Of a DNA stretch of 64,000 nucleotides, positions 1 to 64,000 are shown in pieces. Positions within the stretch are counted from its first letter, which is position 1. The number at the start of each line of letters is the position of its first letter. The DNA is taken from NCBI GenBank assembly GCA_963844825.1, contig CAWJPQ010000011.1, positions 215,869-279,868 of the forward strand, given 5' to 3'. The stretch is from an uncultured Gammaproteobacteria bacterium (GTDB lineage Bacteria; Pseudomonadota; Gammaproteobacteria; CAWJPQ01). Made by a program: the position numbers and the translations under genes. Under the pieces are notes generated by a model. That model was given only the letters and a program-made list of their open reading frames with translations, made no database searches and was not told the origin of the DNA.

Positions 1-243
1 TGATTTCATCATCCAGACCCCCGCCCCGGTCAGGGAAATATCGCGCAGGCTCTTAATCTTGTACGCCTTCTTGTTATCTTCAACATAGAAGGCGCCACCG
101 ACCTCCGTCCCCTCTCGGAGAGCTTTCCTGGCGTGTTTTCTTCGCTCCGTGCTCAATGCATCCCTCACTCGCGGCGCCTGGCCGGTTTGGCAATTTTCGA
201 GTGTAAAGGCAAAGCGCGCATGAAACAACAAAAAAGTGGCCAT
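1..243 (-). CDS. partial ORF of unknown function running off the window start (N-terminus MATFLLFHARFAF...)
   Basis: Minus-strand frame is open from an ATG at 243..241 to the window edge without a stop. No recognisable family and no clear SD. Its 5' end would overlap the psiE 3' end. Confidence 0.2.
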   Translation of the reverse strand, partial: MATFLLFHARFAFTLENCQTGQAPRVRDALSTERRKHARKALREGTEVGGAFYVEDNKKAYKIKSLRDISLTGAGVWMMKS

Positions 244-314
244 GCGGCCCGCGGCCGGGCGGAAATGACGCGGGGCCCCGGGGCTGGCGACCCCGGCGGT
301 CCGGCCGCAGGGCG

Positions 315-755
315 CTATTTCACTTTGATGTTTTCCTGCCTCACGTCGATTTCATCCGACGAGAAACGGCTGCTGCCGTACCCCAGCACGACGATGGCCA
401 GGGCCAGCATGAGGATCGCCGAGGTGATGATCAGCAAGATGTGGCTCTCATCCGCCTCGACATCGACCACCAGCGACCGGGTCAGCACGGTGATGCCTAT
501 ATACAGAAGGAAACGTACCGGCAGTCGATTGGTCTTGAAGTAGATGCCCACCATCGCCCCCAGCTCCAGGTAGATGAACAGGATCAGGATGTCCTGCAAC
601 GAGGCGTGGCCCTGACGCACAATGTCGATATATTGATAAAGCGCCGACCAAACGATGGTCCCCCCGATGACGAACAGCGCAATCAGGTGAAACCCCTCAA
701 CCAGGTAGTCTCCGATATTTTCGACGAATCTCGACAGCTTGGTATTGCTTGACAT
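315..755 (-). CDS. psiE: phosphate-starvation-inducible protein PsiE family (inner membrane)
   Basis: The 165-aa ORF contains an internal ATG at 755 preceded by AAGGAG. The product MSSNTKLSRFVENIGDYLVEGFHLIALFVIGG... has 4 TM helices typical of PsiE, and the length (~147 aa) fits. Confidence 0.75.
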   Translation of the reverse strand: MSSNTKLSRFVENIGDYLVEGFHLIALFVIGGTIVWSALYQYIDIVRQGHASLQDILILFIYLELGAMVGIYFKTNRLPVRFLLYIGITVLTRSLVVDVEADESHILLIITSAILMLALAIVVLGYGSSRFSSDEIDVRQENIKVK

Positions 756-998
756 ATCACTCCTTGTTCCCTTTGGGATAGCCCTGTGGCGACAGCCTAA
801 TCTATCACTCAACCGGCGCTTGACGCACCTGTGCCCGCCGGGGCCGGCCCCTGGGCCCCTGCCCGCCCCTCCATGTAATGAAAATCGCCCTGGATTACGC
901 TATGATTTTGGGCATTATTAACCTAAGATCCGATTACAGTTATAATTTGCGAGTGGCCGCATTGTTCTGCTTGGATAAAATAAGGGGGGAAAACGAGG

Positions 999-1622
999 AT
1001 GGCGGAAACGAATTATAAGAAGCTGCTTGGCTTGATGGGGGGCGCGGCGCTCCTGGTGGCCGGTTTTGCCCTGACGGGCTGTGCGTCGGCGCCCGAAAAG
1101 GAGGGCGCGCAAGGCGCCGAGGGCGGCGCGACCCAAGAGGCCGCCGCCTCCGACCAGGGTCAGGCCTCCAAGGGTGAGGCCTCACAGGGAGACGCCTCAC
1201 AGGGCACTGAAGGCGGCGCTGATCAGTCCGGCGCCGGCTCGTCATCGCAGGAGGCCGCCGGCGGCGGCAAAGAGGCCGACAAGACGGCGCAGGCGGCCAA
1301 GCCCGCCAAGGCCGAGCCTCCCAAGCCGGATATCTCCGGCTCGGACGTAACGGCCGTCGAGAACAAGATGAAGCTCTTCCCTCGGGTGTTGTGGCACAGC
1401 CACACCAATACCTATCGTTTCTATGTGGGAACGGTTCTGTTCGCCGAATACAGCCCCTACGACGACACCTTCCAGGTGATGACGGACAATGCCGACCAGA
1501 AGAATCTGGTATGCAAGTACGCCCCCGGCAAGGGCTGGCAGGTCGAGGGAAAATCCAAGGGTGCCACCTGTGAGGACCTGCTCAAGAAGATGAATGATTT
1601 CCTGACCCACCCGTTCAGCTAG
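999..1622 (+). CDS. lipoprotein with low-complexity Gly/Ala/Ser/Gln-rich linker and a conserved C-terminal domain (unknown function)
   Basis: Signal peptide with lipobox LTGC. GEASQG-type repeats follow, then a ~80-aa C-terminal domain. GAGG-type SD upstream. Confidence 0.6.
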   Translation: MAETNYKKLLGLMGGAALLVAGFALTGCASAPEKEGAQGAEGGATQEAAASDQGQASKGEASQGDASQGTEGGADQSGAGSSSQEAAGGGKEADKTAQAAKPAKAEPPKPDISGSDVTAVENKMKLFPRVLWHSHTNTYRFYVGTVLFAEYSPYDDTFQVMTDNADQKNLVCKYAPGKGWQVEGKSKGATCEDLLKKMNDFLTHPFS

Positions 1623-1738
1623 GAGACGGCGGGCGCCGCCCTTTGGAAGAATAACTTATGGATTCTTCTTGCAATTTTCCGCGGAGAATTGTTTAATAAG
1701 CGCTTTGCGTGTACACATAGCTTTCAGGGGCGTTTTCC

Positions 1739-1975
1739 ATGTCCAAAGTCTGTCAAATTACGGGTAAACGGCCGATGAGCGGCCACAATGTCTCACACGC
1801 CAACAACAAGCGAAAGCGGCGGTTCATGCCCAACCTGCACACCCACCGCTTCTGGGTGGACAGCGAAAAACGCTGGGTCAAGCTGCGCATCACCACCAAG
1901 GGATTGCGCACCATCGACAAGCTGGGTATCGAGTCCGTGATCGCCGATATGCGCAAGCGCGGCGAGCGTGTGTAA
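1739..1975 (+). CDS. rpmB: 50S ribosomal protein L28
   Basis: The 78-aa product [29 protein letters not shown]... is a textbook L28. Confidence 0.95.
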
Positions 1976-1988
1976 CGGAGGCTGAACG

Positions 1989-2144
1989 ATGCGAGACAAG
2001 ATCAAATTGGTTTCGACCGGGGGCACCGGCCACTTTTATACGACCACCAAAAACAAGCGCAACACGCCCGACAAGCTGGAGATGATGAAATACGATCCGG
2101 TGCTTCGCAAGCGTATCGCGTACAAGGAAGAAAAGCTCAAGTAA
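1989..2144 (+). CDS. rpmG: 50S ribosomal protein L33
   Basis: Not in the ORF track (51 aa). The ATG at 1989 gives [51 protein letters not shown], a canonical L33, 13 nt after rpmB. Confidence 0.9.
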
Positions 2145-2160
2145 GTCCCCGGCGCGGACA

Positions 2161-2206
2161 CTCGAGCAATAAAAAAACCCGCGAAAGCGGGTTTTTTTAT
2201 TGCTCA
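2161..2206. terminator. bidirectional rho-independent terminator between convergent rpmG and desaturase genes
   Basis: Perfect palindrome GAGCAATAAAAAAACCCGC-GAAA-GCGGGTTTTTTTATTGCTC. The GC stem is flanked by A-runs and T-runs on both strands. Confidence 0.8.
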
Positions 2207-2228
2207 ACCCCGGGCCCGGGGCGACGGC

Positions 2229-3413
2229 CTAGGCCGCCGGGGCGGGGGCCTGCATGGTGTAACTGCGCAGCGTCCTGGCGAAGTCCTGCAGGGACTTGAT
2301 CCCCGTCTCCTCCGCCTGATGGCACCACTCCTGCAGGGCGTGCAGGAGATGCTCCTGGGTGGCCGTGGAGCGCTTCCAGATCTCCTGCAGGCGTTGCTTG
2401 AAGTGGTATACGGTGTACAGTTGCTGGTTCTGCTCCAGGACGGACGCCAGGTTTTGCCGGGCATGCTCGTCCATCAGAGACTCTTCCCGCACCAACAGCC
2501 CTTTGACGCGCCGCAGGAGGGTACGCTCCCAGCTGTCGGCGCGGCGCAGCTCATCCTTGTGCACCCGCGCCACCACTTGCTTGCTGTATTGCGCCATGAC
2601 CTGAAAGCGGTTGGACACCACGGCGAGCACCGTGTCCGAATCCATCTGGGGCTTGCCCGGATCGATCTTGGGCTTGGGCGCCACCTTCTTCACCCGCGCC
2701 AGGCCGAAGATCTCCATGATCCGGATATACATCCAGCCGATATCGAACTCCCACCACTTGTTGGACAACTTGGCGGAGCTGGCGAAGGTGTGGTGATTGT
2801 TGTGCAGTTCCTCGCCGCCGATGATAATGCCCCACGGCACGATGTTCGTGGAGGCGTCGGGGACCTCATAGTTGCGGTAACCCCACCAGTGGCCGATGCC
2901 GTTGATCACGCCGGCCGCGAAGATCGGGATCCACAGCATTTGCACGCCCCAGATGCTGATGCCCGGGATGCCGAACAGGATCAGGTCCACAATGAACATG
3001 AGCACCACGCCCATGACGCTGTGCCTGGAGTACAAATTGCGCTCGATCCAATCATCAGGCGTGCCGTGGCCGTACTTGTCCAGGGTCTCCTGGTTCTTGG
3101 ACTCCGCCCGGTACAGCTCGGAGCCCTCCAGCAACACCTTCCTGATGCCCGCCACCTGAGGGCTGTGGGGGTCGTCCTTGGTCTCCACCTTGGCGTGATG
3201 CTTGCGGTGAATCGCCGTCCACTCCTTGGTCACCATGCCGGTGGTCAGCCACAGCCAAAAGCGGAAAAAGTGACTGACGATGGGGTGAAGCTCCAGGGCC
3301 CGGTGGGCCTGATGGCGATGCAGGAAGATCGTAACACCCGCAATCGTGATATGCGTCATCAGCAGCGCCGCGATGATGTAGCCGCCCAGTGATAAGTCAA
3401 GGATCCCGTACAT
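2229..3413 (-). CDS. membrane fatty-acid (acyl-CoA/acyl-lipid) desaturase, delta-9 type
   Basis: The 394-aa product has the three histidine boxes HRHQAH, HRKHH and HNNHH plus N-terminal TM helices. GAGGTAAG SD upstream. Confidence 0.85.
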   Translation of the reverse strand: MYGILDLSLGGYIIAALLMTHITIAGVTIFLHRHQAHRALELHPIVSHFFRFWLWLTTGMVTKEWTAIHRKHHAKVETKDDPHSPQVAGIRKVLLEGSELYRAESKNQETLDKYGHGTPDDWIERNLYSRHSVMGVVLMFIVDLILFGIPGISIWGVQMLWIPIFAAGVINGIGHWWGYRNYEVPDASTNIVPWGIIIGGEELHNNHHTFASSAKLSNKWWEFDIGWMYIRIMEIFGLARVKKVAPKPKIDPGKPQMDSDTVLAVVSNRFQVMAQYSKQVVARVHKDELRRADSWERTLLRRVKGLLVREESLMDEHARQNLASVLEQNQQLYTVYHFKQRLQEIWKRSTATQEHLLHALQEWCHQAEETGIKSLQDFARTLRSYTMQAPAPAA

Positions 3414-3532
3414 ATACTTACCTCAATGTGAATTGCCCTACAGCTTTTGGCTTAATTGTTCTATAAAAAATGTGTCTACTATATTCGCATCCGTGCGCCA
3501 CGTCCAGTCCAGCCGCATCCGTCACCTAGCGC

Positions 3533-4750
3533 TCAGCTGCGATACGCGGCGTTGATGCGCACGTACTCATAAGATAGATCGCAAGTCCATATATAATCCC
3601 TGTAACGGCCGCGGCCCAGTTGAATACAGAGATCGATCTCCGACGCCTGCATGGCGGCTGCTCCCTGCTCCTCGCGGTAGTCCCCGGCACGCGCCCCCCG
3701 GCGCACAATACAGACACCGTTCAGGGACATGTCGACCCGGCTTACGTCCAGCTCCGGCACCCCGGCGCGGCCGATCGCCGCGAGGATGCGCCCCCAATTG
3801 GGGTCGCTGGCGAAGAAAGCGGTCTTGACCAGGGGGGAATGGGCGATGGTATAAGCCACGCGCCGGCACTCCTCCTCGCTCGCCCCGCCTTGTACCTCGA
3901 TGGTAATAAACTTCGTCGCCCCTTCCCCGTCACGCACGATCATCTGCGCCAGCGAGCGGCACACCGTGGTCAGCGCCGCGCACAAGTCCTCATAGGCCTG
4001 ACTGTCGGCCGAGTCCACGGCCGCGGCGCCGCGGCCCGTGGCCACCGCGACACAGGCATCGTTGGTGGACGTATCCCCGTCCACCGTGATGCGGTTGAAC
4101 GAATCCGCCACGGCCCGGTCCAGGCACCGGCGCAGCACATCGGGGGCAACGGCGCAGTCGGTGGCGATGAACGCCAGCATGGTAGCCATATCCGGGCAGA
4201 TCATGCCCGAGCCCTTGGCGATGCCGGTCACCGTCACCGCCTCGCCATCGACCCGCGTCTGCAGCGATGCCCCCTTGGGCACCGTATCGGTGGTCATGAT
4301 GCCGTGAGCGGCCTCAGACCAGCCGTCGGCCGCCAGGGCCGCCAGGGCCGCGGGCAGCCCGTCTCGAAACGGCTGCAAGGGCAGCGGCTCACCGATCACC
4401 CCGGTGGAAAAGGGCAGGACCTGGGTTCTGTCGCAACCGGCGGCGGCGGCGATCAGGTCGCAGCACTGGAGGGCGGTCTCGATGCCCTGGGTCCCGGTCC
4501 CCGCATTGGCATTGCCCGAATTGATGACCAGAAAACGCGGCGGGCCGCCGGCCAGGTGATCCCGGGCGACCGTCACCGGCGCGGCGCAAAAGGCGTTGCC
4601 CGTGAACACGGCGGCGCTGTGGGCCCCTTCGTCCAGGGCCATGACCACCAGGTCCCGGCGCCCGGGGGCCTTGAAGCCGGCACAGGCGACGCCCACCCTG
4701 ATCCCCGGGACCGGGTGCAGACGGGGCAATGGCCCTATGCCGACCGCCAT
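3533..4750 (-). CDS. argJ: bifunctional glutamate N-acetyltransferase / amino-acid acetyltransferase ArgJ
   Basis: The ORF-track ORF (489 aa) is over-extended. The ArgJ-like sequence starts at internal MAVGIGPLPRLHPVPGIRVGVACAGFK..., ATG at 4750, just after the secA stop. The autoproteolytic ATML threonine region is present. Confidence 0.85.
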   Translation of the reverse strand: MAVGIGPLPRLHPVPGIRVGVACAGFKAPGRRDLVVMALDEGAHSAAVFTGNAFCAAPVTVARDHLAGGPPRFLVINSGNANAGTGTQGIETALQCCDLIAAAAGCDRTQVLPFSTGVIGEPLPLQPFRDGLPAALAALAADGWSEAAHGIMTTDTVPKGASLQTRVDGEAVTVTGIAKGSGMICPDMATMLAFIATDCAVAPDVLRRCLDRAVADSFNRITVDGDTSTNDACVAVATGRGAAAVDSADSQAYEDLCAALTTVCRSLAQMIVRDGEGATKFITIEVQGGASEEECRRVAYTIAHSPLVKTAFFASDPNWGRILAAIGRAGVPELDVSRVDMSLNGVCIVRRGARAGDYREEQGAAAMQASEIDLCIQLGRGRYRDYIWTCDLSYEYVRINAAYRS

Positions 4751-4775
4751 GGGCGCACGAGGGACCGATGCCCCA

Positions 4776-7496
<2,721 letters not shown>

Positions 7497-7565
7497 CGAA
7501 AGCGGCTATCGATATAGGAGTGGGTAATGTGGATGATGTATATATTGCGACTAATCCAATCATAA

Positions 7566-8453
7566 TCAACGGGATGCACGGACGTACCGGGCAGGATTCA
7601 CGATCTTCCCGTGGCGCAGCACCTCGAAGTGCACATGAGGTCCCGTCGAGCGGCCGGTGCTTCCCATCAACGCAATCTTTTGATTTTTCTTTATTTTTTC
7701 GCCAACCTTGACGAGGATCTTCTCGCAATGGCCGTAGCGCGTGGCATAACCGTTGCCATGGTCGATCTGTACAAGGTTACCATAACCATGATCCCTCCCT
7801 GCAAATACCACCACCCCGGAGGCCACGGCCAGCACCGGGGAGCCCCGCTTGCCTGCGAAATCGATGCCCGGGTGAAAAGAGGGACGGCCCGTGAACGGAT
7901 CGATGCGCCGGCCGAAATACGAGGAGATCCATCCGCCCTTGATGGGCCTGCCGGAGGGGTGCACCTGCTGCTGGAGCTTGTGGTTCATCATCAGGGATTC
8001 AAGCACCGTCAGCTGCTGGGCACGGTCCTCGATGCGCTTGCCGAGGGCGTTCATGGAGCGCAACAGGGTCTTGACGTCCACCGGCTGGGCCGGCAGCGGC
8101 ATGTCCGGGCCGCCTTCGGCCGGCGGATCCTTGAAGTCGAACTCGCCCTTGTCCAGCTTCGCCAGGGAGGTCAGGCGTTGCCCCAAGGCGTCCAGACGGA
8201 TCATATGGGATTGGAGCTGGCCGATGCGCGAGCTCAATGCGTCAAGGCCTTGCTTGGATGACTGGGTGACCTCGGCCAGGGCATGGCGCTCGCGCGCCAC
8301 CTCACCCTTCCACACGTACAGGCCGACCTGGTAGCCTGTGTACAGGAGACTGGCGGAAAAAACGGCCGCCGCCAGCGCCAGCAAGCTGATAAACTTGACC
8401 CGGGTGAGGCAAACCGGCTTTTGGCGGCGTTTGGTGACAACGATGACGTGCAT
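7566..8453 (-). CDS. M23 family metallopeptidase with coiled-coil N-domain (EnvC/NlpD-like murein hydrolase activator)
   Basis: N-terminal TM/signal, then a coiled coil, then an M23 catalytic domain (HPGIDFAG...GYGNLVQIDHGNGYATRYGH). The lpxC-M23-secA neighbourhood is common in gammaproteobacteria. Confidence 0.85.
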   Translation of the reverse strand: MHVIVVTKRRQKPVCLTRVKFISLLALAAAVFSASLLYTGYQVGLYVWKGEVARERHALAEVTQSSKQGLDALSSRIGQLQSHMIRLDALGQRLTSLAKLDKGEFDFKDPPAEGGPDMPLPAQPVDVKTLLRSMNALGKRIEDRAQQLTVLESLMMNHKLQQQVHPSGRPIKGGWISSYFGRRIDPFTGRPSFHPGIDFAGKRGSPVLAVASGVVVFAGRDHGYGNLVQIDHGNGYATRYGHCEKILVKVGEKIKKNQKIALMGSTGRSTGPHVHFEVLRHGKIVNPARYVRASR

Positions 8454-8505
8454 AACTCAAGTCCCTGTTTATTAATTCTTTATCGGCATCCAGCGACGAA
8501 TCTAA

Positions 8506-8940
8506 ATGGGCACTTCATCACCAAAACACATCCTTAACCTCCTGTCTCCGGGCCCAGGCCTGCTGGGCACGATCATAAACCAAATACAGCTCTTAAAACA
8601 GCTGTCCCTGGCGCTGAAGTCGCACCTGCCCGCCCCCCTCGACCAGCACTGCGACGTGGCCGCCGTCCATCAGACCACCCTGGTGGTTCACGCCGACTCT
8701 CCTGCCTGGGCCACGCGGCTTCGCTATCTGGCCCCGGCCCTGGCGACATCCCTGCGGGATCAGTCGGGATACCAATGGATCCGCGATATCAAAATCAAGG
8801 TTCGGCCCAAGACCGGCCGGCCCCACGCCCCGGCCGGGGTGCCGGCCCGTGGGGCCGGCAACCCCGGGCGCGCGGCCAATCCGGTCAGCCTCCAACAGGT
8901 GTTGCAGGACGTTCTTGCAAAGCGCGGGCCAAAGGCCTGA
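8506..8940 (+). CDS. DUF721/DciA-like protein (unknown function), divergent from M23 peptidase gene
   Basis: 144 aa with DUF721-like core ...AAVHQTTLVVHADSPAWATRLRYLAPALATSL.... This family is commonly found between lpxC and secA. Confidence 0.55.
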   Translation: MGTSSPKHILNLLSPGPGLLGTIINQIQLLKQLSLALKSHLPAPLDQHCDVAAVHQTTLVVHADSPAWATRLRYLAPALATSLRDQSGYQWIRDIKIKVRPKTGRPHAPAGVPARGAGNPGRAANPVSLQQVLQDVLAKRGPKA

Positions 8941-9056
8941 CGCCCGCCGTGCGGCCGATGACGGCACACTGCGGTGGCGGCAAGCACCTGTTACGGGGCT
9001 GATCGCCGGTTATTTGGCGCGATCGTCACCCGCAGGCTGACTTGATAGCGGGAATA

Positions 9057-9090
9057 CAAATGAAGCGCGGGGGACCGGAGACGCCCCCCG
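9057..9090. terminator. possible stem-loop terminator between convergent DUF721 gene and lpxC
   Basis: GCGCGGGGG-ACCGGAGAC-GCCCCCCGCG hairpin. The T-tract is weak. Confidence 0.3.
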
Positions 9091-9104
9091 CGATGCAGGA
9101 TGGC

Positions 9105-10019
9105 TCAAACGGCTGAAATGGGGTGAATGAAGGACACCGGGGCGGTATTGCTCCCGTTGTCGAACGTCACCACCTCCCATGCCGTTTCATCGGCAAGAAG
9201 GGCACGTAACAGGCGGTTGTTCAGCGCGTGGCCCGACTTGTAGCCGCTGAATGAGCCGATCAGGCTGCAGCCCAGCAGATACAAGTCGCCGACGACGTCC
9301 AGCACCTTGTGCTTGGCGAACTCGTCTTCGTAGCGCAGGCCTTCTTCGTTGATGATCCGGTAGTCGTCGACGACAATGGCGTTGTTGAGGCTGCCGCCCA
9401 GGGCGAGATTGCGCTCGCGCAGGCGCTCCAGCTCGCGCATGAAACCGAAGGTCCGCGCACGGCTCACCTCCTTGACGAAGGAGGTCGTGGAGAAATCGAT
9501 GACGGTCTGCTGGGTGCGCACCTTGAAGGCGGGATGATCGAAATCGATGGTGAAGGCCACCTTGAAGCCGTCGAAGGGCTCGAATTTGGCCCACTTGTCG
9601 TCTTCGTGCACCGTTATCGAGCGCTTGATGCGAATGAATCGCTTCAACGCGTTTTGCTCCTCGATGCCGGCCGACTGAATGAGAAAGACGAAGGGTCCGG
9701 CACTACCGTCCATGATGGGCACTTCCGCCGCGCTGACGTCCACATAGGCATTATCGATACCCAGGCCGGCAAACGCCGACAACAGGTGCTCGACCGTCGA
9801 TACGCGCACGGGACCCTTGGTCAGGGTGGTGGACAGCAGGGTCTCCCCCACGTTTTGCGGCCGCGCCACCATATCCACCACCGGGTCCAGGTCAACGCGG
9901 CGGAACACGATCCCGGTGTTCGGGGCGGCCGGCCGGAGGGTCAGGAACACCTTCTCGCCGGTGTGCAAACCCACGCCCGTGGCGCGGATGACATTCTTCA
10001 GGGTACGTTGTCTTATCAT
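9105..10019 (-). CDS. lpxC: UDP-3-O-acyl-N-acetylglucosamine deacetylase
   Basis: 304 aa: [24 protein letters not shown]... Canonical LpxC in its conserved position after ftsZ. Confidence 0.95.
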
Positions 10020-10163
10020 TGATCCTTCTTATTTAACTGGTAGGGCGCTGAAACCCGAGCGAATATTAACATAGCCTTTTTCGCCTGCATAGAGAACCAC
10101 ATCACGTTTGATCGATATCAAACAGGCATAATTCAGCCTTTCCCCGATGCACCCGATGGACGA

Positions 10164-11312
10164 CTAATCGGCCTGACGGCGCAAAAATGCAGGCACCTCG
10201 AGATGCTCGAAGTCGCCGTCCACCTCCGAGGAGTAGCTGCTGTTCGCCACCTGGTGGCGAATCACGGTCGGGCGGTCCAGCTGCTTGTAATCGATCTCGC
10301 CGCTGTTGTTCTTGTACGCCAGCTTGATGGGCTTCTCCTCTTCAACGGCGATGTTCGACTGACCGATGCCCGTTGCGACCACCGTGACCCGAAGCTCATC
10401 CTGCATATCCGGGTCGATGACCGTCCCGACCACGACGGTGGCGTTCTCCGATGCGAACTCCTTGATGGTGTTGCCGACCTCCTCGAATTCACCGATGCCC
10501 ATATCCAGGCCGGCCGTGACGTTCACCAGGATGCCGCGCGCGCCGGCCAGGTTAACGTCTTCGAGCAAGGGGCTGGCAATGGCGGCCTCAGCGGCCTCGC
10601 GCGCGCGGTGATCGCCGTAGCCGCTGCCCGACCCCATCATCGCCATGCCCATCTCGGCCATGACGGTGCGCACATCGGCGAAGTCCACGTTGATCAGACC
10701 CGGGCGGGTGATCAATTCCGCGATTCCCTGCACCGCACCGAGCAGGACGTTGTTGGCGGCCTTGAAAGCGTCCAGCAGGGTCTCGGTCTTGCCGAGCACG
10801 GTCAGCAGCTTTTCGTTCGGGATGGTGATCAACGAATCAACGTATTGATTGAGTTCCTTGATGCCGTTTTCGGCGAGCTGCATGCGCTTCTTTCCCTCGA
10901 ACGGAAAGGGCTTGGTTACGACCGCCACGGTCAGAATACCCAGCTCCTTGGCGGCCTGGGCGACCACAGGGGCGCCGCCCGTACCCGTGCCGCCGCCCAT
11001 GCCGGCGGTGATGAACACCATGTCCGCCCCCTGCAGGACATCGATGATGCGATCCCGGTCCTCCATGGCCGCCTGCCGCCCGAGTTCCGGGTCGGCGCCC
11101 GCGCCGAGGCCCTTGGTTACGTTGCTGCCGAGCTGCAGCACCGTCCTGGCGGAGGAATTCTTCAGTACCTGGGCGTCGGTGTTGGTAGCGATAAAATCAA
11201 CGCCGTCGATATCGGCCGACACCATATGGTCGACGGCATTACCTCCGCCCCCGCCGACGCCGACGACCTTGATTACCGCATTCTGACTGTAAGCGTCCAT
11301 TAGTTCGAACAT
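10164..11312 (-). CDS. ftsZ: cell division GTPase FtsZ
   Basis: GGGGGNAV tubulin signature. Start placed at the [11 protein letters not shown] (11312) preceded by GGAGGAGAAAG. The ORF-track start at 11339 is 9 codons longer. Confidence 0.93.
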
Positions 11313-11370
11313 AGTGGCTTTCTCCTCCATCTTGTACATCGTTATGAATACCCGAAACAGGTTCCTTGAT

Positions 11371-12609
11371 CTAGGCGGCCCCTTGGAACCACCTTTTCAT
11401 CCTTGCCCAAATTCCCTTGACACCACTTCCCATATTTGACTCGGCGTAATGCCGTTGATGACGGTTCTTGTGACCGAACAGCAACAGGCCTACACCCGTC
11501 GCATAAATCGGATTGCGGATGACATCCACCAGGCCCGAGACGAACTGCGGCTCGCCCAGGCGCACCGGCATGTGGAACACTTCCTCCGCCAGTTCGATGG
11601 CGCCCTCCATCTTGGAGCTGCCGCCGGTCAACACCACGCCCGCAGCGATCAGGTCCTCGAAGCCGCTGCGTCGCAGCTCGCTCTGGACCAGGCTGAACAG
11701 CTCCTCGTAACGGGGCTCGATCACCTCCGCCAGGGTCTGGCGCGCCAGGCGTCGCGGCGGGCGGTCCCCCACCGTAGGGACCTCGATGCTCTCCTCGGAA
11801 CTGGCCAGCTGGGTCAGCGCGCAACCGTACTTGATCTTGATCTCTTCGGCGTGGGGAGTCGGCGTGCGCAAGGCGACGGCGATGTCATTGGTCACCTGGT
11901 CGCCGGCGATGGGGATCACGGCGGTGTGGCGGATGGAGCCGCCGGTAAAGACGGCCACGTCCGTGGTCCCCCCGCCGATATCCACCAGGCACACACCGAG
12001 ATCCTTTTCGTCCTCCACCAGCACCGAGTAACTGGACGCCAGCTGCTCCAGGATGATGTCGTCCACCTCCAGCCCGCAGCGGCGCACACACTTGACGATG
12101 TTCTGGGCCGCGCTCACCGCGCCCGTGACCATGTGCACCTTGGCCTCCAGGCGCACGCCGGACATCCCCACCGGCTCGCGGATGCCCTCCTGGTTATCGA
12201 TGATGAACTCCTGGGGCAGTATATGGAGTATCTTCTGGTCGGCGGGAATCGCCACGGCGCGCGCCGCATCGATGACCCGCTCCACGTCGCCGTCGGACAC
12301 CTCATTGTCGCGGATGGCGACAATACCGTGGGAATTGAGGCTGCGCACGTGGCTGCCGGCGATCCCGGTGAATACCGAGTGGATCTGGCAGCCCGCCATC
12401 AGCTCGGCCTCCTCGACAGCCCGCTGTATGGAATCGACGGTGGATTCGATATTGACCACGACGCCCTTTTTGAGACCGCGCGACGGGTGCGAGCCGATAC
12501 CGATCACATCCACGGACCCGTCGGCCATGATCTCGCACACGATGGCCACGACCTTAGAGGTCCCGATATCCAGCCCGACGATCAGATCTTTCTCAGATCG
12601 TTTCGACAT
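11371..12609 (-). CDS. ftsA: cell division protein FtsA
   Basis: 412 aa, actin-like ATPase: [16 protein letters not shown]... Canonical position. Confidence 0.95.
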
Positions 12610-12657
12610 TGTTGCTCTTCATTCCTCCACTGCACTTGGCATCAAATCAAACTCCTG

Positions 12658-13422
12658 TCAGGCACTGGGCGCGTCGCGCCAATGCACTGCAAAACCGTTG
12701 CTGTATCGCAAATCCACTATATCGATATCCCCGGCACGCTGGCTGAGGACCCGCCGGTAAAACCGGCTGAAGCGCTGCAGCCGCTTCTCGTAGTCCCGCT
12801 GGCCCAGGACCAGGGCGATGCCGTTGCTCAGCCCCAGGCGCCAGGCGTGGCGCTGATCGAGGGCCAGGGTTTGAACCCCCAGCCCCAGTACGCGCAAACG
12901 GAGCACGGCGGCCTTGTAGTGCTCGACCACCGCCCGCACATCGGCCCGGGGCCCCTGGAGGAGGGGCAGCGCCGGGCGCCCGCCGTCCTCCCGAGGCCGG
13001 AATACCTGCCCGGCGCTATTGACCAGGGCCCCGCCGCCCCAGCGCGCCAGGGGCCGCTGCTCGACGATGGCCACGCGCAGGGTATCCGGCCACACGCGGG
13101 TAACCGACGCCCGCCTCACCCACGGGAAGGCCTCCAGCGACCGCTGTATGGTGCCGGTATCCGCGGTGATGAAGTTCCCCGCCATGACCCCTCTGACCTT
13201 GTCGCGTATCTGATCGGGGCTCACGTGGTGAAGCCCGCCCCGAATCTCCACATACCGGACCGGCATGACCCGGGGATCTGTCAGACGCACCGCCCCCCAA
13301 GTGACGAGGGTCGCCGCCGCCACGAACAACAGGGACAGGGACACGCCGCGCACCGGGATGGAGCGCTTGCGGGCCGGCTCGATGCGGCGGTTGGCCTTCT
13401 TGCGCTTGATCAACCCCATCAA
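12658..13422 (-). CDS. ftsQ: cell division protein FtsQ (POTRA domain)
   Basis: 254 aa. N-terminal TM and POTRA region. Sits between ddl and ftsA. Confidence 0.9.
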   Translation of the reverse strand: MMGLIKRKKANRRIEPARKRSIPVRGVSLSLLFVAAATLVTWGAVRLTDPRVMPVRYVEIRGGLHHVSPDQIRDKVRGVMAGNFITADTGTIQRSLEAFPWVRRASVTRVWPDTLRVAIVEQRPLARWGGGALVNSAGQVFRPREDGGRPALPLLQGPRADVRAVVEHYKAAVLRLRVLGLGVQTLALDQRHAWRLGLSNGIALVLGQRDYEKRLQRFSRFYRRVLSQRAGDIDIVDLRYSNGFAVHWRDAPSA

Positions 13423-14450
13423 CCCCGCATCCTCTTACGGGCGCCGCCCCGGACACTGTCCGGCACGCCACCCGTGGGATCTTGAGTCGCGCCCCCGCGC
13501 TGCGGGCGATCCTCGCCCAGGCTGGTCTCGAGTATGCGCCCCGCCAGCTCGTTGAAGCCGATGCCCGCCTGGCGGGCGGCCTTGGGCACCAGGCTGTGAT
13601 CGGTCATCCCGGGCACGGTATTGACCTCCAGCAGCCACGCGCCGCCCGACCGGTCGCACATGAAATCGACACGCCCCCAACCGCTGCAGCCGAGCACGTC
13701 AAAGGCCTTCAACGCCATGGCCTGCAGCCGCTTCTCCGCTGCCTCGTCCAGGCCGCACGGGCAGTGATAAAGGGTATCGCCGGCGTCGTACTTGGCCGTG
13801 AAGTCATAGAAGCGCCGCGGGGTCTCGATGCGGATCAGGGGCAGGACCTCGCGGCCGACTACGGCGGCCGTGTACTCGTCGCCGTCGATCCACTGCTCGG
13901 CGATGACCAGGTCGTGGTAAGCACGCGCGGCCTGCCAGGCCGCCTGCAGCTGACCAGTCTCCGTAACCTGCGTCATGCCCAGGCTCGAGCCTTCGTGGAC
14001 CGGCTTGACGACCACGGGCAGCGTCAGGGCACCCACCTGGCCGGCGAGGTCACCCTCGGCGGCCAGCTCGACAAAGGCGGGCGTCGGCAGGGCATGGGCC
14101 TGCCACAGGCGTTTGGTGCGGGACTTGTCCATGGCCAGTGCCGAACCCAGCACCCCACTGCCGGTATACGGCAGACCCAGCACCTCCAGGGCGCCCTGGA
14201 TCACGCCGTCCTCGCCGCCGCGCCCGTGCAGCATGATCACCGCCCGGTCATAGCGCCCCCGGTCGAGGACGGCCAGGATATCCGCACCCACATCGACGCC
14301 ATGGGCATCCACCCCCAGGGCGCGCAGCGCCTCGGTGACGGCGGCGCCGCTGCGCAGGGAGATGTCGCGCTCGGCGGACCACCCGCCCATCAGCACGGCC
14401 ACTTTGCCGAAGCGGCGGGGATCACCCAGCTTGTCGCGGCTTGCGCTCAT
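13419..14450 (-). CDS. ddl: D-alanine--D-alanine ligase
   Basis: The ORF-track ORF (526 aa) is over-extended. Ddl starts at MSASRDKLGDPRRFGKVAVLMGGWSAERDISL (ATG 14450) and carries a ~25-aa C-terminal extension overlapping the ftsQ start. Confidence 0.9.
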   Translation of the reverse strand: MSASRDKLGDPRRFGKVAVLMGGWSAERDISLRSGAAVTEALRALGVDAHGVDVGADILAVLDRGRYDRAVIMLHGRGGEDGVIQGALEVLGLPYTGSGVLGSALAMDKSRTKRLWQAHALPTPAFVELAAEGDLAGQVGALTLPVVVKPVHEGSSLGMTQVTETGQLQAAWQAARAYHDLVIAEQWIDGDEYTAAVVGREVLPLIRIETPRRFYDFTAKYDAGDTLYHCPCGLDEAAEKRLQAMALKAFDVLGCSGWGRVDFMCDRSGGAWLLEVNTVPGMTDHSLVPKAARQAGIGFNELAGRILETSLGEDRPQRGGATQDPTGGVPDSVRGGARKRMRG

Positions 14451-14491
14451 CTCATCATTCCTTCCGCACCCGGCGGGCGGGCGCCGGCGCC

Positions 14492-15344
14492 CTAATACCA
14501 GGCATCGCGTTCCCCCACGATCCTGACCTCGGGGCGCAGCCGCACCCCGTGCACCTCCTCCACGGTACGGGCGACCGATTCGATCAGCTGCTCGATGTCC
14601 GCGGCCGTCGCCGTCCCGGTGTTGACAATGAAATTGGCATGCTTGGTGGAAACGCAGGCGCCGCCGACGCGGGCGCCCTTCAGGCCGCAGGCCTCGATCA
14701 GCCGCCCCGCATAGTCGCCAGGGGGGTTCCTGAAGACCGAGCCGCAGCTGTGCTGCTGCACGGGCTGGGACTCGGCGCGCTTGTTCAACAGGGCCTTGAT
14801 GCGCGCCTGACTGGCGTGACCCGTCGCCGGGGTCTAGCCTCAAATGGGCGGCGACGAACCACTCGTCGGCGGGACCCGTGACCTGCCGGTAAGTCGATGT
14901 GATACTCCGCCGGGCGGCGCACACGGCGCCGCCCATGGCGGTCGACGGTCTCGACGGCCTGCACCATCTCCCAGGTCTCGCGATTGAAGGCCCCGGCATT
15001 CATGGCCAGCGCCCCGCCCATGGTCCCCGGGATGCCGGCGAGAAACTCGGCGCCGGCCAGGTCGTGGCGCGCGCAAAAGCGCGCCGCCTTGGGACAGCTC
15101 ACCCCGGACTCGATGCGCACGATCCCGTCATCGCGCACCTCCAGGTCCCCAGCGCCCCGTAGGTATTAATCACGATGCCGTCGATCCCGCCGTCGCGCAC
15201 CAGCAGGTTGCTGCCCAGCCCTATCCACAGGAGGGTCTCGTCCCGCGGGGCCTGGCGCAGCAGGCCGCACAGATCGTCGATGTCCGCGGGCGTAAAGAAC
15301 AGCCGCGCGTTGCCGCCCACCCGCCACGAGGTGTGCCGCGACAT
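14492..15344 (-). CDS. murB: UDP-N-acetylenolpyruvoylglucosamine reductase MurB (short form), split over three reading frames by two indels
   Basis: N-terminal fragment ORF 15099..15344 ([17 protein letters not shown]...GLGSNLLV), middle ORF 14785..15138 (...[17 protein letters not shown]...) and C-terminal ORF 14492..14788 (...[19 protein letters not shown]...) together form a contiguous MurB. Frameshifts lie near 15100-15138 and 14785-14790. Confidence 0.8.
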
Positions 15345-15422
15345 GGGCTCGTCTGTGCCGCAGCTCGCCGCGCAGGCCTTGCGGCGTGAACGTATGGTGG
15401 CTTTGTCGTTCCATCAGACCGA

Positions 15423-16878
15423 TCATATGTGCTTGACTTTCGTATCCGTCGTCGACAGTTGGGCGGGCAGGCGCGCGGCCGCGGCGCCGATGTCCCCCGC
15501 CCCCATGGTCAGCAAGACATCGCCGCCGTGCAGGGCGTCGCGCAGCAAGCCGGGGAGTTGCGCCGCCTCGTCCACGTGGACCGGTGTCACCTTTCCCCAG
15601 GAGCGGATGGCGTTGGTCAGGGCCAGGGCGTCCGCCCCGACCACCGGCGCCTCCCCGGCGGGATAGACATTCAACAGGAACAGCGCATCCACGGCGGACA
15701 GGGTGGCCACGAAATCATTGAACAGGTCCCGGGTCCGGGAATAGCGGTGAGGCTGGAACACCGCCACGATGCGGCGCCCCGGCCAGCCCTGGCGCACCGC
15801 CTGCACGGTCGCGCTTATCTCGCGGGGATGGTGGGCGTAGTCGTCGATCATCAGCACCTCGCCCCGCGCGGTGGCGATCTCGCCGTGCACCTGAAAGCGC
15901 CGGGCGATCCCGCTGAATCCGGCCAGGGCGCGGCGTACCGCCGCATCGGCGACCCCCACCTCGTAGGCGACGGCCATCGCGGCCAGGGCGTTCAGGACAT
16001 TGTGATGGCCCGCCAGGTTGAGGCTCACCTCCAGCGGCTGATCGGACCCGGGGCGGCTGACCTTGAAGCGGGTCAGCGCCTTGTCCTGCACGATGTCGAA
16101 GCCGCGCACGTCCGCATGCTCGTCCAGGCCGTAGGTCAGCACGGGCTTGGAGATCAGGGGCAGGATATTGCGCACCACCGGGTCGTCCAGACATACCACC
16201 GCCAGGCCGTAGAACGGCAGGTGATGGAGGAATTCCACAAAGGTATCCCGCAGGCGGTCGACATCCCCCCCGTAGGTGGCCATGTGATCGGCGTCGATAT
16301 TGGTCACCACCGCCATCATCGGCTGCAGGTGAAGGAAGGAGGCATCGCTCTCATCGGCCTCGGCGACCAGGTACTTGCCGGTGCCCAGGCGGGCATTGCT
16401 GCCCGCGCTGTTGAGCTGCCCGCCGATCACGAAGGTGGGGTCGAGTCCCCTCCTCGGCGAGCAGGCTGGCGATCAGGCTGGTGGTGGTGGTCTTGCCGTG
16501 GGTGCCGGCCACCGCGATGCCGTGCCTGAAGCGCATCAGCTCGGCGAGCATCTCGGCGCGCGGCACCACCGGGATGCGCCGGCGCCGGGCGGCCGCAATC
16601 TCGGGGTTGTTGTGATCCACAGCGGTGGAGCGCACCACCACATCGCAACCTTCCACGTTACGCATGTCGTGGCCGATGGCGATGGGCACGCCCAATCGGC
16701 TCAGGCGGCGCGTCACGGCGTTTTCCTGGATATCCGAGCCGGTCACCACATAGCCCAGATTGGCCAGGACCTCGGCGATGCCGCCCATGCCGGCGCCGCC
16801 GATGCCGACGAAGTGAATGCGGTCGATGCGCCGGCGCGGCAGCCCCCAGGTGGATTGATTATTACGGTCATGGGACAT
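15423..16878 (-). CDS. murC: UDP-N-acetylmuramate--L-alanine ligase MurC, interrupted by a +1 indel near 16431-16445
   Basis: N-terminal part [38 protein letters not shown]...[20 protein letters not shown] (ATG 16878, GAGGA SD) is followed in another frame by [21 protein letters not shown]... (ORF 15423..16430). The shift sits at GAGGAGGGGACTCGACC. Confidence 0.88.
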
Positions 16879-16933
16879 GGGCAAATCCTCATTATCCGGC
16901 AACATGCCGAGTCTCTGGACCCTGGCGCCGACA

Positions 16934-18021
16934 CTAGCCATGGGCCGCCTCCATGCACAGTGATGCAATGCGCTCGGCGGCATCCGGCCTGGCCAGGCCA
17001 TTGGCCGAACAGGCCATATCGATCAGGCGCCGGCGCTGATCGGCGGCGGCGAAGCGCTCGAGCAGCTCCCCGAGGTAGCGGGGCGTCAGCGCCTGCTGCG
17101 ACACCACCAGCGCCGCGCCCGCCTCCACCAGGTGGGCGGCATTGCGGGTCTGATGATCATCCACGGCATGGGGATAGGGCACCAGGATGGCGCCGACCCC
17201 CGCGGCCGCCAGCTCCGCCACGGTCAGCGCCCCCGCCCGGCTGATCACCATGTCGGCCCAGGCGTAGGCCTGCGCCATGTCATCGATGAACGGCTCGATG
17301 CGCCATGCCTCGACCCCGGCCTGGGCGTAACACCGGCGGGTGAATTCCAGATGCCTTTCCCCGGTTTGATGCCAGACCTGGGGGCGGGTTTGGGGGGAAC
17401 CCCGGCCAGGGCCCGGGGCACCACCTCATTCAACGCGCGGGCGCCCAGGCTGCCGCCGATGACCAGCACGCGCAGCGCCCCCTCGCGCCCCGCCATGCGT
17501 TGCCGGGGCGGCTCAAGGGCCGTCAGTGCCGCGCGCACGGGATTGCCCACCACCTGGGCCCCGAACCGGTCGGGGAAGGTCCCCGGGAACGCGGTGAGGA
17601 CACGGGTCGCCAGGCGGGCCAGGAACCGGTTGGTCATGCCCGCCACGGCGTTTTGCTCGTGGACCAGCAGGGGAATGCGCAGCAGCCAGGTGGCGAGGCC
17701 GCCGGGGCCCGCGGCATACCCGCCCATGCCGAGGACCACCATGGGGCGGCGCCGGGCCATGACCGTGACCGCCTGGACCAGCGCCAGGGCGAGCTTGAAC
17801 GGGGCGGTCAGCCAACTGCCAAGGCCCTTGCCGCGCAGCCCGGCCACCGTCAGCCACTCGATGTCCAGCCCCTCCCGGGGCACGACCCGGGCCTCCAGGC
17901 CGCGACGCGTGCCCAGCCATACGATCTGCGCGCCCCGCTCCCGCAGCACCCGGGCCACCGCCAGGGCGGGGAATACGTGCCCGCCGGTGCCGCCCGCCAT
18001 GATCATGATGCGCATCACCAT
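16934..18021 (-). CDS. murG: UDP-GlcNAc:undecaprenyl-PP-MurNAc-pentapeptide GlcNAc transferase MurG, interrupted by indel(s) near 17280-17410
   Basis: N-terminal ORF 17245..18021 ([21 protein letters not shown]...) and C-terminal ORF 16934..17278 ([25 protein letters not shown]...) are in different frames. A G6 homopolymer (TGGGGGGAAC) lies at the junction. Confidence 0.88.
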
Positions 18022-19184
18022 GCCTTGACCCCCTTGAGGCTGGAGGCACCGCTCATGCGCGTCTCATGCTGCACCCGCAGCAACAGGGCAATGGCGATAC
18101 AGGTGGTGACGATACTGCTCCCGCCGTAGCTCATCAGCGGCAGGGTCAATCCCTTGGTGGGCAGCACCCCCATATTCACCCCGATATTGATGATCACCTG
18201 CAGCCCGATCCACATGGCCACCCCGTAGGCGATGTAGGCGGCGAACCACTTGCCGCACCGGCCGGCCGCATCGGCGATGACAAAGGCCCGCCATATCATG
18301 AATCCGAACAGCACGATCACCGCCACCACACCGGCCAGGCCCAGCTCTTCACCCAGCACGGCGACGAGAAAGTCCGTATAGGCCTCCGGCAGGTAGAACA
18401 GCTTCTGGACGCTCGCGCCGAGCCCCACCCCGAACCACTCGCCGCGGCCGAAGGCGATCAGGGCCTGGGTCAGTTGAAAACCGCTGGCAAACGGGTCGGA
18501 CCAGGGATTGAGAAACACGGTCAGGCGCTGGAACCGGTAAGGCGACAGCACGGCCACGGCGGCGAGACACGCCACCACCACCAGCAGGGCCAAGGCGAAG
18601 TGCCGCCACTTGACCCCGCCGAGAAACATCATGCCCAGGGCGGTGGTCAGGATAACGGCGGTCGCGCCGAAATCGGGCTCCAGCAGCAGCAGCAGGCTGA
18701 TCAGGCCCAGGATCACGATGGGCTCCAGGAGCCCCTTGGCGGTGATCTCGGTCCCGACCCGGCGGGCCAGATAGGCGCCGAGATAGAGCACCACGATCAG
18801 CTTCACCGGTTCCGAGACCTGCAATCGCACCACGCCCAGGGGCAGCCACCGGACACTGCCGTTGACCTCCCGGCCGACCCCCGGCAACAGGACGGCCACC
18901 AGGAGCACGATGCCGGCCACCAGCCACATGGTATTGGTCCGCTGCCAGAAACTGATGGGGATGCGCGTCACCGCCCCGGCCAGGGCAAGGCCGATGATGA
19001 TATAGGCGAACTGGCGGTAGAGGAAATAAAACGGCTGGCCGTGCTGGTGCTCGGCGACACTGATCGAGGCCGACCCGACCATGACCAGGCCCAGGGCGAG
19101 CAGCGCCAGCGCCGTCCCCAGCAGCGGCAGATCGATGCCGGCATAGATCGGCACGGTCCGCGCGGCACCGTTAGTCGCCATCAT
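18015..19184 (-). CDS. ftsW: peptidoglycan glycosyltransferase / lipid II flippase FtsW (SEDS family)
   Basis: 389 aa, ~10 TM helices, SEDS motifs. Sits between murD and murG. Confidence 0.93.
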   Translation of the reverse strand: MMATNGAARTVPIYAGIDLPLLGTALALLALGLVMVGSASISVAEHQHGQPFYFLYRQFAYIIIGLALAGAVTRIPISFWQRTNTMWLVAGIVLLVAVLLPGVGREVNGSVRWLPLGVVRLQVSEPVKLIVVLYLGAYLARRVGTEITAKGLLEPIVILGLISLLLLLEPDFGATAVILTTALGMMFLGGVKWRHFALALLVVVACLAAVAVLSPYRFQRLTVFLNPWSDPFASGFQLTQALIAFGRGEWFGVGLGASVQKLFYLPEAYTDFLVAVLGEELGLAGVVAVIVLFGFMIWRAFVIADAAGRCGKWFAAYIAYGVAMWIGLQVIINIGVNMGVLPTKGLTLPLMSYGGSSIVTTCIAIALLLRVQHETRMSGASSLKGVKAW

Positions 19185-20610
19185 GCACCTCCCGTTCGAC
19201 GGCCTCGATAAAGGCGTTCCCGCGGGCCTCGTAGTTGTCGAACATGTCGAGACTGGCGCAGGCGGGTGACAACAGGACGGCGTCTCCGCGCCGGGCCAGT
19301 CCCCCGGCCCGGGCCACGGCGCCGGTCATATCGGCGACCATCGCCACGGGCACCAGGTCCTCGATGGAGGCCTTGATCAAGGGGGCGTCCTGACCCAGCA
19401 GCACCGCGGCCCGCACCCGCTCCTCGACCACCGGGCGCAGGGCGCGGAAGTCGGCGCCCTTGCCGACACCGCCGGCGATCAGCACCACCTTGCCCGGGAT
19501 ATCCAGTCCCGCCACGGCCGCGGCCGCGGCGCCCACATTGGTGGCCTTGGAGTCATTGATCCACTGCACGCCGGCGGCCTCGGCCACCACCTGCATGCGG
19601 TGAGCCAGGCCGCGAAAGGCCTGAAGGGCGGCCACGCTGGCTGCCGCCGGCAGGCCCATGGCCTCGCCCAGGGCGAGCGCCGCCAGGGCGTTGGCCATAT
19701 TGTGAGTCCCCGCCAGGGGCAGCCGCGCCGCCGCCATCAACGGCCGGTCGCCCTTGGCGAGCCAGGGCGCGCCGTCCAGCTCGACAACCCCGTAGCCCCC
19801 GCGGCGGGGCGCGCCCAGGGTAAACGCCAGGGTCACCCGGTCGGGCTCGGCCAGGCCGCGCACCAGCGGGTCATCGTCGTTGACCACCATGGCGCCGTCG
19901 CCGCGGTAGATGCGGCGCTTGGCCGTCAGGTACTCGTCCATGTCCAGGTGACGATCGAAGTGATCGGCGCTGACATTGAGGATCACTGCGGCGGCCGGGC
20001 GCAGGCGGTGGGTGGTTTGAAGCTGAAAGCTCGACAGCTCCAGGACATAGAAATCGGGCTCGCCCTCATCGAGCAGGTCCAGGGCCGGCGTGCCCAGGTT
20101 GCCGCCGACGCGCACGTCCCTGCCGGCCGCCCGCGCCATCTCGGCCACCATGGTGGTCACCGTGCTCTTGCCGTTGGAGCCGGTAATCGCGATCACCGGC
20201 GCACGGGCCGCGCGGGCGAACAGATCGATATCGCCGACCACCGGCACCCCGCGCTCAATGGCCGCCACCACCGCCGGTTCGTGCAGCGAAACCCCGGGAC
20301 TGAGGATGATTTCATCGGCGTCCACGAACAGGTCCGCATCGAAGTCCCCCAGCACCGGCGTGACCTCGGGCAGTTCGCGCCGCAGCGCCTCCAGGCCCGG
20401 CGGCGACGGGCGGCTGTCCACCAGGCGGAAGGGGACGCCCCGGGCCGCCAGGTAGCGGGCGCAGGACAGCCCCGTCTTGCCCAGGCCCACGATCAGCATG
20501 GGCCGGTCCCCGCGGGGCTCCTCGCCCCCGGCCCGGACACCGGCAGCGGGCCCGGGGCTCGGGGCGGCCGGGGCAGGTGACGGTTTGGCATGGTGTCCTT
20601 GATCTCTCAT
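19171..20610 (-). CDS. murD: UDP-N-acetylmuramoylalanine--D-glutamate ligase MurD
   Basis: Mur ligase motifs ([12 protein letters not shown]). The longest ORF starts at 20610 with a ~35-aa Pro/Ala-rich extension. The conserved core begins at [10 protein letters not shown] (20499), so the start is uncertain. Confidence 0.88.
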
Positions 20611-20703
20611 CTGATCTTCAGCGTCGCCAGTCCGATCAACACCAGGATCACGGTGATGATCCAGAACCGCACGATGACCCGGGGCTCGGGCCAGCCCTTC
20701 AAT

Positions 20704-21692
20704 TCAAAGTGGTGGTGCAGCGGCGCCATGCGGAAGATCCGCCGGCCGGTGAGCTTGTAGGAGAGCACCTGCAGGATCACCGACACGGTCTCCATCACGA
20801 ACACCCCGCCCATGACCAACAGCACCAGCTCCTGGCGCACCACCACGGCCACGATCGCCCAGGGCGGCGCCCAGCGACAGGGCGCCGATATCGCCCATGA
20901 AGACCTGCGCCGGGTAGGTGTTGAACCACAGAAAGCCCAGGCCCGCCCCGACCATGGCGCCGCAAAAGATCACCAACTCCCCGACGCCGGGGACGTAGGG
21001 GATGCCCAGGTAATTGGCGAAGCGGGTGTTGCCCGTCACATAGGCGATGATGCCCAGCCCGCCGGCCACCAATACCGCCGGGACGATGGCCAGGCCGTCC
21101 AGCCCGTCGGTCAGGTTCACGGCGTTGCTGGAACCGACGATCACGAAGTAGCTCACCAGGACATAGACCCAGCCCAGGTCGATGGCCACATTCTTGAAAA
21201 AGGGCAGGATCAACTGGGTCTCAATGGGCACGTGGGCGGTGTTGTAAAGGAACAAGGCGGTGCCGAGGGCCACAATCGACTGGAGCGCGAACTTGCCCCG
21301 GGCGGACAGGCCCTTGGAACTGCGCAGCACCAGCTTCTTGTAGTCATCGATGAAACCGATGCCGCCGAACAGCAGGGTCACCACCAGGGCCACCCACACA
21401 TAACGGTTCCCCAGATCGGACCACAACAGGGTGCTGACGGCCAGGCCCACCAGGATCAGGGAACCGCCCATGGTCGGCGTGCCCGCCTTGCTGAGGTGAT
21501 TCTCGGGGCCCGTCGGGCCGGATATTCTGGGCGATGTGCAGTCTTGCTCAGGTGACGGATAAAGAACGGACCGATCACGAACGAGATGGCCAGGGTGGTG
21601 AGCACGCCGAGGATGGCGCGGAACGTCAGATACTGGAAGACGTTGAAGCCCCGGTCGAACTTGGTCAAATACTCGGTCAGATACAGCAGCAT
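20704..21692 (-). CDS. mraY: phospho-N-acetylmuramoyl-pentapeptide transferase MraY, interrupted by at least two indels near 21456-21560
   Basis: N-terminus [31 protein letters not shown]...HLSK (ATG 21692, 6 nt after the murF stop) then falls out of frame. The rest, ...[23 protein letters not shown]... through the C-terminus, is in ORF 20704..21471. Confidence 0.85.
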
Positions 21693-21697
21693 GCGTG

Positions 21698-23122
21698 TTA
21701 CCCCTGAGCCCGCTCGACGGCGGCGCAATGCTTGACGTCGGCGGGCGCCGCGCCGCCCGCCTGCGGTGCCGGGCCCTGCAGGGCCTCGACCACCGCCTCC
21801 ATGCCCATGCCCCGGGAGCCCTTGATGAGTACGCTGGCCCCGCCGGCCATGGCCGGCAACGCCTCGGTCAGCGCCGCGATCAAGGCCCCGCGATCGGCGA
21901 AGTGCCGCCCGCCCCGGCCGAAGGCCCTGACCGTATGGCGGCACTGATCGCCGACGGCGTACAGCCGGCTCACCCCCGCGGCCTTGATCCGGCGCCCCGC
22001 CTCTTCATGGAGCGCGGCCGCCGCACCGCCCAGTTCGTACATATCGCCGAGCACCACCAACTTCTCGCCGGGCATGTCGGCCAGGGCCTCCAGGGCGGCC
22101 TGCAGTGAAGAGGGGTTGGCGTTATAGCTGTCATCGATGAGGCGCGCGCCGTTCATGCCGGGCTTGATGCACAGACGGCCGTACACCGGCGTCACGGACG
22201 CCAGGCCCCCGGCGATGTCCTCCAGCGTGGCGCCCACCGCCAGGGAGACCGCGGCCGCCGCCAGGGCATTGCGCACGTTGTGAAGACCGGCGAGCCCGAG
22301 AGTGACGGTACGGCTGTCCGCGCCCGCGTGCAGCTCAAAGGTCGTGCCCTCGGCGCTGTGGCGCACCTGCCCGGCGCTCACCTCGGCGTCCCGCTCGATA
22401 CCGAAGGAGAGGCACTTGCGCCCGTCCGCCAGCTCCCGCCACAGGGGGTAATAGGCATCATCGGCGTTGATCACCGCCATGCCGGAGGGCTCGAGGCCGG
22501 CGAACAGCTCCCCCTTGGCCCGCGCCACCCCCTCGAGACTGCCGAATCCCTCCAGGTGTGCGGGACCGGCGTTGGTCACCACCGCCACGGTGGGCCGCGC
22601 CACGGCACACAGCCCGGCGATCTCACCGGCGTGATTGGCGCCCATCTCGATGACGCCGTACTGATGCTCGGGGCTCAGGCGCAACAGGGTCAGCGGCATC
22701 CCGATGTCGTTGTTCTTGTTGCCCTCGGTGGCCAGCACCTGGCCGCGCCGGCGCAGGATCGCGGCGGTCATCTCCTTGACCGTGGTCTTGCCGTTGCTGC
22801 CGGTCACCGCGATGACCGGGATGGAAAAGCGCCCCCGCCAGTACCCGGCCAGCTGGGCCAGCCCCCGGCGGCTGTCATGCACCTGCACCAGCGGCAGATC
22901 GGTCTGCACCGGCTCGCTCACCATGGCGGCGGCGGCGCCCTTGTCCCGGGCCTGACCCACAAAGCCGTGGCCGTCGTGATGCTGCCCCTGGAGGGCGACG
23001 AACAGTTCGCCTTTGTGCAGGCATCGTGTATCAATGCCGACGCCGTTCACCGGCGCCTCGCCCCCCAAGTGGCGGCCGTTCACGGCCCGGGCGATCTCGC
23101 TCAAAGGCAGCCGCAGGCTCAT
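21698..23122 (-). CDS. murF: UDP-MurNAc-tripeptide--D-alanyl-D-alanine ligase MurF
   Basis: 474 aa Mur ligase (VTGSNGKTT). Canonical position. Confidence 0.93.
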
Positions 23123-24669
23123 AACGCCTCCCCGAGCGTGTCGCTCACCACCCGGCGGTCGCTGAAGGGGCGCCGTTGACTCCCCACCAGCTGGTATTCC
23201 TCATGGCCCTTGCCCGCCACCAGTACCACGTCCTCTTCCCCGGCGCGGTCGATGGCGTGGGCGATGGCCGCGGCACGATCATGGATCACCACGGCCTCGG
23301 CCGGGTCGCGCATCCCGGCCTGGATCTGCTGAATGATGGCGGCACCGTGTTCACCCCGGGGATTATCATCGGTGAGCACCACCCGATCCGCGAACCGCAC
23401 CGCAACGCCCCCCATCTGGGGACGTTTGCCGGGGTCGCGATCGCCCCCGCAGCCGAAGACGCACCACAGCTTGCCCGCCGTATGGCCGCGCAACGCCGTC
23501 AGCGCCTGCTCCAGGGCATCCGGCGTATGGGCGTAATCCACCACCGCCAGGGGGCGCCCGCCGCGGCCGCCGAAGCGCTCCATGCGCCCGGGCACGGTCC
23601 GCACGCCGGCCAGGCGGTTCAAGGCCTCGTCCACCGACACGCCCATGGCCAGCAGCACCGACACGACCCCCAACAGGTTGGCGGCATTGAACCGCCCCAT
23701 GAGCGGGGAGCGCAGCCGGCCCTCGCCCCAGGGGGTCCGAACCGACATCTCCAGGCCCGCCCGATCGAGCCGCAGGTCCTCGCCGCGGACCACCGCCGCG
23801 CCGTAGTGGGCGCCCGCCCGGGCCGCCTGTCCCCCTTCCAGGCCGTAGACCACGGCCTGGACACCGGCGGGCAGGCGCTCCAGGAGTTCCCGGCCGAAGG
23901 CGTCGTCAGCGTTGATGACCGCGTGGCCCAGGCCCGGCGTGGCGAACAGGCGCGCCTTGGCCGCGGCGTAATCCTGCATGTCGGCGTGGTAGTCCAGGTG
24001 ATCGCGGGTCAAGTTGGTGAACAGGGCCACGTCGAACGACACGCCGGTGAGGCGCCCCTGGGCAAGGCCGTGGGAAGACGCCTCCAGTACCACGTGACGG
24101 GCGCCGCCCCCGCGCAGATCGGCCAGGGCCGCCTGCAGGGTCAGGGCGTCCGGGGTAGTAAGTCCGGCGGGCGCCAGGGCGCCGTAGGGCCCATACCCCA
24201 GGGTGCCGATCACCCCGCATGGGGGGCCGTCCTGGCTCAGGGCCTGGGCAAGGTAGTGGGAACAGGAGGTCTTGCCGTTGGTCCCCGTCACCCCCACGGC
24301 GAACAGGTCCCGGCTGGGATGCTCGTGGAAACGCGCGGCGATCTCTCCGACCCGCGCGGCCAAATTCGTCACGCCCACCAGGGCGACGCCCCGGTGCGCG
24401 GCCAACGGCCGGCACCGGCTCAATGCCTCCCGGGGCAGGGCGCTGTCGTACAGGGCGGCCACCGCCCCATTGCCGATGGCATCGGCGATATATTCGTGTC
24501 CCTGGGCGCGCCGGCCCGGGCACGCCAGGAACAGGTCGCCGGGGCGCACGGCGCGGCTGTCCACGCCCAGCCCGGTCACGGGCCTGTCGTCGGCCGCCGC
24601 CGGGGCGACCATCCCGGCCAATAGTGCCCCCAGGGAGCGGGACGGCTGTATCACGTCGGCGGCCATCAT
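23119..24669 (-). CDS. murE: UDP-MurNAc-L-Ala-D-Glu--2,6-diaminopimelate ligase MurE
   Basis: Mur ligase. Start placed at the ATG (24669) overlapping the ftsI TGA stop in ATGA. The ORF-track start at 24711 is 14 codons longer. Confidence 0.9.
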   Translation of the reverse strand: MMAADVIQPSRSLGALLAGMVAPAAADDRPVTGLGVDSRAVRPGDLFLACPGRRAQGHEYIADAIGNGAVAALYDSALPREALSRCRPLAAHRGVALVGVTNLAARVGEIAARFHEHPSRDLFAVGVTGTNGKTSCSHYLAQALSQDGPPCGVIGTLGYGPYGALAPAGLTTPDALTLQAALADLRGGGARHVVLEASSHGLAQGRLTGVSFDVALFTNLTRDHLDYHADMQDYAAAKARLFATPGLGHAVINADDAFGRELLERLPAGVQAVVYGLEGGQAARAGAHYGAAVVRGEDLRLDRAGLEMSVRTPWGEGRLRSPLMGRFNAANLLGVVSVLLAMGVSVDEALNRLAGVRTVPGRMERFGGRGGRPLAVVDYAHTPDALEQALTALRGHTAGKLWCVFGCGGDRDPGKRPQMGGVAVRFADRVVLTDDNPRGEHGAAIIQQIQAGMRDPAEAVVIHDRAAAIAHAIDRAGEEDVVLVAGKGHEEYQLVGSQRRPFSDRRVVSDTLGEAL

Positions 24670-26486
24670 CAGAACATCCCCGCCGAGGTCTTCTTCAGGC
24701 CGGAGCGCCACTCGCCGTCACTGTCTTCCGTAGCCACGCTCTGCGAGTGCGGGGGCGGCGCCTGGCGAGCCGCCTGTACCTGGCCCGCCCCCGGCCGGTA
24801 TGACGGGGCCGAGGGCAGATTGTCGGGGGGGATGTCCAGCAGGCGCACGGCGCCCGCCATGATCCGCTCGAAGATGGGTGCGGCCACCTGCCCCCCGTAG
24901 TATTTCCCGGTGGAGGGATCATTGACCACCACCACGCCCACCAGGCGGGGATGGCTGGCGGGGACCATGCCGACGAAGATCGCCATGTAGCGGTCCTCGG
25001 AATAGCCGCCCGGCACCGGCTTGTGCACCGTGCCCGTCTTGCCGGCGACCCGGTACCCCGGGATATGGGCCTGGGGGGCGGTCCCCTCATTCGAGACCAC
25101 CGACTCCAGCATGGTGCGCACCTGGCGGGCGGTCTCGGCGTGCATGATCTGCGTCGCCGGCGGCGGATGGTCCAGACGCACGAACGACACCGGCTTGAGG
25201 CGCCCCCCGTCGGCGAAGACCGTATAGGCCCGCGCCAGCTGCAGCGGCGTCACCGATATCCCGTAGCCGAACGACATGGTGGCCTGTTCGACCTTGTTCC
25301 AGCGCCAATAATCCGAGAGGTGGCCGCCGACCTCGCCGGGAAACCCGCTGCCGGTCACCTGGCCGAAGCCGACCCGCGAGAACATGCCCCACAGACGCTT
25401 GGGGAGCATGGACAGGGCGATCTTGCTGGCCCCCACATTGCTGGATTTCTGTATCACCGTGCTGACGTCGATCAGGCCGAAATTGCGCGAATCGTGGATG
25501 GTGTCGTGGCCGACCCGGAACACCCCGGGGGTGGTGTTGATCATGGTGTGCGGCGTATAGGCCCCGCTCTCCAGGGCGGCTGCGATGGTAAAGGCCTTGA
25601 TGGTCGAGCCGGGCTCGAATACATCGGTGACCGCGCGGTTGCGCATGTGCGACCGGTGCAGGTCGGTGCGGCTGTTGGGGTTGTAGGACGGTTGGTTCAC
25701 CATGGCCAAGACCTCGCCGGTTCGGGCATCCAGGACCACCGCCGAACCCGAGCGCGCTTGGAATTGCATTATGCCTGATTTCAGCTCCCGATAGGCCAAA
25801 TACTGCACCCGCCGGTCCAGGCTCAGCGCCAGGTCGCGGCCGGGCACCGGCTTGGAGATGCTCTCCACGTCCTCCACGATGCGCCCGAGCCGGTCCTTGA
25901 TGACCCGCTTGCTGCCCGGCTTGCCCTTGAGCCAGTGGTTGTAGACCAGCTCCATGCCCTCCTGGCCCACGTCATCGATATTGGTGAAGCCGATCACGTG
26001 GGCCGCCACCTCGGCGGTGGGATAGTAGCGGCGGTATTCGCGCTGCAGGGATACGCCCGGCACGCCCACGTTCATCACGCGCCTGGCGGTCGCCGGATCC
26101 ACGTCCCGCTTGATGTAGACGAATTCACGGTCGGCATGGCCCTCCAGTCGGTGGCGCAGCTGATCGGCATCCATGTCGAGCAGCTGCGCCACCCGCCCCC
26201 ACTGCTGCGGGGAGGCCTGGAGGGTGTCCTGGGGGTTGGCCCACACCGAGTCCACGGGGGTGCTGATGGCGAGCGGCTCGCCGTTGCGGTCGGTAATCAT
26301 GCCCCGGTTGGCGGCGATCTTGACCTCCCGCAGGTACCGGGCGTCGCCCTGGTCCTGGAGGAAGTCCTTGCGCACCACCTGCAGGTCCACCGCCCGCACC
26401 ACCAGCAGCGCCAGCGCCGCGCCGATGGAGAACAGCACGATGTGGCGCCGGCCCCGCTTGAACTGATCCTTGCGCTCGCGCCTCAT
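24669..26486 (-). CDS. ftsI: peptidoglycan D,D-transpeptidase FtsI (PBP3)
   Basis: 605 aa. N-terminal TM, dimerisation domain, and transpeptidase motifs STIK, SSN and KTG. Pro/Gln-rich C-terminal tail. Confidence 0.95.
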   Translation of the reverse strand: MRRERKDQFKRGRRHIVLFSIGAALALLVVRAVDLQVVRKDFLQDQGDARYLREVKIAANRGMITDRNGEPLAISTPVDSVWANPQDTLQASPQQWGRVAQLLDMDADQLRHRLEGHADREFVYIKRDVDPATARRVMNVGVPGVSLQREYRRYYPTAEVAAHVIGFTNIDDVGQEGMELVYNHWLKGKPGSKRVIKDRLGRIVEDVESISKPVPGRDLALSLDRRVQYLAYRELKSGIMQFQARSGSAVVLDARTGEVLAMVNQPSYNPNSRTDLHRSHMRNRAVTDVFEPGSTIKAFTIAAALESGAYTPHTMINTTPGVFRVGHDTIHDSRNFGLIDVSTVIQKSSNVGASKIALSMLPKRLWGMFSRVGFGQVTGSGFPGEVGGHLSDYWRWNKVEQATMSFGYGISVTPLQLARAYTVFADGGRLKPVSFVRLDHPPPATQIMHAETARQVRTMLESVVSNEGTAPQAHIPGYRVAGKTGTVHKPVPGGYSEDRYMAIFVGMVPASHPRLVGVVVVNDPSTGKYYGGQVAAPIFERIMAGAVRLLDIPPDNLPSAPSYRPGAGQVQAARQAPPPHSQSVATEDSDGEWRSGLKKTSAGMF

Positions 26487-26755
26487 TGCCTTACAAACAC
26501 CACGCTGTCAGGAGACGGGTTGATCATCTCCAGCTTCTGGCGCGCCACGTGCTCCACGCGGCTCTGCGTCCCCCATGTGCTCTGCTCCAGCTGCAATTTT
26601 CCCCACTCGACGTTCAAGGCGTCACGCCGGGCGAGCAGCGACTGCTTCTTGGCGAACAGCACGCGCACCTCGTACTGCACGTAGACCACCCCGACGGCGG
26701 AGACCACCACCGCCATGACCAGGGCCGCCAATGCACTGAGCTTGCCGACACTCAT
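26483..26755 (-). CDS. ftsL: cell division protein FtsL
   Basis: The ORF-track ORF (178 aa) is over-extended. The 90-aa FtsL-like product [38 protein letters not shown]... starts at ATG 26755, overlapping the rsmH stop in ATGA. Confidence 0.85.
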
Positions 26756-27687
26756 GACACCTTCTCTGCAACCCGCAACACCGCACTGCGGGCACGCGGA
26801 TTCGCCGCCACCTCCGCGGCGCCCGCGCGCACGGCCTTGCCGACGGGGCGCAGCGTGGGGTGAAGCTGCACGTCCCTGACGGGCAGGTCGGGCGGCAGGT
26901 CGTCCCCCTTGGCCAGGCGACGGATGAAGCGCTTTACGATCCTGTCCTCCAGGGAGTGGAAGCTGATCACGGCCAGGCGCCCGCCCGGCGCCAGGACGTC
27001 CATGACGTCGGCCAGGCACTGGTGCAGGGCGTCGAGCTCGCCGTTGATGAAGATCCGGATGGCCTGGAAGCTGCGGGTGGCGGGGTCCTTGCCCCGCTCA
27101 CGGGTGGGACTGGCCTTGGCGATGATGCCCGCCAGCTGGCGGGTGGTCTCGATAGGGGCCTGGGCCCGGGCGGCCACGATGGCGCGGGCAATGCGCCTGG
27201 CGTAACGCTCCTCGCCGAAGCCGAACAGGACATCGGCGATCTCCTGCTGCGAGGCGTCGGCGAGCCACTGGGCCGCGGTGGGCCCGGCGCCTTGATCCAG
27301 GCGCATGTCCAGGGGACCGTCGGACTGGAAGCTGAAACCGCGCCGCGGCTCATCCAGCTGCGCCGAGGAGATGCCCAGGTCCAGCAGGACGCCGTTGACG
27401 CGGCCGAGCAGGCCGGCCCGCTCGACAATACCGCGTATCCCGGCGAAGGACCCCTGGGCGATCGTTACCCGCGGATCGGCGCCGAAGCGCTGGCGGGCCG
27501 CCGCGATGGCCTCCGGGTCCCTGTCGATCATGACCAGCCTTCCACTGTCCCCCAGCTTGCCCAGTATCGAGGCACTGTGGCCGCCGCGGCCGAACGTCGC
27601 ATCCACGTAAGCGCCCGCCGGCGTAACGGCCAGGGCGTCCACCGCCTCGCTCAACATCACCGGCCGGTGGGACTGGGACGGCTCCAT
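26752..27687 (-). CDS. rsmH: 16S rRNA (cytosine1402-N4)-methyltransferase RsmH (MraW)
   Basis: Start at internal [19 protein letters not shown] (ATG 27687, AGAGGGG SD). SAM-binding motifs. The ORF-track ORF is 39 codons too long. Confidence 0.9.
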
Positions 27688-27694
27688 GACCCCT

Positions 27695-28162
27695 CTAAAA
27701 CGAAAGGGACTCCAGTTGGCTCGACAGGGGTCCCTCGTCTCCTTCATCCTCGGCCAACCATGCATCACGGCGCTCGATCCAGATTTGCTCGTTCCAAAGC
27801 TCAAATTTCTTCCCCTGTCCGATCAACACCACGTGCTTGTCGATGGATGCAAAATCTCTCAGCGGCGACGGCAACAGTACCCGGCCATGGCCGTCGAGCT
27901 CACACTCGGTGGCATGGCCGATGAGCAGGCGCTGCAGGCGGCGGGACTGTTTGCTGAGGGCGGGCAGTTTCGTCAGCTCTTCTTCGATGACCTCCCACTC
28001 CGGGAACGGGTAGATCGGCAGACACGGGTCCACCCGGTCTACCGTAATGACAAGCTTTCCATCGCAATGCTCACGCAGGCGCTGGCGAAATCTCGCGGGA
28101 ATCGCGATTCGCCCCTTCGCATCGAGATTGATTGAGTGGACGCCACGAAACAAATACCGCAC
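27695..28162 (-). CDS. mraZ: transcriptional regulator MraZ
   Basis: Two SpoVT/AbrB-like halves: ...[19 protein letters not shown]... Start is GTG 28162, or TTG 28153 with a GGGAG SD 8 nt upstream. Confidence 0.9.
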
Positions 28163-28180
28163 TCCCGCTGCACATTTTTA

Positions 28181-28240
28181 CCACCAAGACCCACCACGAC
28201 CCACAATGTGACACTATATACCCCCACAAGGCACTGTCAA
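28181..28240 (-). promoter_or_regulatory. Pmra-like sigma70 promoter with three GTGGG direct repeats (candidate MraZ operator) in front of mraZ
   Basis: Read on the minus strand: TTGACA (28240..28235), 16 nt, TATAGT (28217..28212). Immediately downstream are GTGGG-TCGTG-GTGGG-TCTTG-GTGG (28204..28181), three repeats at 10-bp periodicity, ~20-40 nt before the mraZ start. Confidence 0.6.
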
Positions 28241-28423
28241 GACCACTGAATAAGTTTTTTAAGCTGTTCCCTTGCATTGAAAATTTCGTCTGCGCGCAGC
28301 GCCGCCGAGACACCGGCGCCGGCCCAAAATGACCGCGCCGGCCCGTCGGATTTTGCGGGGCGCAAGCCGGTGAAAACGCCGCGGGCGCGGCGGGAAATCG
28401 GGAGAGCGAGAATAAAGAAAGAA

Positions 28424-28816
28424 GGAGGAGTCGGCCGATAAGCCGGGTTCTGTCGGGGACAGCCATTCATCTAGGGCGCGCGTCACCATGCGCCTCAAGC
28501 GACCAACCCGGGAGCAGTGCGGGCCACACCATCGCCCCCCTATTTGGTCTTGCTCCAGGTGGGGTTTACCCTGCCGCCCGTGTTGCCACCGGCGCGGTGC
28601 GCTCTTACCGCACCATTTCACCCTTACCCGGGCCCTGCGAAAAGGCCCGGGCGGTATATTTTCTGTGGCACTTTCCGTCAGCTCGCGCTGCCCAGGCGTT
28701 ACCTGGCACCTTGCCCTGTGGAGCCCGGACTTTCCTCCCCGCCACTATCCCTGGCGACTCCCCGCGACGGCGGTGCCGACCAGGGATAGTGGCGGGGCGA
28801 CTGTCAGGCCGACTCC
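28424..28816 (-). ncRNA. rnpB: RNase P RNA (bacterial type A, M1 RNA)
   Basis: Reverse complement contains GGAGGAAAGTCCGGGCTCCAC (CR-I), AAGGGTGAAATGGTGCGGTAAGAGCGCACC (CR-II/III), ACAGAACCCGGCTTAT (CR-IV/V) and a P1 helix (GGAGUCGGCC / GGCCGACUCC). Confidence 0.92.
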
Positions 28817-28862
28817 TGTCCATCAAAGATACTCGATATTCGCAAAAAACTCACGCGACGGC

Positions 28863-29717
28863 TTAGGCCTCCCCCGACAACTCTACAGCCCGTTGATATA
28901 GAAGGTTCTTTTTCTCCCCGCTCAACTCGGCGGCAATGGCGACCGCGGTCTTGACGGGGACGTGGCGCAGCAAAACCGTCAGCATGCGCTCGTGCTCCTC
29001 CTCCAGCGCACGCTGCTGCGGGACCCGCCGGCCGTGCACCACGACCACGAACTCGCCCCTTCGCTGGTCTTCATCGGCCTGGACACGGGCCACCAACTCA
29101 TCTAACGTAGCCCGCTGCACGGTCTCAAAAGTTTTGGTCAGCTCCCGGGCATAGGTCGCCTGGCGCTCCCCGCCGAAGGCGCCCGCCATGTCCGTGAGGG
29201 CGGCCGCAATGCGGTGCGGTGCCTCGTAGAAGACCATGGTGCGCGCCTCCCGGGCGAGCTCCGCCAAGCGCCCCCGGCGGGCGCCCGGCTTGGCGGGCAG
29301 GTAGCCTTCGAAGACGAAACGGTCGTTGGGCAGCCCCGCCACGGCAAGGGCGGATATGACGGCGCTGGGACCCGGGATTGGTATAATGCGCACGGCATGG
29401 GTATCATGCGCAGCATCGACCAAGTGGTAACCGGGGTCGCTGATCAACGGCGTGCCGGCGTCGCTGACCAGGGCCAGCGCCTGACCCTGAACCAGGCGGT
29501 CGATCAGTTGAGGGGTTATTTGGCGCTCATTATGCTCGTGATAAGCGATGCACGGCGTGCGGATATCATAATGGTCCAGGAGCTTCTTGGTGTGCCGCGT
29601 ATCTTCCGCGGCAATGAGATCCACCTCTTTCAAGACCTCGACGGCCCGGAAGCTGATATCGGCGAGATTGCCGATCGGCGTCGCCACCACATACAACCCA
29701 TGCTTGATGATTGACAT
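28863..29717 (-). CDS. rsmI: 16S rRNA (cytidine1402-2'-O)-methyltransferase RsmI
   Basis: The 815-aa ORF-track ORF is an artefact. Only its C-terminal 284 codons, MSIIKHGLYVVATPIGNLADIS... (ATG 29717), encode RsmI. The remainder is antisense to lpoA. Confidence 0.9.
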   Translation of the reverse strand: MSIIKHGLYVVATPIGNLADISFRAVEVLKEVDLIAAEDTRHTKKLLDHYDIRTPCIAYHEHNERQITPQLIDRLVQGQALALVSDAGTPLISDPGYHLVDAAHDTHAVRIIPIPGPSAVISALAVAGLPNDRFVFEGYLPAKPGARRGRLAELAREARTMVFYEAPHRIAAALTDMAGAFGGERQATYARELTKTFETVQRATLDELVARVQADEDQRRGEFVVVVHGRRVPQQRALEEEHERMLTVLLRHVPVKTAVAIAAELSGEKKNLLYQRAVELSGEA

Positions 29718-29816
29718 AACAGATGCCCGTCGCCCCCATGCCCTACGCTGATAACCTGCACCCCTGTGCCCGCCCGCTGGCGCCGGGGCGGCCGACGCGC
29801 CGGCCGCCCCCCGTTG

Positions 29817-31703
29817 ATGCGCGTGCGTACAGCAAGCACCTGCGGCAGACTCGTCGCCCTGTGCCTTGCGGCGCTGCTCGTCTCGTCGTGCGCGACCGGA
29901 CCGGTCCAGTCCCCCAAGAGCACCGAAGAGGCGACCTTGCAAAAGATCGCCGCCATGGAAGGGAAGGGAGACTTTCAAGGGGTCGCCCGGCAGTATAACA
30001 AACTCGCCGCCCGCCTCGGCCCGCCCCAGCGTCAGGAATACCGGCTCAAGGCGGCCGCGGCCCTGGTCAAGGGCAACTACATACGCCAGGCCAAGCGCAT
30101 CCTCGACGGCCTGACCGACCGGGAGCTGACGGTCAATCAATTCATACGCCGCCAGCTGCTGCTGGCGCACATCGCCCAGGCCGACCACGCGCCCGACCGG
30201 GTCCTCAAGCTGCTCGACATCCGACTGCCCGCCGACACCCCCGCGGAGTTGCAGGCGCAGTTTCACCGCCTGCGCGCCGATGCCCAATCCGCCGGGGGCA
30301 AACCCCTGGAGGCGATCAGGGAACTCATCGCGCGGGAGCAGTATCTGCCCGACCACGGGGCCGTGGTGGAGAACCAACAGCTGATCTGGCGCACCCTGCT
30401 GCAGCTGCCCGAACAGACCCTGAGCGCCTCCCCCGCCGCCGCCTCCAAGACCCTCAAGGGGTGGCTGGCGCTGGCCGCCATCGTCAAGCGCGCCCAGCAG
30501 CAGCCGGTCCAGATCAATCAGCTGATCACCAACTGGCAGACCCGCTACCCCGACCATCCCGTCACTCAGGAAATCCTCGCCCCGCTGCTGGCCACCCTGC
30601 CGCGGATCGCGCGGCCGACCCAGATCGCCCTGCTGCTGCCGCTCAGCGGCTCCTACGCCGGCCCGGCCCGGGCCCTGCGCAACGGCTTTTTGCTGGCCCG
30701 CTACGCCCACGGCGATGCCGATCATCAACCCGACATCCGCATCTATGACGTGGGCGAGCAGCCCGATGACATCGTCACCACGTATAAAAAGGCCGTCGAC
30801 GAAGGCGCCGAATTCGTCGTGGGCCCCCTGAGCAAGGAGGCGGTGCAGCAGCTGATGACCGGCGATACGGCGACCGTGCCCACACTGGCCCTCAACTACG
30901 GCCAGCAGGACAAGCCGACCCCGGGCTTTTATCAATTCGGCCTGTCCCCGGAGGACGAGGCGCGGCAAGTGGCCGAGCGCGCCTGGCTGGACGGGCACAA
31001 CCAGGCCATCGCCATCATCCCCGACGGCGACTGGGGGCAACGGGTGCTGGATGCCTTCGAGCGCCATTGGTCGGGATTGGGCGGCCTCACGGTCGAGGCC
31101 CAGAGCTACAACCCGCGCTCGAGCGACTTTTCCGCGGCCCTGCGCACGCTGCTCAATCTGGACCGGAGCCGGGCGCGCCGCGACGCCCTGGCCAAGATCC
31201 TGGGTCAATCGCTGGAGTTCAAGCCGCGCCGGCGCCGGGACGCCGATTTTGTCTTCATGGCCGCCTTCCCCCAGCAGGCGCGCCTGATACGCCCCCAACT
31301 GGAATTTCATTACGCGGGGGATCTACCCGTGTACGCCACCTCCCATACCTATTCCGGGACCCCAGACCAACGCGCCGACCACGACCTGGACGGGGTGATG
31401 TTCTGCGACATGCCCTGGATCCTGTCCGATGATCCGAAGACCGCCCGCCTCAAGGCGACGGTGCGCCGCCTGTGGCCCGAGCAGGCGCAGCAATTCATCC
31501 GCTTCTACGCCTTGGGCTACGACGCTTACAATATCATCCCTCAGCTGGACCAGCTCAAGCGGTTCCCCTACGATGAGTACAATGGCGAGACGGGTGTCCT
31601 GACCGTGGACCAGGACAACAAGGTCCATCGCCGGCTGCTATGGGCGCGGTTCGTCAACGGCGCGCCGAAATTGACCGATGCTATAATGCCCGTGCAACAC
31701 TGA
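29817..31703 (+). CDS. lpoA: penicillin-binding protein activator LpoA (lipoprotein)
   Basis: Start at MRVRTASTCGRLVALCLAALLVSSCATG (lipobox). TPR-like N-domain and periplasmic-binding-protein-like C-domain. Divergent from rsmI as in other gammaproteobacteria. Confidence 0.85.
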   Translation: MRVRTASTCGRLVALCLAALLVSSCATGPVQSPKSTEEATLQKIAAMEGKGDFQGVARQYNKLAARLGPPQRQEYRLKAAAALVKGNYIRQAKRILDGLTDRELTVNQFIRRQLLLAHIAQADHAPDRVLKLLDIRLPADTPAELQAQFHRLRADAQSAGGKPLEAIRELIAREQYLPDHGAVVENQQLIWRTLLQLPEQTLSASPAAASKTLKGWLALAAIVKRAQQQPVQINQLITNWQTRYPDHPVTQEILAPLLATLPRIARPTQIALLLPLSGSYAGPARALRNGFLLARYAHGDADHQPDIRIYDVGEQPDDIVTTYKKAVDEGAEFVVGPLSKEAVQQLMTGDTATVPTLALNYGQQDKPTPGFYQFGLSPEDEARQVAERAWLDGHNQAIAIIPDGDWGQRVLDAFERHWSGLGGLTVEAQSYNPRSSDFSAALRTLLNLDRSRARRDALAKILGQSLEFKPRRRRDADFVFMAAFPQQARLIRPQLEFHYAGDLPVYATSHTYSGTPDQRADHDLDGVMFCDMPWILSDDPKTARLKATVRRLWPEQAQQFIRFYALGYDAYNIIPQLDQLKRFPYDEYNGETGVLTVDQDNKVHRRLLWARFVNGAPKLTDAIMPVQH

Positions 31704-31724
31704 ACGATTGAGCACAACCCATTC

Positions 31725-32078
31725 ATGGCAAGACAGGGACGGCTTGCTGAGGAGTTCGCCTGCCGCTTTCTGCAGCGGCGGGGCCTTGAGCTGCTGGCGC
31801 GCAACTACTACTGCCGAAGGGGAGAAATCGACCTGGTCATGAACGACAGCGGGTGCATCGTATTCGTCGAGGTTCGATACCGCGGCAATCCCCGCTTCGG
31901 GACCGCCGCGGAGACCGTGGACCGGCGCAAGCAGGCACGGCTTATCGCCGCCGCGCAGCACTACCTGCAACGCCACCGGGCCGCGGCCGGGGCGCCCTGT
32001 CGTTTCGACGTGATCAGCGTCTCACCCGCCTCCTCGGCACAGCCCCTTCAATGGATCCGCGACGCCTTCCAGCTATGA
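31725..32078 (+). CDS. YraN/UPF0102 family endonuclease
   Basis: 117 aa: MARQGRLAEEFACRFLQRRGLELLARNYYCRRGEIDLV... Typical YraN located after lpoA. Confidence 0.85.
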   Translation: MARQGRLAEEFACRFLQRRGLELLARNYYCRRGEIDLVMNDSGCIVFVEVRYRGNPRFGTAAETVDRRKQARLIAAAQHYLQRHRAAAGAPCRFDVISVSPASSAQPLQWIRDAFQL

Positions 32079-32653
32079 CAAAGACGTGGGCCTGCTGCCT
32101 GATCAGCGCCGCCATCGCCCTCAGCCTTCAGGGCTGCGCCGGCCTGTTCGTCGCCGGGGCCGCCACGGGGGCCTCGGTCGCCGCCGACCGGCGCAGCACC
32201 GAGACCGTCTATGAGGACCAGGTCATCGAGGTCAAGGCCACCAACCACCTGTACGGTGACCAGGACCTCAAGGAGGACACCCACATCGGGGTCACCAGCA
32301 TCAATCACAATGTCCTGCTGACCGGCGAGGCGAAGACCGAGGCCCTGCGCAAGCGGGTCGTGGCCATGGTCAAGGGGATCAAGGGCGTGCGCTATGTGGT
32401 TGACGAGATCGCCATCGCCGAGCCCGCCTCCCTGGGCAGCCGCACCCACGACACCTGGATCACCGCCAAGGTCAAGAGCGAGCTGCTGGGCGACGCCGGC
32501 CTCGGGGGCCTGCGGATCAAGGTCGTGACCGAGAGGTCCATCGTCTACCTCATGGGGCTGGTCACCCGCAAAGAAGGCCAGGAGGCCGCCGATGTGGCCA
32601 AGCAGGTGAGCGGCGTCAACCAGGTCGTAAAGGTCTTTGAGTACACAGGTTGA
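32075..32653 (+). CDS. BON-domain lipoprotein (DolP/YraP-like)
   Basis: Start MTKTWACCLISAAIALSLQGCAG (lipobox) overlaps the yraN stop in ATGA. Two BON domains. Confidence 0.85.
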   Translation: MTKTWACCLISAAIALSLQGCAGLFVAGAATGASVAADRRSTETVYEDQVIEVKATNHLYGDQDLKEDTHIGVTSINHNVLLTGEAKTEALRKRVVAMVKGIKGVRYVVDEIAIAEPASLGSRTHDTWITAKVKSELLGDAGLGGLRIKVVTERSIVYLMGLVTRKEGQEAADVAKQVSGVNQVVKVFEYTG

Positions 32654-32801
32654 GCCGGGAGCCTCACCGAGCAATCATGGCACACCGGCGGCGGCGTTCC
32701 TTCGCTCCATAGTCACCACGGCGCCACTCATAAGGATCGCCGGTCTGCCCTCGAAACATCGCGCGCCTTGCGACACGCGGATTACTCGGAGAGGCACTTA
32801 G

Positions 32802-34182
32802 ATGATCACCGAACACATACGGTCCCGCCTGGCCGAGCTCGTCGGGCCCGGGGGCGTCATGACCGACCAGGCCGACTGCTGGCCCTACGGCTATGACAAC
32901 AGCCGCCGCCACGCCCTGCCCGGGGCGGTGGTGTTCGCCACCACCCACGACCAGGTCCGGGACATCCTGCGCCTGTGCAACGAATGCGGCCTGCCCATAA
33001 CCGCCCGGGGGCGGGGCACCGGGACCACGGGCGCCAGCGTGCCCGCCGCCGGGGGCATCGCCCTGTCCCTGGAGCGCATGAACCGCATCCTGCGGGTGGA
33101 CCCCGACAACCGCGTCCTGGTGGCGGAACCCGGCGTGACCAACCAGGCCGTTCAGGAGGCGGCCGGCGAGCACGGTTTTTTCTGGCCGCCGGACCCGACC
33201 AGCGCCGCCTACTGCACCCTCGGCGGCAACCTGGCGTACAACTCGGCGGGGCCGCGCGCCGTCAAGTACGGCACGCCGCGGGAGAACGTCCTCGGCCTGC
33301 GCGCCGTCACCGGCGGCGGGCGAGGAGCTGCGAGCCGGCGTCTATACCACCAAGGGCGTGGTGGGCTATGACCTGACCCGCCTGCTGGTCGGCTCGGAAG
33401 GCACGCTGGCGGTGATCACCGAGGCGACCCTCAAGCTGACCCCGCTGGCAGAGGCGAGCCGCACCCTGCGGGCCGTCTACGAGGACATGCAAAGCGCCGC
33501 CCGCGCCGTCTCGCGCATCATGGCCCAGCCCGTGACGCCGTGCGCCCTGGAGTTCATCGACGGCAAGGCCATCGACATGATCCGCCACTACTCCGAGGCC
33601 GACCTGCCCGAGGGTGCCGGCGCGATGCTCATGATCGAGGTCGATGGGATGAGCGACTGCATCGAGGGGGCCGTGGCACGGGTCAGCGAGGCGGCCCGGG
33701 GCGCCGGACTCATGACCCTGGAGGCCGCGCGCACCCGCGAGGAGGCCCAGGCCCTGTGGGCCACACGCAAGGCCCTGTCCCCCGCCCTGCGCAAGATCGC
33801 GCCCAAGAAGATCAACGAGGACGTGGCGGTTCCGGTCTCGCGCATGCCCGAGCTGATCAGCGGCCTGCAGACCCTGTCCGAGCAGCACCGTATCACCAAC
33901 GTCAATTTCGGCCACGCCGGCAACGGCAACATCCACGTCAACCTGCTGATCGACCCCGACGACGCCGACGAAGTGGCCCGGGCGCACGAATGCCTGGCGG
34001 CGGTGTTCGACCTGGTGTTGCGCCTGGACGGGACCCTGTCCGGCGAGCACGGCGTCGGCCTGGAAAAGCGGGACTTCGTCGACCGGGAGATCGACCCGGT
34101 GACCCTGGCGCTGATGAAGCGCATTAAACGCCTGTTCGACCCCAAGGGACTGCTCAACCCGGACAAGATGTTCCCCCTGTGA
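32802..34182 (+). CDS. FAD-linked oxidase (GlcD / D-lactate dehydrogenase family), interrupted by a +1 indel near 33310-33325
   Basis: FAD_binding_4 N-part (ORF 32802..33371) and C-terminal part (ORF 33358..34182, ...HGVGLEKRDFV...) are in adjacent frames. There is an extra G in a GGCGGCGGG run. Confidence 0.8.
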
Positions 34183-34202
34183 CGGCCGGGGGCCGGCCGC
34201 CC

Positions 34203-34712
34203 TCAGCGATCGGCGTCGCCCGCCTCGGCCAACGCCTTCTCGTACGCAGCCAAGTCCTCATCGTTGTGGCAGCAGCAGATGATCTTCTCGAACTGCGGCG
34301 CGTACTCGTGCATCACCGAGCAGGCGATCCGCGCCGCCTCGGCCTTCGGGTACCCGTAGGCCCCGGTACTGATGGCGGGAAAGGCGATGGTGGCGACACG
34401 GTGCTCCAGGGCCAATGCCAGGGCGTTGCGGTAGCAGTCTTCGAGAAGCCGCGCCTCGCCCTTGTCACCCCCCTGCCAGATGGGACCGACGGTGTGAATG
34501 ACCCACTTGGCCGGGAGATCGAACCCCGGCGTAATCTTGGCCTCGCCGGTCCGGCAGCCCCCCAGGGCGCGACAGGCCTCACGCAGTTGGGGTCCCGCGC
34601 CCCGGTGAATGGCCCCGTCGACGCCGCCGCCGCCGAGCAGGGTGTGGTTCGCCGCGTTGACGATTGCATCGACTTGCAGTTGAGTGATATCGCCTTTTAA
34701 CAGCCGGATCAT
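34203..34712 (-). CDS. macro-domain protein (O-acetyl-ADP-ribose deacetylase, YmdB-like)
   Basis: 169 aa: [40 protein letters not shown]... Canonical macro domain. Confidence 0.88.
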
Positions 34713-34752
34713 CGTTGCCTCCTATCCGATGTCAATCAGCCGTGCCCCGGGA

Positions 34753-35130
34753 CTATTTCACCACCCTGAGGTTGGGGCGAGTTGGTGCAGGCTCAGGCGG
34801 GTTATCCCCGCCGTCCTCTTCGGAGAAGACCATGCCTTGTCCCGTCTCTCTGGCGTAAATGGTCAAAACGGCACCCGGCGGCACGCTGACGGAGGTCGGC
34901 ACGCCGCCGAAACGGGCACTGAAGTGGATCCTGTCGTTCCCGAGCTCGAGCGCCTGGGTGGCGTGGGGACCGACGTTGAGGATGATCTTGTTGTCCTTGA
35001 TGTACTGGGTGGGGACCTGCACACCTGCAATCTGGGTATTGACCAGCAAATGGGGGGTACAGCCGTTGTCCACGATCCACTCGTAGACGGCTCTGATCAA
35101 ATAGGGCCGGCTTGATGTCATCGACGTCAT
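34753..35130 (-). CDS. sspB: ClpXP protease specificity-enhancing factor SspB
   Basis: ...SSRPYLIRAVYEWIVDNGCTPHLLVN... is the hallmark SspB N-domain. Acidic C-terminal tail. Confidence 0.88.
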   Translation of the reverse strand: MTSMTSSRPYLIRAVYEWIVDNGCTPHLLVNTQIAGVQVPTQYIKDNKIILNVGPHATQALELGNDRIHFSARFGGVPTSVSVPPGAVLTIYARETGQGMVFSEEDGGDNPPEPAPTRPNLRVVK

Positions 35131-35257
35131 GAAGTCCCGTCACTCCCCCTGGTCATGTAATCCTGACCTCGCAGACCATTATTGTACACATAATGGCGAC
35201 GGGGTGGGTATGGCGGATCGGGGGCGGGGCCCGCGGGGGGCCTTCGGAGCCGCAGAC

Positions 35258-35887
35258 CTATTGGCCCTGCATCTCCTGCTCGCTCTTGGTAAGACTGGCC
35301 TGAAACGACTCGCGGGCGAACATCCGGTCGGCGTACTTGAGAATGGGCTTGGCCTGGGCGGGCAACTCGATACCGAAGGCGGGCAACCGCCACAGTAATG
35401 CGGCCAGGCAGCAGTCCGTCAGGGTGATCTCGTCACTCATGAAATAGGGCTTTTTGGCGAACAGTGAGGAGATGGAGGTCATCCCGTCGCGAATCACCTT
35501 GCGCGCCCGCGCGGCGCGCTTGTCATCGCCCGAGGTAATGTCGTCGATGGCGCTGAACCAGTCCCGATCGATACGGTAAAGCATGAGCCGCGTCCTCGCC
35601 CTCGAAACAGGGTCGACGGGCATCAGCGGCGGATGGGGGTAACGCTCGTCCAGGTACTCCATGATGATCTGATCGTTGTACAGCACCAAATCCCTGTCCA
35701 CGAGCACGGGGATGGTGTTGTAGGGATTCAGATCGATCAGGTCTTCCGGCAAATGATCCAGGTCCACATAGACCACATCGACTGCGATATTCTTTTCCGC
35801 CAACGCCATCCTGGTGCGGTGGCTATAGAGGCAATCCATCCCGGAGTACAGCGTCATTACGGGCCGTCTCGCAGCGCTTTGGGCCAT
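35258..35887 (-). CDS. sspA: stringent starvation protein A (GST-fold RNAP-associated protein)
   Basis: 209 aa: MAQSAARRPVMTLYSG...YSHRTRMALAEK... Directly upstream of sspB. Confidence 0.9.
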   Translation of the reverse strand: MAQSAARRPVMTLYSGMDCLYSHRTRMALAEKNIAVDVVYVDLDHLPEDLIDLNPYNTIPVLVDRDLVLYNDQIIMEYLDERYPHPPLMPVDPVSRARTRLMLYRIDRDWFSAIDDITSGDDKRAARARKVIRDGMTSISSLFAKKPYFMSDEITLTDCCLAALLWRLPAFGIELPAQAKPILKYADRMFARESFQASLTKSEQEMQGQ

Positions 35888-36171
35888 TAAAACATTTTCC
35901 TCACTAGAGTGGAGCTACAAACCATGCGCATCTCAATGCCCCCGCAGGCGATCAAGGGTAAGCACCCACGGCCGCCGCCGGATCACATGGGAATGGCGCG
36001 TCGGAACCTTCGCGATAACCGGTGGTGGCGAGTGCGGCCCAACCTCCCCATGTCGAACATTATAGACCAACCGCAGGAAAAGTGGCGCAAGACGCCACAA
36101 AAACAAAATCCTGGGCCGCATTCGTCGCCGATATCCGCCGCAACGGCGTCGAACTGACGCCGTTGCGGGGC

Positions 36172-36972
36172 TTAGAAGCCGCGCGCCTCACGTATACGGT
36201 CGTACGCGCCCCGGATCTCATGGGTCTTTTCCGTGGCCATCTTCATCATCTCCTCGGGCAGCCCCTTGGCGACCAGCTTGTCCGGGTGATGGCGGTTCAT
36301 CAGGCGGCGATAGGCCTTCTTGACGTCGTCGTTGGATGCCTTGTCAGAAACCCCCAACACCGCGTAGGCCTCCTTGAGGGAGTACTGCTCCTTGACCGCG
36401 CCCCGGCGACCGCCGCCCGCCGAACGAGCCTGGGAGCGCACCAAGGCCTCGAGCTGGGCGAATTCGAACCGCGATATGCCAAGGACCTCGCACACGTGCA
36501 GCAGCAGACGCTTTTCGTTGTCATGCATGACGCCGTCGGCATAGGCGGCATTGATCTGTATCTCGACGAACATGCGCATGAGGTTGTGGCGGCGGCGGCA
36601 CTCGCGCCGAAACTGCTCCAGCACATCGTCAATGGGAAAGTCGCTTTGTTTGCCTTCATTGAAGAGGTGCATGGCGGCCTTCCTGTGCTCCGCCGTGAGG
36701 TCCATCCGATCCATCACCGCCTTGGCCAGCTCGATCTCGTTCTCCGACACCCGCCCGTCCACCTTGGCCAGGTGCCCCATGACGGAGAACGTCGCGGTGA
36801 AAAACGCCGTCTGGATACGTTCGTGGTCGGCGCCTGCAAACCCCTGCTCGATGCCCAGTCGGTCGACGCCCCTGTCGAATTTGTGCCCCAGGGCCGCCCC
36901 CAGCAAGGCCCCCAGGGGACCGCCCAACATGAAGCCGAAGGTGCCGCCGAGCAACTTACCCCACCAATTCAC
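36172..36972 (-). CDS. djlA: co-chaperone DjlA (TerB-like N-domain + C-terminal J domain)
   Basis: N-terminal TM MNWWGKLLGGTFGFMLGGPLGALLGAALG and a C-terminal J domain with HPD (YRRLMNRHHPDKL). Confidence 0.85.
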   Translation of the reverse strand: MNWWGKLLGGTFGFMLGGPLGALLGAALGHKFDRGVDRLGIEQGFAGADHERIQTAFFTATFSVMGHLAKVDGRVSENEIELAKAVMDRMDLTAEHRKAAMHLFNEGKQSDFPIDDVLEQFRRECRRRHNLMRMFVEIQINAAYADGVMHDNEKRLLLHVCEVLGISRFEFAQLEALVRSQARSAGGGRRGAVKEQYSLKEAYAVLGVSDKASNDDVKKAYRRLMNRHHPDKLVAKGLPEEMMKMATEKTHEIRGAYDRIREARGF

Positions 36973-37059
36973 AGTCTCCCCCTCCCGGCCGGCGCCCGGC
37001 CGCGCGCAGTCATTGTCATTAATCTAATCGAAGTCACAGTGAATCCGCCGGGCAGGCCC

Positions 37060-37146
37060 TTACCGCCCCGGCTTGATGACCCAGAACCACACCACAATCA
37101 ATACGATCAGCGCCACACCGGCGATATTGACGATCAGTGTCGACAT
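37060..37146 (-). CDS. possible 28-aa hydrophobic small membrane peptide downstream of copA
   Basis: ATG 37146 to TAA 37060 gives MSTLIVNIAGVALIVLIVVWFWVIKPGR, a single TM helix, 69 nt after the copA stop. Weak SD. Confidence 0.3.
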   Translation of the reverse strand: MSTLIVNIAGVALIVLIVVWFWVIKPGR

Positions 37147-37214
37147 TGAAACTCTATCGGGCTGGAGCCGGGCGGGGCCGCCTCACGGGCAGACCGTTTC
37201 CGCCGCGCGGCGGC

Positions 37215-39443
37215 CTAACGGGACGGTGTAAAAAAACGCAAACGGTTCGCATTGGTCACCACTGTCACGGAAGACATGGCCATGGCCGCCCCCGCGATGA
37301 TGGGGTTGAGCAGCAGACCGAACAACGGATAGATCACCCCGGCCGCAACCGGGATCCCCAGTGCATTATATACGAAGGCGCCGGCCAGGTTCTGCTTGAT
37401 GTTGCGCAGCGTGGCGCGCGAGATCTCCATGGCGTCGGCCACGCCGTGCAGGGACCCCCTCATCAGGGTCACGTCGGCGCTCTCGATCGCCACGTCCGTG
37501 CCGCTGCCGATGGCAAAGCCCACGTGGGCCCGGGCCAGGGCGGGGGCGTCGTTGATCCCGTCGCCGACCATGCACACCACCTCGCCCCTGCCCTGCAGCT
37601 CCGCCACCTTGTCCGCCTTGTGCTGAGGCAGCACCTCCGCCATGACCTCGTCGATACCCACCTGCCGGGCGATGGCCCGGGCGGTCGCGGCCTGATCGCC
37701 GGTCACCATGACCACCTTCAACCCCATCCTGTGCAGGCGTGCGATGGCGCCCCCGGAGTCGCTTTTTACCGGATCGGACACGGCGACCAGACCGGCGGGG
37801 CGCCCGCCGCAGGCCACGTACATCACGGTGTGCCCCTGTTCGGCCAGCGCCGCGGCCCGTCCCGTGAGCGATTCAATGGGGACTCCCTGCTCAGCCATGA
37901 AGAGGGCGTTGCCCAGCAGCACCGGATCCCCGTCCACCATGGCCCGCACCCCGCGCCCCGACGACGCGGTGAAGTCCGCGGCGCCGACCAGTTCCAGACC
38001 TTGGGACCGCGCCGCGCTGACCACCGTATCCGCCAAGGGGTGCTCGGAGCCCACCTCCACGCTCGCCGCCAGCTGCAGCACACGCTGTTCCTGCCAGCCC
38101 TCGGCGGGCACCACCGCCGTTACCACGGGATGACCCTGGGTGATGGTGCCCGTCTTGTCCAGGACCACGGTGGTGATCCGGCCCGCCTGCTGCAGCGCCT
38201 CGCCGTTGCGTATCAGGATGCCGTGCTCGGCGGCCTTGCCCACCCCCACCATGATCGAGATCGGCGTAGCCAGGCCCAGGGCGCAGGGGCAGGCGATGAT
38301 CAGCACGGTCATCAACGCCACCAACGCGAAACTGAGCCGCGGGTCCGGCCCCAGATCGAACCAGGCCAAAAAGGTGACCACGGCGATGATCAGGACTGTG
38401 GGCACGAACACGGCGGCGACCTTGTCCACGAGGCGCCCGATGGGCGGCTTGCTGGACTGGGCGCGGCGCACCATCTCCACGATCTGTGACAGGACGGTGT
38501 CCTTGCCGATGCGCCTGGTGCGGTACAGGAACGTGCCGCTGAGATTGATGGTCCCCCCGATCACCTCGACGCCGGGCCCCTTCTCCACGGGCATGGGCTC
38601 GCCGGACAGCATGGACTCGTCCACGGTCGAGGTGCCCTCGATGACCTCTCCGTCCAGGGCGATGCGCTCCCCGGGCCTGACGCGCAGCGTCTCATCCAGT
38701 CCGATCCCGGCGACCTCGACATCCGTCTCCCGGCCGTCGCGGATCACCCGCGCGGTCTTGGGCTGCAGGTTAAGCAGGCGCTTGAGGGCCTCCGAGGTCC
38801 TGCCCCGGGCACGCATCTCCAGGGCCGACCCGACGTTGATCAGCCCGATAATGATGACCGCCGCCTCGAAATAGGCGTGCTGCGCCAGGGTGGGCACGGC
38901 CCCGGGGAAGACGGCCACCACCATGGAGTACAGCCATGCCGTGCCCGTTCCCAGGGCGATGAGGGTGTCCATATTGGCATTGTGGTTCCATAAGGTTCGC
39001 CACGCGCCGCTGAAAAAATGACCGCCGGAATAGACCATGACGGCCAGGGTCACCAGGCCGGTAACGATCCAGAAGGTCTGGCCGCCCGCCGTGGTCATCG
39101 CCGGGGCCAGGCCCGAGAAGCCCTGCACCAGGAGCGCGCCACCCACCGCACAGGCCACCGCCGCCTGACGCAGCAGGTGCCGGTAGTGTGCGAGCTCGAG
39201 GGACGCCTTTTCCGATTCGCTCTCATCGCCGCGCAATTCCGAAGCGCCGTAGCCCGCCTTGGTAACGGCCTCTATCAGTTGCGGCGCTTCGGCCTGCCCC
39301 TGCACCAGGGCGGTATGCTCGGCAAAGTTGACCGAGGCCTGTTCCACCCCCGGCACGCGCTGCAGGGCCTTTTCGACGGTGGCCACGCACCCGGCGCAGC
39401 TCATCCCGGAAACGGCCAATCGAATCGCTTTGGACTCACTCAT
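37215..39443 (-). CDS. copA: copper-translocating P1B-type ATPase
   Basis: 742 aa. N-terminal HMA domain GMSCAGC, CPC motif, DKTGT, HP and GDGINDAP. Confidence 0.93.
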
Positions 39444-39602
39444 GGGTTCAGGTTACGAATTCACTATGCTATTGATCTAGGGTGGCGAAAAGCGCTTCGC
39501 GCCGTGTGACAGATTTGGCTTTCCAACTCATGGGAGCACTGATACCATCGGGAAGTTCATTGCCGTACGATGATAGAGGCTGGCGCTACCACATAAATTG
39601 AG

Positions 39603-39935
39603 TTGGGGACGGGCGTGAAGAATCTCAAAATCGCTGACCTGGAACCGGGGATGATGACCGCGGTCGACATCCTCACCCCCACCGGTCATGTCCTCCTGCC
39701 CGCGGGCTCAAAGCTGACATCGAGGCATATCCGGATGCTGAACGCACGCGGCGTCGACGATGTCGCCATCGCCTGCGCAAGCCGGGACCGGCAGCCCGCG
39801 CCGTCTCCCGGCCCCGCCGACATCGAGGAAATCCACCGGCGGATCACCCAGAGATTTCAGCACAACGATTCGAGCCACCCGTTCGTCAGCGAACTGATGC
39901 GCCTATGTGAGTCCCGTTTATTGAACCGAGAATAG
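39603..39935 (+). CDS. small DUF3391-like protein (stand-alone version of the N-terminal module of HD-GYP-type proteins); start TTG 39603 or GTG ~39615
   Basis: KNLKIADLEPGMMTAVDILTPTGHVLLPAGSKLTSRHIRMLNARGVDDVAI follows the DUF3391 pattern (I..L.PGM...D......LL.G..L......L...G...V.I). 6 nt upstream of the HDOD gene. Confidence 0.45.
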   Translation: MGTGVKNLKIADLEPGMMTAVDILTPTGHVLLPAGSKLTSRHIRMLNARGVDDVAIACASRDRQPAPSPGPADIEEIHRRITQRFQHNDSSHPFVSELMRLCESRLLNRE

Positions 39936-39941
39936 CCAAGT

Positions 39942-40820
39942 ATGGGCCTGACGGCAAGGGAGATCGTCGCAGGGACAGTGGAAGTCGCCTCGCTTCCCGA
40001 TGTGTTTCTGCGCGTCAACGAGATGGTCGAGAACCCCCGCTACTCGGCATCGGATATCGGCCGGCTCATCGACAAGGACCCGGGATTGACGGCCCGTCTG
40101 CTGAACATCGTCAACAGCCCCTTTTACGGGTTCCCGTCGAAGATCGACACGGTCTCGCGGGCCATCACCATCATCGGCGTGCGCGACCTGCGCGACCTGG
40201 TGCTCGCGACCACGGTGGCGAGGCTATTCAAGGGCGTGCCGAACGAGCTGGTCAGCATGGAAACCTTCTGGCGCCACAGCATCCTATGCGCCATCATCGC
40301 CCGCCTGCTGGCGGCCCGGCACCGGGAACTCAACATCGAACGCTTTTTCATCGCCGGCCTGCTGCACGACATCGGCAGCCTGCTGATCTACCGCAAGATA
40401 CCGGAACTCGCCCGGGAGACCCTGATGCGCGCCTCCCACAATGACGAAATCCTGGAGGAGGCGGAGATGCGGGTCATGGGCTTCACCCACGCGGACGTCG
40501 GCGCCGAACTGATGCGCAAGTGGCGCCTGCCCAAGAACATCGAGGCGGCGGTCGCACACCACCACCACCCCTCCCGGGCCCGGGACGGTGCCAAGGAAAC
40601 GGCCGCGGTGCACCTCGCCAACCTCACTGCAAGCGCGCTGTTCGACGACCGCGCCGACCCCATGGTCCTGTCACCCCTGGACCCCTCCGCCTGGGAGATG
40701 CTGGCGTTGTCGCCGGAGGATATCGAACCGACGCTGACGGAGGCCGAGCAACAGTTCGACGCCCTGTTCGCCCTGCTTTTCAATGAGCGCGGCGCCGGGG
40801 CCCGCGCGGACACCCTCTGA
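39942..40820 (+). CDS. HDOD domain-containing signalling protein
   Basis: 292 aa: ...LPDVFLRVNEMVENPRYSASDIGRLIDKDPGLTARLLNIVNSPFYGFPSKIDTVSRAITIIG...AGLLHDIGSLL... Typical HDOD. Confidence 0.85.
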   Translation: MGLTAREIVAGTVEVASLPDVFLRVNEMVENPRYSASDIGRLIDKDPGLTARLLNIVNSPFYGFPSKIDTVSRAITIIGVRDLRDLVLATTVARLFKGVPNELVSMETFWRHSILCAIIARLLAARHRELNIERFFIAGLLHDIGSLLIYRKIPELARETLMRASHNDEILEEAEMRVMGFTHADVGAELMRKWRLPKNIEAAVAHHHHPSRARDGAKETAAVHLANLTASALFDDRADPMVLSPLDPSAWEMLALSPEDIEPTLTEAEQQFDALFALLFNERGAGARADTL

Positions 40821-40870
40821 CCCCTTGAACACCCGGCCCGCCCGGCGTCGCCGGGCGGGCCGTCATACGC

Positions 40871-42252
40871 CTACTTGAGCAGCAGGAACAGGGCGCCGTT
40901 ACCCCGGCGCACGTTCAGCAACAGGCCGCCGCTCTTCTTGGCCGCCCGGCGCATGTCCGACAGGTCCTTGACCGGATGGCGGTTCACCGAGACGATGACG
41001 TCGTCCTTGCGCAGGCCCGCATCCCACGCCGGGCTGTCATGCTCGACATCGAGCACCTCGATGCCTTCCACTTGCCCGAACAGGGGGTGATCCGCGTCGA
41101 TCGCGCCGAGCTTCGCGCCGGACAGACGCTTATCGATGTCCCCCGCATCCATCTTCTGCGCCTGCGGCTCCCCGATGGCGGCCTTGACCTTGCGCTCCTT
41201 GCCGTTGCGGATGATCTTCAGGTTGATCTGCTGACCGACCCGCATCATGCCGATCTTGTTGCGCAGGTCCGCGGAGTTGGTGACCGGCTTGCCGTCGAGA
41301 GCCACGATCACGTCACCGACCTTCAGGCCGGCCTTGTCCGCCGCCGAGCCCTTGACCACCTGGGCGATCACGGCACCCTCCTGGATATTCTCGATATCAA
41401 AGGCCTTGGCCAGCTCCGGCGTGACATCCTGGATATAGACCCCCAGGTGGCCGCGATGCACCTCGCCGTACTTGCATCAGCTGGGTCATGATATTGCGGG
41501 CCATATTGATGGGGATCGCGAAACCGATGCCCACATTGCCGCCGCTGGGCCCGATGATGGCGGTATTGATGCCCACGAGCTTGACCGCCGAGGATCACCA
41601 GGGCGCCGCCGGAATTTCCCGGATTGATACTGGCGTCAGTCTGGATAAAGTCCTCATACCCCTCGATACCCAGGCCGGTGCGCCCCAGGGCGCTGACGAT
41701 GCCCGAGGTGACCGTCTGACCGAGGCCGAACGGGTTACCGATGGCCACGACGAAATCGCCGACGCGCAATTTGTCCGAATCCGCCATGGGCACGGCGGTC
41801 AGATGCTTGGCATCGATGTGAAGCACCGCGATGTCGCCCTCCGAATCGCTGCCCACTACCTTGGCCTTGAAGTGTCGGCCGTCGCGCAGGGTGACGGTGA
41901 TCTTATCCGCCTTCTTGATGACGTGATAGTTGGTGAGCACGTAACCCTTTTCGGCGTCCACGATCACCCCGGAGCCCAGGCTGCGCTCGACGCGCTCGCG
42001 GGGCTGGTTGGGGACGTCGAAAAAACGCCGGAAGAACGGGTCGTTGAACAGCGGGTTTTCCCGCACCTGGATATGCGTCCGGGAGGAGATATTGACCACC
42101 CCCGGCACCACCTTGCTCACCATCGGGGCCAGGGACGGCAGCGACTCGTTGCCGACCTTGGGCGGCAGCGCGCCGCCCTGGGCCGCCGGCATTGCGAGCA
42201 TCAACACCCCGACGGCGGGGACTATCAGGCGCCAAAGTGATCTTGTGGACAT
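40871..42252 (-). CDS. degP: periplasmic serine endoprotease DegP/MucD (HtrA family, two PDZ domains), interrupted by two indels near 41460-41600
   Basis: ORF 41368..42252 (signal peptide, catalytic triad region, GNSGGAL) and ORF 40871..41461 (PDZ1-PDZ2) are in different frames. The correct continuation ...[23 protein letters not shown]... is visible in a third frame. Confidence 0.85.
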
Positions 42253-42688
42253 GCAACTTTTCTCCTAGGTTTCATCAGTACGGGGAGCACCCGGGCCGCA
42301 TCCGTCATCTACCGCCGCCCCCGCCCTCGCGACGGGCGGGGGGCAAGGCCGCGGCCGGGGTGCCCGATAAGCTCATTACGTATTTTGTTGCTTGACGGCC
42401 GAATAGCCGATTTCTTGTGCACAAACTCCAACCATACCAGATTGGGTGCCACTTGACATGTGAGCCATAGCGATTAATATTTGAGCGCGCCCATAATAAG
42501 GAATGCATGACCCGGTACGCGCCAGTCCGACGCGGCGCAGGCGCCTACCCCTTTAGCTACGGCGTGCAGTACCGTCGCACCCGGCAGTCATTGAACTTAA
42601 TTCCACAAACGGGGACTAAGCTGCAGTACAGCGTACTTGCGCGATAATGCCAAATAATCAGCGGGGGGAGAACAAGAGTCGCGTGACC

Positions 42689-43647
42689 ATGCAGTACCTG
42701 GTAGAGCTTAAGCGCCTGCGCAAGAGTTTCGGTCAACTCATCGCCGTCGATGACGTCTCCTTTTCAGTGAGCCGCGGCGAAGTGCTGGGCTTTCTGGGAC
42801 CCAACGGGGCGGGCAAATCCACCACCATGAAGATCATCACCGGCTTCCTGACACCGGACGCCGGCGAGGTAAGGATTTGCGGCAATGACCTCACCCGTCA
42901 CCCCTGGCGGTCAAGCGCAGCATCGGCTACCTCCCGGAAGGGGCGCCCGGCCTACCCGGACATGACGCCCGCGCGTTTCCTCGAATTTCATCGCTCAAAT
43001 CCGCGGTCTGCACGGCGAGACAAAAGGCCGCACGCATCGCCGACACCGTCGAGAAGGTCAACCTGGAGCAGCGTGCTCCACCAACCGATCGAGACCCTGT
43101 CCAAGGGCTTCAAGCGGCGCGTCGGCCTGGCCCAGGCGATCCTCCACGACCCGCCAGTACTGATCCTCGACGAGCCCACCGACGGCCTGGACCCCAACCA
43201 GAAAGCACGAGGTGCGCACACTGATCAAGGCGATGGCCATCGGAGAAGGCCATCATCCTGTCCTCCCACCTGCTGGAGGAGGTGGACGCCGTCTGTACCC
43301 GGGCCATCATCATCGCCGGCGGGAAGGTGGTCGCCGACGGAACGCCCCACGAGCTCGAGGCCCTGTCCCAGTACCACAACGCGGTCACCCTGGCGGTACA
43401 CGACGCCCCGGCCGACATCGAGGCGCTGCTGCGTCAAGTGCCGGGGGTAGAGTCCGTCAAACTGCTTCACAAGGACGGCAAGACCCAGATGCTGCGCATC
43501 TTCCCCAAGTCCCCGGAGCCGATCGTCGCGGCGATCAGCCGGGCGGCCAGCGAGCATCAGTGGCGGGTGGAGGAACTTTTCTCGGAACGCGGCCGCCTGG
43601 ACGAGGTCTTCCGCACCATCACCACCAAGCACCAGGCAATCTCATAA
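42689..43647 (+). CDS. ABC transporter ATP-binding protein (GldA-like, ABC-2 system), interrupted by several indels between 42900 and 43300
   Basis: N-terminus [52 protein letters not shown]. Signature/Walker B (LILDEPTDGLDP) and C-terminal domain (ORF 43282..43647) are in other frames. Confidence 0.8.
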
Positions 43648-43665
43648 ACAGCAAAGACGGGTGAC

Positions 43666-44400
43666 ATGGGTAACATCTGGGTGATATTCAAACGCGAGCT
43701 GTTCGGCTACTTCGCCACGCCCATCGCGTACGTCTTCATTGTCATATTCCTGTTCCTGAGCGGCATTTTCACCTTTTACCTGGGTAATTTCTTCGAGCGC
43801 GGCCAGGCGGACCTGCTGCCGTTCTTTTCCTTCCACCCGTGGTTGTACCTGTTCCTCATCCCGGCGCTTGCCATGCGCCTGTGGGCAGAGGAACGCAAGA
43901 GCGGGACCATCGAGCTGCTCCTGACCCTGCCGGTGACCATGGCCCAGGCCGTGCTCGGCAAGTTCCTCGCCGCCTGGGCGTTCACCGGTATCGCCCTGGC
44001 GCTGACGTTTCCCATGTGGATCACGGTCAATTACCTGGGCAACCCCGACAACGGGGTCATCCTCGCCAGCTACATCGGCAGCCTGCTGATGGCCGGGGCA
44101 TTCCTGGCCATCGGTTCGTGCATCTCGGCGATCACCAAGAACCAGGTCATCGCCTTTGTCATCACGGTCGTCGTGTGCCTGGCCTTCATCCTCAGCGGAT
44201 ACCCCATGGTGATGGACTTCTTCACCGGGTGGGCGCCCCAGGTCATCGTCGACGCCGTCAGCTCCTTCGGTTTCATCACCCACTTCAACGCCATCACCAA
44301 GGGCGTAATCGACCTGCGCGACCTGGTCTACTTCATTTCCCTGATCGCCTTTTGGCTGTTCGCCAACGCGATCCTGATCGGGGTCAAAAAGGCCGACTGA
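43666..44400 (+). CDS. ABC-2 family transporter permease (GldF-like)
   Basis: 244 aa, 6 TM helices, adjacent to the ATPase. Confidence 0.85.
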   Translation: MGNIWVIFKRELFGYFATPIAYVFIVIFLFLSGIFTFYLGNFFERGQADLLPFFSFHPWLYLFLIPALAMRLWAEERKSGTIELLLTLPVTMAQAVLGKFLAAWAFTGIALALTFPMWITVNYLGNPDNGVILASYIGSLLMAGAFLAIGSCISAITKNQVIAFVITVVVCLAFILSGYPMVMDFFTGWAPQVIVDAVSSFGFITHFNAITKGVIDLRDLVYFISLIAFWLFANAILIGVKKAD

Positions 44401-44404
44401 TATC

Positions 44405-46339
44405 ATGATGAGACAGATGCTGCGCAAGAATCTCACATCCGGCACCGCGCTGCTGATCGCCGTGGCGCTGTTTTTCGCCGTCAATATCATCAGCAACCTG
44501 TCCCTGAAGTCCGTGCGCTTCGACCTGACGGCGAACAAGCTCTATACGCTGTCCCAGGGCACCCGCAACATCCTCGCCTCCCTTGAGGAGCCCGTGACCC
44601 TGCGCCTGTACCTGTCGCAGAAGCTGGTCTCGAACTTCCCCCAGATCAAGAGCTATTCAGTGCGCGTCAAAGAACTGCTCGAGGAGTACCAGCGCGACTC
44701 CAACGGCAAGATCCGGCTGCGCATCATCGACCCGGAGCCCTTCTCCGAAGAGGAAGACCGGGCCGTAGGCTATGGGCTCCAGGGTGTCCCCGTGGAAGGC
44801 GGCAGCGCCACGTTCTACTTCGGGCTGGTGGGCACCGGCTCCACCAACACCCAGCAGGTCATACCGTTTCTGCAGCCGGACCGCGGGCAGTTCCTGGAGT
44901 ATGACCTGACGAAGATGATTTACCGGCTGTCCCACCCCAAGCCCCCCGTGGTGGGGCTGCTGAGCACCCTGCCCATGAAGGGCGGGCCGGACAGCCCCAT
45001 GGCACCGCCGTCCGGATCGAAGCCGTGGGTCGTCTATCAACAGATGACGGACCTGTTCAAGGTGCGCGATTTGAAAAAGGACATCACCGCCATCCCCAAG
45101 GATGTCGACGTCCTCATGCTGGTTCACCCCAAAGGCCTGAGCAAGGCCACGCTGTATGCCATCGACCAATACGTCCTGCGGGGCGGGCGGGCGCTCATCT
45201 TCATGGACCCGGACGCCGAGGCGGATCAGGCCGGCGGGGCGTCGCCGTTTGCCTCGCAGCAGCCCCCGCAGCACTCGGACCTCGGCCCCCTGCTCAAGTC
45301 CTGGGGCGTCAGGATGGTTCCCGGGGTAGCCATCGGCGACACCAACGGGGCGAAAAAGATCCGCTTCGAAAAGGACGGCAGGACCCTCATCCGCGATTAC
45401 CCCATATGGTTCGGCGTCCCGCCTGAGCAGATGGACCAGAACGACATCGTCACGGCCAACCTGGACAAGCTCACCCTGGCCTCGGCGGGCGTGCTCGAAA
45501 AGATCAAGGGCGCGGGCACCAAGTTCACCCCGCTGTTCTGGTCCAGCGACCAATCCATGAAATACAAGGTCTCGCGCCTGACCGTGATCGACCCGGACAG
45601 CCTCATGGGCGATTTTCACCCCGAGGGCAGCTTCACCGTCGCCGCGCGCATCACCGGCGAAGTGAAGACCGCGTTCCCGGACGGGCCGCCGAAGGCCGAG
45701 GCGGACCACAAGGACAAGACCAAGGGCGACGCCGGCAAGCAGACCGCGCCGCCGCCCAAGCCGTTGGATAAGTCCGCCAAGCCGGTCAGCCTGATCATCG
45801 TGGCGGACACCGATATGCTTCAGGACCGCTTCTGGGTCCACGTACAGAACTTCATCGGGCGGCGCATCGTCATGCCCACCGCCAGCAACGGCGACTTCGC
45901 CATCAACGCCCTGGACAACCTCAGCGGCAGCAACGACCTGATCAGCGTGCGCAGCCGCGGCGACTTCTCCAGGCCCTTCGTAAAGATACGCAACCTGCAG
46001 CAGCAGGCCGAGCAGCATTTCCAGAAGAAGGAGCAGGAACTGCGCAACAGGCTGCAGCAGACCGAGCAGCAGCTGCAGGAACTGCAGAATCAACGAAAGG
46101 ACTCCAACGGGCTGCTCATGAACAAGCAGCAACAACAGGAGATCACCCGGTTCCGCGAGGAAAAGGTCAAGATCCGAAAGGAGCTGCGGGAGGTTCAACA
46201 TCACCTGCGTGAGGATATCGAAACCCTCGAAGGCTGGGTCAAATTCATCAACATCGGATTGATCCCGATATTGATCGGCATCGGCGGAGTCATCGCCGGA
46301 CTCTACCGGCTCAAGCGCAGAAACTCGAATGCCGGCTGA
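44405..46339 (+). CDS. GldG-like ABC transporter auxiliary component (ABC_transp_aux family), N- and C-terminal TM anchors
   Basis: 644 aa. N-terminal TM, large periplasmic domain, C-terminal coiled coil plus TM (GLIPILIGIGGVIAGLY). Confidence 0.8.
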   Translation: MMRQMLRKNLTSGTALLIAVALFFAVNIISNLSLKSVRFDLTANKLYTLSQGTRNILASLEEPVTLRLYLSQKLVSNFPQIKSYSVRVKELLEEYQRDSNGKIRLRIIDPEPFSEEEDRAVGYGLQGVPVEGGSATFYFGLVGTGSTNTQQVIPFLQPDRGQFLEYDLTKMIYRLSHPKPPVVGLLSTLPMKGGPDSPMAPPSGSKPWVVYQQMTDLFKVRDLKKDITAIPKDVDVLMLVHPKGLSKATLYAIDQYVLRGGRALIFMDPDAEADQAGGASPFASQQPPQHSDLGPLLKSWGVRMVPGVAIGDTNGAKKIRFEKDGRTLIRDYPIWFGVPPEQMDQNDIVTANLDKLTLASAGVLEKIKGAGTKFTPLFWSSDQSMKYKVSRLTVIDPDSLMGDFHPEGSFTVAARITGEVKTAFPDGPPKAEADHKDKTKGDAGKQTAPPPKPLDKSAKPVSLIIVADTDMLQDRFWVHVQNFIGRRIVMPTASNGDFAINALDNLSGSNDLISVRSRGDFSRPFVKIRNLQQQAEQHFQKKEQELRNRLQQTEQQLQELQNQRKDSNGLLMNKQQQQEITRFREEKVKIRKELREVQHHLREDIETLEGWVKFINIGLIPILIGIGGVIAGLYRLKRRNSNAG

Positions 46340-46384
46340 CCCGTCGATGAGCGCCCCTATGCCCAACGCTGGAGCACAGCTGAT

Positions 46385-47554
46385 ATGAGCGGGAAGAGTC
46401 TCGGCATCCTGGCCATCCTGGCCGCGGTCCTGGTCGGCGTGGCCGTCTATCTGTCCAACCGACAACCCGAGACCATCGAGGGCGTCGACGAGCCGCTGTT
46501 CCCGGGGCTGGAGAGCGACATCAACGAGGTGCATCACATCACCATCGAGTCGGCGGCCGATACGGTCAATATCGTACGCAAGAACGATCAATGGCAGGTC
46601 GAAGAACGGCATGACTACCCGGCCTCCGTGAGCCAGATCCGGCAGCTGCTGATCGGCATTGCCGGGCTGCGGCGCATCGAGCCCAAGACCCGCAACCCGA
46701 AGCTCTATTCCGAAATCGGCTTACGTGACGTCAAGGACAAGGACAGCAAGGCCACCCTGATCGAGGTGGAGAACGATCACGGCGGGATCATGGCCGCCCT
46801 GCTGGTCGGCACGCAGCAGCCCGACAAGGGCGACCCCACCCGCAAGGAGTATTTCGTGCGCAAGAAGGGCGAGCACCAGAGCTGGCTCGTCTCCGGCGAG
46901 CTCCTGCTCGAGAGCGCGCCCAACCGCTGGCTGCACCCCGAGCTGCTCAATATCAAGACGGCGCGCATCCAAAAGGTGACCGTCGCCCACGGCTCGGGAC
47001 AGCGGATCACCGTCTTCAAGCACGACCCCCAGGCCACCGACTTTCAGCTCGCCGACCTGCCCAAGGGGGCGCGGGTCAAGTCGACCTTCACGGTCAACGA
47101 TATCGCCAACACCCTGGGGCGGCTGAATGTGGACGATGTCTTCCAGCCCCGCGACCTGATGCTGAGCCGCAAGCCGTCGTTCACGGCGACCCTGGAGACA
47201 TTTGACGGGCTGCGCCTGACATTGAAGGCCTATGCCCACGCATCGAGCAAAAAGGCCCGGTACGTCAAGCTCAGCGCCGAGTTTGATCCGACCCTGGTGA
47301 GCAAGGAGGCCAAGGCCGGCGGCGACGCGAAGAAGACCGCCGCGTACAAGACACCGGCGGAAGTGAAAAAGGAGGCGGAGGACCTCAATACGGAATTCAA
47401 ACAATGGATTTACAAGCTGCCGCCGTTTCAGCTCAACAATATCGACAAACGGCGCTCCGATCTCGTCGCCGATGAAACGGGCGCGAAACCCCATGCATCC
47501 AAGGCCCCCGCCGGGGGGGCCGTCCCTCACATACGGAAGTTCTCGCCGAGGTAG
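46385..47554 (+). CDS. DUF4340 domain protein (commonly partnered with GldG-like ABC auxiliary proteins)
   Basis: 389 aa. N-terminal TM, then a beta-rich periplasmic domain. Follows the GldG-like gene in the same operon. Confidence 0.65.
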
Positions 47555-48252
47555 ACGGCACGCACCTGGGGATCCTCGAGCAGGTCTTGGGGGCTGCCCT
47601 GGGCGATGATGCGCCCCGCATTCAGGATATAGGCCCGCTGGCAGATCCCCAAGGTCTCGCGCACGTTGTGGTCCGTAATCAGGACCCCGATGCCGGATTC
47701 GTTGAGGTGCTGGACGATGCGCTGGATATCCAGGACCGAGATGGGATCGACCCCGGCAAACGGCTCATCCAGCAGTATGAAGATCGGGTCCGCGGCCAAT
47801 GCCCGGGCGATCTCCAGCCGGCGCCGCTCGCCGCCCGACAGGCTGATCCCGGCCTGACCGCGCAGGTGGGAAATATGCAGTTCCTCGAGCAGTTCCTCCA
47901 GGCGCCTGCGCCGGTCGCGGCTGCTGAGATTGGGCCGGGTCTCGAGTATCGCCATGATGTTGTCGGCGACGCTGAGCTTGCGGAATACCGACGGCTCCTG
48001 GGGCAGATAGCCCACGCCCATGCGGGCGCGGGCATGCATGGGGTAGTTGGTGATATCCCGCCCGTCGAGTTCGATGCGTCCCTTGTCGCACCGCTCCAGC
48101 CCGGCGATCATGTAAAAGCAGGTGGTTTTGCCGGCGCCGTTGGGGCCAAGCAGACCCACGACCTCCCCCTGGGACAGGGACAGGGTGGCGCCGTCGACGA
48201 CCTTTCGCGACCGGTACTGCTTGACCAGGTCGGTGACGGTCAAGGTGCTCAT
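47527..48252 (-). CDS. lptB: LPS export ABC transporter ATP-binding protein LptB
   Basis: 241 aa: [44 protein letters not shown]... Highly conserved LptB, directly downstream of lptA. Confidence 0.92.
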
Positions 48253-48869
48253 TGCGCCTCCTTGTCCTTGGCGGTGTCTTTGGTGCTGTCCTGAACGTTA
48301 TACTTCTTGTCTCTATGCTTGTCCTTGGCTTTGTCCTTGGCGTTGTCCTTGGGCGCCGACCCGCTCTCCTTGGGGTGAATGGTAATGTGCACCCGGCCGC
48401 CTCCATTCCCCGGGCTGCCCGCATGGACCACATCGCGCTCAATGTAGTAAACGATGTGCTGACTGGAGAAGTGGTCATTCTCCTGCTGCAAAAAGGCATC
48501 CCCCAGCAGCACCAGGTGCTCGTCCTCCGTGTAATACTCGACCCGCTTGGAGTGGCCATGGATCTCCTTCTGACCGTCGCCCGCCAACCGGCGGAACGTG
48601 GCGGGACCGCCCTGGCAATCGGCCCGCTGCACCTCGCCCTTCACGCGGTGAATGATCAGGGTATCGCAATTGAGGTGGACCCGGCCGCGGGTCACCTTGA
48701 CATCACCCTTGTAGGTGCTGATCCCGGTCTTGTCGTTGATCTCCACCTGGTTGGCCACGATAGTCAGGGGCGGCGGCTTGGCGGGCCCGTCCGCCGCCCG
48801 CGCAAGACCCGCAACGCACAGGAGCACTGACAGCGCCAGGCGGCTAATAACTGGTATTCTCGCTTTCAT
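48249..48869 (-). CDS. lptA: LPS transport periplasmic protein LptA with Lys/Asp-rich C-terminal tail
   Basis: Signal peptide and OstA-like beta-jellyroll (...[33 protein letters not shown]...). C-terminal [12 protein letters not shown] low-complexity tail encoded by TTGTCCTTGGC tandem repeats. Confidence 0.85.
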
Positions 48870-49119
48870 TCCGAGAACGGTCCTGATGACACATACCCAT
48901 CCCTATACCGCGCGACACGCTACCCATGCCCGCTGCGGCCCGGGAAAAAGGGGTGTCTGGACACGATCTCCTCCGGCGGGGAGGCGACGATGATGTGGAA
49001 TTTTATACACTTATTTCCATTATGCACCCCCCTTATGATATACGTTGACGACTGGTAACACCAACTCGAGTCACCGCCGATCAACGCGCCCTGTCCACCC
49101 ATACGCCGTGTCACCCGTC

Positions 49120-50097
49120 ATGAGCCAGCCCCTGACCTTCGCCCACCTGACCGACCCGCACCTCACCAGCCTGGAGCACGTCAGGGTCAGCCAGCTGTGC
49201 AACAAACGCATCCTCGGCTACCTCTCGTGGCGTTTCTCCCGCCGCCATGAGCACCGCCGGGAAATTCTCGAGGCCCTGCAGCAAGACCTGAAACATACCG
49301 CGCCGCAGCACCTGGTCATCACCGGCGACCTCACCCACATCGGCCTGCCCCATGAGTTCAGCCAGGCGCTGCAGTGGCTGCGGACCCTGGGCACGCCCGA
49401 TGCCGTCACCGTCGTTCCCGGCAACCACGATGCATATGTCCCGACGCCTTGGGACCAGACATTCGCCCTGTGGTGGCCGTACATGGCCCCGGAGCCGCCC
49501 CGGGGGCCCAACCCGGCGGACCCTCGCTCGACGTTTCCCCATGTGCGCCTGCGCGGGCCGGTCGCCTTCATCGGCCTGTCCTCCGCCCACCCCTCCCCGC
49601 CCTTCCTGGCGGTCGGGAGCCTGGGCCGCCAACAGATCGAACAGCTGGCGCAGGTACTCCACGACACCGGACGGCAGGGCTATTGCCGCATCGTCCTCAT
49701 CCATCACCCGCCCCTGCCCGGCAGCGTCCCCAGCCGCAAGCACCTGAGCGACAGCCGCGCGCTGTGCGATGTCTTGATCCAGGAGGGCGCGGAATTGGTC
49801 CTGCACGGGCACACGCACTATACCACCTGGATGGAGCTCGCCACGCCCCGTGGCGCCATTCCCGTCATCGGCATCCCCTCGGCATCGGCCATGGGCCACA
49901 AACCGGGCCGGCGCGCCCAGTACTACCTGTACCGGGTCGTCCCGACCCCCGGGGAATGGCGTATCGAGGCGACCATACGGGGGTATTCAGCCTCTCAATC
50001 CCGGTTCATCGACGAGGGCCAAGGGCAGTGGTCCCTGCACCGCAGCCCCCCGGCCCCGGACGCCTTGGGAGCGGACGCGCAGGCCGTCCGGCTCTGA
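49120..50097 (+). CDS. calcineurin-like metallophosphoesterase
   Basis: Start at MSQPLTFAHLTDPHL (ATG 49120). Motifs DPH, GDLTH, GNHD and GHTH. Confidence 0.8.
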   Translation: MSQPLTFAHLTDPHLTSLEHVRVSQLCNKRILGYLSWRFSRRHEHRREILEALQQDLKHTAPQHLVITGDLTHIGLPHEFSQALQWLRTLGTPDAVTVVPGNHDAYVPTPWDQTFALWWPYMAPEPPRGPNPADPRSTFPHVRLRGPVAFIGLSSAHPSPPFLAVGSLGRQQIEQLAQVLHDTGRQGYCRIVLIHHPPLPGSVPSRKHLSDSRALCDVLIQEGAELVLHGHTHYTTWMELATPRGAIPVIGIPSASAMGHKPGRRAQYYLYRVVPTPGEWRIEATIRGYSASQSRFIDEGQGQWSLHRSPPAPDALGADAQAVRL

Positions 50098-50181
50098 TCT
50101 TGAGGATTTTCCCGAGAGCGTCTATAGTGAAATGCATCCCGGATTGACATCAATAACAAGCCGAAAAAGGGGAATCGTTTA

Positions 50182-50730
50182 ATGGCAAATAAAGACAGTC
50201 ATCTACTGATTGTTGCCTTGTTTGCGCTCCTGATGGGGGGGGGCTCCAGCGGCGCACTCGCGCAGACGGGGGATGCACAGGATCACAACAGGGTCGACGC
50301 ACTCTCCAACAGCCACGACGTAGACAGGTTCGATGATTCAATACGCCGGTGGATGAAGTCCCAGGCCGTGTACTGGCGCCGCCAGCAATACGCCGACATC
50401 GCCTCGCTTCAGGGCACCAAGGAATTTTACCGCAAGTCCCACCTGATCAACGCCCAGCTCTATATTCAATACGCCAAGGTGGCGCTGGGGATCAACGACA
50501 ACGGCAAGCAGGCGCTCGACGACCTTGACCACGCCATGTCCCTGATCAAAGAGGGCGAGAAGGGGGCCGGCAAGTCCGAAACGACCCAGATCAATCAACT
50601 GACCAGCGAGATCGACAGAATCAAGGGCAACATCAAACAGGCCTCGTCCCCGTCGGTGCAGGTTCAAAAGGAAAAGAAAGACCTGGACGGCGTCTTCATG
50701 GCCCTCAGGCACATCGTCGAGAAGGGTTAG
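50182..50730 (+). CDS. secreted hypothetical protein (signal peptide, helical)
   Basis: 182 aa. N-terminal signal MANKDSHLLIVALFALLMGGGSSGALA. No recognisable domain. Confidence 0.55.
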   Translation: MANKDSHLLIVALFALLMGGGSSGALAQTGDAQDHNRVDALSNSHDVDRFDDSIRRWMKSQAVYWRRQQYADIASLQGTKEFYRKSHLINAQLYIQYAKVALGINDNGKQALDDLDHAMSLIKEGEKGAGKSETTQINQLTSEIDRIKGNIKQASSPSVQVQKEKKDLDGVFMALRHIVEKG

Positions 50731-50837
50731 TTCGCCGGACTCTGCCGGAAGGCGCTGACCCGGTCGAGGGCGGCGTCCCGGGGCGTGGAGCACGTGGCAA
50801 CGGCTCCACGCCCGCCCATCAAGGCGGCATTGAGGCC

Positions 50838-51224
50838 CTAGTGCAGCGCGTCGCGCACGCGTTCCAGTTTCGCCCGCACTTGCGCGCCGAGGCTCGACAG
50901 TTGTTCGTTGCGAACGACGCCCAGGACCACCTCGGGATCCATGAAGCCCACGGTTACCGACTCGTCGGCTTCTTCCCGGACGATCACGTTACACGGCAAT
51001 AACAGGCCAATATCCGGATCGGCCTCCAAGGCCTGATGCGCTAAAGGGGGATTGCAGGCCCCGAGGATCCGGTAAGGGCGCCGATCGATGCCGAGCTTCG
51101 CCTTCAAGGTCGCCTGGACATCAATGTCGCTCAACACCCCGAAGCCCTCGGCCTTCAATGCCTCGGTGACCTGCGCGACCACCTCATCGAACTTCCCTGA
51201 CAGCGTGGTTGTAAACCCGTACAT
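50838..51224 (-). CDS. DUF302 domain protein
   Basis: 128 aa: MYGFTTTLSGKFDEVVAQVTEALKAEGFGVLSDIDVQATLKAKLGIDRRPYRILGACNP... Typical DUF302. GAGGG SD. Confidence 0.8.
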   Translation of the reverse strand: MYGFTTTLSGKFDEVVAQVTEALKAEGFGVLSDIDVQATLKAKLGIDRRPYRILGACNPPLAHQALEADPDIGLLLPCNVIVREEADESVTVGFMDPEVVLGVVRNEQLSSLGAQVRAKLERVRDALH

Positions 51225-51252
51225 CGCCTCGGCCCTCGCTCACGGTTGCAGC

Positions 51253-51366
51253 TTACTTGGATGCGACCAGGTATTTGATCATCAAAGCGATCAACACCAC
51301 CACCAAGACCAATACTATTATGCCTATGAGATCTCCGCCTCCAAACATAGCCATTGCCCCATGCAT
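51253..51366 (-). CDS. possible small single-TM peptide (33-37 aa) upstream of the DUF302 gene
   Basis: ATG 51366 (AGGAGAG SD 6 nt upstream) or ATG 51354 to TAA 51253 gives (MHGA)MAMFGGGDLIGIIVLVLVVVLIALMIKYLVASK. 28 nt upstream of the DUF302 gene on the same strand. Confidence 0.35.
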   Translation of the reverse strand: MHGAMAMFGGGDLIGIIVLVLVVVLIALMIKYLVASK

Positions 51367-51775
51367 TGTATCTCTCCTATATGCACGAAACCGCTGTACA
51401 AGGTCAAACTCCCCCTGTGCCCGTTCGGATCACAACAGCGGTTACGCCAGAAACTCATTGACCCGGCTCCTCTCCATAAGCCCCCGAGCCCTTTCCCCAA
51501 AACCCTGCCCGAATCTGAACGTCACTGCGGCGGCGGTGACGGATCCGGGCCAACCTGCCAACCCGTTCGCGCCATCATAACATGTAACTCAAGGGGCGGC
51601 CGTGGGGGGCGGCGCCCACCACGGCCGTCCGCCTGTGGTACGATGGCGGCGCCGGCCGCCGTCCCCGCCGGGCGTACCTGGCACGCCCGGCGGGGAAAGT
51701 AAAAACGAGCGCGGCCGGCCTGAGATATGTATATAATAATAATGTAAATATTCTCAGAGTTCCCACGGCAATCTG

Positions 51776-54700
51776 TTGCATACCCGATACCCAACCGACA
51801 GCCAGGCAGCCACACCCTCCTCCCGGATAGGCAGGTCATCCAGTCCCCGCAAACCGACGCAGCAACCCATCGTGCACAAACCACCCAGGAACAACCCGTT
51901 GCGGGCCCTGCTGATCGCCGTCGCCGCCTGGCTCATTCCTCAATTGAGCCACGCCATCGTGCTGTACAACGTCACAGACCTGGGGGCGAACATCGCTCCG
52001 ACGGACATCAACGACAACGGGGTGATCGTGGGCTACGACACCGCCTCATCCCCAGCGGCGGCGATTTCTATCACAGGGGGGACAAGACAGACCCTGAGTT
52101 CCCTGGGCACCGCCAGCCGTGCCTTGAGCATCAACGAAGACGGCGAGATTGTCGGCTACACCACCAGCGGCTCGGCGCGACAGGCTATCCAGTGGAACCC
52201 CGACGGGACACACAGCAATTTCAACAAGTTGGGAACCCTGCGTGAGGCCCGCAGCAACACCTCCTTCGGCCACGTGGCGGGGGTGGCCCTCGACCCGGCA
52301 AGCGGGCACCCGCGCGCCTTCCTGTTCAACAGCCGGGTCAACAAGTTCCGCATCCTCGCCACCCTGGGCGGGGACACCGGCCACGCCAACCACGTCAATG
52401 ACCGGGGGGCCGTGGTCGGCGGCGCCCAAACCGCCTCCGGCAAGGTCAATGCCTTTCTCTACGACAACACCGGCCTGCAGAACCTCGGGACCCTGCAGGG
52501 ATTCGACCAAAGCGAGGCCATGTCGATCAATGACAGCGGCCAGGTGGTGGGCTGGGCCTATGTGGACCCCACGGTCCCGAGCACCCGGCGCGCCGTGTTC
52601 TACACCTCGACCCAGGGACAGCAGAACCTCGGCGTGGTGGCTGACGACATCGGCAGCGTCGCCAACGATATCAACAACAAGGGCCAGGCCGTCGGGTTCT
52701 CCACCAAGCTCAACAATGAAAACCGGGCCTTTGCCCTGAATGTCAGCGCCGCCAACATCTTCGCCCTTGTCGTTGACCCGACCAACATCGCCACCCTGTA
52801 CGCGGGGACAGAGCGCAGCGGTGTGTTCAAGACCACGGACGGAGGCGCCACCTGGCGGTCGATCAACACCGGCCTCGACAGCTTCGATGTGCGCACCGTC
52901 GCTGTCAATCCGAGCAACTCGTCCATCCTCTTCGCCGGGACCTCGGGGCAGGGCATCTACAAATCCGTCGACGGCGGGGACAACTGGAGCGCCGCCAGCA
53001 ACGGGCTGACCCACAAGGACGTGCGCGCCCTGGCCATCGACCCGCTGACGCCTTCGACGATCTATGCCGGCACCTTCGGCGGCGGCGTGTACAAGAGCGC
53101 CGATGAGGGCAACACCTGGACGCCGATCAATACGGGGATGGCCAATGCCAACGTGCAGGTGCTTGCCATCGACCCCTCCAACCCGGCAACCCTCTATGCC
53201 GGGACCGAGTTCAACGGCGTCTATCTGAGCAATGACTTCGGGAGCAGCTGGACCCCGATCAACAACGGCATCACCGACCGCAATATCTTCGATATCGCCA
53301 TCACCCCGGACAACACCTCGGTCCTTTACGTGGCCACCGAAGTGACCGGGATCTTCAAGAGCGTGGACGGCGGCTCGTCCTGGACCCCCTCGAATACCGG
53401 CCTGGCCAACCGCGACACCCGGTCCATCGTCTTCAGCCCGACGGACTCCTCGTTCCTGTCCGTCGGGACCCTCGGAAACGGTGTCTTCCAGAGCGGCGAC
53501 GGGGGCCAGAACTGGCAGGCCGCCACCGACAACGGCCTCACCAACCAGAACGTGCAGGTACTGACCGGTGATCCCTCATCCCAATCGACCCTGTACGCAG
53601 GGACCAAGGGCGGCGGCATCTTCAAGACCACCAACGGGGCGACGGATTGGCTTGCCGTCAACAACGGCTTTTCGGATATCAACGTGTTCAACCTGATCAT
53701 CGATACCACCGCCTCCCCGCCCGACATCTACGCCGGGACCTCCGGCGCCGGTGTGTTCAAGAGCACCGATAACGCGTCTTCCTGGTCCGCCTCGAACAGC
53801 GGGCTGACCAATTCCGCCATTCTGAGCATGGCGCAGGACCCCTCCCAGCCCGGCACCCTGTATGTGGGCACCTTCGACGGCGGCGTATTCAAGAGCACCG
53901 ACGGCGCCGCCAACTGGTCCAGCATCAACAACGGCCTGGGCGACCAGGATGTCCGAGCCCTGGCCGTCGACCCCAAGAATTCGAGCAACCTGTACGCCGG
54001 GACGGTCAGAAACGGCGTGTTCAAGAGCGCCGACGGCGGCGCCCACTGGAACCCCTCCAACAGCGGGCTGGCCGGCACCGACGTGCGGGTCCTCGCCATC
54101 GACCCGGACACCCCCGCCGTGGTCTACGCCGGCACCAACGACGGCGTCTACAAGAGCGGCAAGAGCGGCGCCACTTGGGCACCCGCCAACACCGGCCTGT
54201 CCGACAAGGATGTCCGCGCCTTGGCCCTCGCCCCCGGCGGCACCGCCGCCGTGCGGACCCTCTACGCCGGCACCTTCGGCGGCGGCGTATTCAAGAGCCA
54301 GGACGCGGGCGCCACCTGGACGGCGGTCAACACCGGCTTGAACAACCAGAATATCAACGACCTGCTGATCGATCCGGCCAACCCCCTGATCCTCTATGCC
54401 GCGACATACGGGGGCGGCATATTCAAGACGTCGACCGGCGCCGCCGTCTGGACTCCGATCAATACGGGCCTGCTCAATGAGACCATCATGGCCCTGGCCC
54501 TGGACGCCACCCAGTCCCGCCTCTACGCCGGTACCCTGGGCCGGGGTGTGTACGTCACGAATACCACCGCGATCAACTGGTCCAACAAGAATTCGGGGCT
54601 GACCGACAGCAGCACGCAGATGCAGGACCTGAACGACCTTATCCCATCGTCTCAAGGGTGGTCGCTGCAGAACGCCACCGCGGTCAACAACGTGGGCCAG

Positions 54701-55462
54701 ATCGTCGGCACGGGCCTGCTGAACAACCAACCCCACGGCTTCCTGCTGACACCGGTCAACGGCGTCAATACCGCCCAACTCGTGGTCACCCAGACCAACA
54801 CGCCGGATTCCGTCCAGAAGGACCTGCCGGTGACGTTCAACATCCGGGTGACCAATCGCGGCCCCGACACCGCGACCGGCCTGGTCTTCGTCGACTGGCT
54901 CCCGGACAACAGCACGTTTCAGTTCGTGGCCGCCTCCTCCGGCCTGTGCAAGGATCCGGTGGACGGCATCCTGATCTGCACGGTGGCCGAGCTCGGCCCC
55001 AACAGCACGAGCATCTTCAAGGTCATCGTCACACCGAACAAGTTTGATATCACCCTTCACAACCCGGTCAAGATCAAGGCCAACGAGGCGGACCCGGTCT
55101 TTTCCGACAACACCGTCAGCTCCACCTCCAAGGTCTCACCGTGTTTCATCGCCACCGCCGCCTACGGCTCGTATCTGGCGCCCGAGGTGGATGTCCTGCG
55201 GGGCTTTCGGGACCGGTACCTGCTGACCAACAGCCTCGGCAAAGCGTTCGTGGCGTTTTACTATGCGAACTCCCCGCCCGTTGCCGCCTATATCGCCAAG
55301 CACGATGCCCTGAGGTTCGTGGTACGAATGCTGCTCACCCCCCTCGTCTATGGCGTCAAGTATCCGTGGCTGGGATTCAGCCTGCTCGCCGCCCTGCTGC
55401 TCCTGACGGGCTACGCGATCTACCGCGGGCTCGCGCGGCGCAGCCCCCCCGCCCGCGCCTGA
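51776..55462 (+). CDS. giant predicted cell-surface protein: signal peptide + HAF repeats + ~14 Ycf48/BNR-like beta-propeller repeats + DUF11 domain + Cys-containing C-terminal module with TM anchor
   Basis: 1228 aa (alternative GTG start at 51872 gives [28 protein letters not shown]). N-terminal third has HAF-type repeats (INDxGxVVGxS...NAFLY...LGTLGG). Middle has ~14 tandem ~45-aa units ([40 protein letters not shown]). Then DUF11 ([11 protein letters not shown]...[17 protein letters not shown]). Then [28 protein letters not shown]... ending in a TM helix plus RR tail. Confidence 0.8.
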
Positions 55463-55550
55463 CGCCCGCGGGCGTGCCCGGCCCGATCGCCCTGCCCTCC
55501 CGGGGAGTTGATCCCCATCAATTGATAAGCGCCAGGATCGGGCTACACTC

Positions 55551-55866
55551 ATGCTGAGGCAGGACAGTGGCGGCAAGGCGGGCCGCCCAACCCGTGAGGC
55601 TTACCCGGAAATGGATCTCAAGACCCGTCCCGACACCGACTTCAGGGACCCCGACAAGCTCGCCAGACAGGCAGCGGCGGCCGGGGCCAAGGAACGCATC
55701 GAGGCCCTGTGGGCGGGCGCACCACCGCCAGCGTCAGCGCCAAGACGGACTACGTGGTGGTGGGCCGGGCGCCCGGCGGCAAACTCGACCAGGCGCGCGA
55801 ACACCCTGTGGCACAGCTCGACGAGGCCCGATTCATGCGCATGATTCAACCCTCACAGGGAGACTG
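55551..55866 (+). pseudogene. degenerate/frameshifted BRCT-domain ORF (LigA-C-terminus-like) abutting polX
   Basis: Frame A gives ...KLARQAAAAGAKERIEAL. After a shift, frame B gives GGRTTASVSAKTDYVVVGRAPGGKLDQAREH.VAQLDEARFMRMI*, which resembles the LigA BRCT ([36 protein letters not shown]). No upstream ligase domains. Stop is 8 nt before the polX ATG. Confidence 0.5.
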
Positions 55867-55873
55867 ACACGCC

Positions 55874-57596
55874 ATGCCCGTCCACAACAGCGAGATCGCC
55901 GCCATGTTCGACGAACTGGCCGATCTGCTCGAGATCGAGGGCGCCAACCCGTTTCGTATCCGCGCCTACCGCAACGCCGCACGGGTCATCGGCGGCCAGT
56001 CCACCAGCATGGCGGACCTGCTCAGCAGCGGCCACGACCTCACCCACCTGCCCGGCATAGGCGAGGACCTGGCGGAGAAGATCAAGACCATCGTCGAGAC
56101 CGGCAAGCTGCCCCTGCTCGAGGAGGTCGCCGGGCGGGTGCCGGCCGCCTTGAGCGAGCTGATGCGTATCGAGGGCCTGGGCCCCAAACGGGTCAAGGCC
56201 CTGTACGAGAAGCTGAAGGTCGACAGCGTCGAAGACCTCAAGCGCGCCGCCGAGGGCGGCCGGATTCAGGCGCTGGAGGGCTTCGGCAAGAAGACCGAGG
56301 ATATGATCAAGGCGCGCATCGCCGGCCTCGACGGTGCCGAACAACGCATCACCCTGAACACCGCCGAGGAATTCGCGGCCCCCCTGGCCGATTATCTGCA
56401 CCGCACCAAGGGGGTAAAGAAAGCTCACGATCGCAGGCAGTTTCCGGCGCCGCAAGGAGACGGTGGGCGACCTGGATATCCTCGTGACCGCCTCCAAGAA
56501 CTCCCCGGTGATGGAGCGCTTCACCGGCTACGAGGAGGTCGCCGAGGTCATCTCCCACGGCACGACCCGCTCCACGGTACGCTTGAGGACCGGGCTGCAG
56601 GTGGACCTGCGTGTGGTGCCGGAAGTGAGCTACGGCGCGGCGCTGCACTACTTCACCGGCTCCAGGGCCCACAACATCGCGGTGCGTACCCTGGGGGTCA
56701 AACGCAAGCTCAAGATCAACGAGTACGGGGTGTTCAAGGGCGACAAGCGCATCGCCGGCAAGACCGAGGAGGAAGTCTTCGAGCACGTGGGCCTGCCCTA
56801 CATCGAGCCCGAGCTGCGCGAGGACCGGGGCGAGATCGAGGCGGCGCAGCGCGGCCAATTACCCGACCTCATCACCGTCGACCAGATCCGCGGCGACCTG
56901 CATGCCCATACCAAGGCCACCGACGGGCACCATTCCCTGGCGCAGATGGCCGAGGCCGCCCGGCGCCGGGGATACGAATACCTGGCCATCACCGACCACT
57001 CCCAGCGCGTCACCGTCGCCAACGGCCTGGACAAGCGGCGCCTGCTGCAGCAGCTCAAGGAGATCGACCGCCTCAACGACAAGCTGGACGGCCTGCGCCT
57101 GCTCAAATCCATCGAGGTCGACATCCTGGCGGACGGCACCCTCGACCTGCCCGATGAGGTCCTGGAATCCCTGGATCTGACCGTGTGCTCGGTACACTCC
57201 AAATTCGACCTGCCCCCCAGGAAGCAGACCGAGCGCATCATCCGCGCCATGGACAACCGTCACTTCAATATCCTCGCCCATCCCAGCGGACGGATCCTCA
57301 ACGCGCGCCCCGCCTATGAAGTGGACCTGGAGCGCCTGATGGAGGCGGCCAAAGAGCGAGGGTGCATCTTCGAGGTCAACGGCCAGCCCAAGCGCATGGA
57401 TCTGACGGATACCGCCTGTAAGCTGGCCAAGGACATGGGCCTCAAGGTCGCCATCTCAACCGACGCCCACAGCGCCGAGCAGTTGGACTACATGCGCTAC
57501 GGGGTCTCCCAGGCCCGCCGCGGCTGGCTGGAAAAGGCGGACGTCATCAATACGTATCCCCTGACCAAACTGCTCAAGCAGCTGAAACGCTCATAG
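55874..57596 (+). CDS. polX: DNA polymerase/3'-5' exonuclease PolX (Pol beta-like core + C-terminal PHP domain), interrupted by an indel near 56400-56465
   Basis: N-terminal ORF 55874..~56440 (helix-hairpin-helix motifs, MPVHNSEIAAMFDELADLLEIEGANPFRIRAYRNAARVI) and ORF 56463..57596 (GDLDILV nucleotidyltransferase motif, then PHP His motifs) are in different frames. Confidence 0.85.
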
Positions 57597-57960
57597 CCGC
57601 GCCGTTGCTCCCCTCACCCCCTTGCCCTTCCCTGAAGGGCGCAAGATCCCTGAGGGACAGAGAGCGAAAAAGGGAATGCGTCCGGCGGCGAAAGCGGTCA
57701 AATGAAACGCCCCTGCGCCTGATCATCACGGGCCCTTCCGCTATTCCAGGGCAGGGCCCAATCCCCTGCTGATTATAAGTCTTTCCCGAAGGGGGGCGAT
57801 GGTGCGCGAAACGGCATGCCCGCCCCCTCCCGAATTGACTTTTGTCAAGGCCCGCCCCGCCAAATCCGTTACATTGAAGCCCTGATGACATAGAGCGCTT
57901 TGCGGGCACCCGTCGGCGCCTATCCGAGCCCGACAATATTCAATAGCGGAGTAACCTCGA

Positions 57961-58311
57961 ATGAGCACGAAACACCCTCTCAACATGATTTCCCAGCTGC
58001 GGCACTGCACGCAGGAGATGATGGCCTCGCTGTCCCACCTGCGAACGACCATCAGCGACGATTTCGCCCGCGAGCTCGACGCCATCTCCAGGAACATCCG
58101 GCACCTGGAGCAGTCCGCCAACCTGCTGCATGTCCAGGTGGAGACGAAAATGATAGAGACGCGATTCACCCCTCCGAAAAGGATATCTCTGCTACTGAAG
58201 GCCTCATTAAACACAGTGGCCGCAACGGGGGCGTGTGGTCGACACCAGCAGGCACGCCGCCACAATCAACAAGGGGGGCATTCCCATGCAACGGATTGGA
58301 AAACAAATTGA
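57961..58311 (+). CDS. hypothetical helical protein (116 aa), translationally coupled to downstream XRE regulator
   Basis: ORF MSTKHPLNMISQLRHCTQEMMASLSHLRTT... has no recognisable family. Its stop at 58311 is 2 nt before the XRE start. Confidence 0.4.
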   Translation: MSTKHPLNMISQLRHCTQEMMASLSHLRTTISDDFARELDAISRNIRHLEQSANLLHVQVETKMIETRFTPPKRISLLLKASLNTVAATGACGRHQQARRHNQQGGHSHATDWKTN

Positions 58312-58312
58312 A

Positions 58313-58546
58313 ATGCTGCGCACACGGCTCGGCATGTCCCAGGGCGACCTCGCCGAGCAGACTCACTTGAGCCATAGCTACGTCAGCAACCTCGAGCAGG
58401 GCAAGGAGATGCCCGACCTGGATGTCCTGCTGCGGATCGCCGTTATTCTCAGGGCCGAACCCTGGCAGATGTTGCTGTCCACCGACAGCGAAAACGCTTC
58501 GCGCCCGGCCCTGCTGGACGAACCGCCCGTGCCCCACCTTCATTGA
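58313..58546 (+). CDS. XRE-family helix-turn-helix transcriptional regulator (Cro/C1-type)
   Basis: MLRTRLGMSQGDLAEQTHLSHSYVSNLEQGKEMPDLDVLLRIAVIL is a classic XRE HTH. Start ATG 58313 or upstream ATG 58286. Confidence 0.75.
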   Translation: MLRTRLGMSQGDLAEQTHLSHSYVSNLEQGKEMPDLDVLLRIAVILRAEPWQMLLSTDSENASRPALLDEPPVPHLH

Positions 58547-58735
58547 CGCCTGCTCTGCCCGTCCCGCGCGCGGACTTCGCCCGGGAGCATCACCAATGTC
58601 CTGCCGCGCCCGCCGGGCGCACCCGTCATGGCCATGCCCGGGCACAAGGCACTTTTTCGCCGTCTCGCCCGGCGGTAGTGATAAAATCGACATCCAAGGC
58701 GGATCTGATGTGCTTTCAATGGTAAAGGAACCCCC

Positions 58736-59353
58736 GTGTCGCTACTCAACCTCCAGGCCCTTCTCGATACCCCGTTGACGACGGACCCGTTCGACTTTGC
58801 CGTGGTACCGCACTTCGTCACGCCGGAGGCCGTGGAGCAGATCCAGGCGGACTTCCCGGATATCCGCCGGGGTGGCAGCTTCCCCCTGTCGTCCCTGGAA
58901 TACGGGCCGAGGTTTGCCGCCCTGGTCGACGAGCTCATGGGCCATGAGACCCGGGAGGCCTTCGCCGAAAAGTTCGCGATGGACCTGAGCGCCCGCCCGG
59001 CCACCTTGACCGTACGGGGCCAATGCCGGGCCAAAGATGGACAGATCCACGTCGACAGCAAGACCAAGCTGATCACGGTCCTGATCTATCTCAACCCGCC
59101 CTGGGTGGCCGACGGCGGCCGCCTGCGGCTGCTGCGCTCCCCCCATGACATCGAAGACATGGTGGCGGAGATCCCTCCCTATCAGGGCACCATGGTGGCG
59201 TTTCGCTGCAGCGAGAACGCCTGGCACGGGCACAAATCCTACGAGGGACAGCGCCGCGCCGTGCAGCTGAACTGGGTGGAGGACGAGACCGCCGCCCGAT
59301 CCGTGGAGCGCCGTCACGGCTGGTCGGCGGCTGTGAAGCGGCTATTCAGCTAG
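58736..59353 (+). CDS. 2OG-Fe(II) oxygenase superfamily protein (prolyl-hydroxylase-like)
   Basis: GTG start with AAGGA SD. HVDSKTKLITVLIYLN...GGRLRLL...WHGH fits the HxD...H iron-binding triad of the family. Confidence 0.7.
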   Translation: MSLLNLQALLDTPLTTDPFDFAVVPHFVTPEAVEQIQADFPDIRRGGSFPLSSLEYGPRFAALVDELMGHETREAFAEKFAMDLSARPATLTVRGQCRAKDGQIHVDSKTKLITVLIYLNPPWVADGGRLRLLRSPHDIEDMVAEIPPYQGTMVAFRCSENAWHGHKSYEGQRRAVQLNWVEDETAARSVERRHGWSAAVKRLFS

Positions 59354-59547
59354 CCCGCCTGCCCACAACCCACGCCGCGTACCGCCGGCCGGCACCCATC
59401 AGCGACGGGATACCCCCAAGCCCGCGCATCACAGCGTTCTCATCCTCCCGGGGCCCCCCGGACACCCGCGGCCGCACCAATCCATAAACACATATCTTTC
59501 GACCACTTGCGCCGCTTAAGCCCGCCATAAGGAAAGTGTAAGAGATC

Positions 59548-59583
59548 TTTAAGGTTCGAGGCGTTTAATAGGCTCCAACGAAG
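59548..59583 (+). promoter_or_regulatory. conserved upstream element A (TTTAAGGTT-N6-GTTTAAT-N1-2-GGyCTCCA-N2-GAAGC) 65 nt before paralog 1
   Basis: Sequence TTTAAGGTTCGAGGCGTTTAATAGGCTCCAACGAAGC. A near-identical element precedes paralog 2 at the same spacing. Confidence 0.5.
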
Positions 59584-59640
59584 CAATTGATGGGATGTAC
59601 CGAAAATTGAACCGGTGATCTTCCATAAAGGAGAGTCGAC

Positions 59641-60198
59641 ATGAACGCAATTACTTACCTCGATGACGAATTGACCGTGAACTTCAACAACCGGATGCTG
59701 CGGGCCACCTCGGCGATGGTACTGGTGGGTACTTTCTTGACGGGCATGTGGGTGGCCCCGGCCTGGATCTGCCTCGCCTCGGTCGCGAGCATCTATCTGA
59801 TGACCTCGGCCATCCTGGACAAAGGTCTGGCGGGCGCAATCCCCGAGGAGGTCGCGGCCGGGCACGGGTCCTCCGCTGAGACAAACGTGGGCAACGCCGG
59901 GCGGGTCGTGCGCGGCGCGGCCGCGGGGGTTGCCCTGGGCGGCGTCCTGGCTGATCCGCTGGTAAGTGCCTATGTGCTGAACGCGGTGGATATCTTCACC
60001 CTCAACACGGTTGGGGTCTATCTTGCCCTCACCGGCATTATCGCCTGGGACCCCATCAACGCCCTGTTCGGTGCGGGGACCAAGGGGGCCGAATCCGCCG
60101 CCCCGGCCCTGCGCCCCGCCGGCGTGGGTGCAGGCACCCTGCCCAATACCGGACGGGTGTCCGAGCCCCAGCCGCAGGGCGACCGCTACGCGGCCTGA
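59641..60198 (+). CDS. inner-membrane protein with two tandem DUF2892-like (YgaP-like) hairpin repeats, paralog 1
   Basis: AAGGAGAG SD. Two internal repeats (...SAILDKGLAGAIPEE / ...TGIIAWDPINALFG) resemble the DUF2892 G-x-CP motif with Cys replaced by Asp. Paralogous to 63163..63666. Confidence 0.6.
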   Translation: MNAITYLDDELTVNFNNRMLRATSAMVLVGTFLTGMWVAPAWICLASVASIYLMTSAILDKGLAGAIPEEVAAGHGSSAETNVGNAGRVVRGAAAGVALGGVLADPLVSAYVLNAVDIFTLNTVGVYLALTGIIAWDPINALFGAGTKGAESAAPALRPAGVGAGTLPNTGRVSEPQPQGDRYAA

Positions 60199-60466
60199 CC
60201 TGAGTACCCAAAGAAGGGGGCGTGCGCGGCTCATGACGCGCACGCCCTTTCCCACGAGAACCGGCGCAAACCCGCCGCCCACCGACGCTCGCCACGACTC
60301 CCCCCTTTCCGTTCGCCGCCCCCGCCGGCCCGCCCATATGGACATGGTCCGACCACTTGATTGAAAATAGAGTCATGGGACCGGGATACCCGCAGTCACC
60401 CGCCAGGGCGCACGCAGGGGTCCGGCGGTCCGCCGCTATTCGAATAACGCACAGGGGAGACAAGGG

Positions 60467-60919
60467 GTGACAACGGCGTCGCGCAAGACCGCCTTATTCC
60501 GCGGCACACTATTGGGCGTATGCCTGCTGGTACCCTCAAGCCCGTCGTGGGCGGAGGCGATGATATTGCCTTTCGTCACAGGCCCGGGGGCCGAGGAATG
60601 CATACAATATATAACCGTGTTCCACCAGCCGTCCGACAAGTACCAGCTCTATACCAGCTGGCTTCAGGGCTACGCCTCCCGGATCGGTCTGGAAGAGGCC
60701 ATCAAACAGGGCCGCATTGTGGACTACCTCAATGGCACGTCCGTCGACGACATGGCGGCATGGCTCAACAACTGGTGCGAGCGCAATCCCTTCAAGTCCT
60801 TTTACCTGGCGGGCGCCGCCTTTATCAAACACGCCAGCGGTGGGGCACCCGTCCCCCAACGAGAAGCCGCCCCATCCAAGGCGAACAACCCGCCCGCCGG
60901 CACCCCTGACGCTCACTGA
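60467..60919 (+). CDS. secreted hypothetical protein
   Basis: 150 aa. Signal peptide ...LLGVCLLVPSSPSWAEA. No recognisable domain. Confidence 0.5.
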   Translation: MTTASRKTALFRGTLLGVCLLVPSSPSWAEAMILPFVTGPGAEECIQYITVFHQPSDKYQLYTSWLQGYASRIGLEEAIKQGRIVDYLNGTSVDDMAAWLNNWCERNPFKSFYLAGAAFIKHASGGAPVPQREAAPSKANNPPAGTPDAH

Positions 60920-61225
60920 CGCCCCGGGGAGGGCCGGCGGGTCCTTCTTCTTCGACAGCGCTAACAGCGGACCCTGTCTCCCCCGCCGCCCTGAAGCGGG
61001 CATTATTTACATATCTTTGCACTTGCCGCGTACAACATTACACGCAAATGGGACATCTTAGTCCCCGCATATATATATGCAATCTCCCTCCCCCAGCCCC
61101 CCGCGCCCCCCGCGGGGGCTTTTTTTTGAGCCCCACCATCAGCGACACCGGTGACACCGGCTGCCGGCCCGGCGGGCGTGGAACAGGGAAAGGGCCTGCC
61201 CGCCGCACGCGACAGGCAGGTAAAA

Positions 61226-61663
61226 TCACAGGTCCAACTCTGCGTCGGAAATGGTTTGATGCAGTTGATGGTAGGCGTCGAGAAAGGATTTTTTAGCGCT
61301 CTCCCACTGGGCGGCGGAACTGTCCGCCAGATCATGGTAGCGCTGAGAGAGCCGATCGCGCTGATCGTGAAGCTTGTTCAACGTCGCACCGGCGCTCTGG
61401 CGGGCAAATTGATTCATGTCCTGCCACTCGTCGTTCATGCGATCTTCGATCTGCTTGACTTGCTCGCTGACGCCATCCAGCGTGACCTTGGCCTTATGCG
61501 CCGCCTCATCCTTCTGGTCGACGCCGGCATGCTCCATCGCAGCGACCGCCTCGTCAATCTGCTTGTCCAGGTCCTGCGCCTCGGCCACGGACAGGGAGGG
61601 AACCGCGATAAAGGCGGCGAATGCCGCGGCGAGTAGGGTTTTATCAAATAGCTTGCGATTCAT
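61226..61663 (-). CDS. periplasmic helical hypothetical protein
   Basis: 145 aa. Signal peptide MNRKLFDKTLLAAAFAAFIAVPSLSVAEA, then a charged helical region. Confidence 0.55.
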   Translation of the reverse strand: MNRKLFDKTLLAAAFAAFIAVPSLSVAEAQDLDKQIDEAVAAMEHAGVDQKDEAAHKAKVTLDGVSEQVKQIEDRMNDEWQDMNQFARQSAGATLNKLHDQRDRLSQRYHDLADSSAAQWESAKKSFLDAYHQLHQTISDAELDL

Positions 61664-61894
61664 CGTTGAGTTGCTTCCTTATTCAATAGCTGCCAGGAGT
61701 GCGCGAGGGACATCGCCCTCACCGCGAACCATCATCAATTATAGCCTCAAATCAGGAAATTATGATCTTCCGCCCAGGTCCGACTAACCCTTTGATTCAA
61801 GTAATCGCCGGCAACCCCTTGGAGGGCTGCAACCGGCGTCAGTCCGCCAACTCTTCCCTGGATCGCCGCCAGTGCCCCTTGCCCAGGTAGCCTA

Positions 61895-62512
61895 TCAGGG
61901 CCAGCTGAAAACAGCGCAGGCACCAGATCCAGGGGACGGGAAACGGCAGGCTGTCATGATAGACATCGACTGGGGCACATGGACAAAGAACGCGAAAGAC
62001 CACGGCCCCGACCCCGACCGCCGCATAACCAGGTGCTCACTGATCCTGCCGGCCTCTCCCAGACGCTGTTCCCGCCGCCACGCCAACCAACTCAGCCACA
62101 GCTGCATGGACAGGAACAGACGCGCAGCCAACCAGCTCCACTTGACGGCGGCGTCGGGAACAGGCAGGAATGCATCCGTGAAGCCGTCCATGGTCACTGC
62201 TTCATGATAGGCGTCCAGCAGGCCGGTAACGAAAAAGCCGGTGCCGATGAACAGGAAGGTGTTCTCCTTCCTGCTGTAATAGCGCACCAGGGCGAGGGCG
62301 CCGACACACAGGGCCAGGACGGTCGCTACGCATTCGAGGAGCGTATGGAGTTGGCCTGAGACGGACCATGCCGTGTGTTTGAGAGGGAAATACACCGCGA
62401 ACAGCACGGCGCACGTTGCCACGTACGCGCCCGCCCTTCGCCTAACGACGCTGAAATTTTTTCCAGACACGGCCAGACAACCACCTACCTGCATCAACCC
62501 AACGAGGCGCAA
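61895..62512 (-). CDS. integral membrane hypothetical protein (possible sensor-domain fragment)
   Basis: 205 aa with ~5 predicted TM helices. No catalytic domain downstream. Confidence 0.4.
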   Translation of the reverse strand: MRLVGLMQVGGCLAVSGKNFSVVRRRAGAYVATCAVLFAVYFPLKHTAWSVSGQLHTLLECVATVLALCVGALALVRYYSRKENTFLFIGTGFFVTGLLDAYHEAVTMDGFTDAFLPVPDAAVKWSWLAARLFLSMQLWLSWLAWRREQRLGEAGRISEHLVMRRSGSGPWSFAFFVHVPQSMSIMTACRFPSPGSGACAVFSWP

Positions 62513-62640
62513 AACACCCGAGCCTTATTCAGCGGCCCCATCGCCCTTATCCAGAGGAGTCACTGACGGTGGCGGCACCGCCGCCCGTTTGTTTACCCCA
62601 AACCGGGCGAGCCGAATCAATAAAATACTATTTTAACTCA

Positions 62641-63003
62641 TCATGTTAAATACATCTCCCGGGGCACCGCCGGGACGGCCTCGCCCTGGCCCAGCACCCG
62701 CCGGGCGAGCATGGCGGGCATCTTCAGCAGGCGCCGGCGCTGCTCCCGGGACAGCTCCGAGACCGGCAGGCCAGGCCCTCGACAATGGCCGTCTTGCCCA
62801 CCCTCGCCTCCCCGAGCAGCACCGGGTTGCGCTTGGTGGCCCGCACCAGCGTCTGTTCCACGGCCCCCGATCTCCTCATCCCGACCGATCGCCGGGTGGA
62901 CCTTGCCCTCCCTGGCCCGTTGGGTGAGACCGCGCCCGAACCGCAGCAGCTGCTTGTAGGCCTCGGCGTCCACCCCCGCCTTCAGGCCTTGCAGGCCCTC
63001 CAT
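62641..63003 (-). pseudogene. ClpB/ClpV-like AAA+ chaperone remnant: part of D1 (Walker A region) joined directly to the start of D2
   Basis: ATG 63003 with AAGGAGG SD gives [45 protein letters not shown]. After a frameshift it reads ...[28 protein letters not shown], then ...[30 protein letters not shown] (D2 start). The ~450 residues between are missing. Confidence 0.6.
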
Positions 63004-63073
63004 CCCGTTTCCTCCTTGATATAAAAAGGGAATTTTTCCCGTTAAGGTTCCCCTAAGCAACGCCTAAGGAGTG

Positions 63074-63109
63074 TTTAAGGTTGACTGTGTTTAATGGTCT
63101 CCAGTGAAG
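63074..63109 (+). promoter_or_regulatory. conserved upstream element B, 61 nt before paralog 2
   Basis: TTTAAGGTTGACTGTGTTTAATGGTCTCCAGTGAAGC matches element A. A further TTAAGGTTC copy lies at 63042..63050. Confidence 0.5.
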
Positions 63110-63162
63110 CGAGGAAAGTGAAGCCACGACTTGCGCCTTCAACTGATACTGGAGATACCGAC

Positions 63163-63666
63163 ATGACATACGCAACCAACATGAATGACACCACATTCAA
63201 CACCACCGGCCGCGTGCTGCGCGCCGCCTCCGGCATCGGCATCGCCTGCATCGCCCTGGCCGGCTACTGGTCACACCCCTGGGCGCTGTTCGCGCTGTTC
63301 ACCGTCAGCGTCTACCTGACAAGCTCGGCCATCGTCGGCAGGGGCCTGTGGGATGCCTTGTTCAAGCCCAGCGCCGATGACGCCGGCAGCAACGTCGCCC
63401 GCGCCGAGCGCGCCGGGCGCGGCCTCACCGCCGGGGTGACCATGGGCACGGTGATCAGCGGCGCCCTGCTGCTCGACCCGGTGGATGTGTTCGTGCTCAT
63501 GCTGGTCGGCGTGTACGCGGGGATGTCCGCCATCACCGGCTGGGACCCGGTCCGCGCCCTGTTCGCCGAGCGCCGCCACACGGCGAACGCCGGCCTGACC
63601 CGCCCCATCCCCGTCACCGTCGGCCAGACCGGCATGGGTCAGGTTGCCGGCAAGAACGCGGCGTAA
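63163..63666 (+). CDS. inner-membrane protein with two tandem DUF2892-like hairpin repeats, paralog 2
   Basis: Start MTYATNMNDTTFNTTGRVLRAAS (ATG 63163, GGAGA SD). Repeats ...SAIVGRGLWDALFK / ...SAITGWDPVRALFA. Collinear with paralog 1. Confidence 0.6.
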   Translation: MTYATNMNDTTFNTTGRVLRAASGIGIACIALAGYWSHPWALFALFTVSVYLTSSAIVGRGLWDALFKPSADDAGSNVARAERAGRGLTAGVTMGTVISGALLLDPVDVFVLMLVGVYAGMSAITGWDPVRALFAERRHTANAGLTRPIPVTVGQTGMGQVAGKNAA

Positions 63667-64000
63667 GCGGCCCACCCTCCCGAGACACAACGTGCACGGC
63701 AACCGCCGTGCACGTTTTCATTTCCCGTCGGGGTGCGCTCCGTGAACAGTGAGGGCAAATCGCCTTCTTCTGCCGCCGCCATGGCGTCCGTAGTTAGACC
63801 TGTCTTTTCGCCCCCCAAAAGCCGCCTCTAAGCGCCATATCGGCGCTCTTTTCAGGCCAATAGCCTTTAAATTCCGCAGCCTGGATAGGTCCGACCCGCC
63901 TTTGCCTTTGATCAACAAGGGCCCTTATCGGCTCAAGTCGTACCCGCCCTTGGCCGATATCGCCCTTTCCCACCCAAGGCCGCCGAGGCCTGTTTGAATC

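Follow-up and report, generated by a model that had tools for sequence, protein, structure and literature searches.

A predicted membrane-anchored propeller protein with a CFI-box-CTERM tail from an uncultured gammaproteobacterium

The propeller gene and its surroundings

The window, i.e., the whole stretch of 64,000 nucleotides that was analysed from an uncultured gammaproteobacterium, contains at 51776..55462 on its forward strand an uninterrupted ORF that in its maximal form, read from a TTG at 51776, encodes 1228 aa. Comparison with relatives indicates that the real start is almost certainly the GTG at 51872, giving a product of 1196 aa plus stop rather than the 1228 aa of the maximal ORF. 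This start was preferred because gene callers had placed theirs at the aligned GTG in both a near-identical copy of the gene (L005) and a 63%-identical homologue (L001/P0003), and because the N-termini of homologues match the 28 residues ahead of IVLYNV to which it leads. The features of the gene and of the region upstream of it are collected in Table 1.

Table 1. Features of the propeller gene and its upstream region; residue numbers count from the GTG start.
Feature	Position in window	Strand	Basis or remark
Two GC-rich hairpins (51594-51630 and 51662-51696)	51594..51696	+	Inverted repeats I1 and I3
AT-rich block with TATAAT, probable promoter region	51725..51762	+	GATATGTATATAATAATAATGTAAATATTCT; kept in L005, partly in L001
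Coding sequence	51872..55462	+	GTG start, 1196 aa + stop; two relatives called at aligned GTG
Predicted Sec-type signal peptide, aa 1-28	51872..51955	+	Basic n-region, hydrophobic core, homologue N-termini
Six HAF repeats, aa ~29-300	51956..52771	+	TIGR02913; repeat cores; DSSP, four strands each
BNR/Asp-box blades 1-7, aa ~301-612, predicted first GH74-like 7-bladed propeller	52772..53707	+	Pfam, AF2, Foldseek
BNR/Asp-box blades 8-14, aa ~613-925, predicted second GH74-like 7-bladed propeller	53708..54646	+	Pfam, AF2, Foldseek
Seventh HAF repeat, aa ~926-962, beyond BNR propellers	54647..54757	+	Core at aa 938
DUF11/CLIPPER Ig-like domain, aa 970-1085	54779..55126	+	PF01345, 54.3 bits; Cys1026-Cys1036
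CFI-box, aa 1091-1159	55142..55348	+	NF041770; invariant motif with unpaired Cys, then three conserved helices
Predicted transmembrane helix (aa 1165-1184) and basic C-terminal tail	55364..55459	+	Hydrophobicity; helical in both AF2 models

The first-pass annotation of this DNA had remarked on an AT-rich stretch 5' of the gene and on the lack of a Shine-Dalgarno sequence, and both are visible in the sequence. The AT-rich block is probably the promoter region, a role that we infer, since a consensus promoter/terminator scan did not call the block and found no -35 match; as a promoter it would imply a 5' leader of roughly 110-130 nt. Both hairpins (arms of 18 nt, 89% complementary, in I1 and of 17 nt, 94% complementary, in I3) are inside the intergenic region of 647 nt that precedes the propeller gene, a region largely kept in L005, where an 11-nt insertion adjoins I1. 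An Rfam scan of this 5' intergenic region for c-di-GMP or other riboswitches returned no family and only one chance sub-threshold match.

Upstream of the gene are an ABC transporter, a DUF4340 protein, lptB, lptA, a metallophosphoesterase and a DUF302 protein, and downstream is PolX. The neighbourhood had at first been taken as accessory-looking; its upstream genes are instead core-like, and since the 63%-identical relative has the same gene order around its own propeller gene, from lptB/lptA to PolX, the locus is neither obviously accessory nor a chimera. Clustering over seven full-length family loci found no common neighbour, only two lineage-specific synteny groups. Elsewhere in the window, secA, ftsZ, ftsA and the mur cell-wall synthesis genes were recognised from ORF translations, not from HMM matches.

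A chimeric assembly of the ORF had been named in the first-pass annotation as one finding that would undo it, and an over-extended reading frame fused by a frameshift was considered as well. The window does have frameshift-like breaks, in PolX at about 56409-56422 and in the split murG and murC ORFs, and these suggest indel errors in the assembly. Against an artefact in the propeller gene itself, its homologues are collinear and full-length, the closer ones with 62-69% identity over 97-99% of the protein and the distant ones with 29-38% over 95-99%, and the same gene in the same neighbourhood was recovered in independent ENA and Logan assemblies. These homologues, with the synteny in L001 and L005, rule out the chimera for practical purposes, and we give an artefact of either kind next to no weight. 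The whole architecture is found in at least 10 proteins from gammaproteobacterial MAGs at 29-69% identity (P0001-4, P0015, P0035, P0045, P0046, P0060 and P0065), and also at the MAG loci L008-L012 (five species-representative MAG genomes). The idea that its four modules are rarely together was therefore given up, as the same arrangement is conserved down to 29% identity.

HAF repeats, BNR propellers and the Ig-like domain

The N-terminus has the features of the signal peptide that was first proposed for it, i.e., a basic n-region followed by a core that is hydrophobic at aa 12-32 (Kyte-Doolittle >1.6), and the protein is predicted to be Sec-exported, with a likely cleavage site after SHA. The AF2 model has a pLDDT below 50 over aa 1-28, and homologues have equivalent N-termini. 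HAF repeats follow in multiple copies (TIGR02913, 93.8 bits against a cutoff of 22.65). Their presence had been correctly noted, although the count of about five was too low: six N-terminal repeats have cores at aa 46, 87, 129, 175, 219 and 267, and a seventh comes after the propellers. In the DSSP pattern of the AF2 model each HAF repeat has four strands, as in a four-stranded blade, at a pLDDT of about 80-93, and the seventh is modelled at 91-93 over aa 930-960. This last repeat is present in every family member, including variants of ~885 aa.

TIGR02913 repeats behind a signal peptide are also a feature of the HAF/DUF3466 extracellular proteins, and precomputed Pfam matches, marked faint, place DUF3466 over the HAF-repeat region of the distant homologue P0065. 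HAF/DUF3466 proteins have other tails, however, whereas here a 625-aa double propeller interrupts the HAF repeats and a CFI-box ends the protein. HAF proteins often occur with PEP-CTERM.

The interrupting region consists of 14 SxDxGxxW BNR/Asp-box units spaced 43-47 aa apart with a period of 44, bearing out the early estimate of about 14 tandem units, enough for two 7-bladed propellers. The AF2 model of the protein (pLDDT 78) was matched by Foldseek in the PDB to GH74 double propellers in all of its top hits, at E about 1e-28 and 16-19% identity. Pfam assigned the blade region to Sortilin-Vps10 and BNR. The former, a 10-bladed propeller (PF15902), scored 132.8 bits, above the Pfam cutoff, but this sum was gathered over four stretches, the best of which covers only positions 3-83 of the 446-position profile, and the model shows 2 x 7 blades; the assignment was rejected. 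The photosystem II assembly factor Ycf48/HCF136 likewise has 7-bladed propeller repeats of the BNR type, and its PDB entries 2xbg and 5ojr show similarity at the level of the repeats (E about 1e-6). Ycf48 is, however, a single propeller of about 330 aa, the propeller gene here has no photosynthetic context, and the identity was discarded with a score of only 61.7 bits to NF010237 against an equivalog cutoff of 326.

Based on the secondary-structure pattern and pLDDT, the double BNR propeller is probably inserted in one seven-repeat HAF propeller, made up of the six N-terminal repeats and the single one that follows the blades, with closure of the HAF propeller presumed. Such an insertion of one propeller into another is supported by the ~885-aa variants, which have about half of the BNR blades and yet retain both the N-terminal HAF repeats and the post-BNR HAF repeat. 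A double propeller placed within a further propeller would be a minor structural curiosity.

The resemblance to GH74 raised the question of whether the protein could be a working glycoside hydrolase tethered in the envelope, be it a GH74-like enzyme or an 'F510_1955 family glycosylhydrolase'. The GH74 xyloglucanases, including OXG-RCBH (1sqj, 2ebs, 5fkq and 2cn2), also consist of two tandem 7-bladed BNR/Asp-box propellers, and they and BNR glycosyl hydrolases were the best PDB matches in the Foldseek and phmmer searches. In addition, NCBIfam NF045728, the F510_1955 model, scored 238.9 bits, above its curated cutoff of 175, so an automatic pipeline could label the protein a glycosylhydrolase. 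That score was, however, summed over nine stretches, and the match looks repeat-driven rather than full-length, as the best single stretch covers only positions 73-175 of 246 and there is no end-to-end match.

There are also differences from GH74: identity is only 16-19%, the propeller pair here would be membrane-tethered and lies inside a HAF domain, and the catalytic Asp position is not conserved. GH74 enzymes have one catalytic Asp in each propeller (D35 and D465 in OXG-RCBH), and no such conserved pair was found. D35 of 1sqj (YARTDIGG) aligns to a variable position after 'AGT' in the blades, which in blade 1 is E here, Q in P0002-P0004 and non-acidic in P0015 (E/Q/S across the family) and in blade 8 is S, a sequence-level comparison in which the register among repeats is ambiguous. 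The residue thus varies both among blades and among family members, and sugar-utilisation genes are absent from the gene's neighbourhood. Enzymatic activity is in our estimation improbable; ligand binding without hydrolysis, probably of a glycan, is the most likely function of the propellers, whose role is taken to be non-catalytic.

The DUF11 domain reported after the propellers was recovered as a single copy (54.3 bits against a gathering score of 24.6, profile positions 2-113 of 114). DUF11 has been renamed CLIPPER, which has an Ig-like fold and serves as a stalk domain of fibrillar adhesins (PDB 9IFR), and disulfides are common in the CLIPPER domains of Pseudomonadota (PMC12617251). The domain here is similar in forming an Ig-like spacer between head and anchor and in its conserved cysteine pair, Cys1026-Cys1036, both residues of which are invariant in the family; it differs in being a single copy, where fibrillar adhesins have a tandem stalk. 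CLIPPER domains, though not all members, contain an isopeptide triad of Lys-Asp-Asn (K715, D748 and N806 in 9IFR; PMC12617251). The triad was placed by spacing only, with the Lys ~34 residues before the Asp of VDWLP, as querying the PDB with the DUF11 sequence did not return 9IFR. Judged in this way, the family retains the Asp (in VDWLP) and the Asn (in HN) but has Gln or Thr where the Lys would be, and an isopeptide bond is probably not to be expected.

The C-terminal tail

The tail had been described as Cys-containing and as ending in a TM helix with basic residues, and so it is: its onset is Cys1091 (window 55142), 106 aa before the C-terminus, and the C-terminal helix is followed by RGLARR. 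This helix is the sole hydrophobic window besides the signal peptide, which agrees with the earlier picture of a multi-module protein anchored at its C-terminus. The same account had found no named family for the tail, a view that proved mistaken. NCBIfam NF041770, CFI_box_CTERM, matched it with 105.4 bits against a cutoff of 40, from positions 1-69 of 69 (aa 1123-1191 of the 1228-aa translation), and NCBI already annotates such proteins accordingly. The first-pass annotation had said that placing the whole protein in a well-characterised family with a described C-terminal tag would refute it, and of this the tag has thus been found. The Pfam scan returned no family for the tail, and our literature search returned no publication mentioning CFI-box-CTERM and no function, partner or structure for it. 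When the window was searched for further CFI-boxes, no second one turned up.

The protein is typical of CFI-box-CTERM proteins in its C-terminal placement, its invariant motif and its TM helix with basic residues, all as in 85 inspected tails from other genomes, in which the distance from Cys to end has a median of 102 aa. Most members have a GGGGG linker before the Cys and carry PKD, fn3 or Ig-like domains as passengers, whereas in the HAF/BNR/CLIPPER family the Cys follows S-P, D-R or D-K. Apart from the CLIPPER pair, the CFI-box Cys is the only cysteine of the mature protein, which makes three in all. In an AF2 model of the tail the pLDDT is 80 overall but below 50 for the CFIATAAYG motif.

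The tail is widespread: at E<=1e-10 its profile finds about 24,000 representatives (50% clustering) on unrelated passenger domains, in Nitrospirota, Desulfobacterota-type lineages, Gammaproteobacteria and Bacillota. MAGs assigned to two cultured species, Desulfoscipio geothermicus and Thiohalomonas denitrificans, also have CFI-box genes. In its range of passengers the tail resembles the tripartite tags, in which one tag is likewise common to many unrelated passengers (PMC3237569). The likeness to PEP-CTERM/exosortase, GlyGly-CTERM/rhombosortase and LPXTG/sortase extends to the C-terminal position, a motif, one TM helix and a basic cluster. Tripartite tags are about 25-35 aa in all, whereas the CFI-box module has ~65 conserved helical residues between motif and TM helix and measures ~106 aa from the Cys. 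Models for PEP-CTERM, GlyGly-CTERM and MYXO-CTERM (NCBIfam/TIGRFAM) gave no match to the protein at E<=0.01.

Anchor or sorting signal

Taken together, these features are best read, at a probability that we would put at about 0.6, as those of an exported, membrane-anchored envelope protein with three predicted propellers, an Ig-like spacer and a CFI-box tail, non-catalytic and ligand-binding. The host is a diderm with LPS, with lptA and lptB adjoining the gene, and the protein would be Sec-exported to its envelope, where, with the signal peptide removed, about 1,060 residues are expected to fold outside the cytoplasmic membrane. There the seven HAF repeats would form one propeller with the GH74-like pair of 7-bladed BNR/Asp-box propellers inserted in it, and the CLIPPER domain would serve as a spacer. 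The CFI-box-CTERM module, consisting of the motif with its unpaired Cys, three juxtamembrane helices and one TM helix, would hold the protein at the cytoplasmic membrane. The helix is predicted to lie with its N-terminus out and its C-terminus in, leaving the basic tail in the cytoplasm. The suggested role as an adhesin or S-layer-like protein is possible. Every module already has a database name, the architecture is that of a conserved gammaproteobacterial MAG family, and the locus is ordinary; the remaining value of the protein is in its CFI-box-CTERM tail, with its many representatives, unusual conservation and invariant unpaired Cys outside the membrane.

The tail may act as an anchor alone or may also be processed. 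A true sorting or processing signal would be recognised by a membrane enzyme that cleaves the chain close to or at the Cys, or else modifies this residue, e.g., by lipidation or by covalent linkage to an envelope polymer, and would direct the protein to the surface in the manner of PEP-CTERM, GlyGly-CTERM or MYXO-CTERM proteins, an interpretation that leaves the propeller head and its binding function standing. Several features suit such a signal: in nearly all matches the domain is strictly C-terminal, with the TM helix and basic cluster, the motif is near-invariant, and its Cys is the sole one in 60 of the 85 tails. A Gly-rich linker lies ahead of the CFI-box, with Gly directly before the Cys in 56 of the 85, and the passengers (PKD, fn3, DUF11, BNR) are many and unrelated. 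CFI-box genes also occur side by side, in twos or threes, at loci L027, L063 and L068, and the AF2 monomer is packed with the least confidence at the most conserved motif, as would be expected of a recognition site. In addition, a DUF3466 family protein of Shewanella carries a GlyGly-CTERM tag (PMC3237569), and DUF3466 is the faint assignment for the HAF region of P0065.

Other points speak against a sorting signal. In tripartite tags the signature motif is directly before the TM helix (PMC3237569); the CFI-box motif is instead about 65 conserved residues ahead of its helix rather than adjoining it. There is also the lack of literature on CFI-box-CTERM, and of a candidate enzyme gene. The dedicated sorting system that had been postulated was found neither in the scanned window ORFs nor at 80 CFI-box loci or the seven family loci: among ten unassigned window ORFs, Pfam recognised no exosortase, rhomboid or CPBP candidate, and neighbour-gene clustering of the 80 loci gave no shared partner and hence no adjacent sorting enzyme. 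Sorting enzymes are often unlinked to the genes of their substrates, so the missing neighbour is weak evidence.

On balance, a sorting or processing signal is a possibility to which we give about half the weight of the membrane-anchored reading. With the same reserve we propose, tentatively, that the CFI-box could be the recognition or attachment module of a sorting or covalent-tethering system in which the invariant, unpaired Cys on the outer side of the membrane would serve for cleavage, lipidation or cross-linking, in monoderm and diderm bacteria and on tens of thousands of surface proteins, the triple-propeller protein being a large diderm substrate. If so, it would join the sortase, exosortase and rhombosortase systems as a new one.

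Some points also speak against the membrane-anchored reading. With an inner-membrane anchor, the large and adhesin-like head of a diderm protein would stay in the periplasm, an awkward place for it. PEP-CTERM and GlyGly-CTERM, other C-terminal tags in which a basic cluster accompanies the TM helix, have been proposed to undergo cleavage (PMC3237569). Identity of the CFI-box across phyla is 50-70%, far more conservation than a plain anchor needs. The largest neighbour cluster among the 80 loci spans 13 of them and has a CFI-box protein of 639 aa (L043) as its representative; the next two, with nine loci each, stand for a ~200-aa protein and for one that is response-regulator-like. CFI-box proteins that are short and 'stand-alone' (P0160, P0222 and others) seem to be gene calls that were cut short, and they are uninformative.

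Propellers and the Ig-like domain

Every module of the protein is named in current databases, and its architecture is that of a conserved family. Pfam matched Sortilin-Vps10 (132.8 bits over four stretches), BNR and, as the first-pass annotation had proposed, DUF11 (54.3 bits), and NCBIfam matched the HAF repeat (TIGR02913; 93.8 bits vs a cutoff of 22.65) and the CFI-box tail (NF041770; 105.4 bits vs 40, over all 69 profile positions). The NCBIfam Ycf48 model scored 61.7 bits, well under its cutoff of 326. A motif scan (residues in 1196-aa numbering unless stated) located fourteen SxDxGxxW blades at aa 305-925, spaced by 43-47 residues and equal in number to the BNR units estimated by eye, and six HAF cores at aa 46-267 with a seventh at aa 938, so that the HAF repeats recognized in that annotation stood but their count of about five did not. 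No hydrophobic segment was seen other than the predicted signal peptide and the predicted C-terminal TM helix (aa 1165-1184), the latter followed by a short basic end. Of cysteines, the mature protein contains just three: C1026 and C1036, both within DUF11 and invariant in the family, and C1091, the first residue of the CFI-box.

An AF2 model computed from 11 aligned family sequences (mean pLDDT 78) also had 14 BNR blades, the structure-based count that had been advised. Each HAF repeat was four-stranded in the model, and the seventh (aa 930-961; pLDDT 91-93) was among its most confident parts. Family variants of ~885 aa (P0080, P0100, P0108, P0111) have roughly half the BNR blades and retain the N-terminal HAF repeats as well as the extra one after the BNR region; this fits a putative arrangement in which the BNR propellers are inserted inside a seven-bladed HAF propeller.

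The top 25 Foldseek matches in the PDB were all GH74 xyloglucanases and OXG-RCBH (E ~1e-28 to 1e-23, identity 16-19%), enzymes built of two tandem seven-bladed propellers, and PDB sequence searches agreed. NF045728, the "F510_1955 family glycosylhydrolase", also exceeded its cutoff (238.9 bits vs 175), but because that score sums nine stretches, the best (reported) of them covering only profile positions 73-175 of 246, it points to a repeat artefact and not an equivalog match. D35 of OXG-RCBH, its catalytic Asp (within YARTDIGG), aligns with the residue following "AGT" in the blades, which across the fourteen is E, S, F, E, E, L, K, S, F, V, N, F, Y and L, and which in blade 1 goes from E to Q to S among homologues. 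This variability led us to read the double propeller as non-catalytic, a reading that is not certain, the repeat register being ambiguous; that the protein is an active glycosidase is improbable.

DUF11 (PF01345) is now "CLIPPER" in Pfam, a CnaA-like Ig fold that serves as a stalk unit in fibrillar adhesins; some members have an Asp-catalysed Lys-Asn isopeptide bond (K715/D748/N806 in PDB 9IFR), and disulfides are frequent among those of Pseudomonadota (PMC12617251). A PDB search by sequence did not recover 9IFR. Judged by spacing only, the family keeps the Asp (VDWLP) and the Asn (HN), and at the expected Lys site, ~34 residues ahead of the Asp, nearly every member has Gln or Thr, which makes an isopeptide bond unlikely. 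C1026 and C1036 probably form a disulfide.

The reading we prefer, with a probability of about 0.6, is of a non-catalytic binding protein that would be exported and then held in the membrane by its C-terminal anchor, its three propellers forming a binding head and its one Ig-like domain a spacer.

The gene and its surroundings

The 1228-aa ORF of the first-pass annotation is real and intact, but its TTG start (51776) is likely not the true one. Three observations point instead to GTG 51872, for a protein of 1196 aa: the N-terminus from this codon matches those of homologues (e.g., MRTPTTHFSFTRLLLITALCLLPGMGRA), which have no counterpart to the extra 32 residues; the gene caller chose the equivalent GTG in L005, a near-identical metagenomic copy; and P0003, a homologue of 63% identity at locus L001, begins at an aligned GTG. 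As had been noted, there is no Shine-Dalgarno sequence, before either codon, and there is an AT-rich stretch upstream (51725-51762, including TATAAT), which is kept in L005 and in part in L001. DUF302 and the gene are separated by 647 nt of intergenic sequence with two hairpins, neither with an Rfam match, and no known RNA element was found there; the region is mostly kept in L005, where an 11-nt insertion adjoins hairpin 1.

Features near the gene and elsewhere in the window
Feature	Position	Strand	Remarks
Longest ORF of the gene	51776-55462	+	uninterrupted
Hairpin 1, GC-rich	51594-51630		arms 18 nt, 89% complementary
Hairpin 2, GC-rich	51662-51696		arms 17 nt, 94% complementary
182-aa ORF	50182-50730	+	two genes upstream; signal-peptide-like N-terminus, no Pfam match
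DNA polymerase X/PHP gene (PolX)	55871-57596	+	downstream; frameshift-split
Cell-wall synthesis genes, seemingly fragmented	~13400-18030	-	names from translations, not HMM matches
YgaP-like transmembrane domain (PF11127) ORF	59641-60198	+	~185-190 aa
YgaP-like transmembrane domain (PF11127) ORF	63094-63666	+	~185-190 aa

Full-length relatives with the same architecture, tail included, are P0001-P0004 (62-69% identity) and, more distantly, P0015, P0035, P0045, P0046, P0060 and P0065 (29-38%), and further members occur in MAG loci of Chromatiaceae (L008, L009), Candidatus Tenderia (L010) and unclassified Gammaproteobacteria (L011, L012). The gene order in the window (ABC transporter, DUF4340, lptB, lptA, metallophosphoesterase, 180-aa protein, DUF302, our gene, PolX) is matched by L001, which adds one PRC-domain gene, and the window also holds secA, ftsZ, ftsA and mur genes (read from ORF translations, not HMM matches). 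From this synteny and these core genes, the neighbourhood is conserved and core-like, not accessory as first thought, and a chimeric ORF is excluded; an assembly artefact, which had been considered, is extremely improbable. Across seven family loci, which form two lineage-specific synteny groups, the gene itself is the only one common to all. The 182-aa ORF has a counterpart at the same site both in L001 (180 aa) and in L005 (182 aa) and is absent from more distant family loci.

The L001 PolX matches the window in frame 2 over its residues 30-213 (55871-56422) and in frame 3 over residues 209-602 (56409-57590), the frameshift being either that of a pseudogene or an assembly indel error. Among the cell-wall genes, MurG-like N- and C-terminal ORFs overlap at 17245-17278, a MurC-like ORF (15423-16430) is without its N-terminus, and an 81-aa ORF (15099-15344) is a MurB-like N-terminus; as these genes are essential, the breaks suggest assembly indel errors, perhaps of long reads, rather than real pseudogenes. 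The two ORFs ~3 kb apart in a less conserved stretch downstream of PolX may be paralogues, since both match PF11127.

The CFI-box tail

The tail, at first thought not assignable to a named family, is the CFI-box-CTERM domain of NCBIfam, and as this domain is very widespread and uncharacterised, it is where the remaining interest lies. Many MAG proteins annotated by NCBI already have the name, and we found no mention of it in the searchable literature. At least 584 CFIATAAY matches were confirmed by tblastn (one genome per GTDB species), those listed including Nitrospirota, Geobacteraceae, Syntrophales, Desulfuromonadales, Gammaproteobacteria, Nitrospinae and Bacillota (Desulfoscipio, Clostridium). 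Among 1.84 billion cluster representatives, a profile made from 121 tails matched 29,722 proteins at E<=1e-3, of which 23,909 also passed E<=1e-10; the box was C-terminal in nearly all matches. The consensus of 85 tails from other genomes is the conserved box, then a TM helix and basic residues, with a median of 102 aa from Cys to C-terminus and passengers of ~100 to 3430 aa.

In these respects (C-terminal position, TM helix, basic cluster, many passengers) the CFI-box resembles the tripartite C-terminal tags of motif, TM helix and basic cluster (PMC3237569), but differs in having ~65 conserved helical residues from motif to TM helix. The extreme conservation of the box, its poorly packed motif, its invariant, unpaired and extracytoplasmic Cys (the sole Cys in 60 of the 85 tails) and the Gly-rich linker before it (Gly precedes the Cys in 56, mostly within GGGGG) suggest that a partner recognises the tail or reacts with it, and therefore that the tail may serve in sorting or attachment as a signal that is processed; this is the main alternative, a tentative one that concerns the tail alone. 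No neighbour was common to more than 13 of 80 CFI-box loci searched for a partner gene, the representative of that largest cluster being itself a CFI-box protein, and no exosortase, rhomboid or CPBP match was found among ten unassigned ORFs of the window.

Several loci (L027, L063, L068) have two or three adjacent CFI-box genes. In a minority of matches (e.g., P0242, P0243, P0266, P0273) the box is internal, at 608-719 of 1142 aa or 132-251 of 533 aa, for example, with two copies in some; these may be read-through fusions of adjacent CFI-box genes or true internal cases, which, if genuine, would speak against a role solely in sorting from the C-terminus. In a Nitrospirota MAG (L019, 548-2149, + strand) the ORF runs ~270 aa past the CFI-box, TM helix and basic cluster, an extension that could be a fused neighbour gene or a real variant.

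Follow-up and report, generated by a model that had tools for sequence, protein, structure and literature searches.

The locus described here raises the question of why two related genes standing apart in one region, ORF A (59641-60198, + strand, 185 aa) and ORF B (63163-63666, + strand, 167 aa), carry nearly the same sequence upstream of their start codons in the 64-kb stretch of DNA that was analysed (the window). The paralogy of these genes, proposed in a preliminary description of this DNA, was confirmed by pairwise alignment (38% identity over 135 aa, E 1e-22), and both products exceeded the gathering threshold (25.3 bits) of the YgaP-like_TM family (PF11127, DUF2892) with two matched stretches each (29.4 and 28.0 bits). 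The two hairpin repeats per protein were likewise found, since each PF11127 stretch is a two-helix hairpin, ORF A has four predicted membrane helices, and the internal duplication is visible as a second, offset alignment of ORF A with ORF B (E 3e-5). The replacement of the family Cys by Asp was stated too broadly: it is present in ORF B (LWDAL and GWDPV) and in the second repeat of ORF A (AWDPI, W-D-P being residues 136-138), but inspection of the first repeat of ORF A revealed no such motif, and two distant relatives retain W-C-P at this column.

With 17 cluster representatives out of 1.84 billion at E < 1e-10, this clade is very small; ORF A orthologs are 52-94% identical. Members of the clade share with PF11127 the score above threshold and the hairpin stretches, but differ in the tandem doubling of the domain without rhodanese or another soluble domain, in the change of the usual Cys-Pro to Asp-Pro in most members, and in a C-terminal Ala-Ala. 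The products are small inner-membrane proteins with a predicted N-in/C-in topology. Of 29 close family members, 28, among them ORF A and ORF B, have this Ala-Ala at the end of a tail that is otherwise poorly conserved. It is similar to the ends of ssrA-like degrons (ssrA -LAA; RseA 1-108 -VAA), but the preceding residue is usually R, H, K, D, Y, or N and not Leu or Val. From this terminus a rapid degradation by ClpXP or FtsH may be proposed, and with such turnover the level of both proteins would track promoter activity.

The upstream similarity includes a 37-nt element, TTTAAGGTT-N6-GTTTAAT-NGNCTCCA-NN-GAAGC, which with up to 3 mismatches occurs in the 64-kb window only at 59548-59584 and 63074-63110 and gave no match in 100 shuffles, so that two copies are observed against 0 expected. 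The distance from the element end to ATG is 56 nt for ORF A and 52 nt for ORF B instead of the 65 and 61 nt first reported, although the 4-nt difference was correct. The element is real, but its description covered only the 3' half of a promoter module of about 70 bp and missed two TAAG copies in each region, the array beginning 31-32 bp further upstream than had been supposed. Array A (59515..59553, + strand) consists of four hexamers with 5-bp spacers, CTTAAG (59515-59520), CATAAG (59526-59531), TGTAAG (59537-59542), and TTTAAG (59548-59553), and array B (63041..63079, + strand) has the same layout with GTTAAG (63041-63046), CCTAAG (63052-63057), CCTAAG (63063-63068), and TTTAAG (63074-63079). 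Their TAAG cores are exactly 11 bp apart (59517/59528/59539/59550 and 63043/63054/63065/63076). The TAAG-N7-TAAG pattern was found 6 times in the window, always within the two arrays, with 0.08 occurrences expected, and the four-core array with up to 2 mismatches was found twice in the window versus 0 in 30 shuffles. Of the additional TTAAGG(TT) copies reported nearby, the one at 63042 is TTAAGGTT, while that at 59516 reads TTAAG-CC and not TTAAGG. The idea of a shared transcription-factor site is supported, but its unit is not TTTAA(G/T)GGT at a 16-bp offset but an 11-bp-phased TAAG hexamer repeated four times. The whole module is ordered as four xTTAAG/CCTAAG hexamers, 10 bp, T(T/G)nAAT, and a conserved C-A 7 nt further on; promoters A and B are identical without gaps at 47 of 71 positions, against 22 of 71 in the next 71 nt upstream.

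Sixteen family promoters were recovered, comprising six A-type, six B-type, two of a further paralog B2, and two from the distant lineage L143, and the ungapped architecture is shared by all of them, including those whose proteins are no more than about 35-45% identical. Of 64 units 63 keep TAAG, and the flanking positions carry less than 0.45 bits; the outer repeats are TTAAG in every promoter, and the distance from the array to T(T/G)nAAT is constant (16/16). Averaged over columns, identity reaches 0.82 in the array and 0.94 in the -10 region, whereas it is 0.45 directly upstream. In blastn comparisons between genomes the similarity sets in at repeat 1, namely at 59516 for locus A against orthologous L003, L004, and L005 and at 63032-63036 for locus B against L133 and L001, and it ends past a terminator: at 60253 (L004/L005), behind a GC-rich hairpin 3' of ORF A that is a likely terminator (60218..60247, unstranded), and at 63715-63725 (L133/L001), at a terminator-like hairpin 3' of ORF B (63689..63716, + strand). 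A unit so sharply bounded, whose surroundings vary by genome and include fragments of pseudogenes and, in L001, a transposase nearby, could also have been left by gene duplication or belong to a mobile cassette (transposon ends, recombination site), in either case without any regulatory role. This explanation is scarcely credible: conservation is position-specific with free spacers across promoters of strongly diverged proteins, and a neutral residue is rejected because phase and core would not persist while the spacers decay. Moreover, the borders of the units showed neither terminal inverted repeats nor target duplications, no plasmid homolog was found, and in every case the array is on the coding strand, its distance from the start codon region being fixed.

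The genes between the paralogs were inventoried correctly from the beginning as a secreted, a periplasmic helical, and a polytopic membrane protein with a clpB-like remnant. The first is a signal-peptide protein of 150 aa (60467..60919, + strand) that matches no family and lacks its own TAAG array, and whose L005 ortholog (6763-7203) follows A-B2. The second, a helical signal-peptide protein of 145 aa (61226..61663, - strand), matches the sll1863 stress-protein family weakly and below threshold (E 1.5e-5, 25.2 bits, cutoff 35). The third is a truncated MASE3 sensor/membrane domain of 205 aa (61895..62512, - strand), a remnant whose counterpart in the 94% identical relative L002 is an intact 707-aa MASE3-PAS-GGDEF diguanylate cyclase, about 1.48 kb being missing in the window. 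Finally, the frameshifted ClpB/ClpA-like fragment (62641..63060, - strand), a pseudogene remnant with GRDEEI and a second motif (19 residues) in two different frames, reaches to about 20 nt from array B; L133 and L001 have no such fragment upstream of B. ORF B orthologs elsewhere sit downstream of a GGDEF-EAL gene, and the upstream boundary of B in the window is a breakpoint beside the clpB fragment. The comparison with related genomes, suggested in the preliminary description as a check, showed that in the more distant relatives L004 and L005 A stands in tandem with B2, which is a third lineage with 52-57% identity to the B clade. Of the proposed duplicated or rearranged region, diverged duplicates and rearrangement remain, but not an inserted island, as L002 keeps the same gene order downstream of A.

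By promoter scan no canonical sigma-70 promoter was found upstream of either ORF. The candidate -10 is TTTAAT at 59564..59569 (+ strand), 10 bp after the fourth hexamer of promoter A, and at 63090..63095 (+ strand) in the same column of promoter B. This column reads T, T/G, n, A, A, T in all 16 promoters, with T or G and never A at position 2, which is unusual for sigma-70, and is followed after 7 nt by pyrimidine-A in 15 promoters and by C-C in one. Hence GTTTAAT, previously counted as part of the factor site, is more likely the -10, and CTCCA more likely the discriminator with the start site, as in AGGCTCC-A-ACGAAGC of promoter A (59570..59584, + strand) and GGTCTCC-A-GTGAAGC of promoter B (63096..63110, + strand). 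Because the -10 candidate is atypical, we can only infer the transcription start, placed at the conserved A (59577 and 63103), and the position of the proximal box, which in array A would be about -40 to -24 if 59577 is the start. The putative 5' leaders would then comprise 64 nt for ORF A (59577..59640, + strand; Shine-Dalgarno GGAG 59630-59633) and 60 nt for ORF B (63103..63162, + strand; GGAG 63151-63154).

Alternatively, GGyCTCCA-NN-GAAGC may act in RNA as an anti-Shine-Dalgarno or small riboswitch-like leader controlling translation, given that TCTCCAG(T) of the B lineage complements (A)CTGGAGA including the Shine-Dalgarno in 6/6 sequences, that in promoter B TCTCCAGT complements ACTGGAGA at the ribosome-binding site, and that the L007 equivalent TAGCCGA complements TCGGCTA just 5' of the Shine-Dalgarno. 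However, such pairing requires a start no later than the base that follows TTnAAT, where no plausible -10 is left, and the A lineage can pair 4 bp only (CTCC/GGAG). The leader folds were not stabler than shuffled sequences (z from -1.5 to +1.8; -0.56 for ORF A), RNAalifold indicated 0 compensatory pairs with an unfavourable covariation term, a change in L140 disrupts one pair without compensation, and Rfam gave no family at E <= 1 for either leader. As the four phased upstream repeats are also left unexplained, control in RNA is considered very unlikely.

The repeats correspond to published sites of PmrA/BasR-type regulators. The pmra-box was described as two hexamers (XTTAAY) 5 bp apart in place of -35, lying 4 bp further downstream than the PhoB box at -41 to -25 (bioRxiv 10.1101/2022.07.20.500760); the Klebsiella half-sites CTTAAT and CCTAAG are bound head-to-tail and the Salmonella half-site is CTTAAG (PMC3973317), while the Acinetobacter site is TTTAAG-N5-TTTAAG (PMC10927774). 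Array A can accordingly be read as two tandem PmrA-type boxes. In L143/L144, which represent one distant lineage, two family genes with arrays are followed 120 nt downstream by a response-regulator gene with best matches to PmrA (NCBIfam E 2.6e-42) and BasR (PDB E 5e-31); the contig stops inside this gene, and the linkage was seen in that lineage only. In the unrelated high-GC genome L090, an array of this style with five repeats precedes a BasR/PmrA-like regulator-kinase operon by 55 nt, and arrays also stand upstream of OmpR-family regulator genes in L093 and L078. No regulator or kinase gene was visible in the translations of the 64-kb window read by eye, and a strict pattern scan of JGI metagenomes gave no wider regulon, only A and B orthologs. 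The half-site likeness tells neither PmrA from its close relatives QseB, TctD, and RppA nor activation from repression.

The array might belong instead to a regulator outside the OmpR/PhoB family (XRE, LytTR, or AraC-type), or be a repressor operator whose fourth repeat TAAGnT is the -10. An XRE-type HTH gene (58235-58546) conserved in relatives stands two genes upstream of A, together with a 2OG-Fe(II) oxygenase gene in the window and L002-L005; TAAG(G/A/C)T fits TAnnnT in 15/16 promoters; and some HTH repressors bind direct repeats, for example, the P2 C repressor. On the other hand, the B, B2, and L143 promoters have the array without an XRE neighbour, the normal XRE targets are palindromes, and with TAAGnT as -10 the -35 would be (A/C)TAAG(G/C), which resembles TTGACA poorly. 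The layout is that of OmpR/PhoB class II promoters, with four to six hexamers head-to-tail in exact 11-bp phase and 10 bp between the proximal hexamer and an AT-rich one, and the family-linked gene in L143 encodes an OmpR-family regulator. A regulator of another kind is thus unlikely.

According to these data each paralog probably forms its own transcription unit (promoter, leader of roughly 60 nt, ORF, and terminator hairpin) with an activator-dependent promoter of the OmpR/PhoB family, PmrA/BasR/QseB group. In the proposed mechanism the -35 would be replaced by four head-to-tail half-sites (xTTAAG, CCTAAG, xxTAAG, TTTAAG; 5 bp apart), equal to two tandem boxes for response regulators of this group. 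A phosphorylated dimer, probably two dimers, would occupy the array and touch sigma-70 RNA polymerase, making up for the absent -35 and the weak -10 (TTnAAT), and transcription would begin at the conserved A 7 nt past the -10. Since this activator-dependent promoter is shared, A, B, and the third paralog lineage of the relatives would switch on together, and, if this is true, the trigger of A and B expression is the signal sensed by the cognate sensor kinase.

In comparison with the reference PmrA/BasR promoters (pbgP/arnB, ugd, and pmrC of Salmonella, Klebsiella, E. coli, and Acinetobacter), the arrays share hexamer half-sites on TTAAG/TTAAT/CCTAAG, the 5-bp spacing (11-bp period) in head-to-tail order, the substitution of half-sites for the sigma-70 -35 element, the TAA core, which is the protein-contacted part in PmrA/BasR sites, and the PmrA-like gene adjoining family genes in L143. 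They differ in having four to six half-sites (two or three boxes) instead of one box, in an invariant final G where published sites permit G or T, in a proximal box about 3 bp further upstream at a PhoB-like position, in the atypical -10, and in targets that are DUF2892-like membrane proteins and not LPS-modification enzymes. With the Pho box they have in common the class II geometry (PhoB -41 to -25, here probably -40 to -24) and, as in multi-repeat OmpR-family sites, tandem 11-bp units reaching upstream, but not the half-site, which is CTGTCAT for PhoB and TTAAG here; four or more such units are used by B. subtilis PhoP, TorR, and ArcA. Feedback on two-component systems is exerted by regulator-induced small inner-membrane proteins (MgrB-PhoQ, PmrR-LpxT, SafA, MzrA), the promoters of which an OmpR-family regulator targets directly; some of these proteins are encoded beside the system. 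ORF A and ORF B have no sequence relationship to these proteins, and it is by analogy, as a speculation, that their products might feed back on a two-component system. The locus is an ordinary case of a known type of gene control in a previously undescribed example.

The two paralogous small membrane-protein genes, ORF A (59641-60198) and ORF B (63163-63666), are each preceded by an ordered array of direct repeats, in which four TAAG cores follow one another with exact 11-bp spacing (59517, 59528, 59539, and 59550 before A; 63043, 63054, 63065, and 63076 before B). The pair TAAG-N7-TAAG is found six times in the 64-kb window, every time within these two arrays, against 0.08 occurrences expected, and the four-core array with up to 2 mismatches is present twice in the window and never in shuffled sequences. 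The shared upstream element of about 38 nt noticed in the preliminary description was recovered as a 37-nt consensus, which with at most 3 mismatches matches only 59548-59584 and 63074-63110, with no match in shuffles; its distances to the start codons are 56 and 52 nt instead of the claimed 65 and 61 nt, and the additional repeat copy at 59516 reads TTAAG-CC instead of TTAAGG. This element joins several parts: half-site four, a likely -10, the discriminator with the putative start site, and the first bases of the leader. The looser pair TAAK-N7-TAAK is seen elsewhere in the window only at 7552-7566 (TAATCCAATCATAAT), just 5' of secA, which corresponds to chance level (0.45 expected).

By exact-protein look-up and pattern scans, covering both orthologs and paralogs, a set of 16 promoters was gathered from the family genes of the window and of related loci (L001-L007, L130, L133, L140-L142, and L143/L144). 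They all align without gaps and possess a common layout: four hexamers N5 apart, then TT, 7 nt, T(T/G)nAAT, and a further 7-nt stretch, which ends in pyrimidine-A in 15 promoters and in C-C in one. The hexamers lie in direct orientation 5 bp apart, and each promoter has four of them in the window and between four and six in the relatives; TAAG is kept in 63 of 64 units, and the information content of the flanking positions stays below 0.45 bits. Column identity averages 0.82 across the array and 0.94 over the AT-rich hexamer, versus 0.45 just upstream. The earlier reading of a shared transcription-factor site was right in kind.

Between genomes the blastn similarity starts at repeat 1 (59516 for A; 63032-63036 for B) and extends to just past a hairpin that resembles a terminator, stopping at 60253 in A and at 63715-63725 in B, and therefore each paralog represents a self-contained unit of promoter, leader of about 60 nt, ORF, and terminator. 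That the arrays are a neutral residue of duplication or the end of a mobile element is extremely improbable, given the position-specific conservation across deep divergence and a search in which no convincing terminal repeats were found.

The proximal box, which may stand in for or overlap the -35 of a sigma-70 promoter, is separated from TTnAAT by 10 bp in all promoters of the set, and the promoter scan upstream of the ORFs found no canonical -35/-10 pair. The main caveat is that the candidate -10 never has A at position 2 in the family promoters, so that the start site is putative; a start at the conserved A (59577 for A; 63103 for B) would place the proximal box at about -40 to -24. Other sigma factors were compared by eye: the sigma-28 -10 (GCCGATAA) is present in L007 only, the spacings of sigma-54, sigma-E, PvdS, and other ECF factors do not fit, and the four phased repeats are left unexplained by any of them. 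Promoter B also holds an ATG within TTTAATGG, in frame with ORF B and adding 23 residues (63094-63162 in the window; 760-828 in L133, which carries a B ortholog); since the frame from this upstream ATG is not kept in L001, we prefer the annotated start, 63163, which has a GGAG.

An action of CTCCA..GAAGC at the RNA level in the leader is suggested by the B lineage, in which this segment is complementary to the ribosome-binding site; however, single-sequence folds of the leaders, calculated for two possible starts, lacked significance (z -1.5 to +1.8), and folding six aligned B leaders gave 0 compensatory pairs and no covariation. Rfam 15 returned nothing at E ≤ 1 in either leader (within 59300-63800), and nothing in the region reached its gathering score; the start site required for such a role also leaves no -10. 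According to these data an RNA-level role is very unlikely.

The paralogy of A and B, stated previously, was confirmed by BLASTP (38% identity over 135 residues, E 1e-22), and a second, offset alignment (E 3e-5) shows the internal duplication. Each matches the YgaP-like_TM/DUF2892 family (PF11127) in two stretches, with 29.4 bits for A and 28.0 bits for B at a Pfam gathering cutoff of 25.3. For the putative two-helix membrane hairpin of each domain, the AF2 model (16 sequences; mean pLDDT 44), which is too weak to rely on, predicts helices at residues 3-35, 40-59, 85-104, and 115-134, and hydrophobic segments are evident in the alignment of family proteins. The preliminary description named Cys-Pro as a DUF2892 feature and proposed its replacement by Asp motifs; Cys-Pro after the second helix is indeed not found in the close family, and W-D-P is invariant at this column in its 16-sequence alignment, with W-C-P only in two distant members (P0019 and P0021), but an Asp motif is lacking in the first repeat of A. 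Among 1.84 billion cluster representatives, searched exhaustively with a profile, 62 matched at E < 1e-3, of which 17 reached E < 1e-10; the profile search of PDB sequences gave none, and no homolog was found on plasmids. The family protein P0001 is 95% identical to B. The tandem YgaP-like proteins form a very small, uncharacterised clade among the DUF2892 membrane proteins.

Nearly every member of this family has Ala-Ala at its C-terminus (28 of the 29 close members and 26 of the 47 distant ones among proteins P0001-P0073, versus 2 of 47 window genes), encoded in the window at 60193-60198 (A) and 63661-63666 (B), and the preceding 30-40 residues are poorly conserved across the family. This end looks like an ssrA-type C-terminal degron, with which it would share the C-terminal Ala-Ala, the free carboxylate, and the flexible tail. 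From the charge distribution and the AF2 helices we infer an N-in/C-in topology, in which the Ala-Ala end would face the cytoplasm. The family-wide presence of this end suggests regulated proteolysis of a membrane protein, perhaps by ClpXP or FtsH.

The region between A and B had been interpreted as an island bracketed by the two paralogs, and comparison with the related loci speaks for a different history. In L002, a relative 94% identical to the window and with the same gene order downstream of A, an intact MASE3-PAS-GGDEF diguanylate cyclase of 707 aa is encoded at 7080-9203, of which the MASE3 ORF of the window (61859-62512) is the N-terminal 205 aa, about 1.48 kb being deleted. In the more distant relatives L004 (3745-4380) and L005 (5839-6479) a paralog designated B2, with its own five- to six-repeat array, directly follows A and is itself followed by the ortholog of the secreted-protein gene; it is not present in the window or L002, and because its identity to the B clade (52-57%) is below that among B-clade members (60-79%) it is a third paralog lineage. 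In L133 and L001 the gene orthologous to window B has a GGDEF-EAL gene on its upstream side, instead of which window B adjoins a frameshifted clpB fragment. Together, the intact gene of L002, the third lineage, and the different location of the B orthologs indicate that the region is rearranged and decaying and is not an inserted island.

Several further features of this region were observed. The end of the L002 contig (9410-9449) jumps from the match to window 62691 into the interior of ORF B (63231-63270, 100% over 40 nt), omitting the clpB fragment together with promoter B and the initial 68 nt of this ORF; the jump reflects either a deletion in this strain or a chimeric assembly. Genes of c-di-GMP metabolism (GGDEF, EAL, MASE3-PAS-GGDEF) adjoin family genes in L001 (17-883 and 2150-3193), L133 (145-648), L005 (7441-7824), and the window (61895-62512), possibly by chance in genomes rich in such genes. 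The 145-aa helical signal-peptide protein (61226-61663, minus strand) weakly resembles the sll1863 stress-response family, with a score below threshold (E 1.5e-5), and the secreted-protein gene is flanked by a 30-nt imperfect inverted repeat (60303-60332 and 61165-61194, 77% complementary), which may be due to chance in GC-rich DNA. Housekeeping genes are also split between frames at 15423-17022, 40871-42264, and 55874-57596 (murC-like, degP/Q-like, and PolX/PHP), which points to assembly frameshift errors or genuine pseudogenes; for PolX an intact 573-aa gene exists in L002.

Among the genes of the 64-kb window are secA, lpxC, the dcw cluster, RNase P RNA, sspAB, lptAB, and others of this kind, a content that suggests a gammaproteobacterium with 65% GC; the translations of the window, read by eye, include no response regulator. 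In L143 (640-2284) and also in L144 there are two family genes, for the distant member P0020 (185 aa) and a 96-aa single-hairpin relative, each with a four-hexamer promoter, and 120 nt after them comes a gene for an OmpR-family regulator, inside which the contig ends, so that the kinase is not seen; this regulator is most similar to PmrA (NCBIfam E 2.6e-42), RppA, TctD, and QseB, and to BasR in PDB. Outside the family, a five-repeat array in the same style precedes a BasR/PmrA-like regulator-kinase operon by 55 nt in the unrelated, high-GC genome L090, and arrays are located 5' of OmpR-family regulator genes in L093 and L078. These gene neighbourhoods are indirect evidence that the array may be bound and activated by a response regulator of the PmrA/BasR group. 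A regulator from outside the OmpR/PhoB family, such as a neighbouring XRE protein, or a repressor model is unlikely, since the array is also found without an XRE neighbour and its layout is the OmpR/PhoB one.

The four-repeat pattern was found in at least 119 stretches of the genome collection, and among the matches listed most are AT-rich 11-mer tandem repeats or unrelated arrays. The matches listed also contain imperfect TTAAG arrays: with four repeats in 11-bp phase upstream of heavy-metal-type RND efflux genes (L039, L074, L106, and L119) and upstream of TolC-like outer-membrane factor genes (L053 and L069), these hosts being Bacteroidota, and before ABC transporter (ATPase) genes of Bacillaceae (L020 and L063). 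The TTAAG half-site with 11-bp phase may be widely used by OmpR-family regulators. The metagenome scan for three repeats plus -10 gave 13 stretches, two of them relevant (L130, an A ortholog, and L133, a B ortholog), and no further regulon members among the 13.

Although the proteins have diverged to about 35-45% identity, the layout of their promoter has hardly altered, which implies a tight and ancient link to one two-component system. It is conceivable, though doubtful, that the tandem YgaP-like proteins are dedicated short-lived accessories of a PmrA/QseB-like system, forming a pulse/feedback module. In such a module the regulator would induce the family genes via the double box, and the proteins would insert beside the sensor kinase and modulate the kinase or a membrane target; the Ala-Ala degron would clear them quickly, and the membrane-proximal Asp, replacing the usual Cys, may bind a cation. 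MgrB, PmrR, and SafA act in this accessory manner on a kinase or membrane target. None of these findings overturns current understanding; they provide a clean, testable regulon prediction for this small DUF2892 clade and a naturally occurring case of PmrA-type boxes arranged two to three in tandem, which could aid the study of cooperative binding by this regulator group outside enteric bacteria.

Passages of published work describe the pmra-box as two hexamers (XTTAAY) 5 nt apart in place of the -35 (bioRxiv 10.1101/2022.07.20.500760), the Klebsiella half-sites as CTTAAT and CCTAAG with head-to-tail binding and the Salmonella half-site as CTTAAG (PMC3973317), and the Acinetobacter PmrA site as TTTAAG-N5-TTTAAG (PMC10927774). 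The family promoters contain at least two directly oriented hexamers of the type xTTAA(G/T) or CCTAAG 5 bp apart, as in PmrA/BasR-type boxes, and array B of the window, GTTAAG-N5-CCTAAG-N5-CCTAAG-N5-TTTAAG, equals two such boxes in tandem. In contrast, the Pho box of PhoB consists of CTGTCAT-type 7-bp repeats, whereas the half-site core here is TAAG; the proximal box, counted from the proposed start, would occupy the class II position of PhoB, and of PmrA in its activation complex. The array is best described as a putative conserved double PmrA-type box promoter, common to a small family of tandem YgaP-like genes.
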